Shown here in pieces: positions 1-64,000 of a DNA stretch of 64,000 nucleotides (within the stretch, counting starts at the first letter, position 1; the number at the start of each line of letters is the position of its first letter). This DNA comes from Armatimonadota bacterium (GTDB lineage Bacteria > Armatimonadota > SYMT01), in NCBI GenBank assembly GCA_041690135.1, contig JAWLHY010000015.1:128001-192000 (forward strand), given 5' to 3'. The position numbers and the translations under genes were made by a program. Under the pieces are notes generated by a model that was given only the letters and a program-made list of their open reading frames with translations, searched no databases and had not been told where the DNA came from.

Positions 1-4
1 ACGC

Positions 5-35
5 AAAAACGACCGCTCCGGGGAGCGGTCGTTTT
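5..35 (-). terminator. Intrinsic (probably bidirectional) terminator downstream of rpmB
   Basis: aaaacgaccgctc-cggg-gagcggtcgtttt perfect hairpin with A/T tracts on both sides. Confidence 0.75.
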
Positions 36-92
36 CAATGCGGTACGTGTCCCGCCGGCCTGAAGACCGGCGCCGGGAGAGAGGTCCGCGGG

Positions 93-305
93 TTAGACCC
101 GGGCAACCTTCCCAGCTTTAAGACACTTGGTACAAACGCGCACCCGCTTCGGCTGATCGTTGACCATGATGCGGGCGCTCTGCAGGTTCGGAAGCCAACG
201 ACGCTTGGTCCGCGGCGCGCGGAGCGCCCAGGAACCGGAATGCACGTGGCGAATGTTCTGACCGTACTGCGGACCCTTGCCGCAGAGAGCACACTGAAGA
301 GCCAT
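93..305 (-). CDS. rpmB: 50S ribosomal protein L28 (zinc-binding type)
   Basis: CxxCGK...RTKRRWLPNLQ...RVCTKCLK; strong RBS ggaggaggt. Confidence 0.95.
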   Translation of the reverse strand: MALQCALCGKGPQYGQNIRHVHSGSWALRAPRTKRRWLPNLQSARIMVNDQPKRVRVCTKCLKAGKVARV

Positions 306-460
306 CGGAAATACCTCCTCCCTCGACCCCGCATAGTATCACAGCCACCCGTTGATTGCAACCGGGGCTCCCGTGGAACGGTGAGTAGCCGGAGATCACC
401 TCCCGGCGGGGTGCCATGGGCGCCGGATGCGGGGCGGACGCAGGACTGAACTAACGAAGT

Positions 461-1630
461 ATGCAACCCATTGGCCAACTGGCCGTTCGCGTTAAGGTCG
501 TCGAACCGGAAGACCGCATCGCCAAAGCCGCGGAGGCGGTCCGAGCCTCGCAAGTCGGAGCGGTGCCCGTCATCGAGGACGGCCGTCTCATTGGCCAGGT
601 AACCGCGGACCTCCTGGCGGATTTCCTGACAGAGTTGGGGCCCGCCGGGGTGAAGGAACTCCGGATCGCCGATCTGCCGCTGGTCCCCTTGATCGCCCTG
701 CCCGAGAGCCTGGCTCCCTCGGAAGCGCTCCTGTTCTTTCAGACAAATGACCTGGAGAGCGCGGCGGTGGTGGACAACTCCGCGGGGTTCCTGGGATTGG
801 TCACCCGCGCGGAACTGGTAAGCGCCGTGTGCGGGGCCGTCCGTCCCCCGGTAATTGGGGGCATGGCCACCCCGTTCGGCGTTTATCTCACGGGCGGGGG
901 AGTGCGGGGCGGCGTGGGCGACTTCGCCCTGGTGACCACCGGCGTGTACCTCGCCTCTCTGCAGGCGGTGGCGCTGCTGGTGTCGGAGTACCTCTTTGCC
1001 TCGCCCTCCGGCCTGGTCTACCAGATTCCGGCCCTGGCCGAACGGTTGCCGGCAGTCCGCCTGCCGGTCGTCGATCTCTCCCTGATCGTTTTCGCCATCC
1101 TCTTCCGCCTTTCGTGGATCACGGGATACCATGCGGCGGAGCACCAGGTAGTGCATACGATCGAGGCGGGCGACGAGCTTTTGCCGGAGGTGGTACGCCG
1201 CAAGCCGCGCGAACATCCCCGGTGCGGCACGAACCTCGTCGCGGCCGTAATGATCATGACGTTCTTTTGGACCGCGAGCCGCGAGATGCTGTTCTATCCA
1301 TGGCTCGCAACGCCGTTGAGTTGGATCGACGCCCTGAACCCGGTACTGGCAATGTTCGTCACCTTCTTCTACTGGCGACGGTTCGGAGGTTGGATTCAGC
1401 GGAACATCACCACGCGTCCGGCCTCGCCCCGTCAACTCGACAGCGGCATTGCCGCCGGGCGTCAGTTGATGGAGCGGTACCAACTCCGTGCTATCGGGAG
1501 GCGACGCCGGTTCGATCGGATCTGGAATATGGGCCTGCTGCAGGTCCTCGCAGGGTGGTTTCTCGTACTCGGCTTGATCTCGCTGCTCGGGATGGTGCTA
1601 CCGATTCCCGAGAGCTTGAAGCTTCTGTAA
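461..1630 (+). CDS. CBS-domain pair fused to DUF1385 (putative membrane metallo-protein)
   Basis: N-terminal CBS-like repeats (VPVIEDGRLIGQVT; VVDNSAGFLGLVT); C-terminal IGGMA...YHAAEHQ...HPRCGTN DUF1385 motifs; TM segments. Confidence 0.8.
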   Translation: MQPIGQLAVRVKVVEPEDRIAKAAEAVRASQVGAVPVIEDGRLIGQVTADLLADFLTELGPAGVKELRIADLPLVPLIALPESLAPSEALLFFQTNDLESAAVVDNSAGFLGLVTRAELVSAVCGAVRPPVIGGMATPFGVYLTGGGVRGGVGDFALVTTGVYLASLQAVALLVSEYLFASPSGLVYQIPALAERLPAVRLPVVDLSLIVFAILFRLSWITGYHAAEHQVVHTIEAGDELLPEVVRRKPREHPRCGTNLVAAVMIMTFFWTASREMLFYPWLATPLSWIDALNPVLAMFVTFFYWRRFGGWIQRNITTRPASPRQLDSGIAAGRQLMERYQLRAIGRRRRFDRIWNMGLLQVLAGWFLVLGLISLLGMVLPIPESLKLL

Positions 1631-1652
1631 CAGAATAGTGAAGGCGTAATCG

Positions 1653-3335
1653 ATGGTGGTAAGAGAGCAACTGATGGCGGCCCTGGCGGGCGCGCGGGAT
1701 CGGGTAAGTGCGGACTTGAGACTGGCGCCGGAAGCGCCGGTCGAGGTCCGCTTGAGCGTTCCGCCCGGCGCGGATGCCGCGGACTTCTCCTCCGATCTGG
1801 CCCTGGACCTGGCCCGGATGGCGCGCCAACCCGCCGCGGAAGTGGCGCGCGCCCTGGTGGAGCATCTCGAACCGGTAGCGGAAGGGTTGGAGTGGGTGGA
1901 GCGGCTGGAGATCACTCCCAGTGGGCTGGTCAACTTCCACCTGCGATCGGACTGGGTTCGCGAGGCTATCCGGGAAGCCTGCCGGCAGGGGGTGCGGTAC
2001 GGTCGTTCGGAAGTAGCGCCGGAAGCCCAGGAGGAGCGTATCCAGGTAGAGTTCGTCAGTGCGAATCCCACCGGCCCGCTCACCATCGGCCACGGACGCG
2101 GCGCGGCCCTGGGAGACGCGATCGCCAATCTCCTGGAGTGGACCGGCCGCGGGGTGACTCGCGAGTCGTATGTCAACGATACCGGCAAGCAGATCGAGCG
2201 TTTCGGTCAGGCTCTCGAAGCCGCCTACCGGCGGCGCCTGGGTGGGTCGGCGGCCACCAGTAACGCTGCGGACGATCCGGCCGCGGAATACGCCGCCGAA
2301 ATTGCCGCCCGGATTCAGCCGAAGGCCGAGTCCCGCTGCGCCGGTCTTCCCGCCGAAGAGTGGCCTCGGGTTCTGGCGGAGTTGGGCGCCGAACAAGTGC
2401 TGACCGACCACCGCGCCGTGCTGGAGCGGTTCGGCGTCCGTATAGACGAGTGGCGCTCGGAGGCCGACCTCCTGGCCTCGGGCCGGTTGGAAGAGGCGAT
2501 CCAGACGCTTCGCACCAACGACTGCGTTTACGAAGCCGAAGGTGCGCTGTGGCTACGCGCCACCGCGAAGGGAGATTCGGAAGACCGCCCGCTGATCCGC
2601 AGCAACGGTCAACCGGCCTACCTGGCGGGGGACCTGGCCTACCACCTGGATAAATTCAGCCGGGGCTTCGACCGGGTCATCGATATCTGGGGACCGCATC
2701 ACGCGGAGTATGTCCGGCGTACCCTCGCGGGAGTCCGGGCCTTGGGTTGCAACGCGGACGCGCTGGAGATCGTCGTTTTTCAGCCCGTCTCCGTGAAGAT
2801 CGAAGGGGTAGTGGTCCATTCCGGCGAGGGTGGCGCCCGCGCGGGGAACAACTTACTCCTGGATCAGGTCATAGAGAAGGCAGGCAGGGGCACTCTTCGT
2901 TTCCTCTACCTTTCTCGCCCGGCAAACCAGCCGCTGGAGCTCGACCTGGATGCCCTGGCGGGTACGTCGAACCCGGCTTACCCCGTGCTCTGGGCTTACG
3001 AGGAAGCGGCTGTGTGTGCCGGTTCGGATTCCGTCTCAAGCGCCCAAACGGCCGAAGTGGAACTTGGAGAGTTGTCCGATCCGCGTGAAGAAACCCTGAT
3101 GCGCCGGTTGGCCGATTTTCCCGATCAGGTAGTGTTGGCGGCCCGAGAGCGGGATCCTTCGCGCCTCACCCGTTACGCACTGGAGACCGCGAGAGAGTTT
3201 GAAGCGTTCCGAGCCCTTCTGGCGTCCGGGCCGGAAGCTGGAAGTATCAAACCGGCCCACGCGGCGGTGGCACGCGCCACCCGCGTGGTGCTGGGCAACG
3301 CACTGGCAATCCTGGGCATCGTCGAACAGGAGTAA
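1653..3335 (+). CDS. argS: Arginine--tRNA ligase-like protein (divergent, see findings)
   Basis: VEFVSANPTGPLTIGHGRGAALGD, YVNDTGKQ, DLAYHLDK; KMSK and anticodon-domain motifs are degenerate. Confidence 0.75.
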   Translation: MVVREQLMAALAGARDRVSADLRLAPEAPVEVRLSVPPGADAADFSSDLALDLARMARQPAAEVARALVEHLEPVAEGLEWVERLEITPSGLVNFHLRSDWVREAIREACRQGVRYGRSEVAPEAQEERIQVEFVSANPTGPLTIGHGRGAALGDAIANLLEWTGRGVTRESYVNDTGKQIERFGQALEAAYRRRLGGSAATSNAADDPAAEYAAEIAARIQPKAESRCAGLPAEEWPRVLAELGAEQVLTDHRAVLERFGVRIDEWRSEADLLASGRLEEAIQTLRTNDCVYEAEGALWLRATAKGDSEDRPLIRSNGQPAYLAGDLAYHLDKFSRGFDRVIDIWGPHHAEYVRRTLAGVRALGCNADALEIVVFQPVSVKIEGVVVHSGEGGARAGNNLLLDQVIEKAGRGTLRFLYLSRPANQPLELDLDALAGTSNPAYPVLWAYEEAAVCAGSDSVSSAQTAEVELGELSDPREETLMRRLADFPDQVVLAARERDPSRLTRYALETAREFEAFRALLASGPEAGSIKPAHAAVARATRVVLGNALAILGIVEQE

Positions 3336-3341
3336 CACCCC

Positions 3342-5963
3342 ATGCAGGTAATCCGCTCGATGGCAGGCTGGAAAGTCCTGCTCGCATACGCCGGCGTGCT
3401 GGCCATGGCTCTTCCCGGCGCTGTGCGCGCAGACAAGGGCATCAACGACGGCGCCTTTCGCGACCACACCGGTAAGGAGCACACCTGGACCCTCGAGCGG
3501 AGCCACGTTCTCACCTGGAATGGTCAGCCCTACACCCCCGCGGGGCTCGTCTTCTATTCCCAGTATCTGAAACAGCCTTCCGCCGCAGCGCTCCAACAGG
3601 ACCAGCAGGAATTGGATCGCCTGAAGGCCGCCGGCGTGCAAGACCTCTGGATCGACCCGCAGCGTGGCCTCCTGGAAAACTCGACGGAACAGGTTCAGGC
3701 CGTGCTCGACTCGGTGGAGAGCCGGGGGTTCCGCTACGGGCTGCGTATCGGCGACCGGTCGCGCGAGCCGTTAATCGGATTCAGCCCAACCCTCGCTCCG
3801 GAGCCGGTGACCCGGGAGGAATTGCGGCCAGGCGGCAGGGTAGTGCGACGCCTGCGACCCGAAGCCGGCCGGCGGGTGATCTACAACCTCGTGGGCACCA
3901 GCGAGGATTTCCGCACCCATAACTGGACACTGGCGACCGGTGAGACGGTAGTCGCCGGCGACGCCGCCCAGATCGAAGTCCAGCTCAAGCCAAAGTCCTC
4001 CTTGCTGGGGAAGGGTCCCGGGTTGCTGCTCACCGTTCCGGAGGTCCAGGTGGAGCCGGAGGAATTGGGTAGTTTCGGCGACCTCTGGGAAGGCATGGAA
4101 GGTTACGCGGGACGGCTGACGCGCCACTTGAAGGCGCTGCGGTTCGGTCCGGGCTTCCGTTTCTTCCTCGACCCCATCGCGGCCGGAGACGGCACTATCG
4201 GGCAGGAAGACGGGATATTCCCCTCGTCCCACGTGTTCCGCACCGGGTTCAAAGAGTATCTCCAGCGCAATGGGGGGGTCAGCACCCTCAACATCCGGTG
4301 GCGCACCACCGACCGCCAGATTCTCACGGTCGAGCACGCCGCTCGCGTCATCCCGATGTGGGCCCGCAACGATCCGCCCGACGGCGACGGCTGGCTGTTC
4401 GATCCGGAAGACAAGGTCGCGTATCGCTGCATCCCCAAGGACAGCCGCATCTGGGACGACCTGGAGAATTTCCGTGCGGAGTGGCTCCGGCGCTGGATGA
4501 ACAACATCTCCAGCTCCATCAAGCAAGACGGGGTCAACGCGCCGGTCCTGTTTTCCTGGGCTTCCTATCACCCCATCTTCAACAACACGCCGGCCCCGTC
4601 CGGGTATGACGGTCTGGGCGCCCAGATCTACGGCGCGCCGGATACGGTGGCCCGCACCGCCGCCGCCTTTGCCCTGGCCCAGGTCGAGGAAGCAGACCGC
4701 AATACCTGGCTCATTGCTACCCGCCTCGCGGGACCGATCGGCGAGAACGGGGAGCCCACTCCACTCCGCACCGCGGAGGACGTTCGCAAGAGTTGGCAGG
4801 CGATCCGCGAGGCGGGCTTCCGCGGTTGCTTCCTCGATCCCCGCCAGCTCCCCGATGCGACCGCGCAACTCAAGGCACTGGCCGCGCAGGTGAGCGCCGA
4901 CCGCACCGCTATGGCCGAGAAAGTGCCGGTGATGTTCTTCCCGATGCCGTTGGCCACTTCCGACCGTCTGGCACGGCTCCAGACCGGCGTGTGGTGGCTG
5001 CCTTCGGGAATGCCGGCCCGCCTCCTGCGTTACGGCGACGGGATCATGGGATACCAGATCGACCGCCCGTTCGGAGAAGAACATGTGGTGAGAAATGCCG
5101 TCGTCATGTGGTCGACCGACGGTAAGCGGGACGCCACCTTCTACTATGACGGCCTCAGCCCGGTGGACGTTTACGACAACACCGGTAAACAGCTCAAGTT
5201 GAAGATGAAGAAGGGACAGCTCAAGCTGGCCCTGAGCGAGGAGCCGATTGTCGCAACCGGCCTGGACCCTATCGCCCTCTTCCCGCTGGAACTGGCCGTC
5301 ACCCACCTCCAGGAGTTCGACGATTTGCTGAGTGCCGCGGAAGCCCAAAAGCTGGACACCAAGTCGATGCGGTTCCTGTTCGAGGAAGCCAAGAAGTCCC
5401 TCGCGCCGAATAGCGCGGGCGCGGTCTACAACTCGATCCTCCCTTACCTCATCTCCCTGCGACAGGCCGTTTCCCCCTTCGTCTGGCTGGAAGGCGAAAA
5501 CACCTCCGGCCATAACATGAACGGCATTGCGTTTCTGGCAGGCAGCAGCAACGGTACGTATCTCAAGCTGGATAAGAAGAAGGCTCCACCTTCCGGCTCC
5601 TATCGAGTCCGGTACGTGTTCGAGATCCGGCGCGACGCCACGTACGAAATCTGGATCGCGGGAAAAGTTCCGGGACGACCGGGGGTTTCTCCGCTGGTAT
5701 GGCAACTGGATGAGGAGCCTGAAGCCCAGGTTACCAGCGCCAGCCCCCACGGCTCGGACTACACCCCCGGCATGGCCTGGTATTCCCTCGGCAAGACAAC
5801 CCTGAAGGTAGGACGGCATACTCTCAGCCTGCGGGTGCCGGAGAGTTCCGCCACCGCCGAAGGGAAATACGCCGGAGGGATCGACGTGATCATGCTGACG
5901 CGCGATGGCTCGAAGCCCAGTGGCATCGACAAGCCGTACGGCAAGCTCCGCGCCTCCAAGTAA
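3342..5963 (+). CDS. Large secreted hypothetical protein, possible glycoside-hydrolase-like barrel plus C-terminal beta-sandwich
   Basis: Signal peptide ending AVRA-D; 873 aa with typical codon usage; aromatic-rich; C-terminal YEIWIAG...GRHTLSL...GIDVIML. Confidence 0.65.
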   Translation: MQVIRSMAGWKVLLAYAGVLAMALPGAVRADKGINDGAFRDHTGKEHTWTLERSHVLTWNGQPYTPAGLVFYSQYLKQPSAAALQQDQQELDRLKAAGVQDLWIDPQRGLLENSTEQVQAVLDSVESRGFRYGLRIGDRSREPLIGFSPTLAPEPVTREELRPGGRVVRRLRPEAGRRVIYNLVGTSEDFRTHNWTLATGETVVAGDAAQIEVQLKPKSSLLGKGPGLLLTVPEVQVEPEELGSFGDLWEGMEGYAGRLTRHLKALRFGPGFRFFLDPIAAGDGTIGQEDGIFPSSHVFRTGFKEYLQRNGGVSTLNIRWRTTDRQILTVEHAARVIPMWARNDPPDGDGWLFDPEDKVAYRCIPKDSRIWDDLENFRAEWLRRWMNNISSSIKQDGVNAPVLFSWASYHPIFNNTPAPSGYDGLGAQIYGAPDTVARTAAAFALAQVEEADRNTWLIATRLAGPIGENGEPTPLRTAEDVRKSWQAIREAGFRGCFLDPRQLPDATAQLKALAAQVSADRTAMAEKVPVMFFPMPLATSDRLARLQTGVWWLPSGMPARLLRYGDGIMGYQIDRPFGEEHVVRNAVVMWSTDGKRDATFYYDGLSPVDVYDNTGKQLKLKMKKGQLKLALSEEPIVATGLDPIALFPLELAVTHLQEFDDLLSAAEAQKLDTKSMRFLFEEAKKSLAPNSAGAVYNSILPYLISLRQAVSPFVWLEGENTSGHNMNGIAFLAGSSNGTYLKLDKKKAPPSGSYRVRYVFEIRRDATYEIWIAGKVPGRPGVSPLVWQLDEEPEAQVTSASPHGSDYTPGMAWYSLGKTTLKVGRHTLSLRVPESSATAEGKYAGGIDVIMLTRDGSKPSGIDKPYGKLRASK

Positions 5964-5984
5964 CAGAGGCTCAGATCGCCTGCA

Positions 5985-6962
5985 GTGCAACTGCAGGCGG
6001 AAACTTCGCGCGTAAGCCTGCCCGTACGGGTGGTACTGCGCTCCTTACTCGATCCCATGCAGCGACGTCTCTGGCAGCGCGGACCCGACGGCGAGATCAT
6101 CCGCGCTGCGCCCGACGAGATAACTTCCCAGGAGGGTCTCACCCCTGGCGAGTTGGAAAGCGGCGAGCCCGAGCCACAACCCCGACGGCGGGCTCACCTC
6201 GGTCTGGCACTTCGTCTCGGCTTTCGCGACACCTACGACTATCTCGGCGCCGTGCTCGTGATGAGCCTGGCCGCTGCGCTCATTCCCATGGCCGGGATGT
6301 TCGGCGGATATGCAGCCGGCACCGCGCTATCCTCTCCATTTCCCGACCGCCTGAGTGCACTCCTCGCCATTCTCATGGCCCTGCTCGGGGGGGCGGCCGT
6401 GGGCGGACCGGTCGCCGCCGGCCTCTACCGGTTCAGCCGGAACGCTGCGGCGCGTTCCGAACCCGAGGTCTTTGACCTGGGGTGGGGGTTCCGTTCCGCT
6501 CTTGGGCGCAGCGTGGGCCTGGGGCTGATCCAGGCACTGGGCGCCGCGCTCCTGGCGGGCAACGGCTACTTCTACCTGTTCCAGCGGCAAACGGTGTGGG
6601 TGGTGCTCGGCGCCATCTTCGGCTACCTGCTCCTTTTCTGGCTCCTGATGCTGCTCTATCAGTGGCCGCTGTTCATCGAGCAAGATCTGGCGCCGGTGGC
6701 GGCGGTGCGGAAGTCCGCGCTCCTCGTGCTGGACAACTTCGGCTACTCGCTCGGCGTCGGGCTGGTGGCCGCCCTGCTCAGTGTCCTGCTGTGGGCTTTC
6801 CTCGTTCCCGGCGTGCTGCTGTGGGGCGGCGCCATGGCCCTGATCTCCACGCAGGCCACCCGCGAACTCCTGCGCAAGTACGGGGTGCTCGGCCCCGATC
6901 CCACCCTCGACCCCATCGCCGACGAGACCCACGAGTTCGGCGGCCGCGGCTGGCACGAGTAA
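5985..6962 (+). CDS. Integral membrane protein (DUF624/YesL-like)
   Basis: About 6 TM helices; LYQWPLFIEQD...RKSALLVLDN pattern; start uncertain. Confidence 0.6.
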   Translation: MQLQAETSRVSLPVRVVLRSLLDPMQRRLWQRGPDGEIIRAAPDEITSQEGLTPGELESGEPEPQPRRRAHLGLALRLGFRDTYDYLGAVLVMSLAAALIPMAGMFGGYAAGTALSSPFPDRLSALLAILMALLGGAAVGGPVAAGLYRFSRNAAARSEPEVFDLGWGFRSALGRSVGLGLIQALGAALLAGNGYFYLFQRQTVWVVLGAIFGYLLLFWLLMLLYQWPLFIEQDLAPVAAVRKSALLVLDNFGYSLGVGLVAALLSVLLWAFLVPGVLLWGGAMALISTQATRELLRKYGVLGPDPTLDPIADETHEFGGRGWHE

Positions 6963-7022
6963 CCTTCTGCGCGATTCCTGGGTATCACGCACCGGGAAGG
7001 GCGAAGGAAGAAGGAACACACG

Positions 7023-7523
7023 ATGCTCGCACGTGAACGCGCCGCCGCGCCGGTGCACCCGTGGGTGGGGCTCGCCGGCTTCATCCTGCTGTGCCTGGCG
7101 GCCGGCTGGATCGGGTCAATCTTTACGGGGTCGTCCGTGGACACCTGGTATCAGACCCTCCAAAAGCCGCCCTGGAACCCGCCCGAATGGGTCTTCGGTC
7201 CCGTCTGGACGGTGCTCTATGTGCTGATGGGCATCGCCGCCTGGCTCGTTTGGCGGGAGTACGGTTTCACGGGCGCCCCCGTGGCGATGGGTCTCTTCCT
7301 CACCCAACTCGCGCTCAATATCCTCTGGAGCGGTATCTTCTTCGGCCTGCGCGAACCCGGCTGGGCCGCGGTCGAAATCCTCTTTCTCTGGGCAGCCGTA
7401 CTCGGCACCATGGTGCTGTTCGGCCGCCTCAACCGGGCTGCAGGCTGGCTCTTCGCCCCCTACCTGGCCTGGGTAACCTATGCAACCACGATCAATTTTG
7501 CAGTCTGGTGGTTAAACAAATGA
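7023..7523 (+). CDS. tspO: TspO/MBR tryptophan-rich sensory protein
   Basis: WYQTLQKPPWNPPEWVFGPVWTVLY, LNILWSGIFFG, PYLAWVTYA. Confidence 0.95.
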   Translation: MLARERAAAPVHPWVGLAGFILLCLAAGWIGSIFTGSSVDTWYQTLQKPPWNPPEWVFGPVWTVLYVLMGIAAWLVWREYGFTGAPVAMGLFLTQLALNILWSGIFFGLREPGWAAVEILFLWAAVLGTMVLFGRLNRAAGWLFAPYLAWVTYATTINFAVWWLNK

Positions 7524-8263
7524 AGCAAGTATTCAACCGCGATCGTTCACGCGACAATCTTGAGGCAGGGTGTTGCAACCATTCCAGGTGCACACAGAAC
7601 CCGCTCTGCCCCAGACCCTCATGCCTCAAGGATGACGGATCACGCGGCCAAAGAACGAGGAGCGTATCCAATAGCCGGTCGCACGCTCTACGCACGACCC
7701 TCCTGTCAGTGGTCTTGCTAGGGCTCCTCGCTGCCGGTTGCGAGCAGCGCGTCCAGATGGCGCCGCGGCAGCGACCGCAGCCCGCGCCCACCCAGCCAAC
7801 CCCATCAAAACCGGAGACGACGCGTCCCGCGCCCGAGGGTCCGGAGGCACAGACGCAGCAGTTGGGGCAGATCGAACAGGACATCTTCCGACGCATTAAT
7901 CAGCAACGCCAGGAAGCCGGACTCGCCCCGCTGGAGAATAACTCGCGCCTCCGACAACTGGCCCGCGACTACAGCCGGCAGATGGCGCGCCAGAACTTCT
8001 TCAGTCATGTCAGCCCGGGCGGGGAGAGCGTGGTGGACCGTGCCCAGGAAGCCAATCTCCGGTACAGCTACATCGGGGAGAATATCTTCAAGAGCGTGAA
8101 TGCTCCCCTCAACCGCCTGCCGAACATTGCCGTGCAGGGCTGGATGGACAGCCCCGGCCACCGCCGGAACATCCTCCGCGAGGCCTTTACGGAAACCGGC
8201 GTAGGCGCCTGGCGGCAGAACAACACCGTCTACGTCACGCAGGTGTTCCGCCGCCCACGGTAG
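7520..8263 (+). CDS. CAP/SCP-domain lipoprotein (start uncertain, may be near 7660)
   Basis: Lipobox LAAGC; INQQR...FFSH...GENI...GWMDSPGHRRNIL...GVG. Confidence 0.85.
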   Translation: MKQVFNRDRSRDNLEAGCCNHSRCTQNPLCPRPSCLKDDGSRGQRTRSVSNSRSHALRTTLLSVVLLGLLAAGCEQRVQMAPRQRPQPAPTQPTPSKPETTRPAPEGPEAQTQQLGQIEQDIFRRINQQRQEAGLAPLENNSRLRQLARDYSRQMARQNFFSHVSPGGESVVDRAQEANLRYSYIGENIFKSVNAPLNRLPNIAVQGWMDSPGHRRNILREAFTETGVGAWRQNNTVYVTQVFRRPR

Positions 8264-8489
8264 GCGAGGCGTCTGTAATCACGGTGAACTCGTCCGGGGA
8301 AAGCTCGATGTAACGCTCTCCCTCCATCTCGAACTGAATACCATACAGGCGCCTGCCGCCACCACCGAGGTGTCCGCGGTCCTCCACGATGGTCCCTTCG
8401 CGGGAATATGGCCCGAACTGAAACTTAACGCGGGTGCCCTCGGGTAGGCCCTTGCTCCTGACCGGGTTGCGCACAACGGGGTGTACCAC
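8235..8489 (-). CDS. Small hypothetical protein, SH3/KOW-like beta fold
   Basis: GTG start with AGGAG RBS; GTRVKFQFG...GTIVEDRGHLG...RRLYGIQF alternating strands. Confidence 0.55.
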   Translation of the reverse strand: MVHPVVRNPVRSKGLPEGTRVKFQFGPYSREGTIVEDRGHLGGGGRRLYGIQFEMEGERYIELSPDEFTVITDASPTVGGGTPA

Positions 8490-8693
8490 TGGGGCGCTCC
8501 TGATGGATCGCTTGCCACAATTGCCTTGATTATCCGCGCCCACCTCACACCACGGCACGATCGACTCCTGACAAGTAGTATGAATGGTGAGCGAGTTTCA
8601 CCCTCTGAGCCGTAGCGGATCGAAATGCTAAAGGGGTGCAAGCGCCCCAGTCCGAGATTCCGCATCCAGGTTTTCCGCAGGAGTGCCCGTTTG

Positions 8694-8702
8694 TGGTATG
8701 CT
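8694..8702 (+). promoter_or_regulatory. Extended -10 promoter element (TGgTATGCT)
   Basis: TGn + TATGCT about 7 nt upstream of the rod-shaped RNA. Confidence 0.5.
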
Positions 8703-8708
8703 TGGCCC

Positions 8709-8883
8709 CGTGACCCGGTGTATTCCGCAGTGGACGACTACAACCTCCTGAAAGGGATCGAGTTGGAGGCTGGCGTGAAGTTGGCGGCTCAAGAGTTCGT
8801 GCCTACAAGCCGAAGCGTCGCTCGATTTCCTACCCCCTTCGTCCCTGTCTTTGTATTCCACTGTGGACGACAGTGGCCACACG
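8709..8883 (+). ncRNA. ssrS: Probable 6S RNA
   Basis: About 175-nt rod: gtgacc/ggccac, ccgcagtgga/tccactgtgg, central bubble acaacctcctgaaa, gggatcgag/ctcgatttcc, cggct/agccg; promoter immediately upstream. Confidence 0.6.
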
Positions 8884-8916
8884 ACAGAGAGCCTTCGTAC
8901 TTGCCCAGGGTGAACG

Positions 8917-11547
8917 ATGATGCGCACCAGTAACGAGCTTCGGCAGCTTTTCCTCGAGTTCATGGAGAGCAAGGGGCACAAGATCCTGCCCGGTATCTCC
9001 CTCGTCCCCACCGACCCGTCGATCTTCCTCACGACGGCCGGCGTGGTGCCGTTCCAGGCCATGCTGGAAGGGCGGGAGCCGGCTCCGTACCCCCGCATCG
9101 CCACCTGCCAGCGCTGCTGCCGGACCACCGACCTGGAGAGCGTCGGGAAGTTCGCACGGTATCACACATTCTTCGAGATGCTGGGCAACTGGTCGTTCGG
9201 CGACTACTTCAAGCGCGAAACGCTCACCTGGGGCTGGGAGTTCATTACCGAGGTCCTGGGCATCGATCGGAACCGGATCTGGGCGACCGTCTTCGGCAAC
9301 CACGAGCAGTACCCGGACGACGACGAAGCCTACGACATCTGGCTGAACGTGATCGGGTTACCGGCGGAGCGCATCATCAAGCTGCCGGATAACTGGTGGG
9401 GACCCGTGCTGGAGACCGGCGCCTGCGGCCCGGACAGCGAAGTCTACTTCGACCTGGGCCCGGAGTTCGGCTGCGGCTCCGCGGAGTGCAAGCCGGGCTG
9501 CGACTGCGACCGCTACCTGGAGTTCTGGAATCACGTTTTCACCCAGTACTACAAGCACGCCGACGGAAGCTTCACACCCCTTCAGAACCAGAACATCGAC
9601 ACGGGCATGGGCCTGGAGCGCCTGACCTGCGTCGTCCAGAACAAGCGGCATGTCTACGAGACCGACCTCTTCGCTCCGATCATGGAGCGCGTGGAGGAGG
9701 TTCTTACGCGCGCCACCGGCAGCGCGGGCGATCCGGATGACTGGCGCAAGCGCGTGATCGCGGACCACACCCGCGCGGCGACGTTTATGGTGATGGACGG
9801 CATCTACCCGGCCAACACCGGCCGCGGCTACGTGCTGCGGCGGATCATCCGCCGGGCCGCCACCTTCGGCTTCCTGCTGGGCGTCAAGCAGCCGTTCATC
9901 CACGAGATCGTTCCCCAGGTCATCGAGAAGATGAAGACCGGGTACCCGGAACTGGCGGAAAAGCAGGAAGTGATCCTGCAGCAGATCCGGAAGGAAGAGA
10001 ACCAGTTTGCCAGCACCCTGGACCGGGGCGTACCACGCTTCCTGGATCGGGCGAAGTCCGGCGGCATCATCGACGGTCACTTTGCGTTCGACATTTACCA
10101 GCAGGACGGCGTCCCGTTCGAGGTGATGCAGGAACTCGCCGCCGAGTACGCGGCCACCATCGACGAAGAAGGGTACGGCCAAGCGCGCGACGACCATGCG
10201 GCGAAGTCCGGCAAGGGCTCCGCGGTCAAATCGAACTTCCAGGCGCTCAACGTGCCCGCGACGGAGTTCGTCGGCTACGACGGCACCGAGGGGGAAGGCG
10301 AGGTGCTGCTGCTGCTCCACGAGGGCGAGACGGTCGATTCCCTGGAGCCGGGCGAGGTCGGTTGGGTCGTACTGGACCGCACCCCGTTCTACGGCGAGAG
10401 CGGCGGCCAGATCGGCGATACCGGCCGGATGCTGGCGGGGGAGGGGGGCGTCTCCGCGTTGGCGACCGTCCTCGATACCCAGAAGCAGGGCCAGGTGTTC
10501 CTCCACGCCGTCCGTGTGGAGCAGGGACGCATCCACCCCGGCATGCGGCTGGAGACGGAGGTCGACGGGGAGCGGCGCGAGGCGATCCGGCGCGCCCACA
10601 CGGCGACCCACCTCCTGCACGCCTCACTGCGGCAGGTGCTAGGCCCCCACGTGGTCCAGCGCGGCTCCATTGTCGAGCCCGATACCCTACGCTTCGACTT
10701 CGCGCACGACCAGGCGATGACCCCGGAGGAGATCCAGCAGGTCGAGGCGATCATGAACGCGCAGGTCCTGCGGGACACGCCCGTCTCCATCGACTACCGC
10801 ACCCAGGGCGAGGCGCGCGACATCGGCGCGATGATGCTCTTCGGCGAGAAGTACGGGGAGATCGTCCGCGTGGTGCAGGTACCCGGCTTCAGCGTGGAGC
10901 TCTGCGGCGGCACCCACGTGCCCCGGACCGGCACCATCGGCCTGATCAAGATCACCAGTGAGGGGAGCGCGGCGGCGGGCATCCGGCGCGTCGAATGCAC
11001 CACCGGCATGGGTTCGCTGGAGTACCTCCAGGCGCAGACGGCAAAGCTCCGCGAAATCGCGGAAGCCCTCGGCGGACCGGTGGACCAGATCCTGGGCCGC
11101 ATCGGCTCGCAGAAGGACCAGATCTCCCAGCTCCGTCGCCAACTCGACGAGGCCCGGCGCTCCGCGGCGGGCGGCGCGCTCGAGCGGCTGCTCGCGGACC
11201 GGGTGGAAGTGAAGGGCGTCCCGGTTGTCGCCGCGCAGGCGGACTCCGGCGATCCGGCGGCCGTGAAGACCCTGGTCGACCAGTTGGCCGAGCGCCTGAA
11301 GAACGGCGTGGTGGTGCTGGCCGGCGCCACTGACGGCAAGGGGATCATCGTCGCCAAGGCGACCCCCGATGCGGTCGCGCGCGGCGCCCACGCCGGCAAC
11401 CTGGTCCGTGAGGTGGCGAAGATCGCCGGCGGCGGCGGTGGCGGCCGTCCCGAGTTCGCCCAGGCGGGTGCTCGCGACGTCTCCAAGATCGAGGAAGCCC
11501 TCGACGCCGTCTCGTCGCTCCTGGAGGCCCAGATCAAGTCGGATTAG
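8917..11547 (+). CDS. alaS: Alanine--tRNA ligase
   Basis: HTFFEMLGNWSFGDYFK, IDTGMGLER, HTATHLL, ELCGGTH, GGGGRPEFAQAG. Confidence 0.98.
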   Translation: MMRTSNELRQLFLEFMESKGHKILPGISLVPTDPSIFLTTAGVVPFQAMLEGREPAPYPRIATCQRCCRTTDLESVGKFARYHTFFEMLGNWSFGDYFKRETLTWGWEFITEVLGIDRNRIWATVFGNHEQYPDDDEAYDIWLNVIGLPAERIIKLPDNWWGPVLETGACGPDSEVYFDLGPEFGCGSAECKPGCDCDRYLEFWNHVFTQYYKHADGSFTPLQNQNIDTGMGLERLTCVVQNKRHVYETDLFAPIMERVEEVLTRATGSAGDPDDWRKRVIADHTRAATFMVMDGIYPANTGRGYVLRRIIRRAATFGFLLGVKQPFIHEIVPQVIEKMKTGYPELAEKQEVILQQIRKEENQFASTLDRGVPRFLDRAKSGGIIDGHFAFDIYQQDGVPFEVMQELAAEYAATIDEEGYGQARDDHAAKSGKGSAVKSNFQALNVPATEFVGYDGTEGEGEVLLLLHEGETVDSLEPGEVGWVVLDRTPFYGESGGQIGDTGRMLAGEGGVSALATVLDTQKQGQVFLHAVRVEQGRIHPGMRLETEVDGERREAIRRAHTATHLLHASLRQVLGPHVVQRGSIVEPDTLRFDFAHDQAMTPEEIQQVEAIMNAQVLRDTPVSIDYRTQGEARDIGAMMLFGEKYGEIVRVVQVPGFSVELCGGTHVPRTGTIGLIKITSEGSAAAGIRRVECTTGMGSLEYLQAQTAKLREIAEALGGPVDQILGRIGSQKDQISQLRRQLDEARRSAAGGALERLLADRVEVKGVPVVAAQADSGDPAAVKTLVDQLAERLKNGVVVLAGATDGKGIIVAKATPDAVARGAHAGNLVREVAKIAGGGGGGRPEFAQAGARDVSKIEEALDAVSSLLEAQIKSD

Positions 11548-11560
11548 GGAAATCCGGATT

Positions 11561-11590
11561 GCCGAGGCAACCTACGGTGATTGCCTCGGC
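11561..11590. terminator. Hairpin directly after alaS (terminator or REP-like)
   Basis: gccgaggcaa/ttgcctcggc perfect 10-bp inverted repeat; no U-tract. Confidence 0.45.
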
Positions 11591-11780
11591 CCGGACCCCT
11601 TAAATGCAGGGGCACCCGTACACCCGGCGGAGCTAGGGCTGTGGTTGCCCACGGCATGAGGCTGATGACCCTGCGCCAAAGGGAACTCCCATGAGTGGTG
11701 GAAGCCGTAGGACCATAAGCTTCCCGTCGGGCGCTGCGTCGGACCCTGGTTTTGCCAAACCGAAGCAGATTCCAGAATCA

Positions 11781-11960
11781 TGCCCGGCGCATGCGTCGGG
11801 GGCCCCCAGGGCGTTGGAAGTCCCCGAGATATCGGGGCAATGGTGCTACTCATTGGGCGGCACATTAAGCGTAACTCGACACAACTGGAGACCACGACTG
11901 GGGTTCGGGCCGAGATATCTCTCGGACTCCGGGCAGGGGTCATCATCGGGTCCTGTTTGC
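11781..11960 (+). repeat. MITE/REP-like element family A, copy 1
   Basis: agtccccgagatatcggggc ... ctcggactccgggca shared with 21632-21756; core also at 27200 and 27731 in reverse orientation. Confidence 0.7.
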
Positions 11961-12095
11961 CGGACTTGACTTCTGGCGCATGCGCGGGGCTTGCGTCAGA
12001 AGCCAAGTCCGCGACGCACGTGCCGCATAAAAGACCGAGATCTTTTCCGATGACCAGGAATAGCGTTGGTGCAGGCTTTTAATCCCCGCGTGAGG

Positions 12096-14171
12096 ATGGC
12101 CGCCACGCTCTGGCTGCTACTTGGCTGCCTGTTGGCCCTGGGCATCCTTCCCGCCTCGGCCGCAGAGCCCCCGCGCGCCGTGCTGATCCTGCTTCCGGGG
12201 GTCGAGTCCGAGCTACTCTTCCGCGCCCTGCGGAACCCGGAGTTCCAGGTTCTCCGAGACGGAAGCGGGCTCGCGCTGATCAACGCTTCCGTGCCCGGAC
12301 CGGATACCACGGAGTCCGCCTACCTCACCCTGGGCGCGGGCCAGCGCCTCCCCTTCCCAGGCGACCTCGAACTCACGGCGAGTCCGCTGGGGAACCAGCT
12401 ACGCACCCCCGAATCGGACCTCCAGCGCATCCGTACCGCTTCATCCCGCAGCGATGCCTTCCCGGGCGCCCTGGCCACGCTCCTGAAGGAAGCGGGTCTC
12501 CCCGTCCACCTGGCACTATCCCCAGGCTACAACGCGGTCCCCGCGACACCCGCATTCCTCACCGGAATGGACAGGTGGGGCCGTTCATCCATTATCCGGG
12601 TACCCCGAAGGGGTGATCCTTCATCCTTCCCCCAGGGCCTCACCCTCCTCGACCTGCCTCCGGGCACCTCCCCTCACGAGGCGCTCACCACCGCCCTGAA
12701 GATCACCCGCATACTGGACCGGGACCGCGACCTCCTCGCCCTCGTGAGCCCGGACCCCTATCCCACAGCCAACGGGCAATGGATGCGGCTCTCACCCGTC
12801 ATGCTGTGGGGAGCGCCCTACCGGGGACAGTTTCTGCGCTCCGCCACCACGCGCACCCCGGCGCTGCTTTCCAATGTCGACCTGACTCCCACGTTCCTGG
12901 CGCACTTTGGCTTGGACATCCCCAGGGCTCTGGAAGGACATTCAGCCCAACCGGCTGGTCCGGCCAATCTCGAACGGCTGCTGGCGTTCGCGGCCTTCGC
13001 GCGCGCCAACCGCGAAGCGATGATCCCCGGTCTGGTAGGGTGGGGGATCGTGGCATTCCTGGCGGTGGTGCTTTCCTTCGGGACCCTGCTCCGAGCCGCT
13101 AGAGGGGGCGAAGTGCGCGAGCGCGTCGTCACCGCGGCCCAGGCGCTGCTGGTCGCTACCGCTTCCTTCCCGAGCGCGCTACTCCTCGCCGCCCTGGTTC
13201 CCTGGAAGCAACCGGAAAGCCTACTCGTGGGCCTGGCAGTCCTGACCCTCGTGCTTTCCGTGCTCGCCCTGGCGGCCCGGCGCCTCGGACCGCCCCTCGC
13301 GGTGCCGTATACGCTCCTGCTGGGCCTGCTGCTCTTCGATCTCTATGCGCCTACCGACATGCTCGCCCGGAACCTGATGAGCGACTTCACCAACGTCGGC
13401 GGCCGCTTCTATGGGATCGGCAACGAGTACCTGGGCCTGCTCCTGGCGGTGGCTCTGGCCGCGCCCCTCATGCTGGCGAGCGATGTGCGAAATGCGAACT
13501 CCGAAATGCGAACAGGGAGGCCTCCCGATCCCAACTCCGCCCTTACTCTTACTCTTACTCCTACTCCTACTCGCGAAGCTCTCTATCGCTCCGCGCTCTG
13601 GCTCGCCGTTCTGATCGCCGCGGGGCATCCGGCGATGGGGGCGGACTTCGGCGGCGCCCTCTCCCTGGCCCTCACGTTCCTGCTGGCAGGGTTCTTGCTC
13701 GCCGGGCGCCGGATCAAGCTGCGAGAGGTGTCTCTGGCGGTAGGGATCGCCGGGCTGGTGGCGGTGGCACTGGTGGGGGTGGACCTGATGCGCCCGCCCG
13801 GCGCGCGGACCCACGTGGGCGACCTGGCCGCGCGCGCGCTATCGGGTGGGGGAGCGGCCGTGGGGGAGATGCTCTTTCGAAAGGCGCTGCTCAACCTGGA
13901 GATGGCCCGTACCCCATACTTCCTTATCGGAGTCGGCATCGTGGCGCCTTTGTTCGGCTTCTGTTATTCTAGGCTCAGCCCGCTCTCGGTGAACGCCCTG
14001 CGCCACCGCCCCCTCGCCTGGGCCGGTATTCGTTCCGTGCTCCTCGGGGGAATAATCACCATGCTGCTCAACGACACGGGAGTGATCGCCTGGGCGCTGG
14101 CGTGCGGTGCCGCGCTACTGTGGTGGCTGGACCTGATGCTGCTGGAATTAAGGGACGCATGCGGACGATAG
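12096..14171 (+). CDS. Membrane protein with N-terminal alkaline-phosphatase-superfamily-like domain
   Basis: Signal peptide; SATTRTPALLSNVDLTPT; GGRFYGIGNEY; GADFGG; LLNDTGVIA; about 10 TM helices. Confidence 0.7.
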   Translation: MAATLWLLLGCLLALGILPASAAEPPRAVLILLPGVESELLFRALRNPEFQVLRDGSGLALINASVPGPDTTESAYLTLGAGQRLPFPGDLELTASPLGNQLRTPESDLQRIRTASSRSDAFPGALATLLKEAGLPVHLALSPGYNAVPATPAFLTGMDRWGRSSIIRVPRRGDPSSFPQGLTLLDLPPGTSPHEALTTALKITRILDRDRDLLALVSPDPYPTANGQWMRLSPVMLWGAPYRGQFLRSATTRTPALLSNVDLTPTFLAHFGLDIPRALEGHSAQPAGPANLERLLAFAAFARANREAMIPGLVGWGIVAFLAVVLSFGTLLRAARGGEVRERVVTAAQALLVATASFPSALLLAALVPWKQPESLLVGLAVLTLVLSVLALAARRLGPPLAVPYTLLLGLLLFDLYAPTDMLARNLMSDFTNVGGRFYGIGNEYLGLLLAVALAAPLMLASDVRNANSEMRTGRPPDPNSALTLTLTPTPTREALYRSALWLAVLIAAGHPAMGADFGGALSLALTFLLAGFLLAGRRIKLREVSLAVGIAGLVAVALVGVDLMRPPGARTHVGDLAARALSGGGAAVGEMLFRKALLNLEMARTPYFLIGVGIVAPLFGFCYSRLSPLSVNALRHRPLAWAGIRSVLLGGIITMLLNDTGVIAWALACGAALLWWLDLMLLELRDACGR

Positions 14172-14605
14172 CACTCGATGTGGGCGAGAAGACCGTAGGG
14201 ATTGCGGTCTCAGACGAACTGGGTATAACTGCTTCACCGCGCGAGACCCTGCGTCGCGACGGTACCGAACTGGACCGCCTGGCCGCCATGGTCGCCGCAG
14301 AGAACGTCGGCGAAGTGGTGGTGGGCCTTCCGATTTCCCTCAACGGCACCCTCGGCCCTTCCGCGCAGAAGGTGCTCGAGTTCGTGGAACAACTACGGCA
14401 GCGATTGACGATACCGGTGGTGACATGCGACGAACGGCTGACGACCGCCCAGGCGGAGAAGAGTTTGATCTCGGCGAACGTGAAGCGCGCGAAACGGCGC
14501 CAGGTGATCGACCAGGTGGCGGCGGCACTGATCCTGGAGAGTTATCTACGCCGGAAGTCCCTGGGGATGCCGTCGGAGATGGAGAGGCCGTACGACGACG
14601 AATGA
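14159..14605 (+). CDS. ruvX: Holliday-junction-resolvase-like / pre-16S rRNA nuclease YqgF
   Basis: ALDVGEKTVGIAVSD, VVGLP, DERLTT, IDQVAAALILESYL. Confidence 0.95.
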   Translation: MRTIALDVGEKTVGIAVSDELGITASPRETLRRDGTELDRLAAMVAAENVGEVVVGLPISLNGTLGPSAQKVLEFVEQLRQRLTIPVVTCDERLTTAQAEKSLISANVKRAKRRQVIDQVAAALILESYLRRKSLGMPSEMERPYDDE

Positions 14606-15642
14606 ACCCGTGGGCGCAACGAGCGATGATGACCCTCGTCACGCTCGGGCTCGTGGTTTTCGTCTTCTGGTATTCCAACCACCTGCTCTCGCCGACTCGC
14701 CGGACCGGTGAGCCGATCCGGGTCGACATCCGCCTGGGATCCAGCGCATCGGAGATCGCGCGGGCGTTGAAGTCGGCCGGGGCGATCCACAGCGAGCTGG
14801 CGTTCAAGCTGATGGCCCGCCTGTACGGCGGCGCAGAGGACATGAAAGCCGGCGAGTACCTCATCCCGCCGAACCGCGGCGTCCTCGAGATCATCGACCA
14901 ACTGGTGGCCGGCAACGCCGAAGCGCAGTGGGTGCTGATCCCGGAAGGTTACACGCTGTCGCGCATCGCCAGCTTACTGGACGAGCAACGCCTGGCGCGC
15001 GCCAATGAGTTCCTCCGCGCCGCCCGTCGCAGTCCCACCACGCTGGGCGTGGACCTTCCCGTTTCCCCTTCCGGGCTGGAAGGTTACCTGATGCCGGACA
15101 CCTATAAGTTTCCGCGCAAGGCGAGCGAGCAGGTGCTGCTGAAGGAGATGCTCCGCAACTGGCACGACAAGATCTACCAGCCGAACCGCGAGCTGTTTGC
15201 CGCCAGCACTCTCCCCGCGGAGAAGATCATTGTCATCGCCTCCATGATCGAGCGGGAGGCGCGCGTGCCGGAGGACCGGCCGCTGATCTCCTCCGTCATC
15301 CGGAACCGCCTGCAGAAGAAGATGCCGCTGCAGATCGATGCCACCGTGCTGTACGCGCTGGGCCGCCACAAGGCCAAGGTCACTTACAAGGACCTTAAGG
15401 TCAAGAGCCCGTACAACACCTACATTCAGCGGGGGCTGCCCCCGGGCCCGATCTGCAACCCGGGACAGGATGCCGTTCTGGCCGCGTTGAAGCCGGCGAA
15501 AACCGACTATCTGTACTACGTGGCGCGCCCAGATGGCAGCCACATCTTCACGCGGTCCCACCAGGAACATCTGCAGGCGATTGCCAAGGTGAAGCAGATG
15601 AAAACGGCGGACGCGGGTCTTACCGAAGCCAAGAGCCCATGA
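14602..15642 (+). CDS. mltG: Endolytic transglycosylase MltG
   Basis: N-terminal TM; LEGYLMPDTY, ASMIERE, LQIDATVLY, SPYNTY, GLPPGPICNPG; ATGA overlap with ruvX. Confidence 0.95.
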   Translation: MNPWAQRAMMTLVTLGLVVFVFWYSNHLLSPTRRTGEPIRVDIRLGSSASEIARALKSAGAIHSELAFKLMARLYGGAEDMKAGEYLIPPNRGVLEIIDQLVAGNAEAQWVLIPEGYTLSRIASLLDEQRLARANEFLRAARRSPTTLGVDLPVSPSGLEGYLMPDTYKFPRKASEQVLLKEMLRNWHDKIYQPNRELFAASTLPAEKIIVIASMIEREARVPEDRPLISSVIRNRLQKKMPLQIDATVLYALGRHKAKVTYKDLKVKSPYNTYIQRGLPPGPICNPGQDAVLAALKPAKTDYLYYVARPDGSHIFTRSHQEHLQAIAKVKQMKTADAGLTEAKSP

Positions 15643-16226
15643 TCCCGGCGCTCCACGAGTTCTGTCCCACCCTTCAGGCGGATCACGTTACGGACATCAC
15701 GAGCGACTTCCTCGCGGAGCGCGGCATCCGCGCCCTGATTCTGGACCTGGACAATACGCTGGTCCCCTGGCACGGACGCGAGGTGGACGCCCGGATCTCG
15801 GAATGGATCTCGGAACTGCAGCGCTCGGGAACGCGCCTCTGCATCGTCTCCAATACGCACCGGCCGGGCCGCCTGAAGGACCTGGCGATGCGTCTGGGCG
15901 TGCAGTGGGTGCCCTCCGGCGGTAAGCCGCGCCGCCGCGGATTCCTCCGCGCGATGGAGGCCATGGAAAGCTCCGTCGAGGTCACGGCGGTGATCGGGGA
16001 CCAGGTGATGACCGACATCTGGGGCGGCAACCGCTGCGGCCTCCTCACGATTCTGGTGGCGCCTCTCTCGCCCCGCGAGTTCATCGGCACGAAGCTCATC
16101 AGCCGCAACGTGGAGCGGTTTCTGCTAAAACTCCTGGAGAGCCAGGGTAAGCGGGCGCAGCACGTTCGAACTCTAGAGATATGCACGCAGGAGTGTCTCA
16201 AAAATGAGGTAGCCTCCGGCCGATGA
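15639..16226 (+). CDS. yqeG: YqeG-family HAD IIIA phosphatase
   Basis: LDLDNTL, VSN, KP, IGDQVMTDIWGGNRCG. Confidence 0.9.
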   Translation: MIPALHEFCPTLQADHVTDITSDFLAERGIRALILDLDNTLVPWHGREVDARISEWISELQRSGTRLCIVSNTHRPGRLKDLAMRLGVQWVPSGGKPRRRGFLRAMEAMESSVEVTAVIGDQVMTDIWGGNRCGLLTILVAPLSPREFIGTKLISRNVERFLLKLLESQGKRAQHVRTLEICTQECLKNEVASGR

Positions 16227-16528
16227 GGACTAGGATTACGACCAGGACAAGGCGTCCTGGGTAATGACGAGTTCTCAGGACTGAGGCTGCCGGATCGTGT
16301 AAGGGCGAGTTCCCTGACCAGGGGGCGGGTGGATTAGGATCAGGATGAGGATAAAGAGTTCCGTGTAATGACAGGTTCGCTGACCAGGGACGGTTGGATT
16401 GGGACCAGGATAAGGAGTCCCTGGTCATGACAGGTGCCCTGACCGAGGGGCGGATGGATTAGGACCAGGATTAGGATAAGGAGTTCCGGGTAAGAACGGG
16501 TGCCCTGACCAGGGGGCTTGCCGCGTCG
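16224..16528 (+). repeat. Tandem array of 59-66-bp units containing AGGATn hexamers (family B)
   Basis: ccctgacc (one copy cgctgacc) at 16312, 16378, 16437, 16503, each with ggggcgg.tggattaggaccaggataaggagttcc-like sequence. Confidence 0.8.
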
Positions 16529-16633
16529 CTAACGGGTTCTGTTTTTGGAGGCTGAGTGCTTCGGCATTGGGCTCATCTGCATCGTGGAAGTTGCTGCTGG
16601 TCTCTCGCTCCTCGCAATGACGATCGTGGGCAC

Positions 16634-16841
16634 TGCCTGAACGTCCAATGCCTGAACGCCTGAATGTTTACCAGTCGAGGGGTGGCCTGACCACCGGAAT
16701 GCCTAATGCCCCATGCCCGAAGTCCTATTCGCTTCATTCGCACAATTCGCGGATCGTTCCCTACCTGAATGCCTGAACGCCTGAATGCCTGGCGGACGGG
16801 ACGTCCGCGCTCCTAACGCCCAATGCCCAACGCCCAACGCC
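16634..16841 (+). repeat. Short tandem repeats (gcctgaaY octamers; cccaaYg heptamers)
   Basis: tgcctgaacg...gcctgaacgcctgaat twice; cccaatgcccaacgcccaacg. Confidence 0.7.
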
Positions 16842-17224
16842 ATATCATCATTGATGCCGACCTGAACGACGCCACCCAGGCGATGGAGATCACCTGGGGC
16901 GACCAGCATCGCAGCACTTATCCCCTCAAGTACCTGCGGGCGGAGTGCCCATGCGCCCAGTGCCGCACGGAGCGGCAGGAAGCGAAGGCGAACCCCAACC
17001 CGTTCCGGGTGCTCAACACCGGGACCAGCCCGGATAGCTGGCGGATCGCCGACCTGGAAGAGGTGGGGCGCTACGGGTTGAAGATCACCTGGGGCGATGC
17101 CCACTCCACCGGCATTTACACCTTCGAGTACCTCCGCGAGATCTGCCCCTGCGAGGCCTGCAAGGCGGCGCGTCCGGCGGACGATAAGCCGTTCGTGCAC
17201 GGCATCTATATTCCCGGATCGTAA
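16823..17224 (+). CDS. DUF971 / gamma-butyrobetaine-hydroxylase-N-like metal-binding protein
   Basis: YLRAECPCAQC, VGRYGLKITWGDAHSTGIY, YLREICPCEAC. Confidence 0.85.
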   Translation: MPNAQRHIIIDADLNDATQAMEITWGDQHRSTYPLKYLRAECPCAQCRTERQEAKANPNPFRVLNTGTSPDSWRIADLEEVGRYGLKITWGDAHSTGIYTFEYLREICPCEACKAARPADDKPFVHGIYIPGS

Positions 17225-17250
17225 CCCGGACCGTATCGGAACCCCACGTA

Positions 17251-18018
17251 GTGAAAGTCGTTGTTCTGGGCTCGGGCACCTCTCATGGGATCCCCGCCGT
17301 CGGCTGTGCCTGCCACGTTTGCGCTTCTCCGGACCCCCGCGACCACCGCAACCGGTGCTCCATTGCCGTCACCTGGCGAGACCGGTGCGTGGTGGTGGAC
17401 ACCCCGCCCGAACTACGCCAGCAAGTGATCCGCAGCCAGATCCGCCGCATCGACGCCCTGTTCTTCACCCATTCCCACGCGGACCACATCTTCGGCCTGG
17501 ACGATATCCGCCGCTTCAACGAGATGCAGCAGGTCGACATGCCGGTGTTCGCCCGCCCCGAAACGCTCCAGGATATCGAGCGGTCCTTCCGCTATGTGTT
17601 CATCCCCACGCAGCTCGGCGGCGGGAAGCCGCGCCTGGCCCTCACGCCGCTGACGGGCGCGCGGCTGGAGTGGGAAGGGCTCTCCATCGAGGCAATCCCG
17701 GTGTACCACGGGGAGCTGGAGGTGCTGGCGTACCGGTTCGGAGACTTCGCCTACGTCACCGACGTGAGCCGGATCCCCACCGAGTCCATGGAACGGCTGC
17801 GGGGTCTCGATATCCTGATGCTGGGCGCGCTGCGCTGGGAGCCGCACACCACGCATTTCAACATCGAGCAGGCCCTGGAAGTCGTGCGGGAGCTGCGGCC
17901 GCGCCGCACCTTCTTCACCCACCTGGCCCACAACCTGTTGCACGCGGAAACCGAGAGCCGTTTACCCGCCGGGGTCCGGCTGGCCTATGACGGCCTGATC
18001 CTGGACCTCCCCGACTAG
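17251..18018 (+). CDS. MBL-fold metallo-hydrolase (PhnP-like)
   Basis: LGSGTSHGIP..GC.C.VC; THSHADHIFGLDD; YVTD; THLAH. Confidence 0.9.
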   Translation: MKVVVLGSGTSHGIPAVGCACHVCASPDPRDHRNRCSIAVTWRDRCVVVDTPPELRQQVIRSQIRRIDALFFTHSHADHIFGLDDIRRFNEMQQVDMPVFARPETLQDIERSFRYVFIPTQLGGGKPRLALTPLTGARLEWEGLSIEAIPVYHGELEVLAYRFGDFAYVTDVSRIPTESMERLRGLDILMLGALRWEPHTTHFNIEQALEVVRELRPRRTFFTHLAHNLLHAETESRLPAGVRLAYDGLILDLPD

Positions 18019-18066
18019 AGACAGCCTGCACGAAATCGGTTAAGATAGGGCCCGGGCATTTGATCT

Positions 18067-18474
18067 ATGCAACTACGAGCCATCTGCAAGTCCAAGATCC
18101 ACCACGCCACGGTCACCGAGGCGAACGTCGAGTACATCGGCAGCATCGCCATCGACAGTGACCTGCTGCGGCTGGCGGACATCGTTCCGGGAGAGAAGGT
18201 CGCCGTCTGGAACGTCACCAACGGCGAGCGGGTAGAGACGTATGCGCTGCCCGCGCCGGCCGGTTCCGGGCAGATCCTGGTGAATGGAGCCGCAGCCCAT
18301 CGGTTCAGCCCTGGCGACAAGGTGATCGTAGCGGCCTTCGTGCTGACCGACGAGATCATCACCCCGCACATGATCCTGGTAGACGGCCAGAACCGGTTCG
18401 TCGACTGGCTCGGCGATAACCGCATGCCGGACTGGTCCCTTCAGGACCTGGCTACTCCCGCTCCCGAGCTGTAG
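18067..18474 (+). CDS. panD: Aspartate 1-decarboxylase
   Basis: KSKIHHATVTEANVEYIGSIAID (G-S cleavage site), NGERVETY, NGAAAH. Confidence 0.95.
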   Translation: MQLRAICKSKIHHATVTEANVEYIGSIAIDSDLLRLADIVPGEKVAVWNVTNGERVETYALPAPAGSGQILVNGAAAHRFSPGDKVIVAAFVLTDEIITPHMILVDGQNRFVDWLGDNRMPDWSLQDLATPAPEL

Positions 18475-18481
18475 TCCTGCG

Positions 18482-18518
18482 ATTGCAAATTGAGAATTGC
18501 AAATTGCAAATTGCAAAT
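18482..18518. repeat. Heptamer tandem repeat (attgcaa)n
   Basis: attgcaaattgagaattgcaaattgcaaattgcaaat. Confidence 0.85.
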
Positions 18519-18551
18519 CTGAATTAGCAGATACGCTCTCGGCTCTCGTAA

Positions 18552-18580
18552 TTGACGGACAAGCACCGTCTTGTTATACT
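18552..18580 (+). promoter_or_regulatory. Sigma70-type promoter of the thi operon
   Basis: TTGACG-17 bp-TATACT with extended TG. Confidence 0.8.
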
Positions 18581-18621
18581 GGCCTGGCTATTCTGGGAGA
18601 TAAATTCCCATCAATTGGCGA

Positions 18622-18708
18622 GCCGCTAGGGGTGCCGGCAGGGACGTAAGCCGGCTGAGAAGACACCCTCGGAACCTGGCCCTGGTAATGCAGGCGTAGG
18701 GAAGCGGA
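18622..18708 (+). promoter_or_regulatory. TPP riboswitch aptamer
   Basis: ggggtg...gctgaga...accc..gaacctg...ggtaatgcaggcgtaggga; P1 ccgct/agcgg; upstream of thiG. Confidence 0.93.
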
Positions 18709-18744
18709 AGCATCGCAGTGTCGGACAGTCTTGTCCACAGGCAG

Positions 18745-18772
18745 AGCGCTTCCCCAGGGGAAGCGTTTTTTT
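18745..18772 (+). terminator. Riboswitch expression-platform terminator
   Basis: gcgcttccc/gggaagcgt hairpin followed by T7; aptamer 3' strand gggaagcg can pair alternatively with cgcttccc. Confidence 0.8.
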
Positions 18773-18786
18773 GTTTGGAGGCGACC

Positions 18787-19578
18787 ATGGTCGGCGGTCA
18801 GAGTGACGATGTCCTGGTCATTGCGGGAAAGGAGTTCCGGTCCCGCCTGATCATGGGGAGCGGCAAGTTCCCCGACCCGGAAACCATGAACCGGGCTTAC
18901 GAGGCGGCCGGCACGGAGATGATCACCGTCGCACTGCGCCGGCTCAACCTGGACGACCCGAACGAGAAGACTCTCCTCGATTACATCGACTGGTCCCGCT
19001 ACGCCATCCTGCCGAACACGGCGGGCGCGCGTACGGCCGAAGAGGCGATCCACACCGCACGGCTCGCGCGGGCGATGGGCCTCTCGGACTGGATCAAGCT
19101 GGAAGTGATCCCCGATCCCAAGTACCTGTTGCCGGACCCCATCGGCACCCTCGAGGCGGCGAAGGTCCTGGTGAAGGAAGGGTTTGTCGTCCTACCGTAC
19201 ATCAACGACGACCCCATTCTTGCCAAGCATCTGGAGGAGATCGGCTGCGCCACCGTAATGCCACTGGCGGCGCCCATCGGCTCCGGGCAGGGATTGGTGA
19301 ACTACAGCCAGATCCAGATCATCATCGAGCAGGCGAACGTGCCGGTGGTTGTGGACGCGGGGATCGGGGCGCCCTCGGATGCCGCCCTGGCGATGGAGAT
19401 CGGCAGCTCCGCCTGCCTGATCAATTCGGCCATTGCGCTGGCGAAAGACCCGGTGGGGATGGCAAAGGCCATGGCCATGGGGGTGGCGGCGGGCCGCGAG
19501 GCCTACCGCGCAGGCCGCATGGCCCGCAAGGCCTACGCCTCCGCAAGCAGTCCGTTGGAAGGAATTGTGGGTAGGTGA
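18787..19578 (+). CDS. thiG: Thiazole synthase
   Basis: [38 protein letters not shown]. Confidence 0.97.
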
Positions 19579-20246
19579 TGACGAGTTACGATCCCCGGCG
19601 CTGGCCGGAAAAGGTCTTGATGCTGGTCGTCGATCCGGGCCAGTGCGGCGACCGGAGCCTCTCCGAAGTGGTGGAGAAGGCGATCGACGGCGGAGTGAAC
19701 GTGGTCCAGCTCCGGGCCCCCGGCCTGCCGGCGGGCGAGCTGCTCTCCCTGGCCCGCCGTCTCCGCGGCATCTGCGCGCATCGCTCGCTCCTGGTGGTGA
19801 ACGACCGCCTCGACGTGGCGGTCCTTAGTGGCGCCGACGGAGTGCATCTGCCGGAGAACGGCCTTCCGGTCTCCGCGGCCCGGCAACTGCTGCCGCCCTC
19901 CATCCGGGTGGGGCGCTCCGTTCACTCGATCAACGCCGCCCGCCAGGCCGAGTCGGACGGCGCCGATTACGTGGTGCTGGGGACCATCTTCGCCAGCCCG
20001 ACGCATCCCGACCAGCAGCCCGCCGGCATCGAATTGGTGAGCAACGTGACGCGCCGCCTCAAGATCCCCGTGGTGGCGATCGGCGGCATCACCCCCGAAA
20101 ACGCCGACGCCTGCTGGAGCGCGGGCGCCACGGGCATCGCCGTCATTTCCAGCATCCTGAAGGCGGAGGACCCCCAGGCGGCGGCCCAGCGCCTGGCGCC
20201 CGCCTGCGAGGAGCGGGAGAAGGATGGGGAGGGAGCATGCGCCTGA
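19575..20246 (+). CDS. thiE: Thiamine-phosphate synthase (ThiE/TenI family)
   Basis: [30 protein letters not shown]. Confidence 0.85.
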
Positions 20247-20434
20247 AGGTCAACGGCCAGGAGCGGGAGTTCGAGAACATCGGCACCGTCGAGGACCTGA
20301 TCGCCACTCTCGGCATTCACCGCATGATCGTCGTGGAACATAACGGCACGATCTTGAAGCGCGACCGGTACGCCACGTCGCGCCTCAATGAGGGCGACGT
20401 CCTCGAGATCGTCCACATGGTGGGCGGCGGCTAG
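20237..20434 (+). CDS. thiS: Sulfur carrier protein ThiS
   Basis: 65 aa, GDVLEIVHMVGGG C-terminus. Confidence 0.95.
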   Translation: MRLKVNGQEREFENIGTVEDLIATLGIHRMIVVEHNGTILKRDRYATSRLNEGDVLEIVHMVGGG

Positions 20435-20443
20435 CGCGCTGTG

Positions 20444-21553
20444 ATGGCCCATCCCGATGTCATCGTAGTCGGCGGCGGCGTGGTGGGCTGCGCCGTGACC
20501 TATTTCCTGGCGGCGGCCGGATACCGCGTCGCGCTCCTCGAGCGCGGAGAACTCGCCTCCCAGGCTTCCGGGGCGGCGGCCGGCATGCTCGCGCCGATCT
20601 GCGAGGCGACGGACGACGGGCCGTTCTTCGAACTCGGGGTCCGCAGCCTGGCGATGTTCCCCGACCTGGCGCCGGTGCTGCGCGAGCGCTCGGGGATCGA
20701 TCCCCAGTTCGTGCCTTCCGGAATTCTGCGGGTAGCCGCATCAGAGGAAGAGGCGGACCATCTCCGGGAGCAGGCGGCTCGCCTTAGCGGCTACGGGCTG
20801 GAGTGGCTGGACGCGGAGGCGGCGCGCGAGCGGGAGCCACTGCTGGCCCCCGATCTCCGGGGCGCGCTCTGGTCACCCCGAGAAGCGCATGTCTACAGCC
20901 CGCTGATGACGCGGGCGTACGCCGGAGCCGCCGCGGCGCTCGGCGCCTCCGTGGAGATGGGCGTACCGGTGATAGAGTTGCTGCGGCAGGGGGAGCGGGT
21001 ACGAGGCATCCAAACCCCGAGCGGTCCCCGGGAAGCCGGTCTTGTGATCCTTTGCACCGGTGCCTGGACCCGCTTTTGCACGGCCTGGCTGGACGTGGCG
21101 GTGCCGATCGAGCCGGTGCGCGGACAGATCCTGGCGCTGGAGGCCCCGCGGCCCGCACCGAGATCCATCGTGTGGGGAGAAGGGGCTTACCTCGTTCCCA
21201 AGCTGGCCGGCCAGGTCATCGTGGGTGCGACCCAGGAACAGGCGGGGTTCGATTGTCGAACTACCGCCGCAGGGGTGGCGCGTCTGCTTTCGGCGGCCCC
21301 TCGCTACCTGCCCGCCCTGGCGAAAAGCACGTTCCTGCATGCCTGGGCCGGGCTCCGGCCGGACACGCCGGATCATCTCCCGCTGCTCGGTCCGTTGCCG
21401 GGCGTGGAGGGCCTGCTGCTGGCCGCGGGGCACTTCCGCAACGGGGTATTGCTCAGTCCGATCACGGGAGAGATCATGCAGCGACTGGTCTCTGCCGGCA
21501 GCCTGCCCGCGGAAGCGGAACCTTTCCACCCGAAACGATTGATCGGCGTTTAG
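20444..21553 (+). CDS. thiO: Glycine oxidase
   Basis: GGGVVG FAD motif, ASGAAAGML, PVRGQ, WAGLRP, GHFRNGVLLSP. Confidence 0.93.
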   Translation: MAHPDVIVVGGGVVGCAVTYFLAAAGYRVALLERGELASQASGAAAGMLAPICEATDDGPFFELGVRSLAMFPDLAPVLRERSGIDPQFVPSGILRVAASEEEADHLREQAARLSGYGLEWLDAEAAREREPLLAPDLRGALWSPREAHVYSPLMTRAYAGAAAALGASVEMGVPVIELLRQGERVRGIQTPSGPREAGLVILCTGAWTRFCTAWLDVAVPIEPVRGQILALEAPRPAPRSIVWGEGAYLVPKLAGQVIVGATQEQAGFDCRTTAAGVARLLSAAPRYLPALAKSTFLHAWAGLRPDTPDHLPLLGPLPGVEGLLLAAGHFRNGVLLSPITGEIMQRLVSAGSLPAEAEPFHPKRLIGV

Positions 21554-21565
21554 GAGGTGCCTGCA

Positions 21566-21790
21566 TCCCGACGCATGCGCCGGGTAAGAGTCAAGGGATC
21601 GTCGTGGCGAATGGAATGCGATCCAGGTGCATGCCCGGAGTCCCCGAGATATCGGGGCTTTGCAGTACGATATTGGCATCCACCTGGCCCCAGTCGGCTA
21701 CCGGCGTGGGACCCAGAAGCAGGTTCTTTGCCGAGGGATACCTCGGACTCCGGGCAAGGATCAAGCTGTTGTCCCGTTTATCAAGATGGA
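21566..21790 (+). repeat. MITE/REP-like element family A, copy 2 (12-bp inverted repeats at 21632-21643 and 21745-21756)
   Basis: tgcccggagtcc...ggactccgggca enclosing the ccccga-gata-tcgggg hairpin. Confidence 0.75.
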
Positions 21791-21982
21791 GCTATGGTCC
21801 CTGCCAGGGTTCCCTACCGCCTGGGGCCGGAGCGCAACCACAGGCAACCCACTGATCCAGTTGGTACTATCGGTGGGCGGGACGCCCGCGCCACGTTACT
21901 CGCAACGGACGCAGGATCGAGGCGCCCGCAAGGCGAACAGTACTCTACAATCCCGCCGAGGGGATCCGGAGGAGAAATCCGC

Positions 21983-22468
21983 TTGCCGTCTCAGCCCTGC
22001 ACCAATCATCCGAACGAGATGACCTTCATCCGGTGCGGACGGTGCGACAAGCCGTTTTGCGTGCGGTGCCTGGTGGATACGCCGGTCGGCAAGAAGTGCC
22101 GGGCGTGCGCCGAGAACCGCACGCACCTGACCGAGTACACCCCCGGCAGCGTGCTGGCCGTGCTGGTGGCGACCTTGATTACGGCGTTGGTCGGCGCGTG
22201 GCTCATCAAGGAGCTGCGGATCCTGCTCCTGGCCGCGCCGTACGGCTGGATAGTGGGAGAGGTGGCCCTTCGGGCGGGGAAGCGCAGTAGAAGCACGGCG
22301 GTCCAGGTAGCGACCGGGCTCGGAACCTTGCTCGGTGGCCTGCTTGGAATGGGATACACGGCAGCCGGGGAAATGGCTCCCGCGGGCTGGCACTTTCCCG
22401 GGCTCTGGGGCCTGGCGATGGTCATTTTGGGATGTATGATCGCCGTCTCGCGAGTCCGGCATCTTTGA
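21983..22468 (+). CDS. B-box-type zinc-finger membrane protein
   Basis: TTG start after GGAGGAG; CTNHP...CGRCDKPFCVRC...CRAC; about 4 TM helices. Confidence 0.75.
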   Translation: MPSQPCTNHPNEMTFIRCGRCDKPFCVRCLVDTPVGKKCRACAENRTHLTEYTPGSVLAVLVATLITALVGAWLIKELRILLLAAPYGWIVGEVALRAGKRSRSTAVQVATGLGTLLGGLLGMGYTAAGEMAPAGWHFPGLWGLAMVILGCMIAVSRVRHL

Positions 22469-22483
22469 AACGGTTTGGTGGCA

Positions 22484-23200
22484 ATGGCACTACAGATTGA
22501 CGCAATACTGGAACTCCAGTCCCTCGATACGGAGATCGGAAAGCTGCAGCAAGAGCAGGGAGCCCTGGATCGCGGCGACCGGGTCGAGCGGGCTCTGGCG
22601 ATCCGGCAGGCCCGGCTTACCCAGGCGGAACGCCGTTACCAGGGGCTACAGATCGAGCAGCGCAGCGCGGAGCTGGAGTTGAAGGGACTGGAAGAGAAGA
22701 AGCACGAGGAGTCCCAGCGCCTTTACAGCGGCAAGATCACCGCACCCCGCGAGCTGCAGTCGATCGAGATGGAGATCGCGATGCTGGAGCGCCAGCGGCA
22801 GCGGCTGGACGAGAGCATTCTGAAGCGGATGGATGAGATCGAGGCGGCCCGTAAGGCGGTCGAGACCGCGAGCGCCGCCGTCGACGAAGCCCAGAAGGCG
22901 CTCAAGATCGTCCGTCGCCGGTACGAGAAGGAAGCGGCCCGCGTCGAAGGCGAGCTCGGGAAGCTCCTCCCGCGGCGGGACCGCATTGCGAAGTCTCTCG
23001 ATCCCGAAGTGCTGCAGCGCTACGATTCGATCCGCCGGCGGCAGCACAACATCGGCGCGGTCCGGATCGAGAACCTGGCCTGCGGCGGCTGCCGGATGAA
23101 GGTCGGCGGAGCACTCATGCGACGCGTGGTGGCCGGCGAGCAATACGTTTACTGCGAAAGCTGCAGCCGCTTCCTCTTCCCGCCCCTGGAAGAGGGCTAG
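22484..23200 (+). CDS. Coiled-coil plus C4 zinc-ribbon protein (DUF164/CT398 family)
   Basis: LQSLD...RLYSG...RELQS; CGGC...CESCSRFL. Confidence 0.9.
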   Translation: MALQIDAILELQSLDTEIGKLQQEQGALDRGDRVERALAIRQARLTQAERRYQGLQIEQRSAELELKGLEEKKHEESQRLYSGKITAPRELQSIEMEIAMLERQRQRLDESILKRMDEIEAARKAVETASAAVDEAQKALKIVRRRYEKEAARVEGELGKLLPRRDRIAKSLDPEVLQRYDSIRRRQHNIGAVRIENLACGGCRMKVGGALMRRVVAGEQYVYCESCSRFLFPPLEEG

Positions 23201-23212
23201 TTTTCACGTAAG

Positions 23213-23644
23213 GTGCCGCCGGAAATGCGACTGGAAGAACAGGCGCTGCAGAGATGTGACGAGACGGGCGACGGGTTCCCACCCGCGCCCGTTCGCCGTC
23301 GGAGACGCTCTCGCCGACCCGAGCCAGGTTCCCTTGGGCAGCAATATCTTGCGGAGACCCGTCGGAAACGCGCAACGGCCTTCCTGCTCATCGTGGCTAC
23401 CCTGGCGGCCTGCGCACTGTTCCTCTTCCGCCCGGGCTTCCAGTCGATCTCCCAGGCATCGCAAGCGGGAAGGGCGCCGGGAGCACGGTCCCAGCAGGAC
23501 TGGCTGCAGCAACCCGGGGTCCGCGAAGCCGTGATGCGCGCGCTCCAGGGCCGCACCGGCAGCCTTCCGGAGAGCGGGGGAGCGGTGATCCACGATGGGA
23601 CCACCGGCCGGAAGCTGGAAATCAAGACCCCGCAGGGGGACTAG
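23213..23644 (+). CDS. Hypothetical single-pass membrane protein
   Basis: Basic stretch, then TM segment ATAFLLIVATLAACALFLF; GC3-rich; start uncertain. Confidence 0.5.
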   Translation: MPPEMRLEEQALQRCDETGDGFPPAPVRRRRRSRRPEPGSLGQQYLAETRRKRATAFLLIVATLAACALFLFRPGFQSISQASQAGRAPGARSQQDWLQQPGVREAVMRALQGRTGSLPESGGAVIHDGTTGRKLEIKTPQGD

Positions 23645-23708
23645 GATCAGGATAAAGATAAAGAGGGCCGGGGTGGATTAGGACTAGGATTACGATTAGG
23701 ATGAGGAC
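23642..23708 (+). repeat. AGGATn hexamer tract (family B related)
   Basis: aggatcaggataaagataaag...ggattaggactaggattacgattaggatgagg; similar tracts at 24991-25021 and, reversed, 27843-27927. Confidence 0.7.
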
Positions 23709-23922
23709 GTCCGTCCCTGCGGAGTTATTTCCGCGCACCCTTTAGCCGCACCCTGGCACGGGTCGCGACCCTGAACGGTCGCGCTCTGGTACCGCACGCT
23801 GCCCACCTCCGTGGGCGCGCGGTTCGTATTCAAAGCGGCGGCAGATCCTCCAGGTAGCTCCTGCTGTGAAAATAGACCCTCGCCGCCGCCCATTTTCATT
23901 AATGGGGGTGAGCCGTAGGCTC

Positions 23923-24981
23923 ATGATCGCTGAACACCTGAACACCGTGCCTTCTGTCTACCCCCTCCGTGAATCGATGATTGGCCGGGTGGGACTGGTG
24001 GTTCCCGCCTGGTTCGCGCCCGACACCTCACCCCAGTTAGCCCGGGAGTTGCTGCACGCCACTTTGGGCGATCTGCCGTCTTGCCTGGCGCCGGCGGATG
24101 CACTGGTGGTGGTGGATGGCTCCCCGGTTGCCGCCGCGGCCGCGCGTGCGGTGCTGGCCGGTCTCTCGGCGGGCGGCGCTCCCCCGTTCCGGATCCATGA
24201 ACTGCCGGAGAACCAGGGGAAGGGCGCCGCGCTCGCCCTCGGCATCCGGCTCCTGCTGGAGGAGCGGCCGCAGCTCACCTGGATCGCCATCCGGGATGCC
24301 GACGGCGACCACTTCCTGGACGACCTGCCCCACCTCTACCGCGCCGGAGAGCAGGTCCGCGAGGCGTACCCGGACCGGCCCGTGTGGGTCGTGGGGCGGC
24401 GGAGCAGCGTCCACGCCCCCCTGGGTTGGATCCGCGGCGAATACGAGCTGCTGTTGAACGAAGTGATCGTGGAGGCGGTCGCCTTCGCCCGCGCCCGCGC
24501 CGGCCGCGTGTGGGATACCCGGTTCCTCATCGATCGCGTGCCCGACCTGCAGAGCGGCTATAAGCTCTACACCGCGGAGGCGGCGCGGCTCAGCCTAAAG
24601 GCGATCGCGACAGAGGCAACAGCTTACCCGGACCTGGACCTGGGTCGGACCGGAATGGAGATCGTGCCGTTCGTCGCCCTCGCCCTGAACGGCGGCATCT
24701 GTGTGGAAGGGGAGCGCAAGACCTTCTTCGACCAGCCGGTCTCCAGCTACGGCCGCGCGGACCGTGCCGCGTTCTACGGCTCCAAGCTCGCCTGGGCGCT
24801 CCTCAAGTGCGAGCTTCCGGCGGAGGCCTCCGCCCGCCTCCTGGACGGCGCCCTGGCCCGGCGTCCGCTCTTCACCGATCCCGCCGGCCGCGAAGAGCTC
24901 CTCCGCTTCCGGGAGGCGGTCCTCCAGCGGCTCGATCCCGGTTACGACGCCACACCGCCCCTCACCCGCCTCTACCTCTAG
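23923..24981 (+). CDS. Glycosyltransferase family 2
   Basis: VVPAW, VVVDGS, NQGKGAAL, DADGDH (DxD), DLQSGYK; start uncertain. Confidence 0.8.
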   Translation: MIAEHLNTVPSVYPLRESMIGRVGLVVPAWFAPDTSPQLARELLHATLGDLPSCLAPADALVVVDGSPVAAAAARAVLAGLSAGGAPPFRIHELPENQGKGAALALGIRLLLEERPQLTWIAIRDADGDHFLDDLPHLYRAGEQVREAYPDRPVWVVGRRSSVHAPLGWIRGEYELLLNEVIVEAVAFARARAGRVWDTRFLIDRVPDLQSGYKLYTAEAARLSLKAIATEATAYPDLDLGRTGMEIVPFVALALNGGICVEGERKTFFDQPVSSYGRADRAAFYGSKLAWALLKCELPAEASARLLDGALARRPLFTDPAGREELLRFREAVLQRLDPGYDATPPLTRLYL

Positions 24982-25048
24982 CCTGAGGCCGATTACGATA
25001 AGGATTACGATGAGGATCAGGAAGGGCGGGGTGGGGAGGCCGAGGTGG

Positions 25049-25625
25049 GAGTTCGTTTCGTAGTTTTGGGCGCGCATTCTCGACACAGAGGGCCACAGAG
25101 AGGACGATAGGGGACACAGACTCCGAAAGGGACTTTGACACGGATAGCACGGATGGAACGGATCGACACGGCAGAGTCGAAGGGGAGGAGTTCGTTTCGC
25201 AGATCTGGCGCAGGTTCTTGACACCGAGAGGCGAAAGGGTCGGCGTCACGACGGAGCTCACGGAGCGCACAGAGAGGGTTGGGGCAGGCGGTTTCGACGG
25301 GAGTCGGGACCGCCTGCCCGTTTGTGTGGGGGTTTGCGAGATGGAGTTGTCAAAGTTCCGCCCTTATGCGGAGGGGCGGCCGGACTTCGCCGGGACCGGA
25401 GAAGGTGAAGGTAGCGAAAAGAGGGCTACGTCCAGGAATTGAGCGGGCTTGCGGCGACCCTGGGCGAGCCGAAGATCACGGCATTGCGCCCCGGGTGGTT
25501 CCCCGTGTTGATCCCGGCAAAGGAATGCCGGGCTGTACACGCGAAACCCGCCGCTGCGGGTTGGGGTGCGGCGGAGTCACGAAGGGTGCTGGGGGTTCGC
25601 AGGGGAGAGTTCGTTTCGCAGTTTT
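25049..25625 (-). repeat. Three copies of CTRCGAAACGAACTC
   Basis: Plus-strand gagttcgtttcgYag at 25049, 25188 and 25607. Confidence 0.8.
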
Positions 25626-26574
25626 TCGGTAGGGCCGGAGAGACCTGGGGAGATGCGGCGATGGCAGGCTCGGCCGGCGGGGGTAGTGTGCGGCTGGGCC
25701 TCCTGCGTTCCGCCGGAGAGGAGGGGGACTCCTTTTCGGGAGCCGCATTGTCCGGCAGGTGCGCCTGGGTAGGGCGGACGTCTTTGAGGAGGCGGTGGAG
25801 GCGGGCGAGCTGGCGGCCGAGGTGCGCCTCGTAGCGGGTGAGCTTCTCCAGTTCGTCGGCGCCGGGGAGTTGCGCTACCTCCAGCTGATCGCGGAGCCGG
25901 GTTTCGACGCGGTGGATCTCCAGGGAGAGCTGCGCCGCTTCCCGCTCCTGGTGGCGGTGGAGGGCGTGGAAGAGATCTTCCAGCGGCATCTCGCAACGGT
26001 CGGCCAGGTCACGGAGCGCCCGGCGAAGGGTGGCGGCGGTGCCGTGAAAGCGGTCGTCACCCCGGAGCGGCTGGAGGTGGGCTTCCATGCGGTCCCAGTT
26101 AGCGCCGGAGAGGGTGCGATGGACCGCTTCGTGGGCCCGGCAGATCACCTGCCAGTGCTGCGCCTCGGTCAAGGGGTCCGTGTCGGGGAGATCCCGGAGG
26201 GAGCGCAGCCAATCGAGATGCTCCAACCGCTCGGCGACGCACTCCTTCGCGTCCGCCAGCGTGAGTTTCCGGCGGCTCACCGTATCCTCCACGCACGGGC
26301 TTTCCGCTTCTTCGTGGAGCTTGCGACGGCGGAGGTTGACGGCGGTCACCTCGGCACGGGCACAGCGAGCGAGGCGCCAGAGCACGGAGGCGATCTGCTC
26401 GCCGAGGGTGTGGTCGAGCACGCCGACCGCCTGGAGATCGGCGAGAATTCCCTGCCGATGCCGCTCCCAGTCTTCCTGAGTCTCGAGGTCGTCGACGACG
26501 ACACGCTCGGAGAGTAGCCCATGCTTGAGGGCGTTCATGGAAGAGCGTTGTTTACCGGTTTCGGTTTTGGACAT
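25426..26574 (-). CDS. Hypothetical protein of the 'GKxRSSxNALKHGL ... RYE' type
   Basis: AAGGAG RBS; GKQRSSMNALKHGL, WRLAR, LTRYEAHLGRQL; disordered tail containing NCETNS. Confidence 0.8.
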   Translation of the reverse strand: MSKTETGKQRSSMNALKHGLLSERVVVDDLETQEDWERHRQGILADLQAVGVLDHTLGEQIASVLWRLARCARAEVTAVNLRRRKLHEEAESPCVEDTVSRRKLTLADAKECVAERLEHLDWLRSLRDLPDTDPLTEAQHWQVICRAHEAVHRTLSGANWDRMEAHLQPLRGDDRFHGTAATLRRALRDLADRCEMPLEDLFHALHRHQEREAAQLSLEIHRVETRLRDQLEVAQLPGADELEKLTRYEAHLGRQLARLHRLLKDVRPTQAHLPDNAAPEKESPSSPAERRRPSRTLPPPAEPAIAASPQVSPALPKNCETNSPLRTPSTLRDSAAPQPAAAGFACTARHSFAGINTGNHPGRNAVIFGSPRVAASPLNSWT

Positions 26575-26640
26575 GAACTTACTCCTTCGGAGCCACAGAT
26601 TTCACAGATTGGAAGACCGGCTGACTGACTTCTGTATTAC

Positions 26641-26670
26641 TAGTATACGCGGGTGGCTGTATACTATCAA
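26641..26670 (-). promoter_or_regulatory. Sigma70 promoter with overlapping palindromic operator candidate
   Basis: Minus strand TTGATA-17 bp-TATACT; TAGTATAC-N10-GTATACTA; AT-rich upstream tract. Confidence 0.7.
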
Positions 26671-27144
26671 GCTTTAGTTTGTATTTTTAGGTAGGGCGTT
26701 TTGCACAGCCAAGCGGGGAGAGGCAGGCGTGGGGAGAGCGGTCCGGGGAAGAATGCCGGGCGCGGGGGAGTGGAGGGGGAGTTGCGACCTGCGAGAGTAC
26801 GGGGCCGGAGGTGCTGACCAGCGTGACGTCGCCTGCGGGAAGAGAGACGATTCTGAAGTCATCGCCTCCGGTGGCGGATGAGGGGCTGGTGATCGCGTGC
26901 CCGGTTCACTCACTCTCAGTGAGTCGTGTGGGATCCTATCCGTGCCGGTCGGAAGTGCAGTAACCCCATGGCCGGCATTCTCCAGGCTCGTCCGGATGCC
27001 GGCAGCACTGGAGCGGGGTCCCAGGGTCGGATCTCGCCCAACCACAAGGATGTTAGCCATCGTAGATCGATCCCATACGCGTCCAAAGCGGTAACTGGAC
27101 GGATGAAGCCCGGCCAGTTGCCTCCTTCAGGCGATTGAACCAGC

Positions 27145-27295
27145 GGGTTGGTTCGGTGACATCAGGGGCTCTGCCGGCGAGGAGGCGTGAGGGAGTTCGG
27201 TGCCCCGATATCTCGGGGACTCCGGGGCATGGCGCAGGCTTCTGTGCGCGTTGGCGCCGTCAGGTTCAGGTTCCTGGTCTGGTTGGGGCCCATTG
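27145..27295 (-). repeat. Family A-related element, left copy
   Basis: gtgccccgatatctcggggactccggg at 27200-27226 is identical to 27731-27757; flanks also align. Confidence 0.75.
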
Positions 27296-27398
27296 GGTGG
27301 GTCCAACCAGCAGGGAACGTGCTGCGTTCACCGGGAGGGAGGAACCTGGCTAATAGGGGCGTGTCTGGCCGGTAAGCGCTGCCTAGGGAGAGAACCTG

Positions 27399-27623
27399 AT
27401 GAAGACGGATCGAACGACAAAGCTCTTACTGCTCGCGATTGCCTCTGCCCTGTGGGTGCAGATCCTGCGACCCGCCTTTGCACCCACACCCGCCACGGCC
27501 GAGGCGGGCCCGATACAGGTTGACATCGTCCGGGTGAAAGGTCAGGATCTGGTCAGCACGGTGGTCCCCGTGGATGGAAGTTCCATCTCCGTGTGGCCTC
27601 TCAAGGTCAAAGTAGAGAATTGA
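27399..27623 (+). CDS. Small secreted/membrane-anchored hypothetical protein
   Basis: GGAG RBS; MKTDRTTKLLLLAIASALWVQILRP signal-like N-terminus; 74 aa. Confidence 0.7.
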   Translation: MKTDRTTKLLLLAIASALWVQILRPAFAPTPATAEAGPIQVDIVRVKGQDLVSTVVPVDGSSISVWPLKVKVEN

Positions 27624-27674
27624 GGCAGCGACAGCCATTCTCCGATGGCAGACGGGAGCGGAGTCGCCGCGTAG

Positions 27675-27825
27675 AGGTTGTGTTCCGTAACGCCAGAGAC
27701 GGAACCGGCGAGGGGGCAAGAGGAAGCTCAGTGCCCCGATATCTCGGGGACTCCGGGCAGAATGCAAGACGCAGCCCGAGTTGACGTTGGCGGCTTCGGT
27801 GGCCTGAGTTTGGTAAGTCTCACAA
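27675..27825 (-). repeat. Family A-related element, right copy
   Basis: Direct repeat of 27145-27295 with a 27-bp perfect core. Confidence 0.75.
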
Positions 27826-27860
27826 CCTCCTGAATGACGCCTCCTTATCCTTATCCAGTA

Positions 27861-27899
27861 AAGAGGGGGCCGTTCCGCCTCACGGAACAGCCCCTCTTT
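27861..27899 (-). terminator. Hairpin downstream of the M48 peptidase gene
   Basis: aagagggg.gc.cgttccg / cggaac.ag.cccctctt stem. Confidence 0.5.
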
Positions 27900-27934
27900 A
27901 TCCTTATCTTCCCGGGTCCTTATCTTCGCCGGGG

Positions 27935-28648
27935 CTATCTCGTGGCCTGGACTCGCTCCTGGGCACGCTCCACGCGAGCGGCGGAGCTGGGGTGGGTCTG
28001 CAGCCAGCTAATGCCGTTGGCCCCACCGCTCAGGCGGTTCAGGAGTTGGAGCAACCGGACCATTCCCTGCGGATCGTAGCCCGTGCGCCGCATCAGCGCG
28101 ATTGCGTCGTCGTCCGCCTCATATTCCTGGCGACGACCGTAGGACAGGAGTTGGATGTTCGCGGCCACCCGACCCGCCGCGCCCACATCGCCTCCGGCGG
28201 CCTGCTCCAGTACGGCCGCGCCCAGGCCATAGATGGAGGAGCGTTCCATCTGCCGGGCCGAGTGCCGGTTGGCCACGTGCGCTACCTCATGGGCCAGCAC
28301 GCCGGCCAGCATGTCCTCGTCCCCTCCGATCCGCTGGAGCATGCCCTCATAGATGTAGATCGGCCCGCCCGGCAGCGCCATGGCGTTGATCTCCGGCCGG
28401 TCGATCACCTTGAAGCTCCAGGGCAGGTTCGGACGGGAGCTGGCGGCCGCCAGGCGCTGGCCGATACGGCTCACGGCCGGGTCGTTGTAGGTTCGGTACT
28501 GGCGCTCGATCGCCGCCGCCGTCTGCTGTCCGGCGCGGATCTCTTCACTCTCGCTGACGTCCGTGGCGCCGCAGCCGGCCATCAGCGTCAGGGTTCCCGA
28601 AAGCAGCAGGACGCCTGCCGCGGCTCGGAATGCGCAAACCATCTTCAC
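27935..28648 (-). CDS. M48-family zinc metallopeptidase lipoprotein
   Basis: Lipobox MAGC; INAMALPGG, HEVAH, QEYEAD, THP. Confidence 0.92.
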   Translation of the reverse strand: MKMVCAFRAAAGVLLLSGTLTLMAGCGATDVSESEEIRAGQQTAAAIERQYRTYNDPAVSRIGQRLAAASSRPNLPWSFKVIDRPEINAMALPGGPIYIYEGMLQRIGGDEDMLAGVLAHEVAHVANRHSARQMERSSIYGLGAAVLEQAAGGDVGAAGRVAANIQLLSYGRRQEYEADDDAIALMRRTGYDPQGMVRLLQLLNRLSGGANGISWLQTHPSSAARVERAQERVQATR

Positions 28649-28667
28649 CTCCGTAGTTGTTCCGGAG

Positions 28668-29945
28668 TCAGCGCCGGGGCCGGCGACGGACCGCCTGCTT
28701 TACGGCACGCTCCGCAGTTCGTTCCACCTGGTTCAACAGCGGGAAGAGACGGCCCGGCCCTGATTCTCGCCACAACTGCACGCGGTGATTGATCCGGTCC
28801 GTGGCTCCCCAGAGATACTTGTAGGGTTCGTTCCCGCGCAGGAAGTCGAACTCGACCGCGCCCTGGGCGGCTGCCGCTTCGATGGCGAAGCCGATGAGCA
28901 GCGTTCCGGGGCTGGCGTGCGACAGCTCGGGGTCGAACCCCCCGCCGTAGTAGTACCCCCGGCGCCGGCAGACGAAACAGTAGAGCGCTCCGTGCACCGC
29001 CCCTCGCAGGTATAATCCGTGGAGGTGCAGCCAGCCGCGCCGCTGGAAAGCCGCCGCTGCCTCCGCGTGGAAGGCGCGCACCCGGCGCCCGCCGAACACG
29101 CCCGGCAGGCCTCGCTTGCGCCAGCGGGTACCGTGAAGGCGGAACATCTCCGTGAGGAGGGGGAGGACCTGGTCGGGCCCGGCGGTTTCCAGGCGCAGCT
29201 CCCCCAACCGCTCCGCCCGGCGCCGGTAATAGCGCAGGTTGGAGCGCATCTTCCCCGGCACGAAGGCAAGTGCCTCCCCCGGTGAAGGCTCGAGTGAGAG
29301 AACCGGGCAGACTTCCTGGGCAATCACGGAAGTCTCATGCCAGGGGAGGCCCGCGTGCGGTTGCATTGACAGCTGCGGTGCGCCGGGTAACCTCACCCCC
29401 CTCGCCCCTCTCTCCGACGCAGAGAGGGGGAGCTCACGCGCAAGGCCAGGTAGCGAAACCAGTTCAGCGTTGACGCAAACACGCTCCTGTCCAGGATTGC
29501 TCGCACACGTGGGGGCGAGGTCTCTCTGGGCTCCATAACTATCAACGGTTCCTCCGTGCAGCGTAGATCCTTCTCGAACTTGCTGGAAGTCGCAGAAGTC
29601 CCAATCGTTACGCCGGGCTTCGAGGTATTCCCAGAAGGGAAGAGGGGAGGTGCCGGGCCGGAGGAGCCAGTCCAGGTAGTCTGAGTTTCCGGTCCCCAGC
29701 AGGGACACGCCCCGGAGCGGCAGGCCGTAGTAGTGATGCCGGAAGAGCGGCGCCAGGCCGCACAGCTCTTTCCCTTCGTAGAGGGCCAGAGCCCAGAGGC
29801 TTCCTCTTCCCAGGTGGCGCCACCAGGGGATCAGCCAATCGGGGGACTGGAAGGGCGTCGCGGAGGGGCACTCTTCCCACAGGCGGTCCCACTCCGGCCG
29901 GAGTGCCTCCAACTCCGCCGGGGTGGTGATCTGCTTCAAATGCAT
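28668..29945 (-). CDS. GNAT acetyltransferase, CelD/BcsL type, with internal insertion
   Basis: TPFQSPDWLIPWW, GLAPL, SDYLD, SPGTLL, FDFLRGNEPYKYLWG. Confidence 0.85.
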   Translation of the reverse strand: MHLKQITTPAELEALRPEWDRLWEECPSATPFQSPDWLIPWWRHLGRGSLWALALYEGKELCGLAPLFRHHYYGLPLRGVSLLGTGNSDYLDWLLRPGTSPLPFWEYLEARRNDWDFCDFQQVREGSTLHGGTVDSYGAQRDLAPTCASNPGQERVCVNAELVSLPGLARELPLSASERGARGVRLPGAPQLSMQPHAGLPWHETSVIAQEVCPVLSLEPSPGEALAFVPGKMRSNLRYYRRRAERLGELRLETAGPDQVLPLLTEMFRLHGTRWRKRGLPGVFGGRRVRAFHAEAAAAFQRRGWLHLHGLYLRGAVHGALYCFVCRRRGYYYGGGFDPELSHASPGTLLIGFAIEAAAAQGAVEFDFLRGNEPYKYLWGATDRINHRVQLWRESGPGRLFPLLNQVERTAERAVKQAVRRRPRR

Positions 29946-30916
29946 TCCGATAGGAACGTAGCGCCGAGGACACCGGCATCTTTGCGGAAGTGGGCGGGGA
30001 GCACGGGCACGCGCTGGTAGCCCTTGATGGCGTAGGCGTCGACGGTGGCCTGGATTGTCTTAAAGAGGAGGGGGTTATCCTGGGCGGTACCGCCACCGAC
30101 CAGGACTTTCTCCGGCGCCAGGATCTTCACCAGGTTGGCGATGCCGATCCCGACCCAGCGGCCCGTCTCTGATATCACCGCACGCGAGGCTTTGTCACCG
30201 ACTTCGGCGGCGGCGACCACCGCGCGAAAGTCGAAGTTGCCCGGCTCGAGCGCCTCGCCCAAGCGGGCCAGTGCCGAATCCGGATGGCATTGGACCAGGT
30301 CGCGGGCTCGGGCGGCGATCCCGTCGCGACCCGCCAGGCTCTGCCAGCAGCCGTTCAGGCCGCAGTGGCAGTGAACCGGTCCTTCAACGGCGCCCACGAT
30401 CTGGTGACCGACCTTGCCGACCCGACCCCGCGCGCCGGTGACGAGGCGGCCATCCAGCACGATCCCGCCGCCGATCCCGGTGCCGAGCGTGATCATCGCC
30501 AGGTCGCGGCAGCCCCGACCGGCGCCCGCGCGCAGTTCCGCGAGGGTGGCGGTGAGGCCGTCGTTCAGGATCGTCGCCGGGACCTGAAACCGCTCCCGAA
30601 GTGCGGAAGCCAGCGGAAAGGCCTCCAGGCCGGGGAAGCGCTTCATGGAGTAGCAGATCCCGTCCCGGAAATCGATGTCGCCGGTGATCCCCATGCCGAT
30701 TCCGCACAGCCGGGGTGGGGAACCAGGGCAGCGCGCCAGCAGCCAGTCGGCCATCTCCGCCAGCCGGTCCAGGATCTCGCCGGCCTCCCAGCTTCCGGAG
30801 GAGGGAATGCTCGCGACCGCGAGGAGCGTCTCCTCACCCGACCGGCGCAGGCCGGCGCGAAAGTTGGTACCGCCCAGGTCGGCGCCCAGATATACGCAAG
30901 TTCGATCGGCTGGCAC
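29936..30916 (-). CDS. ROK family sugar kinase
   Basis: GADLGGT, LNDG, ITLGTGIGGG, GH...CHCGLNGCW. Confidence 0.9.
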   Translation of the reverse strand: MPADRTCVYLGADLGGTNFRAGLRRSGEETLLAVASIPSSGSWEAGEILDRLAEMADWLLARCPGSPPRLCGIGMGITGDIDFRDGICYSMKRFPGLEAFPLASALRERFQVPATILNDGLTATLAELRAGAGRGCRDLAMITLGTGIGGGIVLDGRLVTGARGRVGKVGHQIVGAVEGPVHCHCGLNGCWQSLAGRDGIAARARDLVQCHPDSALARLGEALEPGNFDFRAVVAAAEVGDKASRAVISETGRWVGIGIANLVKILAPEKVLVGGGTAQDNPLLFKTIQATVDAYAIKGYQRVPVLPAHFRKDAGVLGATFLSECI

Positions 30917-30918
30917 GG

Positions 30919-32307
30919 TTACAGGAGACGCCGCAGGACTTCGCCTTCCGCGATCGGGAAGGGACGCGCGACGCGGTCCATGATTTCCGTGTGCGGGTCG
31001 ACGCCAAGGCAGTGGAAGAGCGTGGCAGCGAGATCGCCAGGCGATACGGGATCACTGGCGGGATAAGCGCCGTCCGGAGTGCTGGAGCCGTACACCTGTC
31101 CGCCGCGGATACCGCCACCGGCCAGGAGCACACTGAACACCTGCGGCCAGTGGTCGCGACCCCCGTTCGGGTTGAAGCGGGGAGTGCGCCCGAACTCCCC
31201 GGTCACCACTACCAGCGTTTCGTCCAGCAGGCCGCGGTCGTGGAGATCCGCGAGCAGCGAGGAGACGGCGCGGTCGGTGGGAGGCAGCAACTCATCCTGG
31301 CACCAGGGCAGGTGGCGGCTGTGGGTGTCCCAGCCCTGGCCCCCGGCGCCGCTGTCGTGGCGGACCCAGTTCACGGCCACCAGGCGGACCCCGGCCTCTA
31401 CCAGACGGCGTGCCATCAGCACGCTTTGCCCGAAGATGTGCCGCCCGTACCGTTCCCGCGTGGCCGGCGATTCCTGGTCCAGGTCGAAGGCTCGAGCCGC
31501 CTCACCGCCCGTGAGGATATCGAAGGCCTGGGCGTAGTTCGGCTGGAGACCGATGCCCGCACCGGGTTCCTCTTCCAGGCGGAGGCGCAGGTTCGCCTGC
31601 TCCAGCAGCGCGCGGCGGCGGGTCAAGCGGCCTTCCGTCATACCCTCGATAACTCGCAGCTCTCCGGAGGAGAAATCGGCCTTGTAGGGGTCTCCGTTCA
31701 CGACCATCGGGTCGTACGCCGAGCCGAGGAACCCGGCGTGCTGGCCGGCGCGGATGGGACCGTTCGGGTTCATCTGCTCCGGCAGGGTCACAAAAGTTGG
31801 GAGCCCTCGCGATTCCGAGGGGCGCAGCAGCGTCAGGACCGACCCGTAATGGGGATGATCTTCCCGCGACATCGCGGCCGCCCGGGCAGGGGCTCGCGGG
31901 TACTTCCGACCCGTGATCATCCAGTAGCAGCCCGCCGGGTGCCCTGCGTCCTTATGGTTCATGGAGCGGATCAGCGCGTACTTGTCCGCATGTTTCGCGA
32001 GGAGGGGGAGGTGCTCGGAAATCTCGATGCCGGAAACGTTGGTCCGGATCGGCTTGAAGGTCCCGCGGTATTCCTGCGGCGCCTCCGGCTTCGGATCGAA
32101 CGTTTCGTACTGGCTCGCGCCTCCGGAAAGGAACAGGAGGATGCACGACTTTGCCCGGCCCACGGTCCCGCCAGCGGCGGCGGACGGTTTCGCCTGCAGC
32201 AGTAGCGGCAGCGAGAGACCGAACCCGGCCTCGCCGAACCGGACCAGCATTTCCCGGCGCGTCGCGCGACCCGGTTTCACATTCCTGGAGCAGCCTGTCA
32301 GCATCAT
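30919..32307 (-). CDS. DUF1501 family protein (Tat-like N-terminus)
   Basis: TRREML; LFLSGGASQYETFDPKP; RRLVEAGVR; WDTH; GEFGRTP; GRDHW. Confidence 0.92.
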   Translation of the reverse strand: MMLTGCSRNVKPGRATRREMLVRFGEAGFGLSLPLLLQAKPSAAAGGTVGRAKSCILLFLSGGASQYETFDPKPEAPQEYRGTFKPIRTNVSGIEISEHLPLLAKHADKYALIRSMNHKDAGHPAGCYWMITGRKYPRAPARAAAMSREDHPHYGSVLTLLRPSESRGLPTFVTLPEQMNPNGPIRAGQHAGFLGSAYDPMVVNGDPYKADFSSGELRVIEGMTEGRLTRRRALLEQANLRLRLEEEPGAGIGLQPNYAQAFDILTGGEAARAFDLDQESPATRERYGRHIFGQSVLMARRLVEAGVRLVAVNWVRHDSGAGGQGWDTHSRHLPWCQDELLPPTDRAVSSLLADLHDRGLLDETLVVVTGEFGRTPRFNPNGGRDHWPQVFSVLLAGGGIRGGQVYGSSTPDGAYPASDPVSPGDLAATLFHCLGVDPHTEIMDRVARPFPIAEGEVLRRLL

Positions 32308-32375
32308 GGTTCTCCAAAACTCGCTACGATCTATGGAGTACCGGCAGCCGCGGAAGTTACGGGTGGAATGACAGG

Positions 32376-32680
32376 CTGAGGATAAGGATAAGGAGTTCCG
32401 GTTCAGGATAAGTTCCCTGACCGAGGGGCGGGATGATTATGAAGGGGGTGAGGATAAGGATAAGGAGTTCCGAGTAAGGGCGAGTGCCCTGACCATTGGG
32501 GGGCCTGCCCTAGCCCTACGCTTCGCCGGGTGTACTTCGCCGGGTAGACTCGCGTCGGGTGATGGGGTGCAGGCGCAGGAAGGCCATGCTTCGGCGCTGC
32601 GGCGGTGGGGAGCGGTTTGGCGCGAGGCTGCCACGTCCGTGTAAGAACAGCTCCCCTGACCAGGGGGCCTGCCGCGTCGG
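32376..32680 (+). repeat. Family B repeat units
   Basis: ccctgacc at 32415, 32487, 32654 with aggataaggagttcc; ends like the 16.5-kb array (gggggcYtgccgcgtcg). Confidence 0.75.
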
Positions 32681-32808
32681 GTAATGGGGTGCAGTTACAA
32701 GGCGGCTGTGCTCCGGCATTGGGACGGTGGAGGTCTGAGAAGCCGACTGGGTTCTACCTCTCCTCGCAGAGACACCGCTTAGCTCATCGAACCCGAAGAC
32801 GTCTTCGC

Positions 32809-32911
32809 GTCATTGCGAGACCGGCTGTGTCGATCCGTCTGCGAAGGCTGCCCACTTGATTACAGCACGGTATCACACGGACGCCGCCGCAAAGCCGGTC
32901 GTGGCAATCCC
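32809..32911 (+). repeat. GTCATTGCGAG...GTGGCAATC palindromic element
   Basis: gtcattgcgagaccggc...gccggtcgtggcaatcc; reverse half ctcgcaatgac at 16611. Confidence 0.5.
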
Positions 32912-33197
32912 CCTGGTAAGTGGACTTGGCGGTTGAACACGGGTCTTGCTGCCCCATACGCAGACGCCACTCCTGAGTCCCGAGCGTTATGGAGTTGCTG
33001 CCGCTCGTCCTCTGTATTTGCACTCGTCCGGCCGCGTGCCCCTTCATTCCCTACTGGCCCTCTCCCACCGTGTGGAGTCCCGTATGCCGCTTCACTGGCA
33101 TCCGTTCGGCTTCCGTCATCAGAGAAACGCAAAGTCTCCAGGTGGATAAGGGATGCCTGTTTAGGGTACGCTTTCTAAGCGAAGGAAGCTGTAAGCG

Positions 33198-35012
33198 GTG
33201 GGAGGTCGGGCCACGGTGGGTAGACTTCAACGGATTTCCGGGACCAAACGCGCCTTGACGGGCGCCCTGACGCTCGCGGCGCTGACCGGGATTGGGCTCA
33301 CTCCTCACCTTTCCTCCGCGGTGGCCGATCAGGTGCTCCCCAAGCCGTCGCTTCCCTCCGCCACCCGGGGGCCGCTGGCTATCGCCTTTACCCCCGGCGG
33401 CGAGCGCGCCGTGGTGACGGAGGGGGACGAGGGAACCGTCGCCCTGGTGGACACCCGCTCCGGGCAGGTAACGGGACGCATCCCCACGGGCGGCGAGCAG
33501 CCCTGGGGGATCGCCGTCGCTTCGAACGAGACCGCCGTCGTCGCCAACACGTTTTCGGGCTCGGTCGCCCTTCTGGACCTCCAGAAGCAGGAACGCCGGC
33601 ATCTCGTGCCGCTACGCGGCGAACCCACGGAAGTGGTTCTCGACAAGAAGCGAGAGCGCGCTTTCGTTTCCCTGGCCCAGTTAGACCAGGTGGCGGTGCT
33701 GGAGCTACCCACCCTGCGCGAGCTCAAGCGGGTCTCCGTGGGACGTCGCCCCCGCGCGATGGCCTTGACCCCCGACGGTTCGACCCTGCTCGTCGCCAAC
33801 TTGCAGGGGGGCGATGTCAGCCTGGTGGATACGGCCGGACTCCAGGAGACCCGCCGGATTGCGGTAACAGGGATCAACCTGCGCGGCATCGGCGTCACCG
33901 ACGACGGAATGCGGGCCTACGTCACGGGCCAGATTGCGGCCAACACCCGCGTGACCCGCGAGACGCTGGACATCTGGACCAATACCGTCTTCTCCCTCGA
34001 TTTGCGTCCGGATGCCCGCTCCGACAGCGCGGAGGGCTGGATCGACTTCAGCCTGGCCTCTTCCCCGGATCCGGACGGCATCGTGGTGCTCGGCAAAGAG
34101 AAGGTCGCGGTCGCCCTCTCGGGTTCCGACCAGGCCCTGCTGGTACGCACGCCCGGCCCGCACCTCCGCAGCTACGATCCGGTCATCGAGCGGCGGGCAA
34201 CGGTGGGAGCGCGGCCCCGCGGAATCGTCGCCACACCGGACCGGAAACAACTCTGGATCGCCAACCAACTTGACAGCACGATCTCGGTGCTGGATGCCGC
34301 CACCATGGCGCCCATCCGCCGCATTGCGTTGGGAATTCCGAAGCGGATGGATGCCCGCCTCAAGGGACGCTACCTCTTCGGCAACGCCTCCCTGACCGCC
34401 GGGCGACAGTTTAGCTGCAACTCCTGCCATCCGGACGGAAACACCGACGGACTCGCCTGGGAGTTCATCCACGTACCGGACCGCTTCGAAAAGCGAAACA
34501 CCCGCAACCTGCGGGGCGGCATTGTCAACACCGCGCCCTTCCGGTGGTCCGGCCACAACAAGGACATCGAGGAATTCGTCCAGGAGGAGATCACCGGCCT
34601 GCTCAAGGGACCGCCCGCGGACCACGGCACCCTGCACGCCTTCTGGAACCTGGTGGGCCAGTTCCCGATGCCTCCCAACCCCTACCGCACGCTGGAAGGG
34701 GAACTCACCCCCCAGGCCAGACGCGGACAGGCACTGTTCACGGGAAAGGCGGGCTGCTCCAGTTGTCACACCGGGGAACTGTACGGCGGCACCGGTCTAA
34801 CCGGCTGGGTCGGCACCACGGATGACCGTCTTGAGGTCGACGTGCCGCACCTGCACGGCGTTTACGATTCCGCGCCGTATCTCCACGACGGCCGGGCGAA
34901 GACCCTGGAGGAGATCTTCAGCCGGTACAATTCGGAACAGAAACACGGAAAGGCCCACGAACTCTCCCAGGAAGAGCTGGCGGACCTTCTGCGGTATGTG
35001 CGAGAGCTCTAG
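33198..35012 (+). CDS. YVTN/YncE beta-propeller fused to a di-heme cytochrome c (peroxidase-like) domain
   Basis: Propeller repeats; CNSCH and CSSCH; SAPYLHDGRAKTLEE; start uncertain. Confidence 0.85.
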   Translation: MGGRATVGRLQRISGTKRALTGALTLAALTGIGLTPHLSSAVADQVLPKPSLPSATRGPLAIAFTPGGERAVVTEGDEGTVALVDTRSGQVTGRIPTGGEQPWGIAVASNETAVVANTFSGSVALLDLQKQERRHLVPLRGEPTEVVLDKKRERAFVSLAQLDQVAVLELPTLRELKRVSVGRRPRAMALTPDGSTLLVANLQGGDVSLVDTAGLQETRRIAVTGINLRGIGVTDDGMRAYVTGQIAANTRVTRETLDIWTNTVFSLDLRPDARSDSAEGWIDFSLASSPDPDGIVVLGKEKVAVALSGSDQALLVRTPGPHLRSYDPVIERRATVGARPRGIVATPDRKQLWIANQLDSTISVLDAATMAPIRRIALGIPKRMDARLKGRYLFGNASLTAGRQFSCNSCHPDGNTDGLAWEFIHVPDRFEKRNTRNLRGGIVNTAPFRWSGHNKDIEEFVQEEITGLLKGPPADHGTLHAFWNLVGQFPMPPNPYRTLEGELTPQARRGQALFTGKAGCSSCHTGELYGGTGLTGWVGTTDDRLEVDVPHLHGVYDSAPYLHDGRAKTLEEIFSRYNSEQKHGKAHELSQEELADLLRYVREL

Positions 35013-35147
35013 ACGCTATTCGCCGGTCGCGTCTTCCGCGAGGAATAGGTGAGTGGAGGAATGGGGGAACGATCGCCATGGGCACCCCCATTCTTCCATT
35101 CTTCGCTGGACTCATTCGACCGGCCCCTCGGGGACCGGCGTGCCCCA

Positions 35148-35519
35148 CTAGCGGGCGATCAGCTTCGGGCGGATGACTTTCCCCCGCTGCACCTCGATCT
35201 CCAGGTCCGCGGGCGGCTTGAGATCGGTGATCCAGGGTCCGATGGTGGGCACATGGAGCTTGTAGCGTCCCGGCTCGACGTTGTCGATGTCGAACCGACC
35301 GCGCCGCATCCGATAGGTCTCGTGGTAGGTCATTCTCTTGCCAGCCAACGTGGAGAGAACGACGATCCCGTCGAGCCCATGCCCCGCGGGGGTGATGAGA
35401 TAACCATGAATATGCCCGCCCTTTTTAAATGCGGGTTCCAGTTTGGCCTCGGGCGTGGCCTGTGCGGCACCAACCGCCAGCACCGCCCCCAGCAACACAC
35501 CTGCTCCCAGGCGTCGCAT
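35148..35519 (-). CDS. Small secreted protein, carboxypeptidase-regulatory-like domain
   Basis: Signal peptide; GHIHGY...GRFDIDNVEPGRYKL. Confidence 0.65.
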   Translation of the reverse strand: MRRLGAGVLLGAVLAVGAAQATPEAKLEPAFKKGGHIHGYLITPAGHGLDGIVVLSTLAGKRMTYHETYRMRRGRFDIDNVEPGRYKLHVPTIGPWITDLKPPADLEIEVQRGKVIRPKLIAR

Positions 35520-35629
35520 GTTGTTCCTCCCTCTGCGACCCCTCCCCAATGGGACGCCGCAGCCTTATCCAGAAGCGATTCTGGCAGCGGGCGGCGGCGG
35601 ATCACTCCACCTTTTGGAGTATACCGGCC

Positions 35630-36565
35630 ATGAAATGGGCTGAAATCGAGCTAGAAGTGCATCCTTCCTTCACCGAAGCCGCGGAAGCCGTCCTGACGGA
35701 GGCCGGCTGCGCGGGCGTGGTGGTCCACGATCCGAACGCTGTCTCCAGCGATCCGTTTGCTGATTGGATCGTCCGGGACCAGGAGCCGCGGCCGCAACCC
35801 GATGCCCCGGCCGCGGTCCGGGGTTACCTCCCCGTCGACGACCGCCTGGAGGCGGCGCTGGAGGATATCCAGCACCGGCTCACGCTCCTGCGAGAGGCCG
35901 ATCTCGACGTGAATGAGGAGATCACCCTGCGCACGGTCGACGATGCCGCCTGGGCCGATGCCTGGAAGACCTACTTCAAGCCCCAGCGCATCGGGCAGCA
36001 TTTCGTGGTCAAGCCGACCTGGGAAGCCTGGGAGGGGCAGCCGGAGGACCGGATCATCGAGATCGATCCGGGAATGGCGTTCGGCTCCGGATCGCACCCA
36101 ACCACGCGACTCTGCCTGACGGTGTTGGAAGAAGTGGTACAGCCCGGCCAGCGAATCCTGGACTGGGGGACCGGCAGCGGCATCCTGGCGATCGGCGCCG
36201 CCCGGCTGGGCGCCGCCGAGATCACCGCCGTCGACCTGGACCCGGTAGCGGTGAAAGTTACCCGGGAGAACATCGCGCAGAATAGGCTCGAGGCCGTCAT
36301 CCAGGCAGCGGAGGGGAGCATCGAAGCCGTAGCCGCCGAACCGCCCTACGACCTGGTGATCGCCAATATCGTGGCCGATCCGATCATCGCCGGCGCGCCG
36401 GAGATCTACCGCCACCTTCGCCCCGGCGGCCAGGCGGTCGTGAGCGGCATTATCGACCGGCGTGAGGCGGAGGTCACGGCGGCACTGGAGGCGGCGGGGC
36501 TTCGGCTACAGGACGTGGCCCGGGAAGAGGACTGGAGAGCACTGTTGCTGGAACGGCCTGAATGA
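35630..36565 (+). CDS. prmA: Ribosomal protein L11 methyltransferase
   Basis: WADAWKTYFKP, IDPGMAFGSGSHPTT, LDWGTGSGILAI, ANI. Confidence 0.95.
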   Translation: MKWAEIELEVHPSFTEAAEAVLTEAGCAGVVVHDPNAVSSDPFADWIVRDQEPRPQPDAPAAVRGYLPVDDRLEAALEDIQHRLTLLREADLDVNEEITLRTVDDAAWADAWKTYFKPQRIGQHFVVKPTWEAWEGQPEDRIIEIDPGMAFGSGSHPTTRLCLTVLEEVVQPGQRILDWGTGSGILAIGAARLGAAEITAVDLDPVAVKVTRENIAQNRLEAVIQAAEGSIEAVAAEPPYDLVIANIVADPIIAGAPEIYRHLRPGGQAVVSGIIDRREAEVTAALEAAGLRLQDVAREEDWRALLLERPE

Positions 36566-36683
36566 GAGGATAGGGGTCGGGGCGCTCGGCGGTCGCCTGG
36601 TGACACCGGCCTGCAGGGGGGGTGAGATCAGGGGGACGTAGCCAGCGCTTTTGCGCCGTGTGGCGGAACAGGTTCGGGGGCAA

Positions 36684-37138
36684 GGTCGCAAGGAGATCCT
36701 TCACTGCGTTCAGGGTGACGGACTCCTTTGGCAGGTTCCGTATGGCAGAGCGGGAGGCCGGGGGCCTGATCGCCAGCCGCCGATGCAATCGGCGAGTCCA
36801 CACTGAAGCCTACGGCGGTTGCTGAGTTGGCATGACGGGAGGCGGGAACGGCGGTCGCAAAGAGATCCTTCACTCCGTTCAGGATGACGGACTCCCGGGG
36901 CAGGTTCTGTATGGCAGAGCGGGAGGCCGGGGGCCTGATCGCCAGCCGCCTATGCAATCGGCGACTCCACACAAGGGCCCTACGCGACTGCTGGTCTGGC
37001 GCAACGGGAGGCTGGAACGGCGGTCGCGAGGAGACCCTTCACCGCGCTCAGGGTGACACACCCGCGCCTGGGGCCGGCCTGCAGGACGGGTCCTAGCCCA
37101 GGGTCGCGAGGAGACCCTTCACTCCGTTCAGGATGACG
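36684..37138. repeat. BIME-like array alternating two REP types, 169-bp period
   Basis: ggtcgc..(g/a)gagaYccttcac...gYtcaggRtgac at 36684, 36853, 37022, about 37102; cgccKatgcaatcggcgaStccacac between them. Confidence 0.85.
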
Positions 37139-37163
37139 TACCCCGCGCGGTGCGGTCGGCGGA

Positions 37164-38114
37164 TCAGTAATCCATCGCCAGGCAGGCGGCGCCGACAATG
37201 CCTACCTCCGGGCCGAGGGCGGCGGGGACAATCCGGGTGGGTCGCGTCAGGCTGGGCATGCAGCGAGCCGCGACCTGCCGCCGCAACGGTTCGAAGAGGA
37301 GATCCGCCGCGCCCGTGGCGACCCCACCGCCCAGGATCACCACCTCCGGGTCGAGGAGGTTGATGACGTTGGAGATCCCGGCCCCCAGGTAGATGACCGT
37401 TTCTCTCCACACGCGCCCAGCCACGCGGTCGACTTCGCGCAACCGGTCCACGAGCCATTCGGACGTGATCGCATCGGGGTCGGGACAATTGTCGCCACCG
37501 GCTTCCGCGTAGGCGAGGCGAGCGCGGGCCGCAATCCCGCGTCCGGAGGCCAGGGCTTCCAGGCATCCGTAGCCGCCGCAGTCACAGGGAGGTCCCCCAA
37601 ACGGGACGATGATCTGGTGGCCGAACTCTCCCGAGGTCCCCCCGGCGCCGCGGTACACCTGGCCGTCCACCACGACCCCGCCGCCGATGCCGGTGCTTAT
37701 GGTGATGTAAGCCACCACGGAAGCGCCCACCCCGGCCCCGAACCGCGCCTCCGCCAGGGCACAGGCGTTGGCGTCATTCTCTCCGGCGGCCGGACAACCG
37801 AACGTCTCCTCCAGCACCGGCTGGAGAGACACCTCGAGCAACTCGGGCAGGGTAGGAGCCGCCAGCATCAAGATTCCCTGGGGGTCCGCGGGTCCCGGCA
37901 GACCGATCCCCACCCCCGCCAGCGGCTCTCCCGGATGGCCGCCGGATTCGCTAATGGCACGCTGACCCAAGGCGAGGATGGCGGAAAGCGGATCCCCGCC
38001 GGCACGCAGTTCCGCGGTCGGGGCCCGCAGGTGCGAAAGTACCCGGCCGTCCTCGGTTACCACCCCGGCAGCGACTTTCGTCCCGCCGACATCGATCCCC
38101 AGGTAGCGCTTCAT
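37164..38114 (-). CDS. ROK family sugar kinase (glucokinase-like)
   Basis: GIDVGGTK, ENDANACALAE, STGIGGG, GEFGH, CDCGGYGCLE. Confidence 0.92.
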   Translation of the reverse strand: MKRYLGIDVGGTKVAAGVVTEDGRVLSHLRAPTAELRAGGDPLSAILALGQRAISESGGHPGEPLAGVGIGLPGPADPQGILMLAAPTLPELLEVSLQPVLEETFGCPAAGENDANACALAEARFGAGVGASVVAYITISTGIGGGVVVDGQVYRGAGGTSGEFGHQIIVPFGGPPCDCGGYGCLEALASGRGIAARARLAYAEAGGDNCPDPDAITSEWLVDRLREVDRVAGRVWRETVIYLGAGISNVINLLDPEVVILGGGVATGAADLLFEPLRRQVAARCMPSLTRPTRIVPAALGPEVGIVGAACLAMDY

Positions 38115-39694
38115 GCGTCGGGGTTCCGCGTGTACACCACCTCCACCTTGCCGGTGAAGGCCAGCTTCCACTTCGGGTGCCGGGCGAGCGCGGACGCCAG
38201 AGCACCCGTTTTGCTGGTGAGAACTACTTCCACCTCCCGGCGGTCCAACGCCTGGTCCCAGCCCGCGGCCACGTTGTGGATCTTCATCTCGTCGTCGAAC
38301 GCCTTCGTGGGATAGTAAACTTCCGCGCGACCATCGATGAACACCGGTCGCTGCGGATAGAGCTCCCAGATCAGGTAGCCACCCCAGACATAGTCGTTGT
38401 ACAGCTTCCCCGGCCAGTGACCCCGCTTCATCAGACGGACAGCCGACTCGGGGAAATAGCCCTGGTGGATGGCGTGGCTGTACCAGCGGTCGGGTGCCAC
38501 GCGCGGCCAGTAAGCGACGATTATGACCGAAGTGAAGACCACCAGGAGAAACGAACCCACAGCTCGGACCGCCGGGACCGCGAAGTATTCCCGCAGCACG
38601 TCCAGCGGCTCGGCTTCCTGCCAGAGGGCAACCAGGCCCGCAGCGAGCAGGGGCGTGGCGGCGATGGCGAACGGCACCGTATTCCGCTGCGAGGTAAGCG
38701 CCGCGTGCGCCATCGCTACGAGCACCAGCATCTCGCCCAGGCGGCCACGCGCACCGGCGGGCGCCACGGCGGCTACACCGAAGGTCGCGAGCAGCACGAC
38801 CTCGAACGGGCGCATCACGGTGTTATGGAAGTTCGGCGACCACCACTCCGAGATGTAGTCCATCACCTGGGGATGGCCCAGCACCTGGAAGGGATAGGTG
38901 TAGACCATAAACCCATGGGGGTTCAGCGCCACAGCCACGGAAGCCGCCGCGACCCCTCCGGCCAGCGGCGCCAGACCGGGCGAAGGGCGCCGGAACCAGG
39001 CCTGACCCATGGCCTCTCCGAGGACCCACAGCCCCACCAATACCAGACCCACGACCACCCCGCCGTGCAGATTGGCCCAGAGGATGAACACGAACGGCAG
39101 GGCCCAGGGAAGCCGGGGAAGCTCGCCCCGGTGATAGAGGTCGAGACAGAGGAGGAGCCCCGCCAGCAGGATGAAGGTCAACATCTGTGGGCGGAGGTCG
39201 GCGTAGTTGCGCATCACCAGCGCCGTGGCGAGCGCCGCGCCGACTCCCAGCGCCGTGCTGCCGCTGCGCATCCGTGCCCGGAGGAGCACCAGTCCACACG
39301 CCACGGCCGCCAGGCCGCACTTGTAGAAAAGCAGGGCCTCCTTGGGCAGATAGCGGTAGACGAGGTAGAAGAGGACCTCCGTCAGCCACTCGTGGACCAT
39401 CCACGGCTGGCCCGCCGCCGTCCAACTGAACACGTCCCGATCGGGGATCCGGCCCTCCCGGACGATCAACTCCCCGGTCTTCAACTGCCACCAGAAGTCC
39501 GTCACAGCAATCGGGACGAGGCAAATGAAGAAGACGGCCACCAACGCCAGGATGCCGGCCAGGAAGAGCATACCGCGGTTCACGTGCTCCACGGGCTTCG
39601 TCGCGGTTGACTCCCCTGACGCTTCAGTTGGAGGTTGGATAGCTGGGGGAAGAGTGGTGGGCACGAGAAGGGAGTGTCCGGAGGAGTCATTCAA
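38111..39694 (-). CDS. Multi-pass membrane protein, probable GT-C-fold glycosyltransferase
   Basis: DFWWQLKTG, HEWL, RPQ, WANLHGG, YNDYVWGGYL, FIDGR. Confidence 0.7.
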   Translation of the reverse strand: MNDSSGHSLLVPTTLPPAIQPPTEASGESTATKPVEHVNRGMLFLAGILALVAVFFICLVPIAVTDFWWQLKTGELIVREGRIPDRDVFSWTAAGQPWMVHEWLTEVLFYLVYRYLPKEALLFYKCGLAAVACGLVLLRARMRSGSTALGVGAALATALVMRNYADLRPQMLTFILLAGLLLCLDLYHRGELPRLPWALPFVFILWANLHGGVVVGLVLVGLWVLGEAMGQAWFRRPSPGLAPLAGGVAAASVAVALNPHGFMVYTYPFQVLGHPQVMDYISEWWSPNFHNTVMRPFEVVLLATFGVAAVAPAGARGRLGEMLVLVAMAHAALTSQRNTVPFAIAATPLLAAGLVALWQEAEPLDVLREYFAVPAVRAVGSFLLVVFTSVIIVAYWPRVAPDRWYSHAIHQGYFPESAVRLMKRGHWPGKLYNDYVWGGYLIWELYPQRPVFIDGRAEVYYPTKAFDDEMKIHNVAAGWDQALDRREVEVVLTSKTGALASALARHPKWKLAFTGKVEVVYTRNPDA

Positions 39695-39766
39695 AGGCGG
39701 CCGCTAACGCTCGGCACCTTACTTCAGCCTATCTTCCATCCGTTCACCCGGAGGAGTCAAGAACTC

Positions 39767-40864
39767 CTAGGTAGGATCCGTACGGATATAGGCATTGCCG
39801 GGGAGCCGGCGGGCCACGCCTTTCATCTCCAGCAGGAGCAGGGTGGCGCTGACCTGCCCGGCAGGGAGACCGGTCTCCACGATCAGGTCGTCCATGGGGA
39901 GAGGCTCGGCGCCCAGCAAGTTGAACAGGCGGGTCTCTTCGGGTGTGAGGGTGGGTGGGGGCGGCGGCTCCAGGTCGAATGGAAGGGTTTGCTGCCGTGA
40001 TCCGGTGCAGAACTCCTCAAGGATGTCGTCCACCGACTCGACCAACTTCGCCCCGTCCCGCAGGAGTGAGTGTGGTCCCCAGTTCCGGGGATTGTCGACG
40101 TTGCCGGGCACAGCGAATACTTCACGGCCCTGCTCCAGCGCGCATTCGGCCGTGATGAGCGCACCGCTGCCCTTCGGTGACTCCAGCACGACAACCCCCA
40201 GCGAGAGCCCACTGATAATACGATTCCGGCTGGGGAAGTGCCACGCGTCGGGTGGGCACATCATCGGGTATTCGGAGAGCAGCGCTCCACTCTCGGAAAT
40301 CATCTGCGCCAGACGACGGTTCTCGTAGGGATAGGCGACGTCGACCCCGCAGCCGAGACACGCAAGGGTCCTTCCGCCCACCCGCACCACCGCCTGGTGG
40401 GCGGCGGTATCCAGACCCCGGGCGAGACCGCTCACCACGGTGAAGCCCGCCTCTACCAATCCGCACGCCAACCGGTCTGCAGTCCGCTTGCCGTAGTCGG
40501 AGGCCTGGCGACTGCCGACGAGCGCAATCGCCCGGTGGTCGGTGTCGGCGAGAGTGCCCCGCACATAGAGCGCCACCGGGGGATCGGGGATCTGCGCGAG
40601 GAGGGGAGGATACTCCGGAGAGATTCTGGGGACGAGGGTGACCTGAAGGGCCTCCATCAGGTCGAGCTCCCGTCGTGTGACCTGGTGGCGCTCATCGAGT
40701 AGTTTCTCCGCCACCGCGAGCGAGCACCGCTCGGCGGCGCTCACTTGTGAGGCGGTAACGCCGAACAGCGCCTCCGGGGAGCCGAAATGGTCGAGAAGGC
40801 GGTTCAGGCGGCGGGCCGAAGCGCCCGTCTTGGTCAGGCGAATCCAGGAGGCGAGTTCGTTCAT
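39767..40864 (-). CDS. dprA: DNA-processing protein DprA
   Basis: DPPVALYVRG, VGSR, VSGLARGLD, FPSRNRIISG, SGALITA, C-terminal winged helix. Confidence 0.95.
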   Translation of the reverse strand: MNELASWIRLTKTGASARRLNRLLDHFGSPEALFGVTASQVSAAERCSLAVAEKLLDERHQVTRRELDLMEALQVTLVPRISPEYPPLLAQIPDPPVALYVRGTLADTDHRAIALVGSRQASDYGKRTADRLACGLVEAGFTVVSGLARGLDTAAHQAVVRVGGRTLACLGCGVDVAYPYENRRLAQMISESGALLSEYPMMCPPDAWHFPSRNRIISGLSLGVVVLESPKGSGALITAECALEQGREVFAVPGNVDNPRNWGPHSLLRDGAKLVESVDDILEEFCTGSRQQTLPFDLEPPPPPTLTPEETRLFNLLGAEPLPMDDLIVETGLPAGQVSATLLLLEMKGVARRLPGNAYIRTDPT

Positions 40865-40961
40865 CGGCGGCGAGTGAGCTGGAGATCAGAGCGCACGGCT
40901 GTTCATTTGCCGGCCGAGCCCTTCATCCCTTCTTCAAGGGAAAGGTGTGCAGGCATCGAGG

Positions 40962-41025
40962 TAATTGGGGCAATCGGGCATTGGGACGCTCAGGCATTGG
41001 GGCGCTCAGGCATTGGGGATTGGGG
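40962..41025. repeat. Degenerate tandem repeats (caggcattgggg units)
   Basis: cgctcaggcattgggg twice plus related units. Confidence 0.6.
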
Positions 41026-41057
41026 CCTGATGGGAAATAGGCGTTTGAGACGCAAAA

Positions 41058-41090
41058 GAAAAGAGGTCCCCGCTCTGGGGACCTCTTTTC
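41058..41090 (-). terminator. Intrinsic terminator
   Basis: gaaaagaggtcccc-gctct-ggggacctcttttc. Confidence 0.8.
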
Positions 41091-41118
41091 TCCGTAAAGG
41101 ACCAAGTTTCGGCCGGTT

Positions 41119-43017
41119 CTACTGGAGGCCGGGAGAGCCGAAGCCACCCTGGCCGCGACCGAAGCCGCCGCGGTTGCCCCGCATGTTGCCATAGCCTCCA
41201 CGACCGCGGTTCTGGTATTGGTAGCCGCCGAAGCGCCCGCGGAAGGTGCCGGGGCGACCCTGGGCACCGTACCCGCCAGGACCCGTCATCGCGCCGCCGG
41301 GACCGCCGGGACCGCCGGGGTAAGCACCCGCGCCCTCGGACCCCGGATAGCCACCCGGGCCGCCGGCGCCGCCCTGCGGCTCTTTCTTCTTGGGCACCGC
41401 CACCGCGCCGCGCGGCACAATATTGCTGTCGACGTTGAAAGTCCACTCCAGGGTGGAGGGGTTCCCCTTCCAGTCCGCCGCGATCAGCGTCAGGCGGTGA
41501 GGACCGTTCGCCAGAGGCTGCTCCGGCTGCCCCTTCTCCGGCTTCTGCGTCACGTAGGTGAGCAACCGCTTCACGGGGTTGTAGATCCAACCCTTCTTCT
41601 TGTCCGCGCTGGCCACGCGCTCGCCGTAGGCCACCGGGCTCGGATCGATCGGGACACCGTCCAGCAGAAGCTCGATGGTGTCGGGGTTGATCCCGGACCC
41701 TTCATCCCACAGATAGGCGGAAACGTAGACGGGCGGGAAGCCGTTGATCAGGGCGCCACGGCGGGGACGGGGCGAAACCACCAACGGGCCTTCGTCGTCG
41801 CTGGCTTCGGCCGAGAGGCAGGTGAGCGACCCGCTATCGTCCACGACGTACAGCTTCTTGTTGTGCGCCGCCATCGGAGCCCGGATCGCGTAAGAGGAGT
41901 ACAGGGGCTCAATGCCCTTCGGCGCTTCCATCCGATAACCCCAAAGCAATTTGCCCTGGGTGACGTCGATCCCGTAGAGGAACCCCTTGTCGGTCGTGAC
42001 GTAAAGCGTATTTCCCGCCAGGAGCGGAGCCCCCTGCGGGCGGCCATCCACGGAGACCTTCCAGGGCTTGCCTTCCGCGGTCATCGCCTGCTTCCCCGAG
42101 TTGGTCACGCAGTGGATGTTGCCGCTCCGGTCGCCGAAGTACCAGAACTTCTCCGTAATGATCGGCGTGGTGCTGATGTCGTTCTCTACGAACTGCCCCA
42201 TCGGGAAGGCCCGGTAGCTCCCGCCACGCAGCCGATACTGGAACATCGACGTACCCGCGGCCAGGTAGATCCGCCCGTTGTAAGCAACCGGCGCGCTATC
42301 GCCGCTGGCGGCCGTCGCCCGAGAGGTCCACATCAAACGACCGGTGTCGGCCTGGAACGCCCACAACTTGAGGTCCTGCGAGTTAATGTAGACGACCCCG
42401 TTGTAGTAAACCGGAGAGGTGGCGGAATCGTCGGACATCGGCATCGGGTTCTTGCCGTCGTTCGACTTCCACAGCAGGCGGCCGTCGCGGGCGTTGATGC
42501 AGTAGACGAAGTCGTCGTCCGACCCGAAGTAGAGGTTATTCCCAACGAGGATAGGAGAAGTGCGGACCGATCCGTCCGTGGGGAAACTCCAGGCTACGGT
42601 CCCATCAATCAGGCTGTAAGCCGTGATGCGACGGTCGGCATCCGGCACGTAGATGAAATCCTGGCCGATGCAGGGAGTGGCGGTGATCGACGGAATGTTG
42701 GGATCGTCGTCCGCGCCTTCCGGCATCCGCCATCGCATCTCGCCGGTTTCCACGTCCAGGCAGTAGATCCGGTTCTTCGAGGGGAAGAAAACCTGATCAC
42801 CGCTGATCACCGGGCCACCGAGATTGCCGGGGCGCTTGGCGTACATGTTAGTCGCGTGCTTCCAGAGCACGGCGAGCGGAGCGCCCAACTTCTCTGTCGT
42901 GTAGAAATTGTGTTCAGGATTCCCGCCGTAGCAGGTCCAGTCGGCCCGCGCCGGCGCGGCCAGGAGTGCGAGCCCTAATGCGGCGAGGCCGAAAGCGCGG
43001 AGATGGGTAGCAGCCAT
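41119..43017 (-). CDS. Secreted PQQ-like/BamB-type beta-propeller protein with Gly/Arg-rich tail
   Basis: Signal peptide ARA-DW; repeated ...G.L.W propeller motifs; GGAGG RBS. Confidence 0.85.
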   Translation of the reverse strand: MAATHLRAFGLAALGLALLAAPARADWTCYGGNPEHNFYTTEKLGAPLAVLWKHATNMYAKRPGNLGGPVISGDQVFFPSKNRIYCLDVETGEMRWRMPEGADDDPNIPSITATPCIGQDFIYVPDADRRITAYSLIDGTVAWSFPTDGSVRTSPILVGNNLYFGSDDDFVYCINARDGRLLWKSNDGKNPMPMSDDSATSPVYYNGVVYINSQDLKLWAFQADTGRLMWTSRATAASGDSAPVAYNGRIYLAAGTSMFQYRLRGGSYRAFPMGQFVENDISTTPIITEKFWYFGDRSGNIHCVTNSGKQAMTAEGKPWKVSVDGRPQGAPLLAGNTLYVTTDKGFLYGIDVTQGKLLWGYRMEAPKGIEPLYSSYAIRAPMAAHNKKLYVVDDSGSLTCLSAEASDDEGPLVVSPRPRRGALINGFPPVYVSAYLWDEGSGINPDTIELLLDGVPIDPSPVAYGERVASADKKKGWIYNPVKRLLTYVTQKPEKGQPEQPLANGPHRLTLIAADWKGNPSTLEWTFNVDSNIVPRGAVAVPKKKEPQGGAGGPGGYPGSEGAGAYPGGPGGPGGAMTGPGGYGAQGRPGTFRGRFGGYQYQNRGRGGYGNMRGNRGGFGRGQGGFGSPGLQ

Positions 43018-43073
43018 ACCTAGGTCCTCCAGGTGGGAGCCTCTTCCCGACTCCACCATGTTGGTTACGGAGC

Positions 43074-43352
43074 TCAGTCCGCCGAGAGTGCCCGTCCTGC
43101 GGCGGCATAAAGCTGTGCGCCGCGTCCCGCGATCCAGGACGCGACCAAGCCGGACACAAACAACCTCGCGATTTGCACGCCAAAGGCAATCGCCCACTGG
43201 TCGAGCTTTTCTCCGGGCTTGGGGAGCATTTCACCCAGGCGATAGGTGCCCACAAAGACCACCACCAGGAGAATGATGCCGCCGGTAAACACGGCCAGGC
43301 CGATTCCGCGGCCGACCCAATCGGGCTGCCGCGAGCGCTCACCTTCCACCAC
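43074..43352 (-). CDS. Small two-TM hypothetical protein
   Basis: GRGIGLAVFTGGIILLVVVF...ASWIAGRGAQLY. Confidence 0.6.
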   Translation of the reverse strand: MVEGERSRQPDWVGRGIGLAVFTGGIILLVVVFVGTYRLGEMLPKPGEKLDQWAIAFGVQIARLFVSGLVASWIAGRGAQLYAAAGRALSAD

Positions 43353-43528
43353 GAAGCATCCTCCGCCGCCTTCGCACACGACCCGGACGTGTGCGGCCAG
43401 CGTTACCCGGCATTATACCACGTCGGCAGAACGACCGGGCAACCGGCGGCAGAGTGTGTCCGCTTTCCACTTTCTCTTTGGACTCACCCCGTCCGCCGAT
43501 AGTTTCCACTGATTGCCCGCCCCACCCT

Positions 43529-45298
43529 TCAGGGCAGATCTTTCCGCACGTAGACGCGGACCGTGGGCATGTAGTAGCGCCAGTCGTGCGGGGGAATGCC
43601 CCTCCGCCACCAGGTGAACCCGAGCAGAGCCGGCCGCGGGCGGAACTCCCGCTCGATCCGGTAATCCGCCTCCAACGCCTCCATCAGATCCAGAACGCCG
43701 CTCTGGAACGAGGGATCGGCGTTGCGGACCCGGACGGGATCCTCGTACTCGTAGTCGGTCAACACGACGCGCGCGGGCCGGTGCTCCCGCAGCTTGGCCC
43801 CCGGGAGCGCTCCCGCGGGGGAGGGATGAGAACGAGGCGCCAGCACCTGGTAAGGGCCAGCCGCAAAAAGGTCGGGGCGCGCCACACCTTCTTCCACGGG
43901 ATCCCACGCCGGGGGACCGCCGTAGGGAAGTGCCCAGAGCTTCACGCTGCCGGCGGTGGGGTGCACGGGTGGGGTGTAGTACCAGGCATCCGATCCCAGC
44001 GCCACCACGTCGTCCGGTCGGGAAACCGAGCGGAGGTGGGCGGCGGCCTGGTCCCGCGCGTCCGGCGCGGTCAGGACCCCCAGGTGGGCCACGGTGGATG
44101 CGCATGCGGCGACGCCGGCCAGCACACCCAGGCCGGTCCAGAGCCGCGCCCGCGGTGTCGACAGGCCTTCATCCACCATTCGGGCGGCCAACAGCACTAG
44201 GACCGGCACCATTGGGGTGATGTAGCGGAGGAACTTGCGCTCGGCGGGGAGGAGCAGGAGGAAGAAGGGGAGCAGGAAGAGCAGCAGCAGAAGATCGGCC
44301 TTCCCACGCCGGTACATGGCCCAGGCCAATCCTCCGAGCGCCAGCAGGTAAAGAGGCCACTCCAACGCCACCGGGAAGGAGATCCCCAGGTGGTAAAGGA
44401 GCGTTGGGGGGGTCTCCTGGAAAATCAGGCCCTGCCCCTCGCGATTGCGACCCATTTCGTAGGCCAGGTCGGCGAGAAACCGCGGGGTCTCCAGCACCGC
44501 CCCGGGGGTTGCCACCAGAAATGCCCCGACGCACACGACCATGCATGCGGGAAGGGCCACCAGCGCCGGGCGGCGACCGCCTACCTCTCCGCGAAAGAGC
44601 TGCCAGAGCGGTACTGCCAGGGCGAACGCCGCGGGGAAGGCGTTGTATTTGGTTCCCACCGCCAATCCCGCCGCGGCCGCGCCGGCCAGGAGCCAGCCTA
44701 CGACCCGCCGGGCTTCCTGCGCGCGCAGCGCCTGCGCTGCCGCGACCAGGGTGAGGGTGGTGAAGAAGGTCGCGGGAACGTCGACCGTCATGTAATGCCC
44801 GAGCATCACCGCCAGCGGAGCCACAGCCAGGAAGCCGGCGGCCAGCCATCCCGCGCGGGCCGAGTAGAGGGTGCGGCCCAGCGACAGGACGAGACCGACC
44901 GTTCCCGCTCCCAGGAGGGCGGTCACCCAGCGGCTGACCCATAACAGATGGCCGAGATCCGCCACCCACTGCGTGAACGGCCCGGCCTGGGGCACCGCGC
45001 CCCACCCGGCGACCGGCGCGGTGAAGTCGTAGGCCAGGCGAGAGAGGAGGATGTAGAGCGTGCCGTAGTTGTAGAAAGTGGGGGTGAAGTCCAGCCAGAG
45101 CGGGTTGACCTGCCCCAGCACGAACAGCAACACCGCTTCATCCGGATGATAGGGGTAGTAGCGGCCCGCGTGGGGAAGCCCCCAGCCGATTCCCCAGGTA
45201 CGGAGCAGGAGCGCCGCCATCAACAGAAGCAGCACGCAGACCGGGTAAAGCCACCGCCGGCGGGGATGTTTGGGGAGGTTCTCGGTTTCGCCAGTCAA
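43529..45298 (-). CDS. Phospholipid-carrier-dependent glycosyltransferase (GT39/ArnT-like)
   Basis: WGLP..YHPDE, FYNYGTL, HYMTVD, GTKYN, RKFLRY; TTG start after GGAG. Confidence 0.8.
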   Translation of the reverse strand: MTGETENLPKHPRRRWLYPVCVLLLLMAALLLRTWGIGWGLPHAGRYYPYHPDEAVLLFVLGQVNPLWLDFTPTFYNYGTLYILLSRLAYDFTAPVAGWGAVPQAGPFTQWVADLGHLLWVSRWVTALLGAGTVGLVLSLGRTLYSARAGWLAAGFLAVAPLAVMLGHYMTVDVPATFFTTLTLVAAAQALRAQEARRVVGWLLAGAAAAGLAVGTKYNAFPAAFALAVPLWQLFRGEVGGRRPALVALPACMVVCVGAFLVATPGAVLETPRFLADLAYEMGRNREGQGLIFQETPPTLLYHLGISFPVALEWPLYLLALGGLAWAMYRRGKADLLLLLFLLPFFLLLLPAERKFLRYITPMVPVLVLLAARMVDEGLSTPRARLWTGLGVLAGVAACASTVAHLGVLTAPDARDQAAAHLRSVSRPDDVVALGSDAWYYTPPVHPTAGSVKLWALPYGGPPAWDPVEEGVARPDLFAAGPYQVLAPRSHPSPAGALPGAKLREHRPARVVLTDYEYEDPVRVRNADPSFQSGVLDLMEALEADYRIEREFRPRPALLGFTWWRRGIPPHDWRYYMPTVRVYVRKDLP

Positions 45299-45354
45299 CG
45301 CACACCCTGCTCCGCAGTGCGGCCCACTTCGGCCGGCGGACTTTCCGCGGAGGG

Positions 45355-45969
45355 TCAGGAGTGCACCTGATCCCGCAACTCCGCCACGGCCGCCATGATT
45401 CGTTCCGCAGCCTGTTCGAACTCTTCTCGTCCGGGCTTCCGGCCCATTTCCGCCCGAAACTCGAGGGGCGGACCGTAACGGAGTCCCACCCGGCTCAAAC
45501 GGATGCCGCCCTCGCGGGGAGTCACCTCCCGCGTACCCCACAGGTAGAAGGGGATAACGGGAACGCCGCTCCGGTACGCAATCATTCCTACGCCCATCTC
45601 GGCCGGCTGAAGTTCCCCCGTCTCGCTGCGGGTTCCTTCCGGAAAGATCACGACCGGAAAACCGCGCTCGAGGTACTCATAGGAGCGCTTCAGCGCGTTG
45701 CGGTCGGGAGCGCCGCGCCGCACCGGATAGGCGTGCAGGCGGGTGATGAGCCAGGCAAACCAGCGCTTCCGGAAAAGCTCCTCTTTCGCCATAAAGGCAT
45801 GCGGGCGCCATAAGGAGATGGCGACCAGCGGTGGATCCAGGTTGCTGATGTGGTTTCCCGCGAGAATGTAGGCGCCGCGTTTGGGAACGTACTCCGTGCC
45901 CTCGATCCTGGCTCGCATCAAGAGCCGGTAGATGAACCAGCAGAGGGTCCAGACCACCCGATAGATCAT
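45355..45969 (-). CDS. plsC: 1-acyl-sn-glycerol-3-phosphate acyltransferase
   Basis: NHISNLDP, FMAKEELF, FPEGTRS. Confidence 0.92.
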   Translation of the reverse strand: MIYRVVWTLCWFIYRLLMRARIEGTEYVPKRGAYILAGNHISNLDPPLVAISLWRPHAFMAKEELFRKRWFAWLITRLHAYPVRRGAPDRNALKRSYEYLERGFPVVIFPEGTRSETGELQPAEMGVGMIAYRSGVPVIPFYLWGTREVTPREGGIRLSRVGLRYGPPLEFRAEMGRKPGREEFEQAAERIMAAVAELRDQVHS

Positions 45970-46652
45970 GGCTGCTCCCGTTCCCGAGCCAACGCCGCGA
46001 TCCGGGCCACGACTTCGTCGATCGTCAACCCATCGGTGCAGACCTCGACCGCATCCTCGGCCTTTCGGAGGGGCGAGTGCTCGCGCCGCATGTCCCGGGT
46101 GTCCCGCTCAAGAACCTCGCGGAGGACGGTCTCCGAATCGACTTCGGCGCCCCCGGCACGCAACTCTTCGGCGCGTCTCCGGGCGCGCTCCTCGCCGCTG
46201 GCGGTCAAATAGACCTTCAGCCGGGCCTGGGGAAAGACCACGGTGCCGATGTCGCGCCCTTCCATGACCACCCCGCCCTCGGCGCCGAGCCGGCGCTGTT
46301 GATCCACCAAGGCCTCGCGCACCCCCGGCCAGCAACTCACCTCCGAGGCGCCGCGACTGATCTCGGGCGTGCGGATGGGGGCCGAGACATCCTCGCCGTC
46401 CACCCACAGGCGAGGCCGCTCCTCGTGCGGCTCGAACTCAAAACGCAGCCGTCCGGTAAGCTCCGTGAGGGCCTCGGCGTCATCCCAGGCAATCCCCGCC
46501 CGGCGCGCCATCAGGGCGACCGCCCGGTACATTGCGCCGGTATCGATGTAGACGTAACCCAGGTCACCGGCTACCCGGCGGGCGACGGTACTCTTTCCCG
46601 CACCCGCGGGACCGTCGATGGCGACGATAGGCTTGGAGGACTTGGAGGGCAT
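45966..46652 (-). CDS. cmk: Cytidylate kinase
   Basis: AIDGPAGAGKST, DTGAMYR, EGRDIGTVVFP. Confidence 0.97.
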   Translation of the reverse strand: MPSKSSKPIVAIDGPAGAGKSTVARRVAGDLGYVYIDTGAMYRAVALMARRAGIAWDDAEALTELTGRLRFEFEPHEERPRLWVDGEDVSAPIRTPEISRGASEVSCWPGVREALVDQQRRLGAEGGVVMEGRDIGTVVFPQARLKVYLTASGEERARRRAEELRAGGAEVDSETVLREVLERDTRDMRREHSPLRKAEDAVEVCTDGLTIDEVVARIAALAREREQP

Positions 46653-46885
46653 ACAAGACTTCTCGTGGTATGGGAGTCCATCCGGCGCGAATGCCTGCAA
46701 CGGGAAGCGCCGACGGCTGTCAAAGAGTCTATCGCATCGTTTGCTTCATCCGGCACGCAGGCACCGAACGGCTTGTTATGAGGATTTTTGCGCGGAACAT
46801 GATCGATCCAGAGGCACAGCAGAGGGGGCTTACTCCTCCCGACAACGGCGAGTCCGGCCGCGCGGCACACCGTCGCCGGGAATGG

Positions 46886-49810
46886 ATGACGGGGAGAGTC
46901 GCGGCGCCCGTTTGGGCGCTCCTCCTGCTGGGTTCCGCCGCCCTGCCACTGGCAGCCGCCCGCAGCCCCAAGGCCATTCAGTACGAGAGCGAGGTACTCC
47001 CGCTCTTTCGCGCGAAGTGCATCGGCTGCCACGGCGCGGGGCTGCCGGAGGCGGGTCTCGACCTCCGCACCCGAGGCGATCTCCTGGAGGGTGGGTATTC
47101 GGGCCCCGCCGTAGTTCCCGGGAGCCCGGAGAAGAGCGTCTTGTACCAGACCCTGGCGGACGGACGCATGCCGAAGGGCGGACGGCGCTTTACCCCGCAA
47201 GAGCTGCGGGTCGTGGCCGACTGGATCCGGGGCGGGGCGGCCGGCGCGGGACCGGAGACCGGTCACTGGGCCTTCCGCCCACCGAAAGCGACCCCGGTCC
47301 CGCCGGTGAAAGCGGCCGACCGGGTGCGGAACCCGATCGACGCTTTCTTGCTGCGAGACCTGGAACGGAAGGGTTTGTCCTATACGCCGGAGGCCGACCG
47401 TCGTACCCTGATTCGCCGGCTCACGTTTGACCTGATCGGACTCCCGCCCACGCCCGCAGAGATCGAGGCCTTCGTCCGGGATGCGCGCCCGGATGCGTAC
47501 GAGCGCCTGGTGGACCGTCTCCTGAGCGATCCGCGCTACGGCGAGCGCTGGGCGCGCCACTGGCTGGACACCGCCGGATACGCGGATAGCGAAGGCGTGC
47601 TGCAAGAGGACCGGATCCGGCCGAATGCCTGGCGTTACCGGGACTACGTCATCCAGAGCCTCAATGCCGACAAGCCGTACGACCAGTTCCTGCGGGAACA
47701 GATCGCCGGGGATGAACTCGTCGATTACCGGAACGCCCCGGCATTCACGCCGAAGATTGTGGAAACCCTGACCGCCACCGGGTTCCTGCGGACCGCCGTG
47801 GATGCGACCCGGCCGGACTTCAACCCCCACCAGTACGGGGAATACCAGTACCGGATGCTGCACGACACCCAGACGATCGTCTTCTCGACGGCGCTGGGGC
47901 TTACGGTCCAGTGCGCCCGGTGCCACAGTCACAAGTACGAGCCGATCTCCCAGAAGGACTACTACGCCGTTCAGGCTCTCTTCATGGGGGCGGTGCGCCC
48001 GCGCGGCAAGCTGTTGCCCACCGCGCTCCGGCAGATCGTGGCCGCGACCGCGGAAGAGCAGAAGCACGCGCGGGAGGTGAACGCGCAGGTCGATGCCGCG
48101 GTCGCCGCGCTCAACCAGGAACTGGCGGCGCTGACGGCGGAACACCAGGCTCGCGACCTGGAGCGACGTGCCGCGGAGATTCCCGAGGCGGACCGCACGG
48201 CGCTCATCGCAGCCGTGCGCCTACCGGAAGCCAAACGCAGCGCCGAACAGAAGACCCTGGTGACCCGGCACGCCAAACTGATCCGCACTCCGGAGGCACT
48301 TGCCGCCGCCGATTCCGAGTTCCGGGAGAAACAGGCGGCGATCGTAACCAAGCGCAACCAGGAAAACAGCCGCCGAATCGTCCACACGGAACTCCGCGCC
48401 TTTTACGACCAGGACGCCAACCCGCCGCCGACGCCCCTGCTGCAAAGGGGAGACTGGCTCCGGCCGGGGGAACCCGTTGAACCTGGAGTACCGGAGCTGC
48501 TAGCACGAGTCGCCGGCCCGCTCGAGCTTTCGAAGCCGACACCAGGCGCGGCAACCACCGGTCGTCGCCTCGCCTTCGCCCGCTGGATCACGCAGGCGGA
48601 TCATCCCCTGACGGCGCGGGTGATGGTCAACCGGGTCTGGGCCCATCACTTCGGCGTGGGCATCGTGCCGAGCGTGGAGAACTTCGGCCGCTCCGGTCAG
48701 GCGCCGACGAACCAGGACCTGCTGGACTGGCTGGCATGCTCCTTCGTCGCGGGGGCCGGGGGGAAGGGGTCCGGGGCCGGGGAGACTGGTGAACAGGCCC
48801 GGTACGGTTTGCCGGTACGCAAGGGTGATGCTGTTGGCAAATTCCGGAGTGCGCACGAGTTGGCACAACGAGATCAACCTCGCGAGCAGCGGAATGGAAC
48901 GGCGTCACATTCCCTACGGCACCGTCATCCGAGGCCCCTTCAATTTGCCAACAACATCAGGGGTGCGAGGGAGCCGGGAACCAGGGAGTCGGGGACCCGA
49001 TTCACCGCGGCATCATCTGGTTCCGAGGGTTCGAGATACGCAGTACGGAATTCGCATTACGCACCCGTCCCCAATCCCCGGCCCCCGACCTCTGGCCCCA
49101 CCGAAGGCCTGGCCTGGAGTCTCAAGAAGCTCCACCGGCTCATCGTCACTTCTTCCGCGTACCGGCAGGGGTCGGGATGGAACGAGCGGGCGGGGCGGAT
49201 CGATCCCGAGAACCGGCTGGTGTGGCGCCAGCGGCCGCGCCGGCTGGAGGCCGAGGCGATCCGGGACGCGATGCTGGCGGTCTCCGGCACGCTGGACGGC
49301 CGAATGTTCGGCGAGCCGGTCGCGAACGTGACGCAGCCGACTGGGGAGATCGTGGCGGCGGGTGAGGAGCAAGGTGGGCGACGCTCGATTTACCTGCTGG
49401 TGCGCCGCTCCATGCCGGTGACGCTGCTCAACACCTTCGATGCCCCCGTGATGGAGACGAACTGCACCCGGCGGACGACCTCCACCACGGCGACCCAGGC
49501 TCTGGCGCTGATGAACGGAACCTTCCTGAACGCACAAGGGCGACACTTCGCAACCCGGCTCCTGCGTGAAAGCCCTCCGGCCGGTGGTGCGGAAGCGCCG
49601 GTGGACCTTCGGACGGTCCGGCACGCCTTCAGCCTGGCGCTGGGCCGCGCACCCAGCGCCAAGGAGCAGGCCGAGGCCATGGAGTTCCTGCGCGGGCAAA
49701 TTGAGCTTTACCGCAAAGGGCAGGACACGGCGAAAGACGCGGGGGTGCGGGGATATGCGGACTTTTGCGCAGCGCTTTTGAGTTCGAACGAGTTCATTTA
49801 CGTGGATTAG
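46886..49810 (+). CDS. Planctomycete cytochrome c + DUF1549 + DUF1553 protein with in-frame insertion
   Basis: CIGCH; HWAF; YGERWARHWLD; CARCH; TARVMVNRVW; WSLKKLHR; RLEAEAIRD; start uncertain. Confidence 0.9.
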   Translation: MTGRVAAPVWALLLLGSAALPLAAARSPKAIQYESEVLPLFRAKCIGCHGAGLPEAGLDLRTRGDLLEGGYSGPAVVPGSPEKSVLYQTLADGRMPKGGRRFTPQELRVVADWIRGGAAGAGPETGHWAFRPPKATPVPPVKAADRVRNPIDAFLLRDLERKGLSYTPEADRRTLIRRLTFDLIGLPPTPAEIEAFVRDARPDAYERLVDRLLSDPRYGERWARHWLDTAGYADSEGVLQEDRIRPNAWRYRDYVIQSLNADKPYDQFLREQIAGDELVDYRNAPAFTPKIVETLTATGFLRTAVDATRPDFNPHQYGEYQYRMLHDTQTIVFSTALGLTVQCARCHSHKYEPISQKDYYAVQALFMGAVRPRGKLLPTALRQIVAATAEEQKHAREVNAQVDAAVAALNQELAALTAEHQARDLERRAAEIPEADRTALIAAVRLPEAKRSAEQKTLVTRHAKLIRTPEALAAADSEFREKQAAIVTKRNQENSRRIVHTELRAFYDQDANPPPTPLLQRGDWLRPGEPVEPGVPELLARVAGPLELSKPTPGAATTGRRLAFARWITQADHPLTARVMVNRVWAHHFGVGIVPSVENFGRSGQAPTNQDLLDWLACSFVAGAGGKGSGAGETGEQARYGLPVRKGDAVGKFRSAHELAQRDQPREQRNGTASHSLRHRHPRPLQFANNIRGAREPGTRESGTRFTAASSGSEGSRYAVRNSHYAPVPNPRPPTSGPTEGLAWSLKKLHRLIVTSSAYRQGSGWNERAGRIDPENRLVWRQRPRRLEAEAIRDAMLAVSGTLDGRMFGEPVANVTQPTGEIVAAGEEQGGRRSIYLLVRRSMPVTLLNTFDAPVMETNCTRRTTSTTATQALALMNGTFLNAQGRHFATRLLRESPPAGGAEAPVDLRTVRHAFSLALGRAPSAKEQAEAMEFLRGQIELYRKGQDTAKDAGVRGYADFCAALLSSNEFIYVD

Positions 49811-49814
49811 TCAC

Positions 49815-51257
49815 ATGCTGAGTTTTGATTTGAGACAGAGAGGCCGGCTGGTGGAACTGGTGTCGCGGCGGGAGTTGTTCTCCCGGCTGGGAGCCGGTGC
49901 CGGGGCGTTGGCGCTGGCCTCCCTGCTGGAGGAGGCCGCCGCGGCAGCTTCCCCCTCGGGCCGCCAGCGTTACGACGTGCAGCCGAAGGAGCCGCATCAC
50001 CCGGCCCGGGCGAAACGGATCATCTATCTGTTCCAGAACGGCGGACCCAGCCACGTGGACCTGTTCGACCCGAAACCGGAACTAAAGAAATACGAGGGTC
50101 AGAAGCCGGGCGAGGGGTTCGTCAACGACGTGGACCCCAAGAAGACCGGGACCTGGCTCGGCAGCCCCTTCCAGTTCGCGCGGCATGGGCAGTCCGGCCT
50201 AGAGCTTTCCGAGTTGCTCCCGGAGTTGGCCCATCACGCCGACGAGATCTCCGTGATCCGCTCGATGGTCTCCGAGCACGAGAACCACGAACAGGCGTGC
50301 TGTCACATGCACACCGGCTCTCCCGTCGCCGGAAGGCCGACGATGGGTTCCTGGATTACCTACGGCCTAGGCACGGAAAACCAGAACCTGCCGGCTTACG
50401 TGGCTCTTCTGAACCCGGCCGGGCTCCCCGTGGATGGGGCCCGCAACTGGTCGAGCGGTTGGATGCCTCCTCTTTACCAGGGGATGCCGGTGCGCGCGAC
50501 CGAAACGACACCGATTCTCAACCTCGAGCAGAAGATCCCGGAACTGGCCGCGGACCGGCGGCTCCAGTTTCTCCAGAAGCTGAACCGCGAGCACTTCCGA
50601 ACGCGGGATGAGAACCTGGAACTGGAGGCACGGATCGCGACTTTTGAGCTCGCCGCACGGATGCAGCTAGCCGCGACCGATGCCCTGGACCTCAAGACCG
50701 AAACGGAGCCGACGCGCAAGTTGTACGGTCTCGATCGGCCGGAGACGGCAGTCTACGGGCGCGAGCTCCTGATGGCGCGGCGGCTCGTGGAACGCGGCGT
50801 GCGGTTCGTGCAGGTAATGATGTCCGGTCAGCCGTGGGACACCCACAGCAACAATAACGCGAACCTGCGGTCGCTCTGCAAGTCAACGGACCTTCCGGTC
50901 TCGGGTTTGCTGAAGGACCTGCGCCAACGCGGCCTTCTGGAAGACACCCTGGTCATCTGGACGGGCGAGTTCGGCCGGACGCCCTTCGCGGAAGGAAAAG
51001 ATGGGCGTGACCATCACAAACGGGCGTTCAGCCTGTGGGTCGCCGGAGGGGGGATCAAGGGCGGGGTGACCGTGGGCGCCACGGATCCGTTCGGCTACAA
51101 GTCGGTGGAGGATATCGTCACGGTGGCGGACTTCCATGCCACCGTGCTGCACCTGCTGGGCATCGATTTCAACCGGCTCACCTTCCGTCACGACACCCGG
51201 GAAGAGAAACTGACCGACGTGCATCCGGCACAGATTGTCAAACAAATCGTGGTCTGA
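49815..51257 (+). CDS. DUF1501 family protein
   Basis: SRRELF; GGPSHVDLFDPKP; RRLVERGVRFVQ; WDTH; GEFGRTP; GRDH. Confidence 0.92.
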   Translation: MLSFDLRQRGRLVELVSRRELFSRLGAGAGALALASLLEEAAAAASPSGRQRYDVQPKEPHHPARAKRIIYLFQNGGPSHVDLFDPKPELKKYEGQKPGEGFVNDVDPKKTGTWLGSPFQFARHGQSGLELSELLPELAHHADEISVIRSMVSEHENHEQACCHMHTGSPVAGRPTMGSWITYGLGTENQNLPAYVALLNPAGLPVDGARNWSSGWMPPLYQGMPVRATETTPILNLEQKIPELAADRRLQFLQKLNREHFRTRDENLELEARIATFELAARMQLAATDALDLKTETEPTRKLYGLDRPETAVYGRELLMARRLVERGVRFVQVMMSGQPWDTHSNNNANLRSLCKSTDLPVSGLLKDLRQRGLLEDTLVIWTGEFGRTPFAEGKDGRDHHKRAFSLWVAGGGIKGGVTVGATDPFGYKSVEDIVTVADFHATVLHLLGIDFNRLTFRHDTREEKLTDVHPAQIVKQIVV

Positions 51258-52398
51258 TAGTGGCAACGGCATGAGCGGCCATGCCTTCTTCACGGCCCAC
51301 GAAGCCAAGGCGCTCGTTGGTGGTGGCCTTAATGCTGACCTGGCCGGGGTCGGCTTTCATCGTTTCAGCGATGCGGGCTCGCATGGTGTCCACGTGGGGG
51401 CCGATTTTCGGACGTTCGGCCAGGAGCATGGCGTCGACGTTGACCAACTCCCACCCGGCTTCCCGCAGCCGTTCCAACACCACGCCGAGCAGTAGGAGAC
51501 TGCTGATGCCGCAGTAACGAGGGTCGGTGTTGGGAAAGAGCTTCCCGATATCGCCCAGCGCGGCCGCCCCGAGGAGCGCGTCGCAGATCGCGTGGAGCAG
51601 CACGTCCGCATCGGAGTGACCGTCCAGCCCCAGGCCTTCCGGGTGCTGCAGCTCCACGCCGCCCAGAACAAGGGGACGGCCCGGCACGAGCCGGTGGACG
51701 TCGTAACCGAACCCGGTGCGCACTCCACCCCCCGTCATCAACGCTTCCGCCATCCGTAGGTCCTCCGCCACCGTCACCTTGATGTTGTTCCTTTCGCCCG
51801 GCACGAGCCGCACGGGGTGCCCCAACCGCTCCACGTAACTCGCGTCATCCGTGCCGGCAAACCCTTCTTCCTTTGCACGCCGGTAGGCTCCCACCAGTAG
51901 CTCGTAGCGGAACACCTGGGGCGTCTGGACACCGTAGAGTTCCCGGCGGTCGATGGTCTCCAACGTGGCCTGGCCGTCGAACGACCGTTTGAGGGTATCC
52001 GACACCGGAGTGGCCGGAAGCGCGGCTCCGTGTTCGCGGGCCGCCTCGATCACCGCCGAGACCAGGGCTGGAGTAGCCAGAGGCCGGGCTCCGTCGTGGA
52101 TCGCCACCCACTCCGTTCCGTCGGGAACCGCCTGGAGTGCATTCCAGACACTATCGTAACGTTCCGCCCCGCCCACACAGATGGTGTGGAGTTTGGAGAA
52201 GGCGGACGCGATGCGGGAGACGGCTTCCACGTCCTCTTCACCGGTGACCACGACCAGCGCATCGATCTCGGGACACGCTTGCAGCACCGCGAGGGACCCA
52301 TGGAGGACGGTCCGTCCCGCAAGGGGGACCAGGACCTTGTTCTGACCGGCACCGAACCGACGCCCCTTGCCAGCGGCGGCTACTATCGCTGTTACCAT
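51238..52398 (-). CDS. ispDF: Bifunctional IspD/IspF
   Basis: AAGKGRRFG, IHDGARP, QTPQ, TDD; GYDVH, GHSDADV, KATT. Confidence 0.95.
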   Translation of the reverse strand: MVTAIVAAAGKGRRFGAGQNKVLVPLAGRTVLHGSLAVLQACPEIDALVVVTGEEDVEAVSRIASAFSKLHTICVGGAERYDSVWNALQAVPDGTEWVAIHDGARPLATPALVSAVIEAAREHGAALPATPVSDTLKRSFDGQATLETIDRRELYGVQTPQVFRYELLVGAYRRAKEEGFAGTDDASYVERLGHPVRLVPGERNNIKVTVAEDLRMAEALMTGGGVRTGFGYDVHRLVPGRPLVLGGVELQHPEGLGLDGHSDADVLLHAICDALLGAAALGDIGKLFPNTDPRYCGISSLLLLGVVLERLREAGWELVNVDAMLLAERPKIGPHVDTMRARIAETMKADPGQVSIKATTNERLGFVGREEGMAAHAVATIRPRFV

Positions 52399-52606
52399 CG
52401 AGGGAGATCCTTGGTTAGCGGGGATTGGAAAAAGGGGAAGAGCGACGCCAGCAATGCAGCGTTGCTCTTCCCCTTTTATCGCGTTCTACGTTCAAAAGCC
52501 GCCCGGTAAGGGCTTCAGGAGCTCACCAGTCTGGCCCACTCACAATCGCTCCCGCGGAATGCCGGGGTCGCATTCCACACGGCAGCACGGGTGCAAGCCC
52601 AAGGCC

Positions 52607-52632
52607 AGGCGGGGACGGAGCCTCCGCCCTAC
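52607..52632 (-). repeat. Single GTAG-type REP-like hairpin
   Basis: Minus strand gtagggcggaggctccgtccccgcc. Confidence 0.45.
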
Positions 52633-52735
52633 TTCTACAGGTGCAAGAACAAAGGCGGTTCCGTTCACCCCAAGGCGGCCTCCCATGGGACCAAGGCGTG
52701 ATTTGACCCTTCGAACCGGCAAGACGAGCGGTTCC

Positions 52736-53914
52736 CTAATGTTGACGGCCGCGGCGAGGGTTCCGCTCCCGGTCCCGGTAATAGCTCCGGAGGTTCCGGT
52801 CCATCAACTCCTGCTCTTCGTCGGCCACGTCCTTCAAGTTGGCGAAGATCATCTTGCCGGCGACGGTCTGCAGCACGCTGCTGACCACCACATCCACGCT
52901 TTCCCCCACGCAGTGGCGGCCGTTCTCCACCACGACCATCGTGCCGTCGTCGAGGTACGCAATCCCCTGGCCCGGTTCCTTTCCGTCCTTGATGATGTGG
53001 ACGCAAAGGATCTCCCCCGGGAGGACGACCGGCTTGAGCGAATTCGCCAGCTCATTCACGTTCAGCACGCGCACGCCCTGAAGTTCCGCGACCTTGTTCA
53101 GGTTGAAATCGTTGGTGACGATCGCGCCTTCCATTGCCTTAGCGAGACGGACCAGCTTACTGTCCACCGGCTCATGGTCCGCCTTGTGGTCCGCCTTCTG
53201 GATCATATGATCGTAGGTGCGGACCACCAGACTCAACTCCTTCTGCATGGCGTTGAGGATATCCAGCCCACGCCGTCCCCGGGCGCGCTTGAGCGAGTCG
53301 CCGGAGTCCGCAATGGTCTGCAACTCGTCCAGTACGAACCCCGGCACGTAGATCGTTCCCTCGACGAAGCCGGTCCGGCAGATATCGGAGATCCGGCCAT
53401 CGATGATGATGTTGGTGTCCAGGATCTTCGCCTGCTTGAGCATGGCCTTCTCATCGGATGCCTGCGCGCCGTACGGAGGCAACAGCTTCCGCAGCTCCTC
53501 GCGCATGCTCATGGCACCCTGGGTGGTGAGGAACACCATAACGAAAGCGAGGGCTACCGCCAGAAGCGTGCGCAGCAGCGGTTCCTCGATCTGGTTAAAG
53601 ATCGGCTGCATCAACATCGTGATCAGCAACCCGACCAGCGCGCCCACGCAGAGGGCGATCTTATCATTCGCCGGCATCTCGCGCAGGTTCTCCGCGAGCG
53701 ACGATATATAGGCGCTGATCTTCGAATAGCCGAAGACACCGGCCAGGATGCCGATCAGGGTGAAACCTACCTGGCTCAGGAGAACGAGCCGGGTGTTCTC
53801 ACCGATGTACTTCACGATCTCCGGGATCTTGATGTACCAGGATCCGGCGCGGAAACCGAGATAGCCGCCGATCACAGAAAGAACAAGAAGAAGAACCGCC
53901 CTAACAATGGCCAC
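52736..53914 (-). CDS. yacL: Membrane PIN/TRAM domain protein (YacL family)
   Basis: [42 protein letters not shown]; upstream of ispDF. Confidence 0.9.
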
Positions 53915-54212
53915 CAGCGTGACTCCTTGAGCAACTCGCCGACAGAGTGAACAGGTCTCTGCCAACCTTTCGCGGAGGGGCGCAGACTACGTTGCGTTAC
54001 CTGATTTACTGTTTCCAGCGCAAATCGGACCGGGCACCGCGGACATTCGCACCAGGCACTGCCACACGGTACGCCGCTCCCCACTTCTGCATGCGCAACG
54101 AATGAGAAGATTGTTGCCCGGAGTATATCACGCCCAGGAGCATTCTACTGCACAACAGACTACAATCCGCCACCTACAGTCTGACACGCCGTTCGGCCCG
54201 TTGTTCCAGCCC

Positions 54213-55703
54213 TTAGCGGACGCTTAGCCGGTACTCAACGATCTCCGCACGGATGCGCCCGATCACCCGGGTCCCGGCGAGCATGTCCGCCGGGTCGCCC
54301 TGAGCGAACTTGATGTGGGTGGCATCCACTTCATCGGTGTCCAGAGTGGGATCGAAAGCGTACCAGCCATCAGCCTCTTCCGTCAACCGGCACTCCACCC
54401 ACGCGTGATAGTAGAACCCGTCGTTCTGGTAGAGCATCCCCGTGCAGAGGCGCGTCGGGAGGCCTGCGGCCCGGCCCAGAGCCGCGAAGAGGGTGGCGTA
54501 GTCCCGGCATACTCCCTCTCGCGAACGCATGATCTCGGCAGCAGACCGCGGGGTGCCGATGTTAGTGGGCTTCTGCATGTGCTGGTGGACCCAGGCGCGC
54601 ACGCGCCGGGCGAGAGTCAGCCGATCGCCGGCGCCTTTCGCCAGTTCCGACGCCTGGCGCCGGATCTCCGGGTCGTCCAGTCCCAGATAGGCGGCATCGT
54701 CAAGGAACTCACCGGCGGCGCCCGGCGGCGCCAGCGGTAAAGCTGCCGTCGGCAATGCCCGCGTAGCGACCCGATAGGTCCCGGCAAAGGTGGTCACTCC
54801 TGCCTCATCCAGCTTCTGGCGGCTTTCGACCTTCTGGCGCGTATCGGAGAGGATGACGTTCTCATCCGGCAAGCCGGACAGCCGGACCTGCAGAAGGGCG
54901 ACCTTGCGGGGGTCCGGGATACGCTTCGTGGTCTTAACGGCGGTGGAGACGGCAAAGTCCGTGTCCGGCCCGGCGGCACCGGCCAGCGGCATCAACGGCT
55001 CGACGTCTTCGCGGACCAGGCGAATGCCGATCTTGCTGTCATCCTCAAGCAGTTGACCTTCGCTATCCAACCAGCTCTCCGAGGTGCCCGTGACGGAGTT
55101 GACGGTACGCACGAGGAACGCCATCACCGGCTTCCGCGCCACGTTTCGCCGGTCCTGGCGCAACACCTCGGTTTCAATCCGCTGGATGGCCAGACTCGCC
55201 GGATCGAAGAAGTGGGTCACCCACTTGTTGCCGACGCGGAACCGGGTTCCGGCCCCTCCCGTGGAGAGTTGCGGGTCGTCAACCAGGACGACGCCCTTGG
55301 GAATCGGTAGAGACTTGGTCGACTTCTGTCCCCCCGCATCGATCTCGGACACCACGCGATCCGGGTGGTACCGGGTCTGGATCTGGGTCGTCCGACCGGA
55401 GGAGATCATCGTGAAGCGGGACTGGAGAGGGTGCCCCTGCTTGCTGGAATAGTACTGAATCCGGATCTTCTGCTCGACCTCGCTGCCCAGTGCCTTCAAA
55501 CGGACGTCGGACTCCGCCTCCGTGCGCACTACGGACTGGTTCTCGAACCGATCGTCGTAGGTCCGCGAGACCATCGATCCGATGCGGGAGTTGAGCAGGT
55601 AGATTCCATAACGCTGGGTGGAGCGAAGCTCCGCCGCGACCGCCGCACTCCAGGAGAGCAGGGCACAGATCAACCACAAGGAAATGCGTACGGGGCGCGG
55701 CAT
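54213..55703 (-). CDS. Secreted transglutaminase-like protein
   Basis: Signal peptide; GVCRDYA / YHAWVE / FDPT Cys-His-Asp triad. Confidence 0.85.
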   Translation of the reverse strand: MPRPVRISLWLICALLSWSAAVAAELRSTQRYGIYLLNSRIGSMVSRTYDDRFENQSVVRTEAESDVRLKALGSEVEQKIRIQYYSSKQGHPLQSRFTMISSGRTTQIQTRYHPDRVVSEIDAGGQKSTKSLPIPKGVVLVDDPQLSTGGAGTRFRVGNKWVTHFFDPASLAIQRIETEVLRQDRRNVARKPVMAFLVRTVNSVTGTSESWLDSEGQLLEDDSKIGIRLVREDVEPLMPLAGAAGPDTDFAVSTAVKTTKRIPDPRKVALLQVRLSGLPDENVILSDTRQKVESRQKLDEAGVTTFAGTYRVATRALPTAALPLAPPGAAGEFLDDAAYLGLDDPEIRRQASELAKGAGDRLTLARRVRAWVHQHMQKPTNIGTPRSAAEIMRSREGVCRDYATLFAALGRAAGLPTRLCTGMLYQNDGFYYHAWVECRLTEEADGWYAFDPTLDTDEVDATHIKFAQGDPADMLAGTRVIGRIRAEIVEYRLSVR

Positions 55704-55799
55704 GCGGTCCTCCGAAAGCAAGGTGACGATGCCGCTATTCTAGCGGATTCCGGAGAAGGCTGCAGGATTCGGAACCGATCGATGGCGGCTGGAAATCGG

Positions 55800-56322
55800 T
55801 GCTCGGGTTAGAACCGGGGGTCGCGAGGACCGGGAGTAGAGGGGTGGTCGGGTTGGCGGGGCGGGAGGCGGGGGCAAGGTCGCAAGGCGCCGATGCAATC
55901 GGCGAGTCCACACTTGGGATCAAGGCGAGGGTGGGGTTGGCGGGACGGGAGGCGGGGGTAGGGTCGCGAGCGCACCGGAATGGCGTCCGGACTTCCGTTG
56001 GGTGCACGATGGCGGCTAATACTCGGTAACGGGGTTCATACCGAGGGTCGCAAGGATCGGCACCTGAGGGGTGGCAGGATTGGCGGGGCGGGAGGCGGGG
56101 GCAGGATCGCCAGGCGCCGATGCAATCGGCGAGTCCACACTTGGGGTCAAGGCGAGGATGGGGTTGGCGGGGCGGGAAGCGTGGGGTAGGGTCGCGAAGC
56201 GCCGATGCAATCGGCGAATCCACACAAATGAACCGGACGGAGACGGGGTTGGCGGGACGGGAGACGGGGCGCGGGTGAGGAGATCCTTAACGCCGTTCAG
56301 GACGAGGGCATCCTGAACGGCC
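55800..56322. repeat. REP cluster (cgccgatgcaatcggcg hairpin units)
   Basis: cgccgatgcaatcggcgaRtccacac at about 55888, 56115 and 56200; gagatcctt..cgccgttcagga at about 56280. Confidence 0.85.
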
Positions 56323-56552
56323 TGGAGCTACTATGCCGGGAGGGAGTGACCCTCACCACGGCCATTCACCCGCAAATGTACCACTACCGGTTCCGAACGG
56401 ATGCCTAAGGGGTGTGGGGAGGTGCCTGTGCAGGTACCGCTTCCCAATACACGGCCGCGCAAGCGCCGGCACTCCGGCAAGCCTCCCTGACCTGGGCGGA
56501 GAAGCAGGTTCGTGCCGAGGGGGCAAAACTACTCAGTAACTCCCCCAAACCC

Positions 56553-56966
56553 TTAGCCGCCGGCGACGCGGATGCGGTTGAGGGCGCGGTTGTGGGCGGC
56601 CTCGGCGTCACGGATGGCTTGCTCGTTGTAGGTGCCCTGGACGGAGCGCATCTGCTCGCGCGACTCGTCCCGCGAGCGCCGGGCACGGTCGAGGTCGATC
56701 TCCTCGGCGCGCTCCGCGGAGTCCGCCAGCACCGTGATGGTATTGTTGAAAATCTGGAGGAAGCCACCGCTGACAGCCAGGCGCACCTCCTCGCCTCCGG
56801 ACCGGCGGTACCGCAGCTCGCCGGTCTCCAGTTCACTCAGCAGGGGGGCGTGGTTGGGCAGCACGCCGAAGGAGCCGAGCACCCCGGGGGCAACGAGCGA
56901 AGTCGCTTCGTCGCTGACGACCACCCGGTCCGGCGTAACGATATCCACGGTAAAGGTTCGTGCCAT
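56553..56966 (-). CDS. atpC: ATP synthase epsilon subunit
   Basis: IVTPDR, GVLPNHAPL, AVSGGF. Confidence 0.96.
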   Translation of the reverse strand: MARTFTVDIVTPDRVVVSDEATSLVAPGVLGSFGVLPNHAPLLSELETGELRYRRSGGEEVRLAVSGGFLQIFNNTITVLADSAERAEEIDLDRARRSRDESREQMRSVQGTYNEQAIRDAEAAHNRALNRIRVAGG

Positions 56967-56969
56967 ACG

Positions 56970-57158
56970 TTCGTATTGCGTAATGCGTATTGCGTATTGA
57001 GGAAGCTTACGTGCGAGGTAGGTGCGATCGCAGGGGGACTACCTCGGGTTGATGCATAATCCGTGATGCGTGTTGCGTAAGCTTACGTGCGAAGTGAGTG
57101 CGAAAGGCAGTGGCATCGCGGCGGGCAAGCACTTACTTCGTAATGCGTAATGCGTAAG
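56970..57158. repeat. (tgcgtaW)n heptamers and duplicated aagcttacgtgcga between atpD and atpC
   Basis: ttgcgtaatgcgtattgcgtatt; cgtaatgcgtaatgcgtaa. Confidence 0.75.
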
Positions 57159-57208
57159 GACACCGGACGGGCGGCCCGATGCCCTTACCCAACGCTTGCG
57201 CTTGCCGC

Positions 57209-58654
<1,446 letters not shown>

Positions 58655-59533
58655 TTATTTCAAAGCTTCTGCGCCGCTCACGATCTCGGCGATTTCCTTG
58701 GTGATCGCGGCCTGGCGCGCGCGGTTGAGCGTGAGCGTGAGGTTATCGATCATCTGGCCGGCGTTCTCGGTGGCGGCGGTCATGCTCGTCATCCGGGCGC
58801 CATGCTCGCTGGCCATCGCCTCCGCCACCGTGCGGAACACCTGCGTATCCACGTAGCGCGGCAACAAACGACCGAGCAGGTCCTCGGGGGAAGGCTCGAA
58901 GATCATCTCGCCACCCCGCGCCGCCACGTCCTGGACCACTTCCTCGGCTTCTTCCGGAGGCGTCAGCGGCAAGAGCGGCAGAACCGTCGGCACCTGCGTC
59001 ATGGCGGACTGGAAGCGCTGGTAGGCGATGTAGACCCCGTCCACCTCGCCGCCCTCGAACATCCGCCGCATCGTCTGCACCAGCGGCTGCACGTCCGCGA
59101 AGGTGAGGCTGGTGCCGGTGCCCAGCGGGTGCGACTCGATCACGGTGTAGGGTTGGCGGCGGAAGAACTGTTGGGCCTTCTTGCCGAGCAGGAGCAGCCG
59201 CACGGTCTCGGGATCGCGACCGCGCAGGAACTGCGTCGTCTGCCGGAAGAGGTTGGTGTTGTAGCTTCCGCAAAGACCGCGGTCCGAAGAGATCACCAGC
59301 AGCGCCACATTCCGCTCTTCCCGCACCTCGAGGAGCGGGTGGGAGAAGGCCGCACCCGCGGCGGAGAGCTGGCGCATCATCTGCTCCATCTTCTCCGCGT
59401 AGGGGCGCGCGGCTTCCACCCGGCCCTGGGCCCGCTTGAGGCGGGCCGCGGCCACGAGCTTCATCGCCCGGGTGATCTTCTCGATGTTTTTGACTGTCCG
59501 GATCCGGGTCCGGATCTCACGCATCGACGCCAT
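58655..59533 (-). CDS. atpG: ATP synthase gamma subunit
   Basis: KITRAMKLVAA, DRGLCG, RQAAITKEIAEI. Confidence 0.97.
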   Translation of the reverse strand: MASMREIRTRIRTVKNIEKITRAMKLVAAARLKRAQGRVEAARPYAEKMEQMMRQLSAAGAAFSHPLLEVREERNVALLVISSDRGLCGSYNTNLFRQTTQFLRGRDPETVRLLLLGKKAQQFFRRQPYTVIESHPLGTGTSLTFADVQPLVQTMRRMFEGGEVDGVYIAYQRFQSAMTQVPTVLPLLPLTPPEEAEEVVQDVAARGGEMIFEPSPEDLLGRLLPRYVDTQVFRTVAEAMASEHGARMTSMTAATENAGQMIDNLTLTLNRARQAAITKEIAEIVSGAEALK

Positions 59534-59545
59534 TGCGGCTGTTCC

Positions 59546-61060
59546 TTAGCTCTGTGCCTTGAACTGCTGGGTGTATTCCGCACAGGCGCGGTTGAGCGTT
59601 TCCTTGGTGTCGCCGGAGAGCTCGGCCGTGCGCTCCATGTTGGCCACCACTTCCGCGTACCGGTCCCGCATGAACTTGTAGAAGCCATTCTCCCAGTCCT
59701 TGACCCGGTTGAGCGGAAGATCATCCGCGTAGCCGTTGGTTACGGCGTAGATGATCATGACCGCGTCGGCGTTGGACATCGGCTGGAACTGGTTCTGCTT
59801 GAGGATCTCCACGATCCGCTCACCGCGAGCGAGCTGGGCCTGGGTCGCCTTGTCCAGGTCACTGGCGAACTGGGCGAAGGCCTGCAGCTCCCAGTACTGG
59901 GCCAGGTCGAGCTTGAGGCTACCGGCGACGGACTTCATCGCCTTCGTCTGCGCCTTGGACCCCACGCGGGACACCGACACACCCACGTTAATGGCGGGCC
60001 GGATACCGGAGTAGAAAAGGTCGCTTTCCAGGTAAATCTGCCCGTCCGTAATCGAAATCACGTTGGTGGGGATATAGGCGGACACGTCGCCGGCCTGGGT
60101 CTCGATGATGGGGAGTGCCGTCAGGCTTCCGCCGCCCAGGTCGTCGCTCATCTTGGCCGCGCGCTCCAGCAGGCGGGCGTGGAGATAGAAGACGTCTCCC
60201 GGGTACGCCTCGCGCCCCGGCGGGCGGCGGAGGAGCAGGGACACCTGGCGGTAAGCCACGGCGTGCTTGGAGAGATCATCGTAAACCACCAGGGCGTGCT
60301 GGCCGCTGTCGCGGTAGTATTCCGCCATCGTGCAGCCGGCATAGGGGCCGATGTACTGCATCGGGGCCGGGTCGGAAGCGGTGGCGGCGATGACGGTGGT
60401 GTACTCCATCGCGCCTTCGCGCTCGAAGATGTCCACGATGGCGCGCACGTTGGAGAGCTTCTGGCCAACGGCCACGTAGAAGCACTTCACACCCGAACCC
60501 TTCTGGTTAAGGATGGTGTCCAGCGCCACGGCGGTCTTGCCGGTACCGCGGTCGCCGATGATCAGTTCGCGCTGGCCGCGGCCGATCGGGATCATCGAGT
60601 CGACGCCCTTGAGACCGGTCAGCAGCGGCTGGTCCACGGGCTGGCGGGCCACCACGCCCGGCGCCTTGATCTCGATGCGGCGGCGGTGCTCGGTGACGAT
60701 AGGACCCTTGCCGTCGATCGGCTGCCCGATGGCGTTCACCACACGACCGAGGAGGGCGTCACCCACCGGAACGTCGGCGATGCGGGTCGTCCGCCGGACC
60801 GTGTCGCCTTCCTTCACCTGGGTATCGGAGCCGAAGATAACGACTCCGACGTTGTCCTCTTCCAGGTTCAGAACCATCCCCACGACGCCGTTCGGGAACT
60901 CGACCAGTTCGCTGGCCATGACGTCCTGGAGGCCATAGATGCGGGCGATACCGTCGCCGACTTCGAGGACGGTCCCGACCCCTACCTGTTCAATTGTGGG
61001 GCCAAATCCCTGGAGCTCGCGCTCCAGGATCGAGGTTACTTCTTCAGGCCTGATCGCCAT
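59546..61060 (-). CDS. atpA: ATP synthase alpha subunit
   Basis: [30 protein letters not shown]. Confidence 0.98.
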
Positions 61061-61091
61061 TGTTTATCTCTCCAGAGGTTCAATCCAAAAC

Positions 61092-61640
61092 TTAAACGGT
61101 GCGGCCGGTCGTCAGCCAACTCCGAAGCTGGCCCAGCCGCGCCTTCACGCTCCCATCGATAATGGTGTCGCCCATCCGGAGGACCAGTCCACCCATCAGC
61201 GAGGGATCGATCGAAACCTGAAGGGTGACCGTTTTGCCGGTCCTCCGCGAGAGGGCGGCGGCCAGCGCATCGCGCTCGGCATCCGTCATCGGCACGGCGG
61301 CGGTCACCTGGACGGGAAGGATCCGGCGGTGCTCGTTGGCGAGACGCCGGTACTCCTCGTAGATGTCATTCAAAACAGTCTCGCGGCGGCGATCCACCAG
61401 CAGGCCCAGGAACCGCAGCGTCAGCTCGCCTACGCGGTCGGAAAAAGCATGGCGCAGCAACTCGCGCTTCCGGGCTCCCGCCACGGTCGGGGCACGCAGC
61501 ACCCGCTGCAGGCGGGGAACCTCGCGCAGGATCTGATCGACGATCTTCAGGTCATTCTCGACCTCGTCGATCTTACCTTTGCTGGCCGCAGTTTGGAAAA
61601 GGGCGTGCGCGTACCGGCGCACGACGGCAAGTTCCGCCAT
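61092..61640 (-). CDS. atpH: ATP synthase delta subunit
   Basis: RRYAHALF, DPSLMGG...GDTIIDGSV. Confidence 0.95.
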   Translation of the reverse strand: MAELAVVRRYAHALFQTAASKGKIDEVENDLKIVDQILREVPRLQRVLRAPTVAGARKRELLRHAFSDRVGELTLRFLGLLVDRRRETVLNDIYEEYRRLANEHRRILPVQVTAAVPMTDAERDALAAALSRRTGKTVTLQVSIDPSLMGGLVLRMGDTIIDGSVKARLGQLRSWLTTGRTV

Positions 61641-61727
61641 AGCTGTAATGTGGATCTCTAGTCGCGAGAGGAAATCAGCCCGTGATCGTCCCCGTCGACG
61701 GCAGGCAAAAAGAACCAGGGGGACCCG

Positions 61728-62216
61728 TTACGAACGGGTTCCCACCTGCGAAATGAAATCACCGATCAATTCACGATGGACCGCGGGGTTGATCTCGCGC
61801 TCCAGGATCTTGCTGGCAGCCACGACCGCCAGATCGGACATCTCCGAGCGGATCTCCGCGATCGCCTTGCGCCGCTCCTGCTCGATCTCCGAGACGGCCC
61901 GATCCTTGAAAGTCGAAGCCTCTTCTCGAGCGCGGGTAATGATCAACGAAGCCTCTTCCTGGGCCTGCTTCACCGCGCCCGTGATGTGCTCACGCGCTTC
62001 GGCTTCGATGTTCGCCAGGCGCTGCTCGTAGTCCGAACGGGTGCGCTCCATCGCTCGCCGGTCCGCCGCGATCTGCTCCAGCGTGTCCGTGATCTCCTTC
62101 TGACGCGTGTCAATGGCGTTCCCGACCGGCCCGAAGGCGAACTTGGCCATGAACAGCACCAGGAGGATGAACGCGACCGCCTGCATGATGACGGCGACCA
62201 GGTTGATATCGAGCAT
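61728..62216 (-). CDS. atpF: ATP synthase subunit b
   Basis: N-terminal TM plus coiled coil; operon position. Confidence 0.93.
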   Translation of the reverse strand: MLDINLVAVIMQAVAFILLVLFMAKFAFGPVGNAIDTRQKEITDTLEQIAADRRAMERTRSDYEQRLANIEAEAREHITGAVKQAQEEASLIITRAREEASTFKDRAVSEIEQERRKAIAEIRSEMSDLAVVAASKILEREINPAVHRELIGDFISQVGTRS

Positions 62217-62243
62217 GTCGCTCTCTCCTCAAAGTACAGGGAA

Positions 62244-62268
62244 GGGGAGAGGGCCGACCCCTCTCCCC
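62244..62268. other. Intercistronic stem-loop between atpE and atpF
   Basis: ggggagaggg-ccgac-ccctctcccc. Confidence 0.6.
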
Positions 62269-62282
62269 AGGGTCCGTACCGA

Positions 62283-62588
62283 CTAGCCGCCGGCCGCGCC
62301 CGCCGCCTGGATCGCCTGCATCACATCGGCGCCGCGCGGGAGGCCGATGACGAAGAGGATGATCAGGCTGACGAGGAGGGCGTAGATCGCGAGGGACTCG
62401 ATCAGAGCCAGCGCGATAATCATGGCCGTCTGGATGCGCCCCGCCGCTTCCGGCTGGCGCGCGATGCCTTCGAGAGCGGCGGCGCCCACGCGACCCTGCG
62501 CGAGAGCGGCGCCGATCGCGGCGATAGCTACACCCAGGCCGCCCGCCAGAGCGAGCAGCGCCAGGTAAAGTCCAAGTGCATTACCCAT
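62283..62588 (-). CDS. atpE: ATP synthase subunit c
   Basis: IARQPEA loop, LIESLAIY. Confidence 0.96.
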
Positions 62589-62632
62589 CGTTTGTGTCTC
62601 CTTAAGGTAAACGCTGCGAGAAAGGTTCGAAA

Positions 62633-64000
62633 TTACGCATGCGCGGGCGCCGCTTCGTGAGCGTGCCCATGGTCGTGGTCGTGGCCATGGGCGCCGTGCT
62701 CACCGTGGTGGCCGCCATGGTCCTCGTGGGTTGTCATCAGCGCGATGTAAACGCATGTGAGAATGCTGAATACCATCGCCTGGACAAAGCTGGTAAACAG
62801 GGCCAGGAACAACATCGGGAACTGGAAGGGCACGAGCCCTTTCGTGAACATCACCCCCAGGCTGAGCAGGATGACGATGACCACGTCTTCCCCAAAGATG
62901 TTGCCGAAAAGTCGGATCGTGAGCGAAAGGACCTTCGCGAACTCGCCGATGACGTGGATGGGTACGTTGAGCGGCCCCAGCCACCACGGGTCACCCACGA
63001 AGTGCATGAAGTAGCCCTTCAACCCGTTGACGCGGATCCCCTCGATCTGGACGTAGGTCACCACCACGATCGCGAGCCCTGCCGCGACGTTGATGTTCGC
63101 CGTGGGACTCGCCCAGCCCGGGAGCATCCCGGCGATGTTCATGATGAAGACGTAGATGAACACCGTTCCTACGAGCGGCAGATACTTCTTGTAGTGGGGA
63201 CCGATAAGGCCCGCGGTGAAACCGTCGAGCCCGCCGTAAATCATCTCCAACACCGTCTGGCGGCGGCTCGGCAGGCGCGCCAGGTTCCGCGTCAGCAGGA
63301 ACGTCACCACCGCGATCGTCAGCGCGGTCAGCAGCGAAATCACCAGCAGTTCCGGGAACATGCCCTCGCGAGCGAAGGCCACCGTCGGCTGGAGCAGTGT
63401 GACCTGCTGGCCGTTCACCTCGATCGTCGCGCGTTCCATGTTTCCCGTGGGAGTCGCACTGCCGATCGAGCCGATCACCGGCTGGATGTGATACTCCGGC
63501 TTGGGGGTGGCGTGGGCGTGGTGATCCTCGTAGGTGTACTCGACCCGCTGGCCCGCAAGCGCCTGGATCTCCTCGGCGCTCAACGGCTCACCGGCCGGAC
63601 CCACCGCCCCGGCCGCGTTGATGGTAGCCGGTCCGGCGTACCAGAACCGCTTCATCGGACCGTAGATCCACGAAGGCAGGTGGATGCTGAACTCTTCCTG
63701 ATGCTCCCCTTCGCCGTGGGCGCCCTCACCGTGGGCGCCCTCACCGTGAGCACCTTCGGTCCCGTGAGCGCCTTCCGCGCCATGGCCCGGCTGCTCCCCG
63801 ATTTCGTGAACACCGCCCTGGGGGCCATGCTGACCGCCGGGGCCTGGTTCTTCCGCACCCTGATGCGAGCCACGCTCCGAAGGGATCGTGACGGAGGTCT
63901 CGGCAGGAGTGGTAGTCGTGGGCGAATGTTCGCCCGCGGGGGCGTGCTCGCCCGCCGGCGCGGTGGCAGCCGGAGCGTGCTCGCCCGCCGGCGCCGTTCC
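62633..64000 (-). CDS. atpB: ATP synthase subunit a, 5'-truncated by the window edge, long N-terminal extension
   Basis: [28 protein letters not shown]; frame stays open from 63655 to 64000. Confidence 0.93.

Follow-up and report, generated by a model that had tools for sequence, protein, structure and literature searches.

A conserved arginyl-tRNA synthetase-derived protein at the ancestral argS locus of an Armatimonadota lineage that probably no longer charges tRNA

What keeps an arginyl-tRNA synthetase (ArgRS) gene in a genome when its product lacks hallmarks of tRNA charging? This question is raised by the gene for protein P0001, located in a 64,000-nucleotide stretch of DNA from an Armatimonadota bacterium that is referred to below as the window. 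The reading frame follows a GAAGG Shine-Dalgarno-like box 5' of its ATG and contains no stop, which bears out the full-length ORF without frameshift noted in a preliminary description of the locus. P0001 matches the ArgRS profile TIGR00456 over nearly its full length (positions 22-564 of 569), with a score of 255.8 bits (255.2 bits in the genome search) that is only 6 bits short of the cut-off of 261.65. Five canonical relatives of the Bacillota/Campylobacter-like type, here termed type A, score 432-480 bits; the E. coli/cyanobacterial-type argS is termed type B. The three-domain architecture of ArgRS (PF03485, PF00750 and PF05746) is present, each domain passing its Pfam cut-off with a weak score (Table 1); the three ArgRS domains of the other argS in this genome score 416.6, 113.1 and 94.2 bits. 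The AF2 model of P0001 reaches a pLDDT of 88.7, with high values in the helices of the DALR domain, and its sole disordered part is the former KMSK loop (pLDDT <50). When this model was searched with Foldseek, the top 19 ranks were all ArgRS, led by 3fnr, 2zue, 1iq0 and 5yym (TM 0.68-0.76), the match to the Campylobacter jejuni enzyme 3fnr having an E value of 6.5e-30 and a TMt of 0.88 (phmmer 6.8e-52). As modelled, the ArgRS fold is intact.

Table 1. Position of the ArgRS-derived gene, its domains and motifs, and its neighbours in the window.
Feature	Residues of P0001	Window position	Strand	Remarks
CBS-pair + DUF1385 membrane protein P0003		461..1630	+	Pfam DUF1385 51.9, CBS 45.1 bits; 22 bp upstream of P0001
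ArgRS-derived gene, P0001	1-560	1653..3335	+	560 aa; resident type-A argS ortholog without tRNA-charging hallmarks; ORF and translation
N-terminal Add1-type domain	18-97	1704..1943	+	Pfam Arg_tRNA_synt_N 33.8 bits
ADFSSD, for GD[YF]xxN	43-48		+	N-terminal Add1-type domain
Rossmann-fold catalytic domain	125-373	2025..2771	+	Pfam tRNA-synt_1d 46.6 bits
EFVSANPTGPLTIGHGR (HIGH region)	133-149	2049-2099	+	catalytic domain
YVND	173-176	2169-2180	+	catalytic domain
YLAGDLAYH	323-331	2619-2645	+	catalytic domain; contains DLAYH
WGPHHAEY	346-353	2688-2711	+	catalytic domain
HSGEGGARAGN, former KMSK-type loop	389-399	2817..2849	+	canonical xMSKRAGD/N replaced; lysine gone
NPAYPVLWAYEEA, degenerate anticodon-domain motif	440-452	2970..3008	+	replaces NPVYYVQYAHAR; alignments
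DALR anticodon-binding domain	471-556	3063..3320	+	Pfam DALR_1 38.7 bits; fold kept
FEAFR, for FHxFY	516-520	3198-3212	+	DALR domain
C-terminus LGIVEQE + stop	554-560	3312..3335	+	two residues short of the terminal Met of APExM
873-aa protein P0002		3342..5963	+	N-terminal hydrophobic signal-like stretch; Armatimonadota-specific; no Pfam family
325-aa multi-pass membrane protein P0004		5985..6962	+	no family
alaS (alanyl-tRNA synthetase)		8917..11547	+	Pfam tRNA-synt_2c 539.7 bits, tRNA_SAD, DHHA1; 5.6 kb downstream

P0001 has the core of type-A ArgRS (SANPTGPL...HGR, YxND, YxAxDxAYHxxK and WGxxH) in common with enzymes such as C. jejuni 3fnr and those of Bacillota, to which it is related by direct descent. 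Unlike these, it is devoid of the MSKR lysine, of NPVYYVQYAHAR, FHxFY and the terminal APExM, and the Asn that ends GD[YF]xxN has become Asp. In the alignment with 3fnr, MSKRAGN of the solved enzyme faces GGARAGN of P0001, and the class-I catalytic-loop lysine (KMSK-type; MSKR in type A) is absent. Every motif quoted in the preliminary description, from the HIGH region, YVND and DLAYH to the replacements and the C-terminus, was found in P0001, and the replacements hold against real relatives from the same phylum, as judged by alignment to 20 type-A ArgRS that are the sole copy in their genomes. Its statement that the amino-acid/ATP half is kept applies to HGR and the side-chain pocket, but this half is not fully preserved, because the lost MSKR loop belongs to it.

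The same pattern extends to a degenerate clade around P0001. Here, 33 positions at which 107 canonical type-A enzymes show at least 85% conservation drop to less than 50%, and these cluster in the MSKR loop (including its S, K and R), the anticodon domain and the C-terminus. The Asn of GD[YF]xxN, which is N in 95% of the canonical enzymes, is D in 83% of the clade, and GNN appears as a new loop signature, with N399 92% conserved. In canonical ArgRS, the YxQY motif and the terminal Met contact the tRNA-Arg anticodon. The loss of the lysine loop alone is no proof of inactivity, because the KMSK motif is degenerate in many working ArgRS (PMC8318970; PMC3956977).

Two further features of the RNA-binding parts were considered and dropped. 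The net charge of the anticodon domain is -4.6 in the clade versus -2.6 in canonical enzymes, and -8 in P0001, a shift too weak for an acidic anticodon domain to be used as a sign of lost RNA binding. In most clade members, His or Arg takes the place of the A20-pocket Tyr; as the type-B canonical enzymes in this set also have Lys/Arg there, the Tyr/Phe-Asn motif of this pocket was likewise discarded as evidence.

A search of the genome for a second canonical argS, proposed earlier as a check, was positive. The gene is located on contig C1 (G000:C1:620109-621884(-)) and scores 550.2 bits against TIGR00456, which matches only this gene and P0001 in the 97%-complete genome. Its product carries HVGH, FKTRSGD and a terminal ...LEQM, is 57-60% identical to ArgRS from Phycisphaerales/Nostocales and shares only 24% identity with P0001. 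This type-B argS apparently displaced the resident argS and presumably performs the housekeeping charging of tRNA-Arg. Among the nine tRNA-Arg genes called by ARAGORN in the genome, none could be linked to P0001 as a dedicated odd tRNA; the D-loops of the standard-looking ones are ordinary, and two of the calls look like false positives.

The preliminary description had regarded P0001 as a paralog. Instead, P0001 is no duplicate but the original type-A argS of its lineage, still at the ancestral locus, because it clusters beside the canonical argS of a genome of the same order (G007) and has the same flanking genes: in both, argS lies between the gene for the CBS-DUF1385 protein and those for the 873-aa protein and the membrane protein. 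In sister lineages, too, type-A argS occupies the same genomic locus. The degenerate clade (36 rows) received 99% SH-aLRT support in a midpoint-rooted tree from a 'quick' search with long branches, in which the motif-intact sole-copy enzyme of G007 branches basally within the canonical group, across the midpoint root from the clade. Closest to P0001 are P0005 and P0006 (86% and 66% identity), whereas the copy of genome G001 sits on a very long branch (1.63) and has its anticodon-motif region deleted.

The loss of motifs is tied to the presence of the second gene. Across 41 genomes, i.e. 40 related ones and that of the window, all 20 aligned sole-copy type-A ArgRS retain [MGSL][SG][KT]R, NP[VM][YF]Y[VIA]QY[AG]H[AT]R and AP..M, and FHxFY is present in 18 of them, with LNxFY in the other two. 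In contrast, none of the 12 type-A copies that coexist with type B has the lysine of the loop, a complete YYVQY motif or the Met at the C-terminal end. These copies fall into at least three separate clades (families f1, f3 and f5), in addition to the relics of family f13 (G018 and G031), which sit at the same locus, are shortened to 480 and 460 aa and have lost entire sections of the N-terminal and C-terminal domains; the separate origins rest on the quick tree together with the ancestral-locus position of each copy. All seven f1 genomes, including that of the window, carry both argS types. Complete loss of the type-A copy does occur, since G023 has type B only, while its f3 relatives G008 and G036 carry both. 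Displacement of a resident argS by a foreign one in several lineages thus constitutes a clean natural experiment, in which repeated loss of charging features with retention of the same core reveals which residues of ArgRS are used for charging and which possibly serve something else.

Is the degenerate gene then simply eroding? The conservation and dN/dS check suggested beforehand indicates purifying selection rather than decay (omega 0.12-0.25). For the seven f1 genomes, a tree-wide codon model gave an omega of 0.12 for the degenerate copies (first estimate 0.25) and of 0.058 for type B (first estimate 0.108), values that are rough because synonymous sites are saturated among these distant genomes (tree length 19 substitutions per codon). 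By domain, omega was 0.21, 0.13 and 0.22, the DALR domain contributing 0.22 over 80 gap-free codons, compared with 1.7-4.6 in a frame-shifted control on the same columns. Compared with type B, the degenerate gene evolves at about twice the rate: identities between these seven genomes are 33-45%, as against 60-70% for type B. In 25 clade sequences that share 43-86% identity, 70 columns are invariant. Moreover, conservation within the clade reaches 80% or more at 23 positions where canonical enzymes have a different residue or none that is constant, and the clade-specific L328, T357 and G360 (P0001 numbering) are 100% conserved. No P0001-matching stretch in the 41 genomes has an internal stop, all 12 aligned two-copy copies included, and the 29 clade members from metagenomes are, without exception, full-length homologs. 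The clade comprises at least 36 proteins that are under purifying selection and have conserved residues of their own, which makes a non-translational role plausible. Among the matches listed in a metagenome scan, no close DNA relative of P0001 appeared; the 80 loci in question shared 40% identity or less, values in the range of canonical ArgRS matches. As to sequencing runs, no RNA run was listed, and three DNA runs contained no more than 0.08 of the sampled words, with matched pieces of 45-215 bases that are of no use for calling variants or gauging expression.

A further clue comes from the arginine pocket. E133, H147-G148-R149, Y323, D327 and H350 of P0001 are invariant in all 25 clade members compared, and HGR of the HIGH region is thereby more constant than in canonical type-A enzymes, in which the His is frequently replaced by N, Q or S. 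Aligned via type B, E133, H147, Y323 and D327 correspond to D118, H132, Y313 and D317 of E. coli ArgRS, of which D118, Y313 and D317 bind the guanidinium group, while N123 and Q341 are described as main-chain binders (PMC3956977). P0001 itself has counterparts of side-chain and main-chain binders alike (E133, Y323, D327, N138 and H350). However, the main-chain Asn, described as strictly conserved in ArgRS (PMC3956977), varies in the clade: N138, which matches N123, is retained by just 11 of the 36 members and replaced by Y, D, Q, S or H in the other 25. The conserved 'pocket' residues could also serve fold stability instead of ligand binding.

Taken together, we favour, with a probability of roughly 60%, the reading of P0001 as a selectively maintained ArgRS-derived protein that would no longer charge tRNA and whose ligand is probably arginine or a guanidino compound. 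With type B present, the resident type-A protein would have been released from tRNA-Arg charging. It lost the MSKR lysine, the anticodon-domain motifs, the Asn of GD[YF]xxN and the C-terminal Met, while keeping the three-domain fold, the HIGH-region HGR and the guanidinium-holding residues. Judged by its motifs, P0001 would be unable to aminoacylate tRNA, and may instead act as a tRNA-independent binder of arginine or a guanidino ligand, perhaps of a nucleotide as well, in a role that might be regulatory, sensing or scaffolding, to put it generically. This new role may be a second function that the ancestral enzyme already held. More tentatively, the ancestral Armatimonadota type-A ArgRS may have such a second, tRNA-independent function, based on its Rossmann core and guanidinium pocket and maybe tied to the CBS-DUF1385 membrane protein, its neighbour on the upstream side throughout the phylum. 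Such a function would by itself keep the old gene alive whenever a foreign argS takes over charging, and an undescribed family of ArgRS-derived sensors or enzymes for arginine or guanidino ligands would have originated more than once, in no fewer than three or four lineages (f1, f3, f5 and f13).

An unlikely alternative, although the one that fares best, is the repurposed arginine-activating paralog of the preliminary description: by analogy to MshC, GluQ and EpmA, P0001 would be a ligase that forms Arg-AMP and passes it to a non-tRNA acceptor, in concert with the secreted and membrane proteins encoded next to it. The invariant HGR and guanidinium triad would suit such an enzyme, as would the order of the CBS-DUF1385, argS, 873-aa protein and membrane protein genes, which is kept in 6 of 6 f1 relatives, and the spacings of just 6-22 bp in the window. 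Yet these neighbours are not specific to degenerate copies, and neither, therefore, is the proposed link to the 873-aa and membrane proteins. The CBS-DUF1385 gene precedes type-A argS at 12 of 21 sole-copy loci, where argS is motif-intact, and at 12 of 13 two-copy loci; a homolog of the 873-aa protein follows it at 6 of 21 and 8 of 13 loci, respectively, and is missing next to the degenerate copies of f3 and f5. As the neighbours also flank canonical argS, the gene spacing is ancestral and no evidence of a new pathway. The chemistry is equally problematic. ArgRS requires tRNA to activate arginine (PMC3956977), whereas the tRNA-recognition motifs of P0001 are gone. The alignments reveal no substitute for the lost loop lysine, and a main-chain-positioning Asn that is replaced in 25 of 36 members is hard to square with conserved adenylation chemistry. 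Of the original proposal, a non-translational role thus stays plausible, but P0001 is not a paralog and arginine activation is doubtful.

The neighbourhood itself is of a housekeeping kind, as marked by alaS, a 45%-identical homolog of which also lies near argS in the sole-copy genome G026. Homologs of the membrane protein P0004 were found in G001, G003, G004, G005, G007 and G017. For the 873-aa protein, a protein atlas returned high scores from Armatimonadota hypotheticals only, leads to GH42/CBM remaining below 0.85.

Slightly less probable still is a working auxiliary ArgRS with unorthodox motifs; like the extra copies of other duplicated aaRS, it could be an isoform for stress conditions, for particular isoacceptors or with resistance to an inhibitor. 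Retention of all three domains and of the overall fold, a near full-length TIGR00456 match just short of the cut-off and purifying selection on all domains are what such an enzyme would display. Some of the nine tRNA-Arg calls are atypical, and KMSK degeneracy is tolerated in ArgRS (PMC8318970; PMC3956977). This explanation has to contend with the erosion of 33 otherwise conserved positions and with losses that occur only where a second argS exists (12/12 versus 0/20). In addition, the reportedly strictly conserved main-chain Asn (PMC3956977) is mostly replaced in the clade, and the f13 relics lack whole domain parts. The last-ranked explanation, a slowly decaying, functionless relic whose frame stays open owing to operon structure, translational coupling or too little time, would agree with the twofold faster evolution, the long branch and deletion in G001, the truncated f13 copies and the complete loss in G023, but is disfavoured by the low omega that is confined to the correct frame, the 70 invariant and 23 clade-specific positions, the retention of the same core in four separate lineages and the absence of internal stops over a span in which the essential type B diverged by 30-40%.

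How does a maintained, non-charging ArgRS derivative compare with known systems? Synthetase-derived proteins such as HisZ, EpmA, MshC and LeuRS-I represent a classic route to new functions, and MshC and GluQRS are aaRS paralogs with non-translational roles. In HisZ, MshC, GluQRS (YadB) and EpmA/PoxA, an aaRS catalytic core is reused beside the canonical enzyme, as proposed for P0001. These proteins usually shed the anticodon-binding domain or kept the class signature motifs and adenylation, whereas P0001 has kept all domains and lost the catalytic-loop lysine. HisZ and PoxA are among the aaRS paralogs listed in Table 1 of a review (PMC9437257). The same review describes LeuRS-I of Sulfolobaceae and LeuRS2 of Halobacteria as full-length copies with disrupted or divergent domains that are retained beside the canonical enzyme despite little or no charging (PMC9437257). 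P0001 resembles them as a full-length, divergent synthetase copy that coexists with a canonical enzyme and has been kept. Both of these proteins are archaeal and LeuRS-derived, however, while P0001 derives from ArgRS; LeuRS-I has been found experimentally still to form the adenylate and to bind tRNA; and the degenerate copy is here the resident and the working copy the newcomer. By its sequence features, P0001 can be classed as a putative pseudo-synthetase, in that it coexists with a canonical synthetase and is under purifying selection despite lost charging determinants.

The text of this review does not mention ArgRS, the parts of its Table 1 covered here hold no ArgRS row (PMC9437257), and a literature search of main texts retrieved no account of a paralog derived from ArgRS. 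Among non-synthetase families related to ArgRS, P0001 matches only NrtL (NF045898, 'ArgS-related anticodon-binding protein'), whose profile has 327 positions compared with the 560 aa of P0001; no paper containing both 'NrtL' and 'tRNA' was found in the literature search. The match scores 83.9 bits at a cut-off of 340, covers profile positions 20-180 only and reflects no more than shared ArgRS domains, because canonical ArgRS score higher (132-169 bits).

Should arginine sensing or a new ligation chemistry have been retained, this would be directly testable with purified protein. A practical consequence concerns annotation: alongside another argS, P0001 stays below the TIGR00456 cut-off, but clade members are named 'arginine--tRNA ligase' in their sources and two of them, P0007 (332.5 bits) and P0009 (303.5 bits), exceed this curated threshold, so that argS content inferred from Armatimonadota genomes can be wrong.

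The ArgRS-derived protein P0001 is encoded by an uninterrupted reading frame (Table), and all motifs quoted in the preliminary description were located at their places in it, which confirms that observation. TIGR00456, the NCBIfam equivalog model for argS, matches P0001 nearly end to end, with 255.8 bits lying below the cut-off of 261.65. By sequence, the nearest solved structure is C. jejuni ArgRS (3fnr, E 6.8e-52), whose segment K-MSKRAGN is aligned to HSGEGGARAGN; hence, MSKRAGN pairs with GGARAGN and the loop lysine is replaced. AlphaFold2, given 25 clade sequences, produced a confident model (pLDDT 88.7) with just three short stretches below 50, one of them the loop residues 393-399, and a Foldseek search with it placed ArgRS structures at the top (3fnr, 2zue, 1iq0, 5yym and 1f7u; TM about 0.7).

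Coordinates of P0001, its neighbours and related argS loci
Feature	Sequence	Position	Strand	Remark
CBS-DUF1385 membrane protein	window	461-1630	+	directly upstream of P0001 gene
P0001 gene	window	1653-3335	+	560 codons; ATG start with GAAGG ahead of it
N-terminal Add1 domain	P0001	aa 18-97		Pfam 33.8 bits, low but above cut-off
Catalytic domain	P0001	aa 125-373		Pfam 46.6 bits, low but above cut-off
DALR domain	P0001	aa 471-556		Pfam 38.7 bits, low but above cut-off
873-aa protein	window	3342-5963	+	downstream of P0001 gene
739-aa antisense ORF	window	3771-5990	-	overlaps 873-aa gene
325-aa membrane protein	window	5985-6962		follows 873-aa gene
400-aa ORF	window	7061-8263	+	C-terminal CAP/SCP domain (PF00188, 73.3 bits); between membrane-protein gene and alaS
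alaS	window	8917-11547	+	5.6 kb downstream, same strand; tRNA-synt_2c (539.7 bits), tRNA_SAD, DHHA1
Type-B argS	G000, contig C1	620109-621884	-	TIGR00456 550.2 bits
f13 relic L144	G018, contig C59	2490-3929		480 aa stop to stop
f13 relic L145	G031, contig C2	2339-3718		460 aa stop to stop
Type-B argS match L131	G008, contig C72	392-2164		one in-frame TAG

A canonical argS, which the preliminary description had proposed to seek elsewhere in the genome (9.1 Mb, 25 contigs, estimated 97% complete), is indeed present: TIGR00456 hits two places, the P0001 gene and a locus on contig C1. The C1 protein (type B, as opposed to type A, the kind of P0001) has 609 aa by the listed ORF, carries GDYQSN, HVGH and FKTRSGD, ends in LEQM, reaches Pfam scores of 416.6, 113.1 and 94.2 bits and is 24% identical to P0001. 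When 40 related genomes, Armatimonadota according to the source names of the homologs, were searched with both proteins, type B was found in 16 of 41 genomes (E <= 1e-30, the window's own included), namely in the window's family f1 (all six other genomes) and throughout f3 (3/3), f5 (3/3), f13 (2/2) and f20 (1/1). Two genomes, G023 (f3) and G032, harbor type B only, and most genomes outside this set of 16 have one strong type-A match. The closest matches of type B are other Armatimonadota type-B proteins (63-78% identity), followed by one Phycisphaerales enzyme (60%) and many Nostocales enzymes (57-58%), a pattern that fits acquisition from outside the lineage. The in-frame TAG in the type-B match of G008, whose type-A copy is the least degenerate among the two-copy set, may be a sequencing mistake, the mark of a broken gene or a contig-edge effect. 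ARAGORN calls in the window's genome outside the window (contigs C1, C2, C4, C6 and C11) include tRNA-Arg with anticodon GCG three times and with ACG not at all; two odd 'tRNA-Arg(CCG)' calls of 74 and 96 nt look like false positives. A tRNA cluster lies on C4 at about 52.4-53.6 kb and tRNA-SeC on C1.

The loss of charging motifs follows the presence of the second argS. Among 32 type-A proteins that were extracted and aligned, every one of the 20 whose genomes lack type B retains the MSKR-like loop [MGSL][SG][KT]R, NP[VM][YF]Y[VIA]QY[AG]H[AT]R and AP..M, along with FHxFY (18/20) or LNxFY (2/20). Conversely, in all 12 from genomes with type B (G000-G006, G008, G036, G010, G038 and G025), the loop has no lysine, the terminal Met is missing and YYVQY is not complete, the f3 copies being the least altered (SRRAG, NPAYAVQWAHAR). 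As these relatives are not independent, they represent three or four loss events rather than 12. EFVSAxP...xR, Y[VIL]N[DN] and DxAY[HNA] are retained in 32/32. Both f13 genomes contain shortened type-A relics at the same locus, in which the anticodon domain, and in G031 also the N-domain, is reduced, while EYVSA[DN]P...HAR, YLA[GS]DLAYH and DLWDxDH are kept. These relics and the two type-B-only genomes are further stages of the same process.

In a type-A tree of 91 rows (IQ-TREE, PMSF, quick search, midpoint-rooted), the copies of all seven f1 genomes group with 29 metagenomic proteins in a single clade (SH-aLRT 99%). Across the midpoint root from it, the canonical group has as its basal branches the sole-copy enzyme of G007 (same order, f2), which has intact motifs, and metagenomic proteins similar to it. 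The degenerate f5 (stem length 1.35) and f3 copies take other positions within the canonical enzymes. If long-branch attraction were at work, such rows would be drawn together, not separated. Gene order settles the matter: the canonical argS of G007 lies in the same four-gene order as the P0001 gene, running from the CBS-DUF1385 gene to that of the 325-aa membrane protein. A CBS-DUF1385 gene is found immediately upstream of type-A argS at 12/21 sole-copy and 12/13 two-copy loci, and an 873-aa homolog downstream at 6/21 and 8/13, respectively. Hence, the P0001 gene is the resident argS ortholog at its ancestral locus, and the neighbours are older than its degeneration. The intergenic gaps at the P0001 locus are 6-22 bp. 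The preliminary description had envisaged a repurposed arginine-activating paralog, possibly working with the closely spaced 873-aa secreted and membrane proteins. This proposal is weakened, as the neighbours also flank canonical argS and features needed for adenylation are lost.

The CBS-DUF1385 protein, which combines a CBS pair with DUF1385 and is encoded next to type-A argS across many Armatimonadota families (loci L036-L047 and L144-L165), has invariant H224, E227, H228, H252, R254 and C255, which resemble a metal site. The 873-aa protein has a hydrophobic N-terminus, adjoins argS in several families and yielded no family in Pfam or NCBIfam; its protein-atlas matches at 0.96-0.98 are solely Armatimonadota hypotheticals, and GH42/GHL10/CBM appear as weak leads at 0.81-0.84. 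The antisense ORF overlapping its gene is one of many long shadow ORFs, which are expected in DNA of 65% GC, and tblastn matches of antisense ORFs in relatives mirror the sense-strand gene. An alaS homolog (45% identical) also lies near argS in the sole-copy genome G026.

Across the seven f1 genomes, type-A proteins share 33-45% and type-B proteins 60-70% identity, so the resident copy evolves roughly twice as fast. Under a GY+F3X4+G4 codon model (455 gap-free codons for type A, 587 for type B), omega was 0.12 for type A (first printed estimate 0.25) and 0.058 for type B (0.108), with saturated synonymous sites; by domain, type A gave 0.21 (N-terminal), 0.13 (catalytic) and 0.22 (anticodon-binding, 80 codons). 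Because of the saturation, the same columns were also read with the frame shifted by one or two bases, which gave 1.7-4.6 for both types and indicates that the in-frame signal is real. The clade alignment (25 sequences, 43-86% identity to P0001) contains 70 invariant columns. When 36 members of the clade were set against 107 canonical type-A enzymes, 69 positions proved conserved in both, 33 were conserved in the canonical enzymes and lost in the clade, and 23 showed at least 80% conservation within the clade while differing from, or varying in, canonical enzymes (for example D48, W163, R183, L301, L328, T357, G360 and N399; P0001 numbering). Relaxed selection alone would not readily account for the latter, which point to a changed function. 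Judged by these substitution patterns, the gene appears clearly constrained despite its faster evolution. Slow decay, raised in the preliminary description as that of a duplicate, would agree with neither the in-frame omega of 0.12-0.25 nor the invariant and clade-specific positions, and is disfavoured.

According to passages of PMC3956977, E. coli ArgRS holds the guanidinium group by D118, Y313 and D317 and binds the main chain by the 'strictly conserved' N123 and Q341 with A121 and H132; its arginine activation requires tRNA, and the Add1 domain recognises A20. Motif alignment of type A with type B, which is E. coli-like, suggests E133, Y323, D327, N138, H350 and H147 of P0001 as counterparts of the arginine-binding residues. 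No variation occurs in the clade at E133, Y323, D327, H147-G148-R149 or H350, and position 138 is Asn in P0001 and 11/36 members overall, otherwise Tyr, Asp, Gln, Ser or His. The losses are concentrated in the MSKR loop, in the anticodon domain (in canonical enzymes Y443, Y444, Y447, H449, A450, R451, H517, F519 and R520), in the last residues (AP..M) and in the N-domain, where the Asn of GD[YF]xxN became Asp and AGxGF became SPSG. Parts of Igloi 2021 (PMC8318970) name C35 and A20 as main tRNA-Arg identity elements, associate a GDYQ-like motif with A20-dependent ArgRS and describe KMSK as exceptionally degenerate among ArgRS, which cautions against over-reading the loop loss alone. An auxiliary ArgRS is disfavoured, since the losses are broad and context-dependent.

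We therefore favour, with a probability of roughly 0.6, that P0001 has given up aminoacylating tRNA and retains the ability to bind arginine or a related guanidino ligand. Only beside a second argS are the motifs of the anticodon domain gone, along with the catalytic lysine and the terminal Met, while the guanidinium pocket and HGR are kept, the main-chain Asn is free to vary, and the whole fold with all domains remains under selection. P0001 could conceivably serve as a sensor, regulator or scaffold. Survival of the same core in at least three clades and in the shortened f13 relics suggests that a second role may already have existed in the ancestral enzyme.

The nearest analogues are LeuRS-I and LeuRS2, described in PMC9437257 as full-length non-charging synthetase copies, a property that P0001 would share judging from its sequence, and repurposed synthetase cores such as HisZ and PoxA (same source). 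A term search did not find 'ArgRS' in the text of that review, and terms for ArgRS-like proteins or ArgRS paralogs were absent from the 15 papers listed among 97 literature hits, all of the listed matches being to the unrelated string 'args2'. NrtL (NF045898), the sole ArgRS-related non-synthetase family in the libraries searched, is not matched by P0001 (83.9 versus 340 bits). Clade members carry the source label arginine--tRNA ligase and two score above the TIGR00456 cut-off; argS annotations thus currently conceal a family of degenerate ArgRS-derived proteins. Though of modest size, the family is real: in a tally of 153 rows from a 50%-identity representative library (the best 150 matches, P0001 and the canonical references P0014 and P0052), all four motifs are absent in 17, P0001 included.
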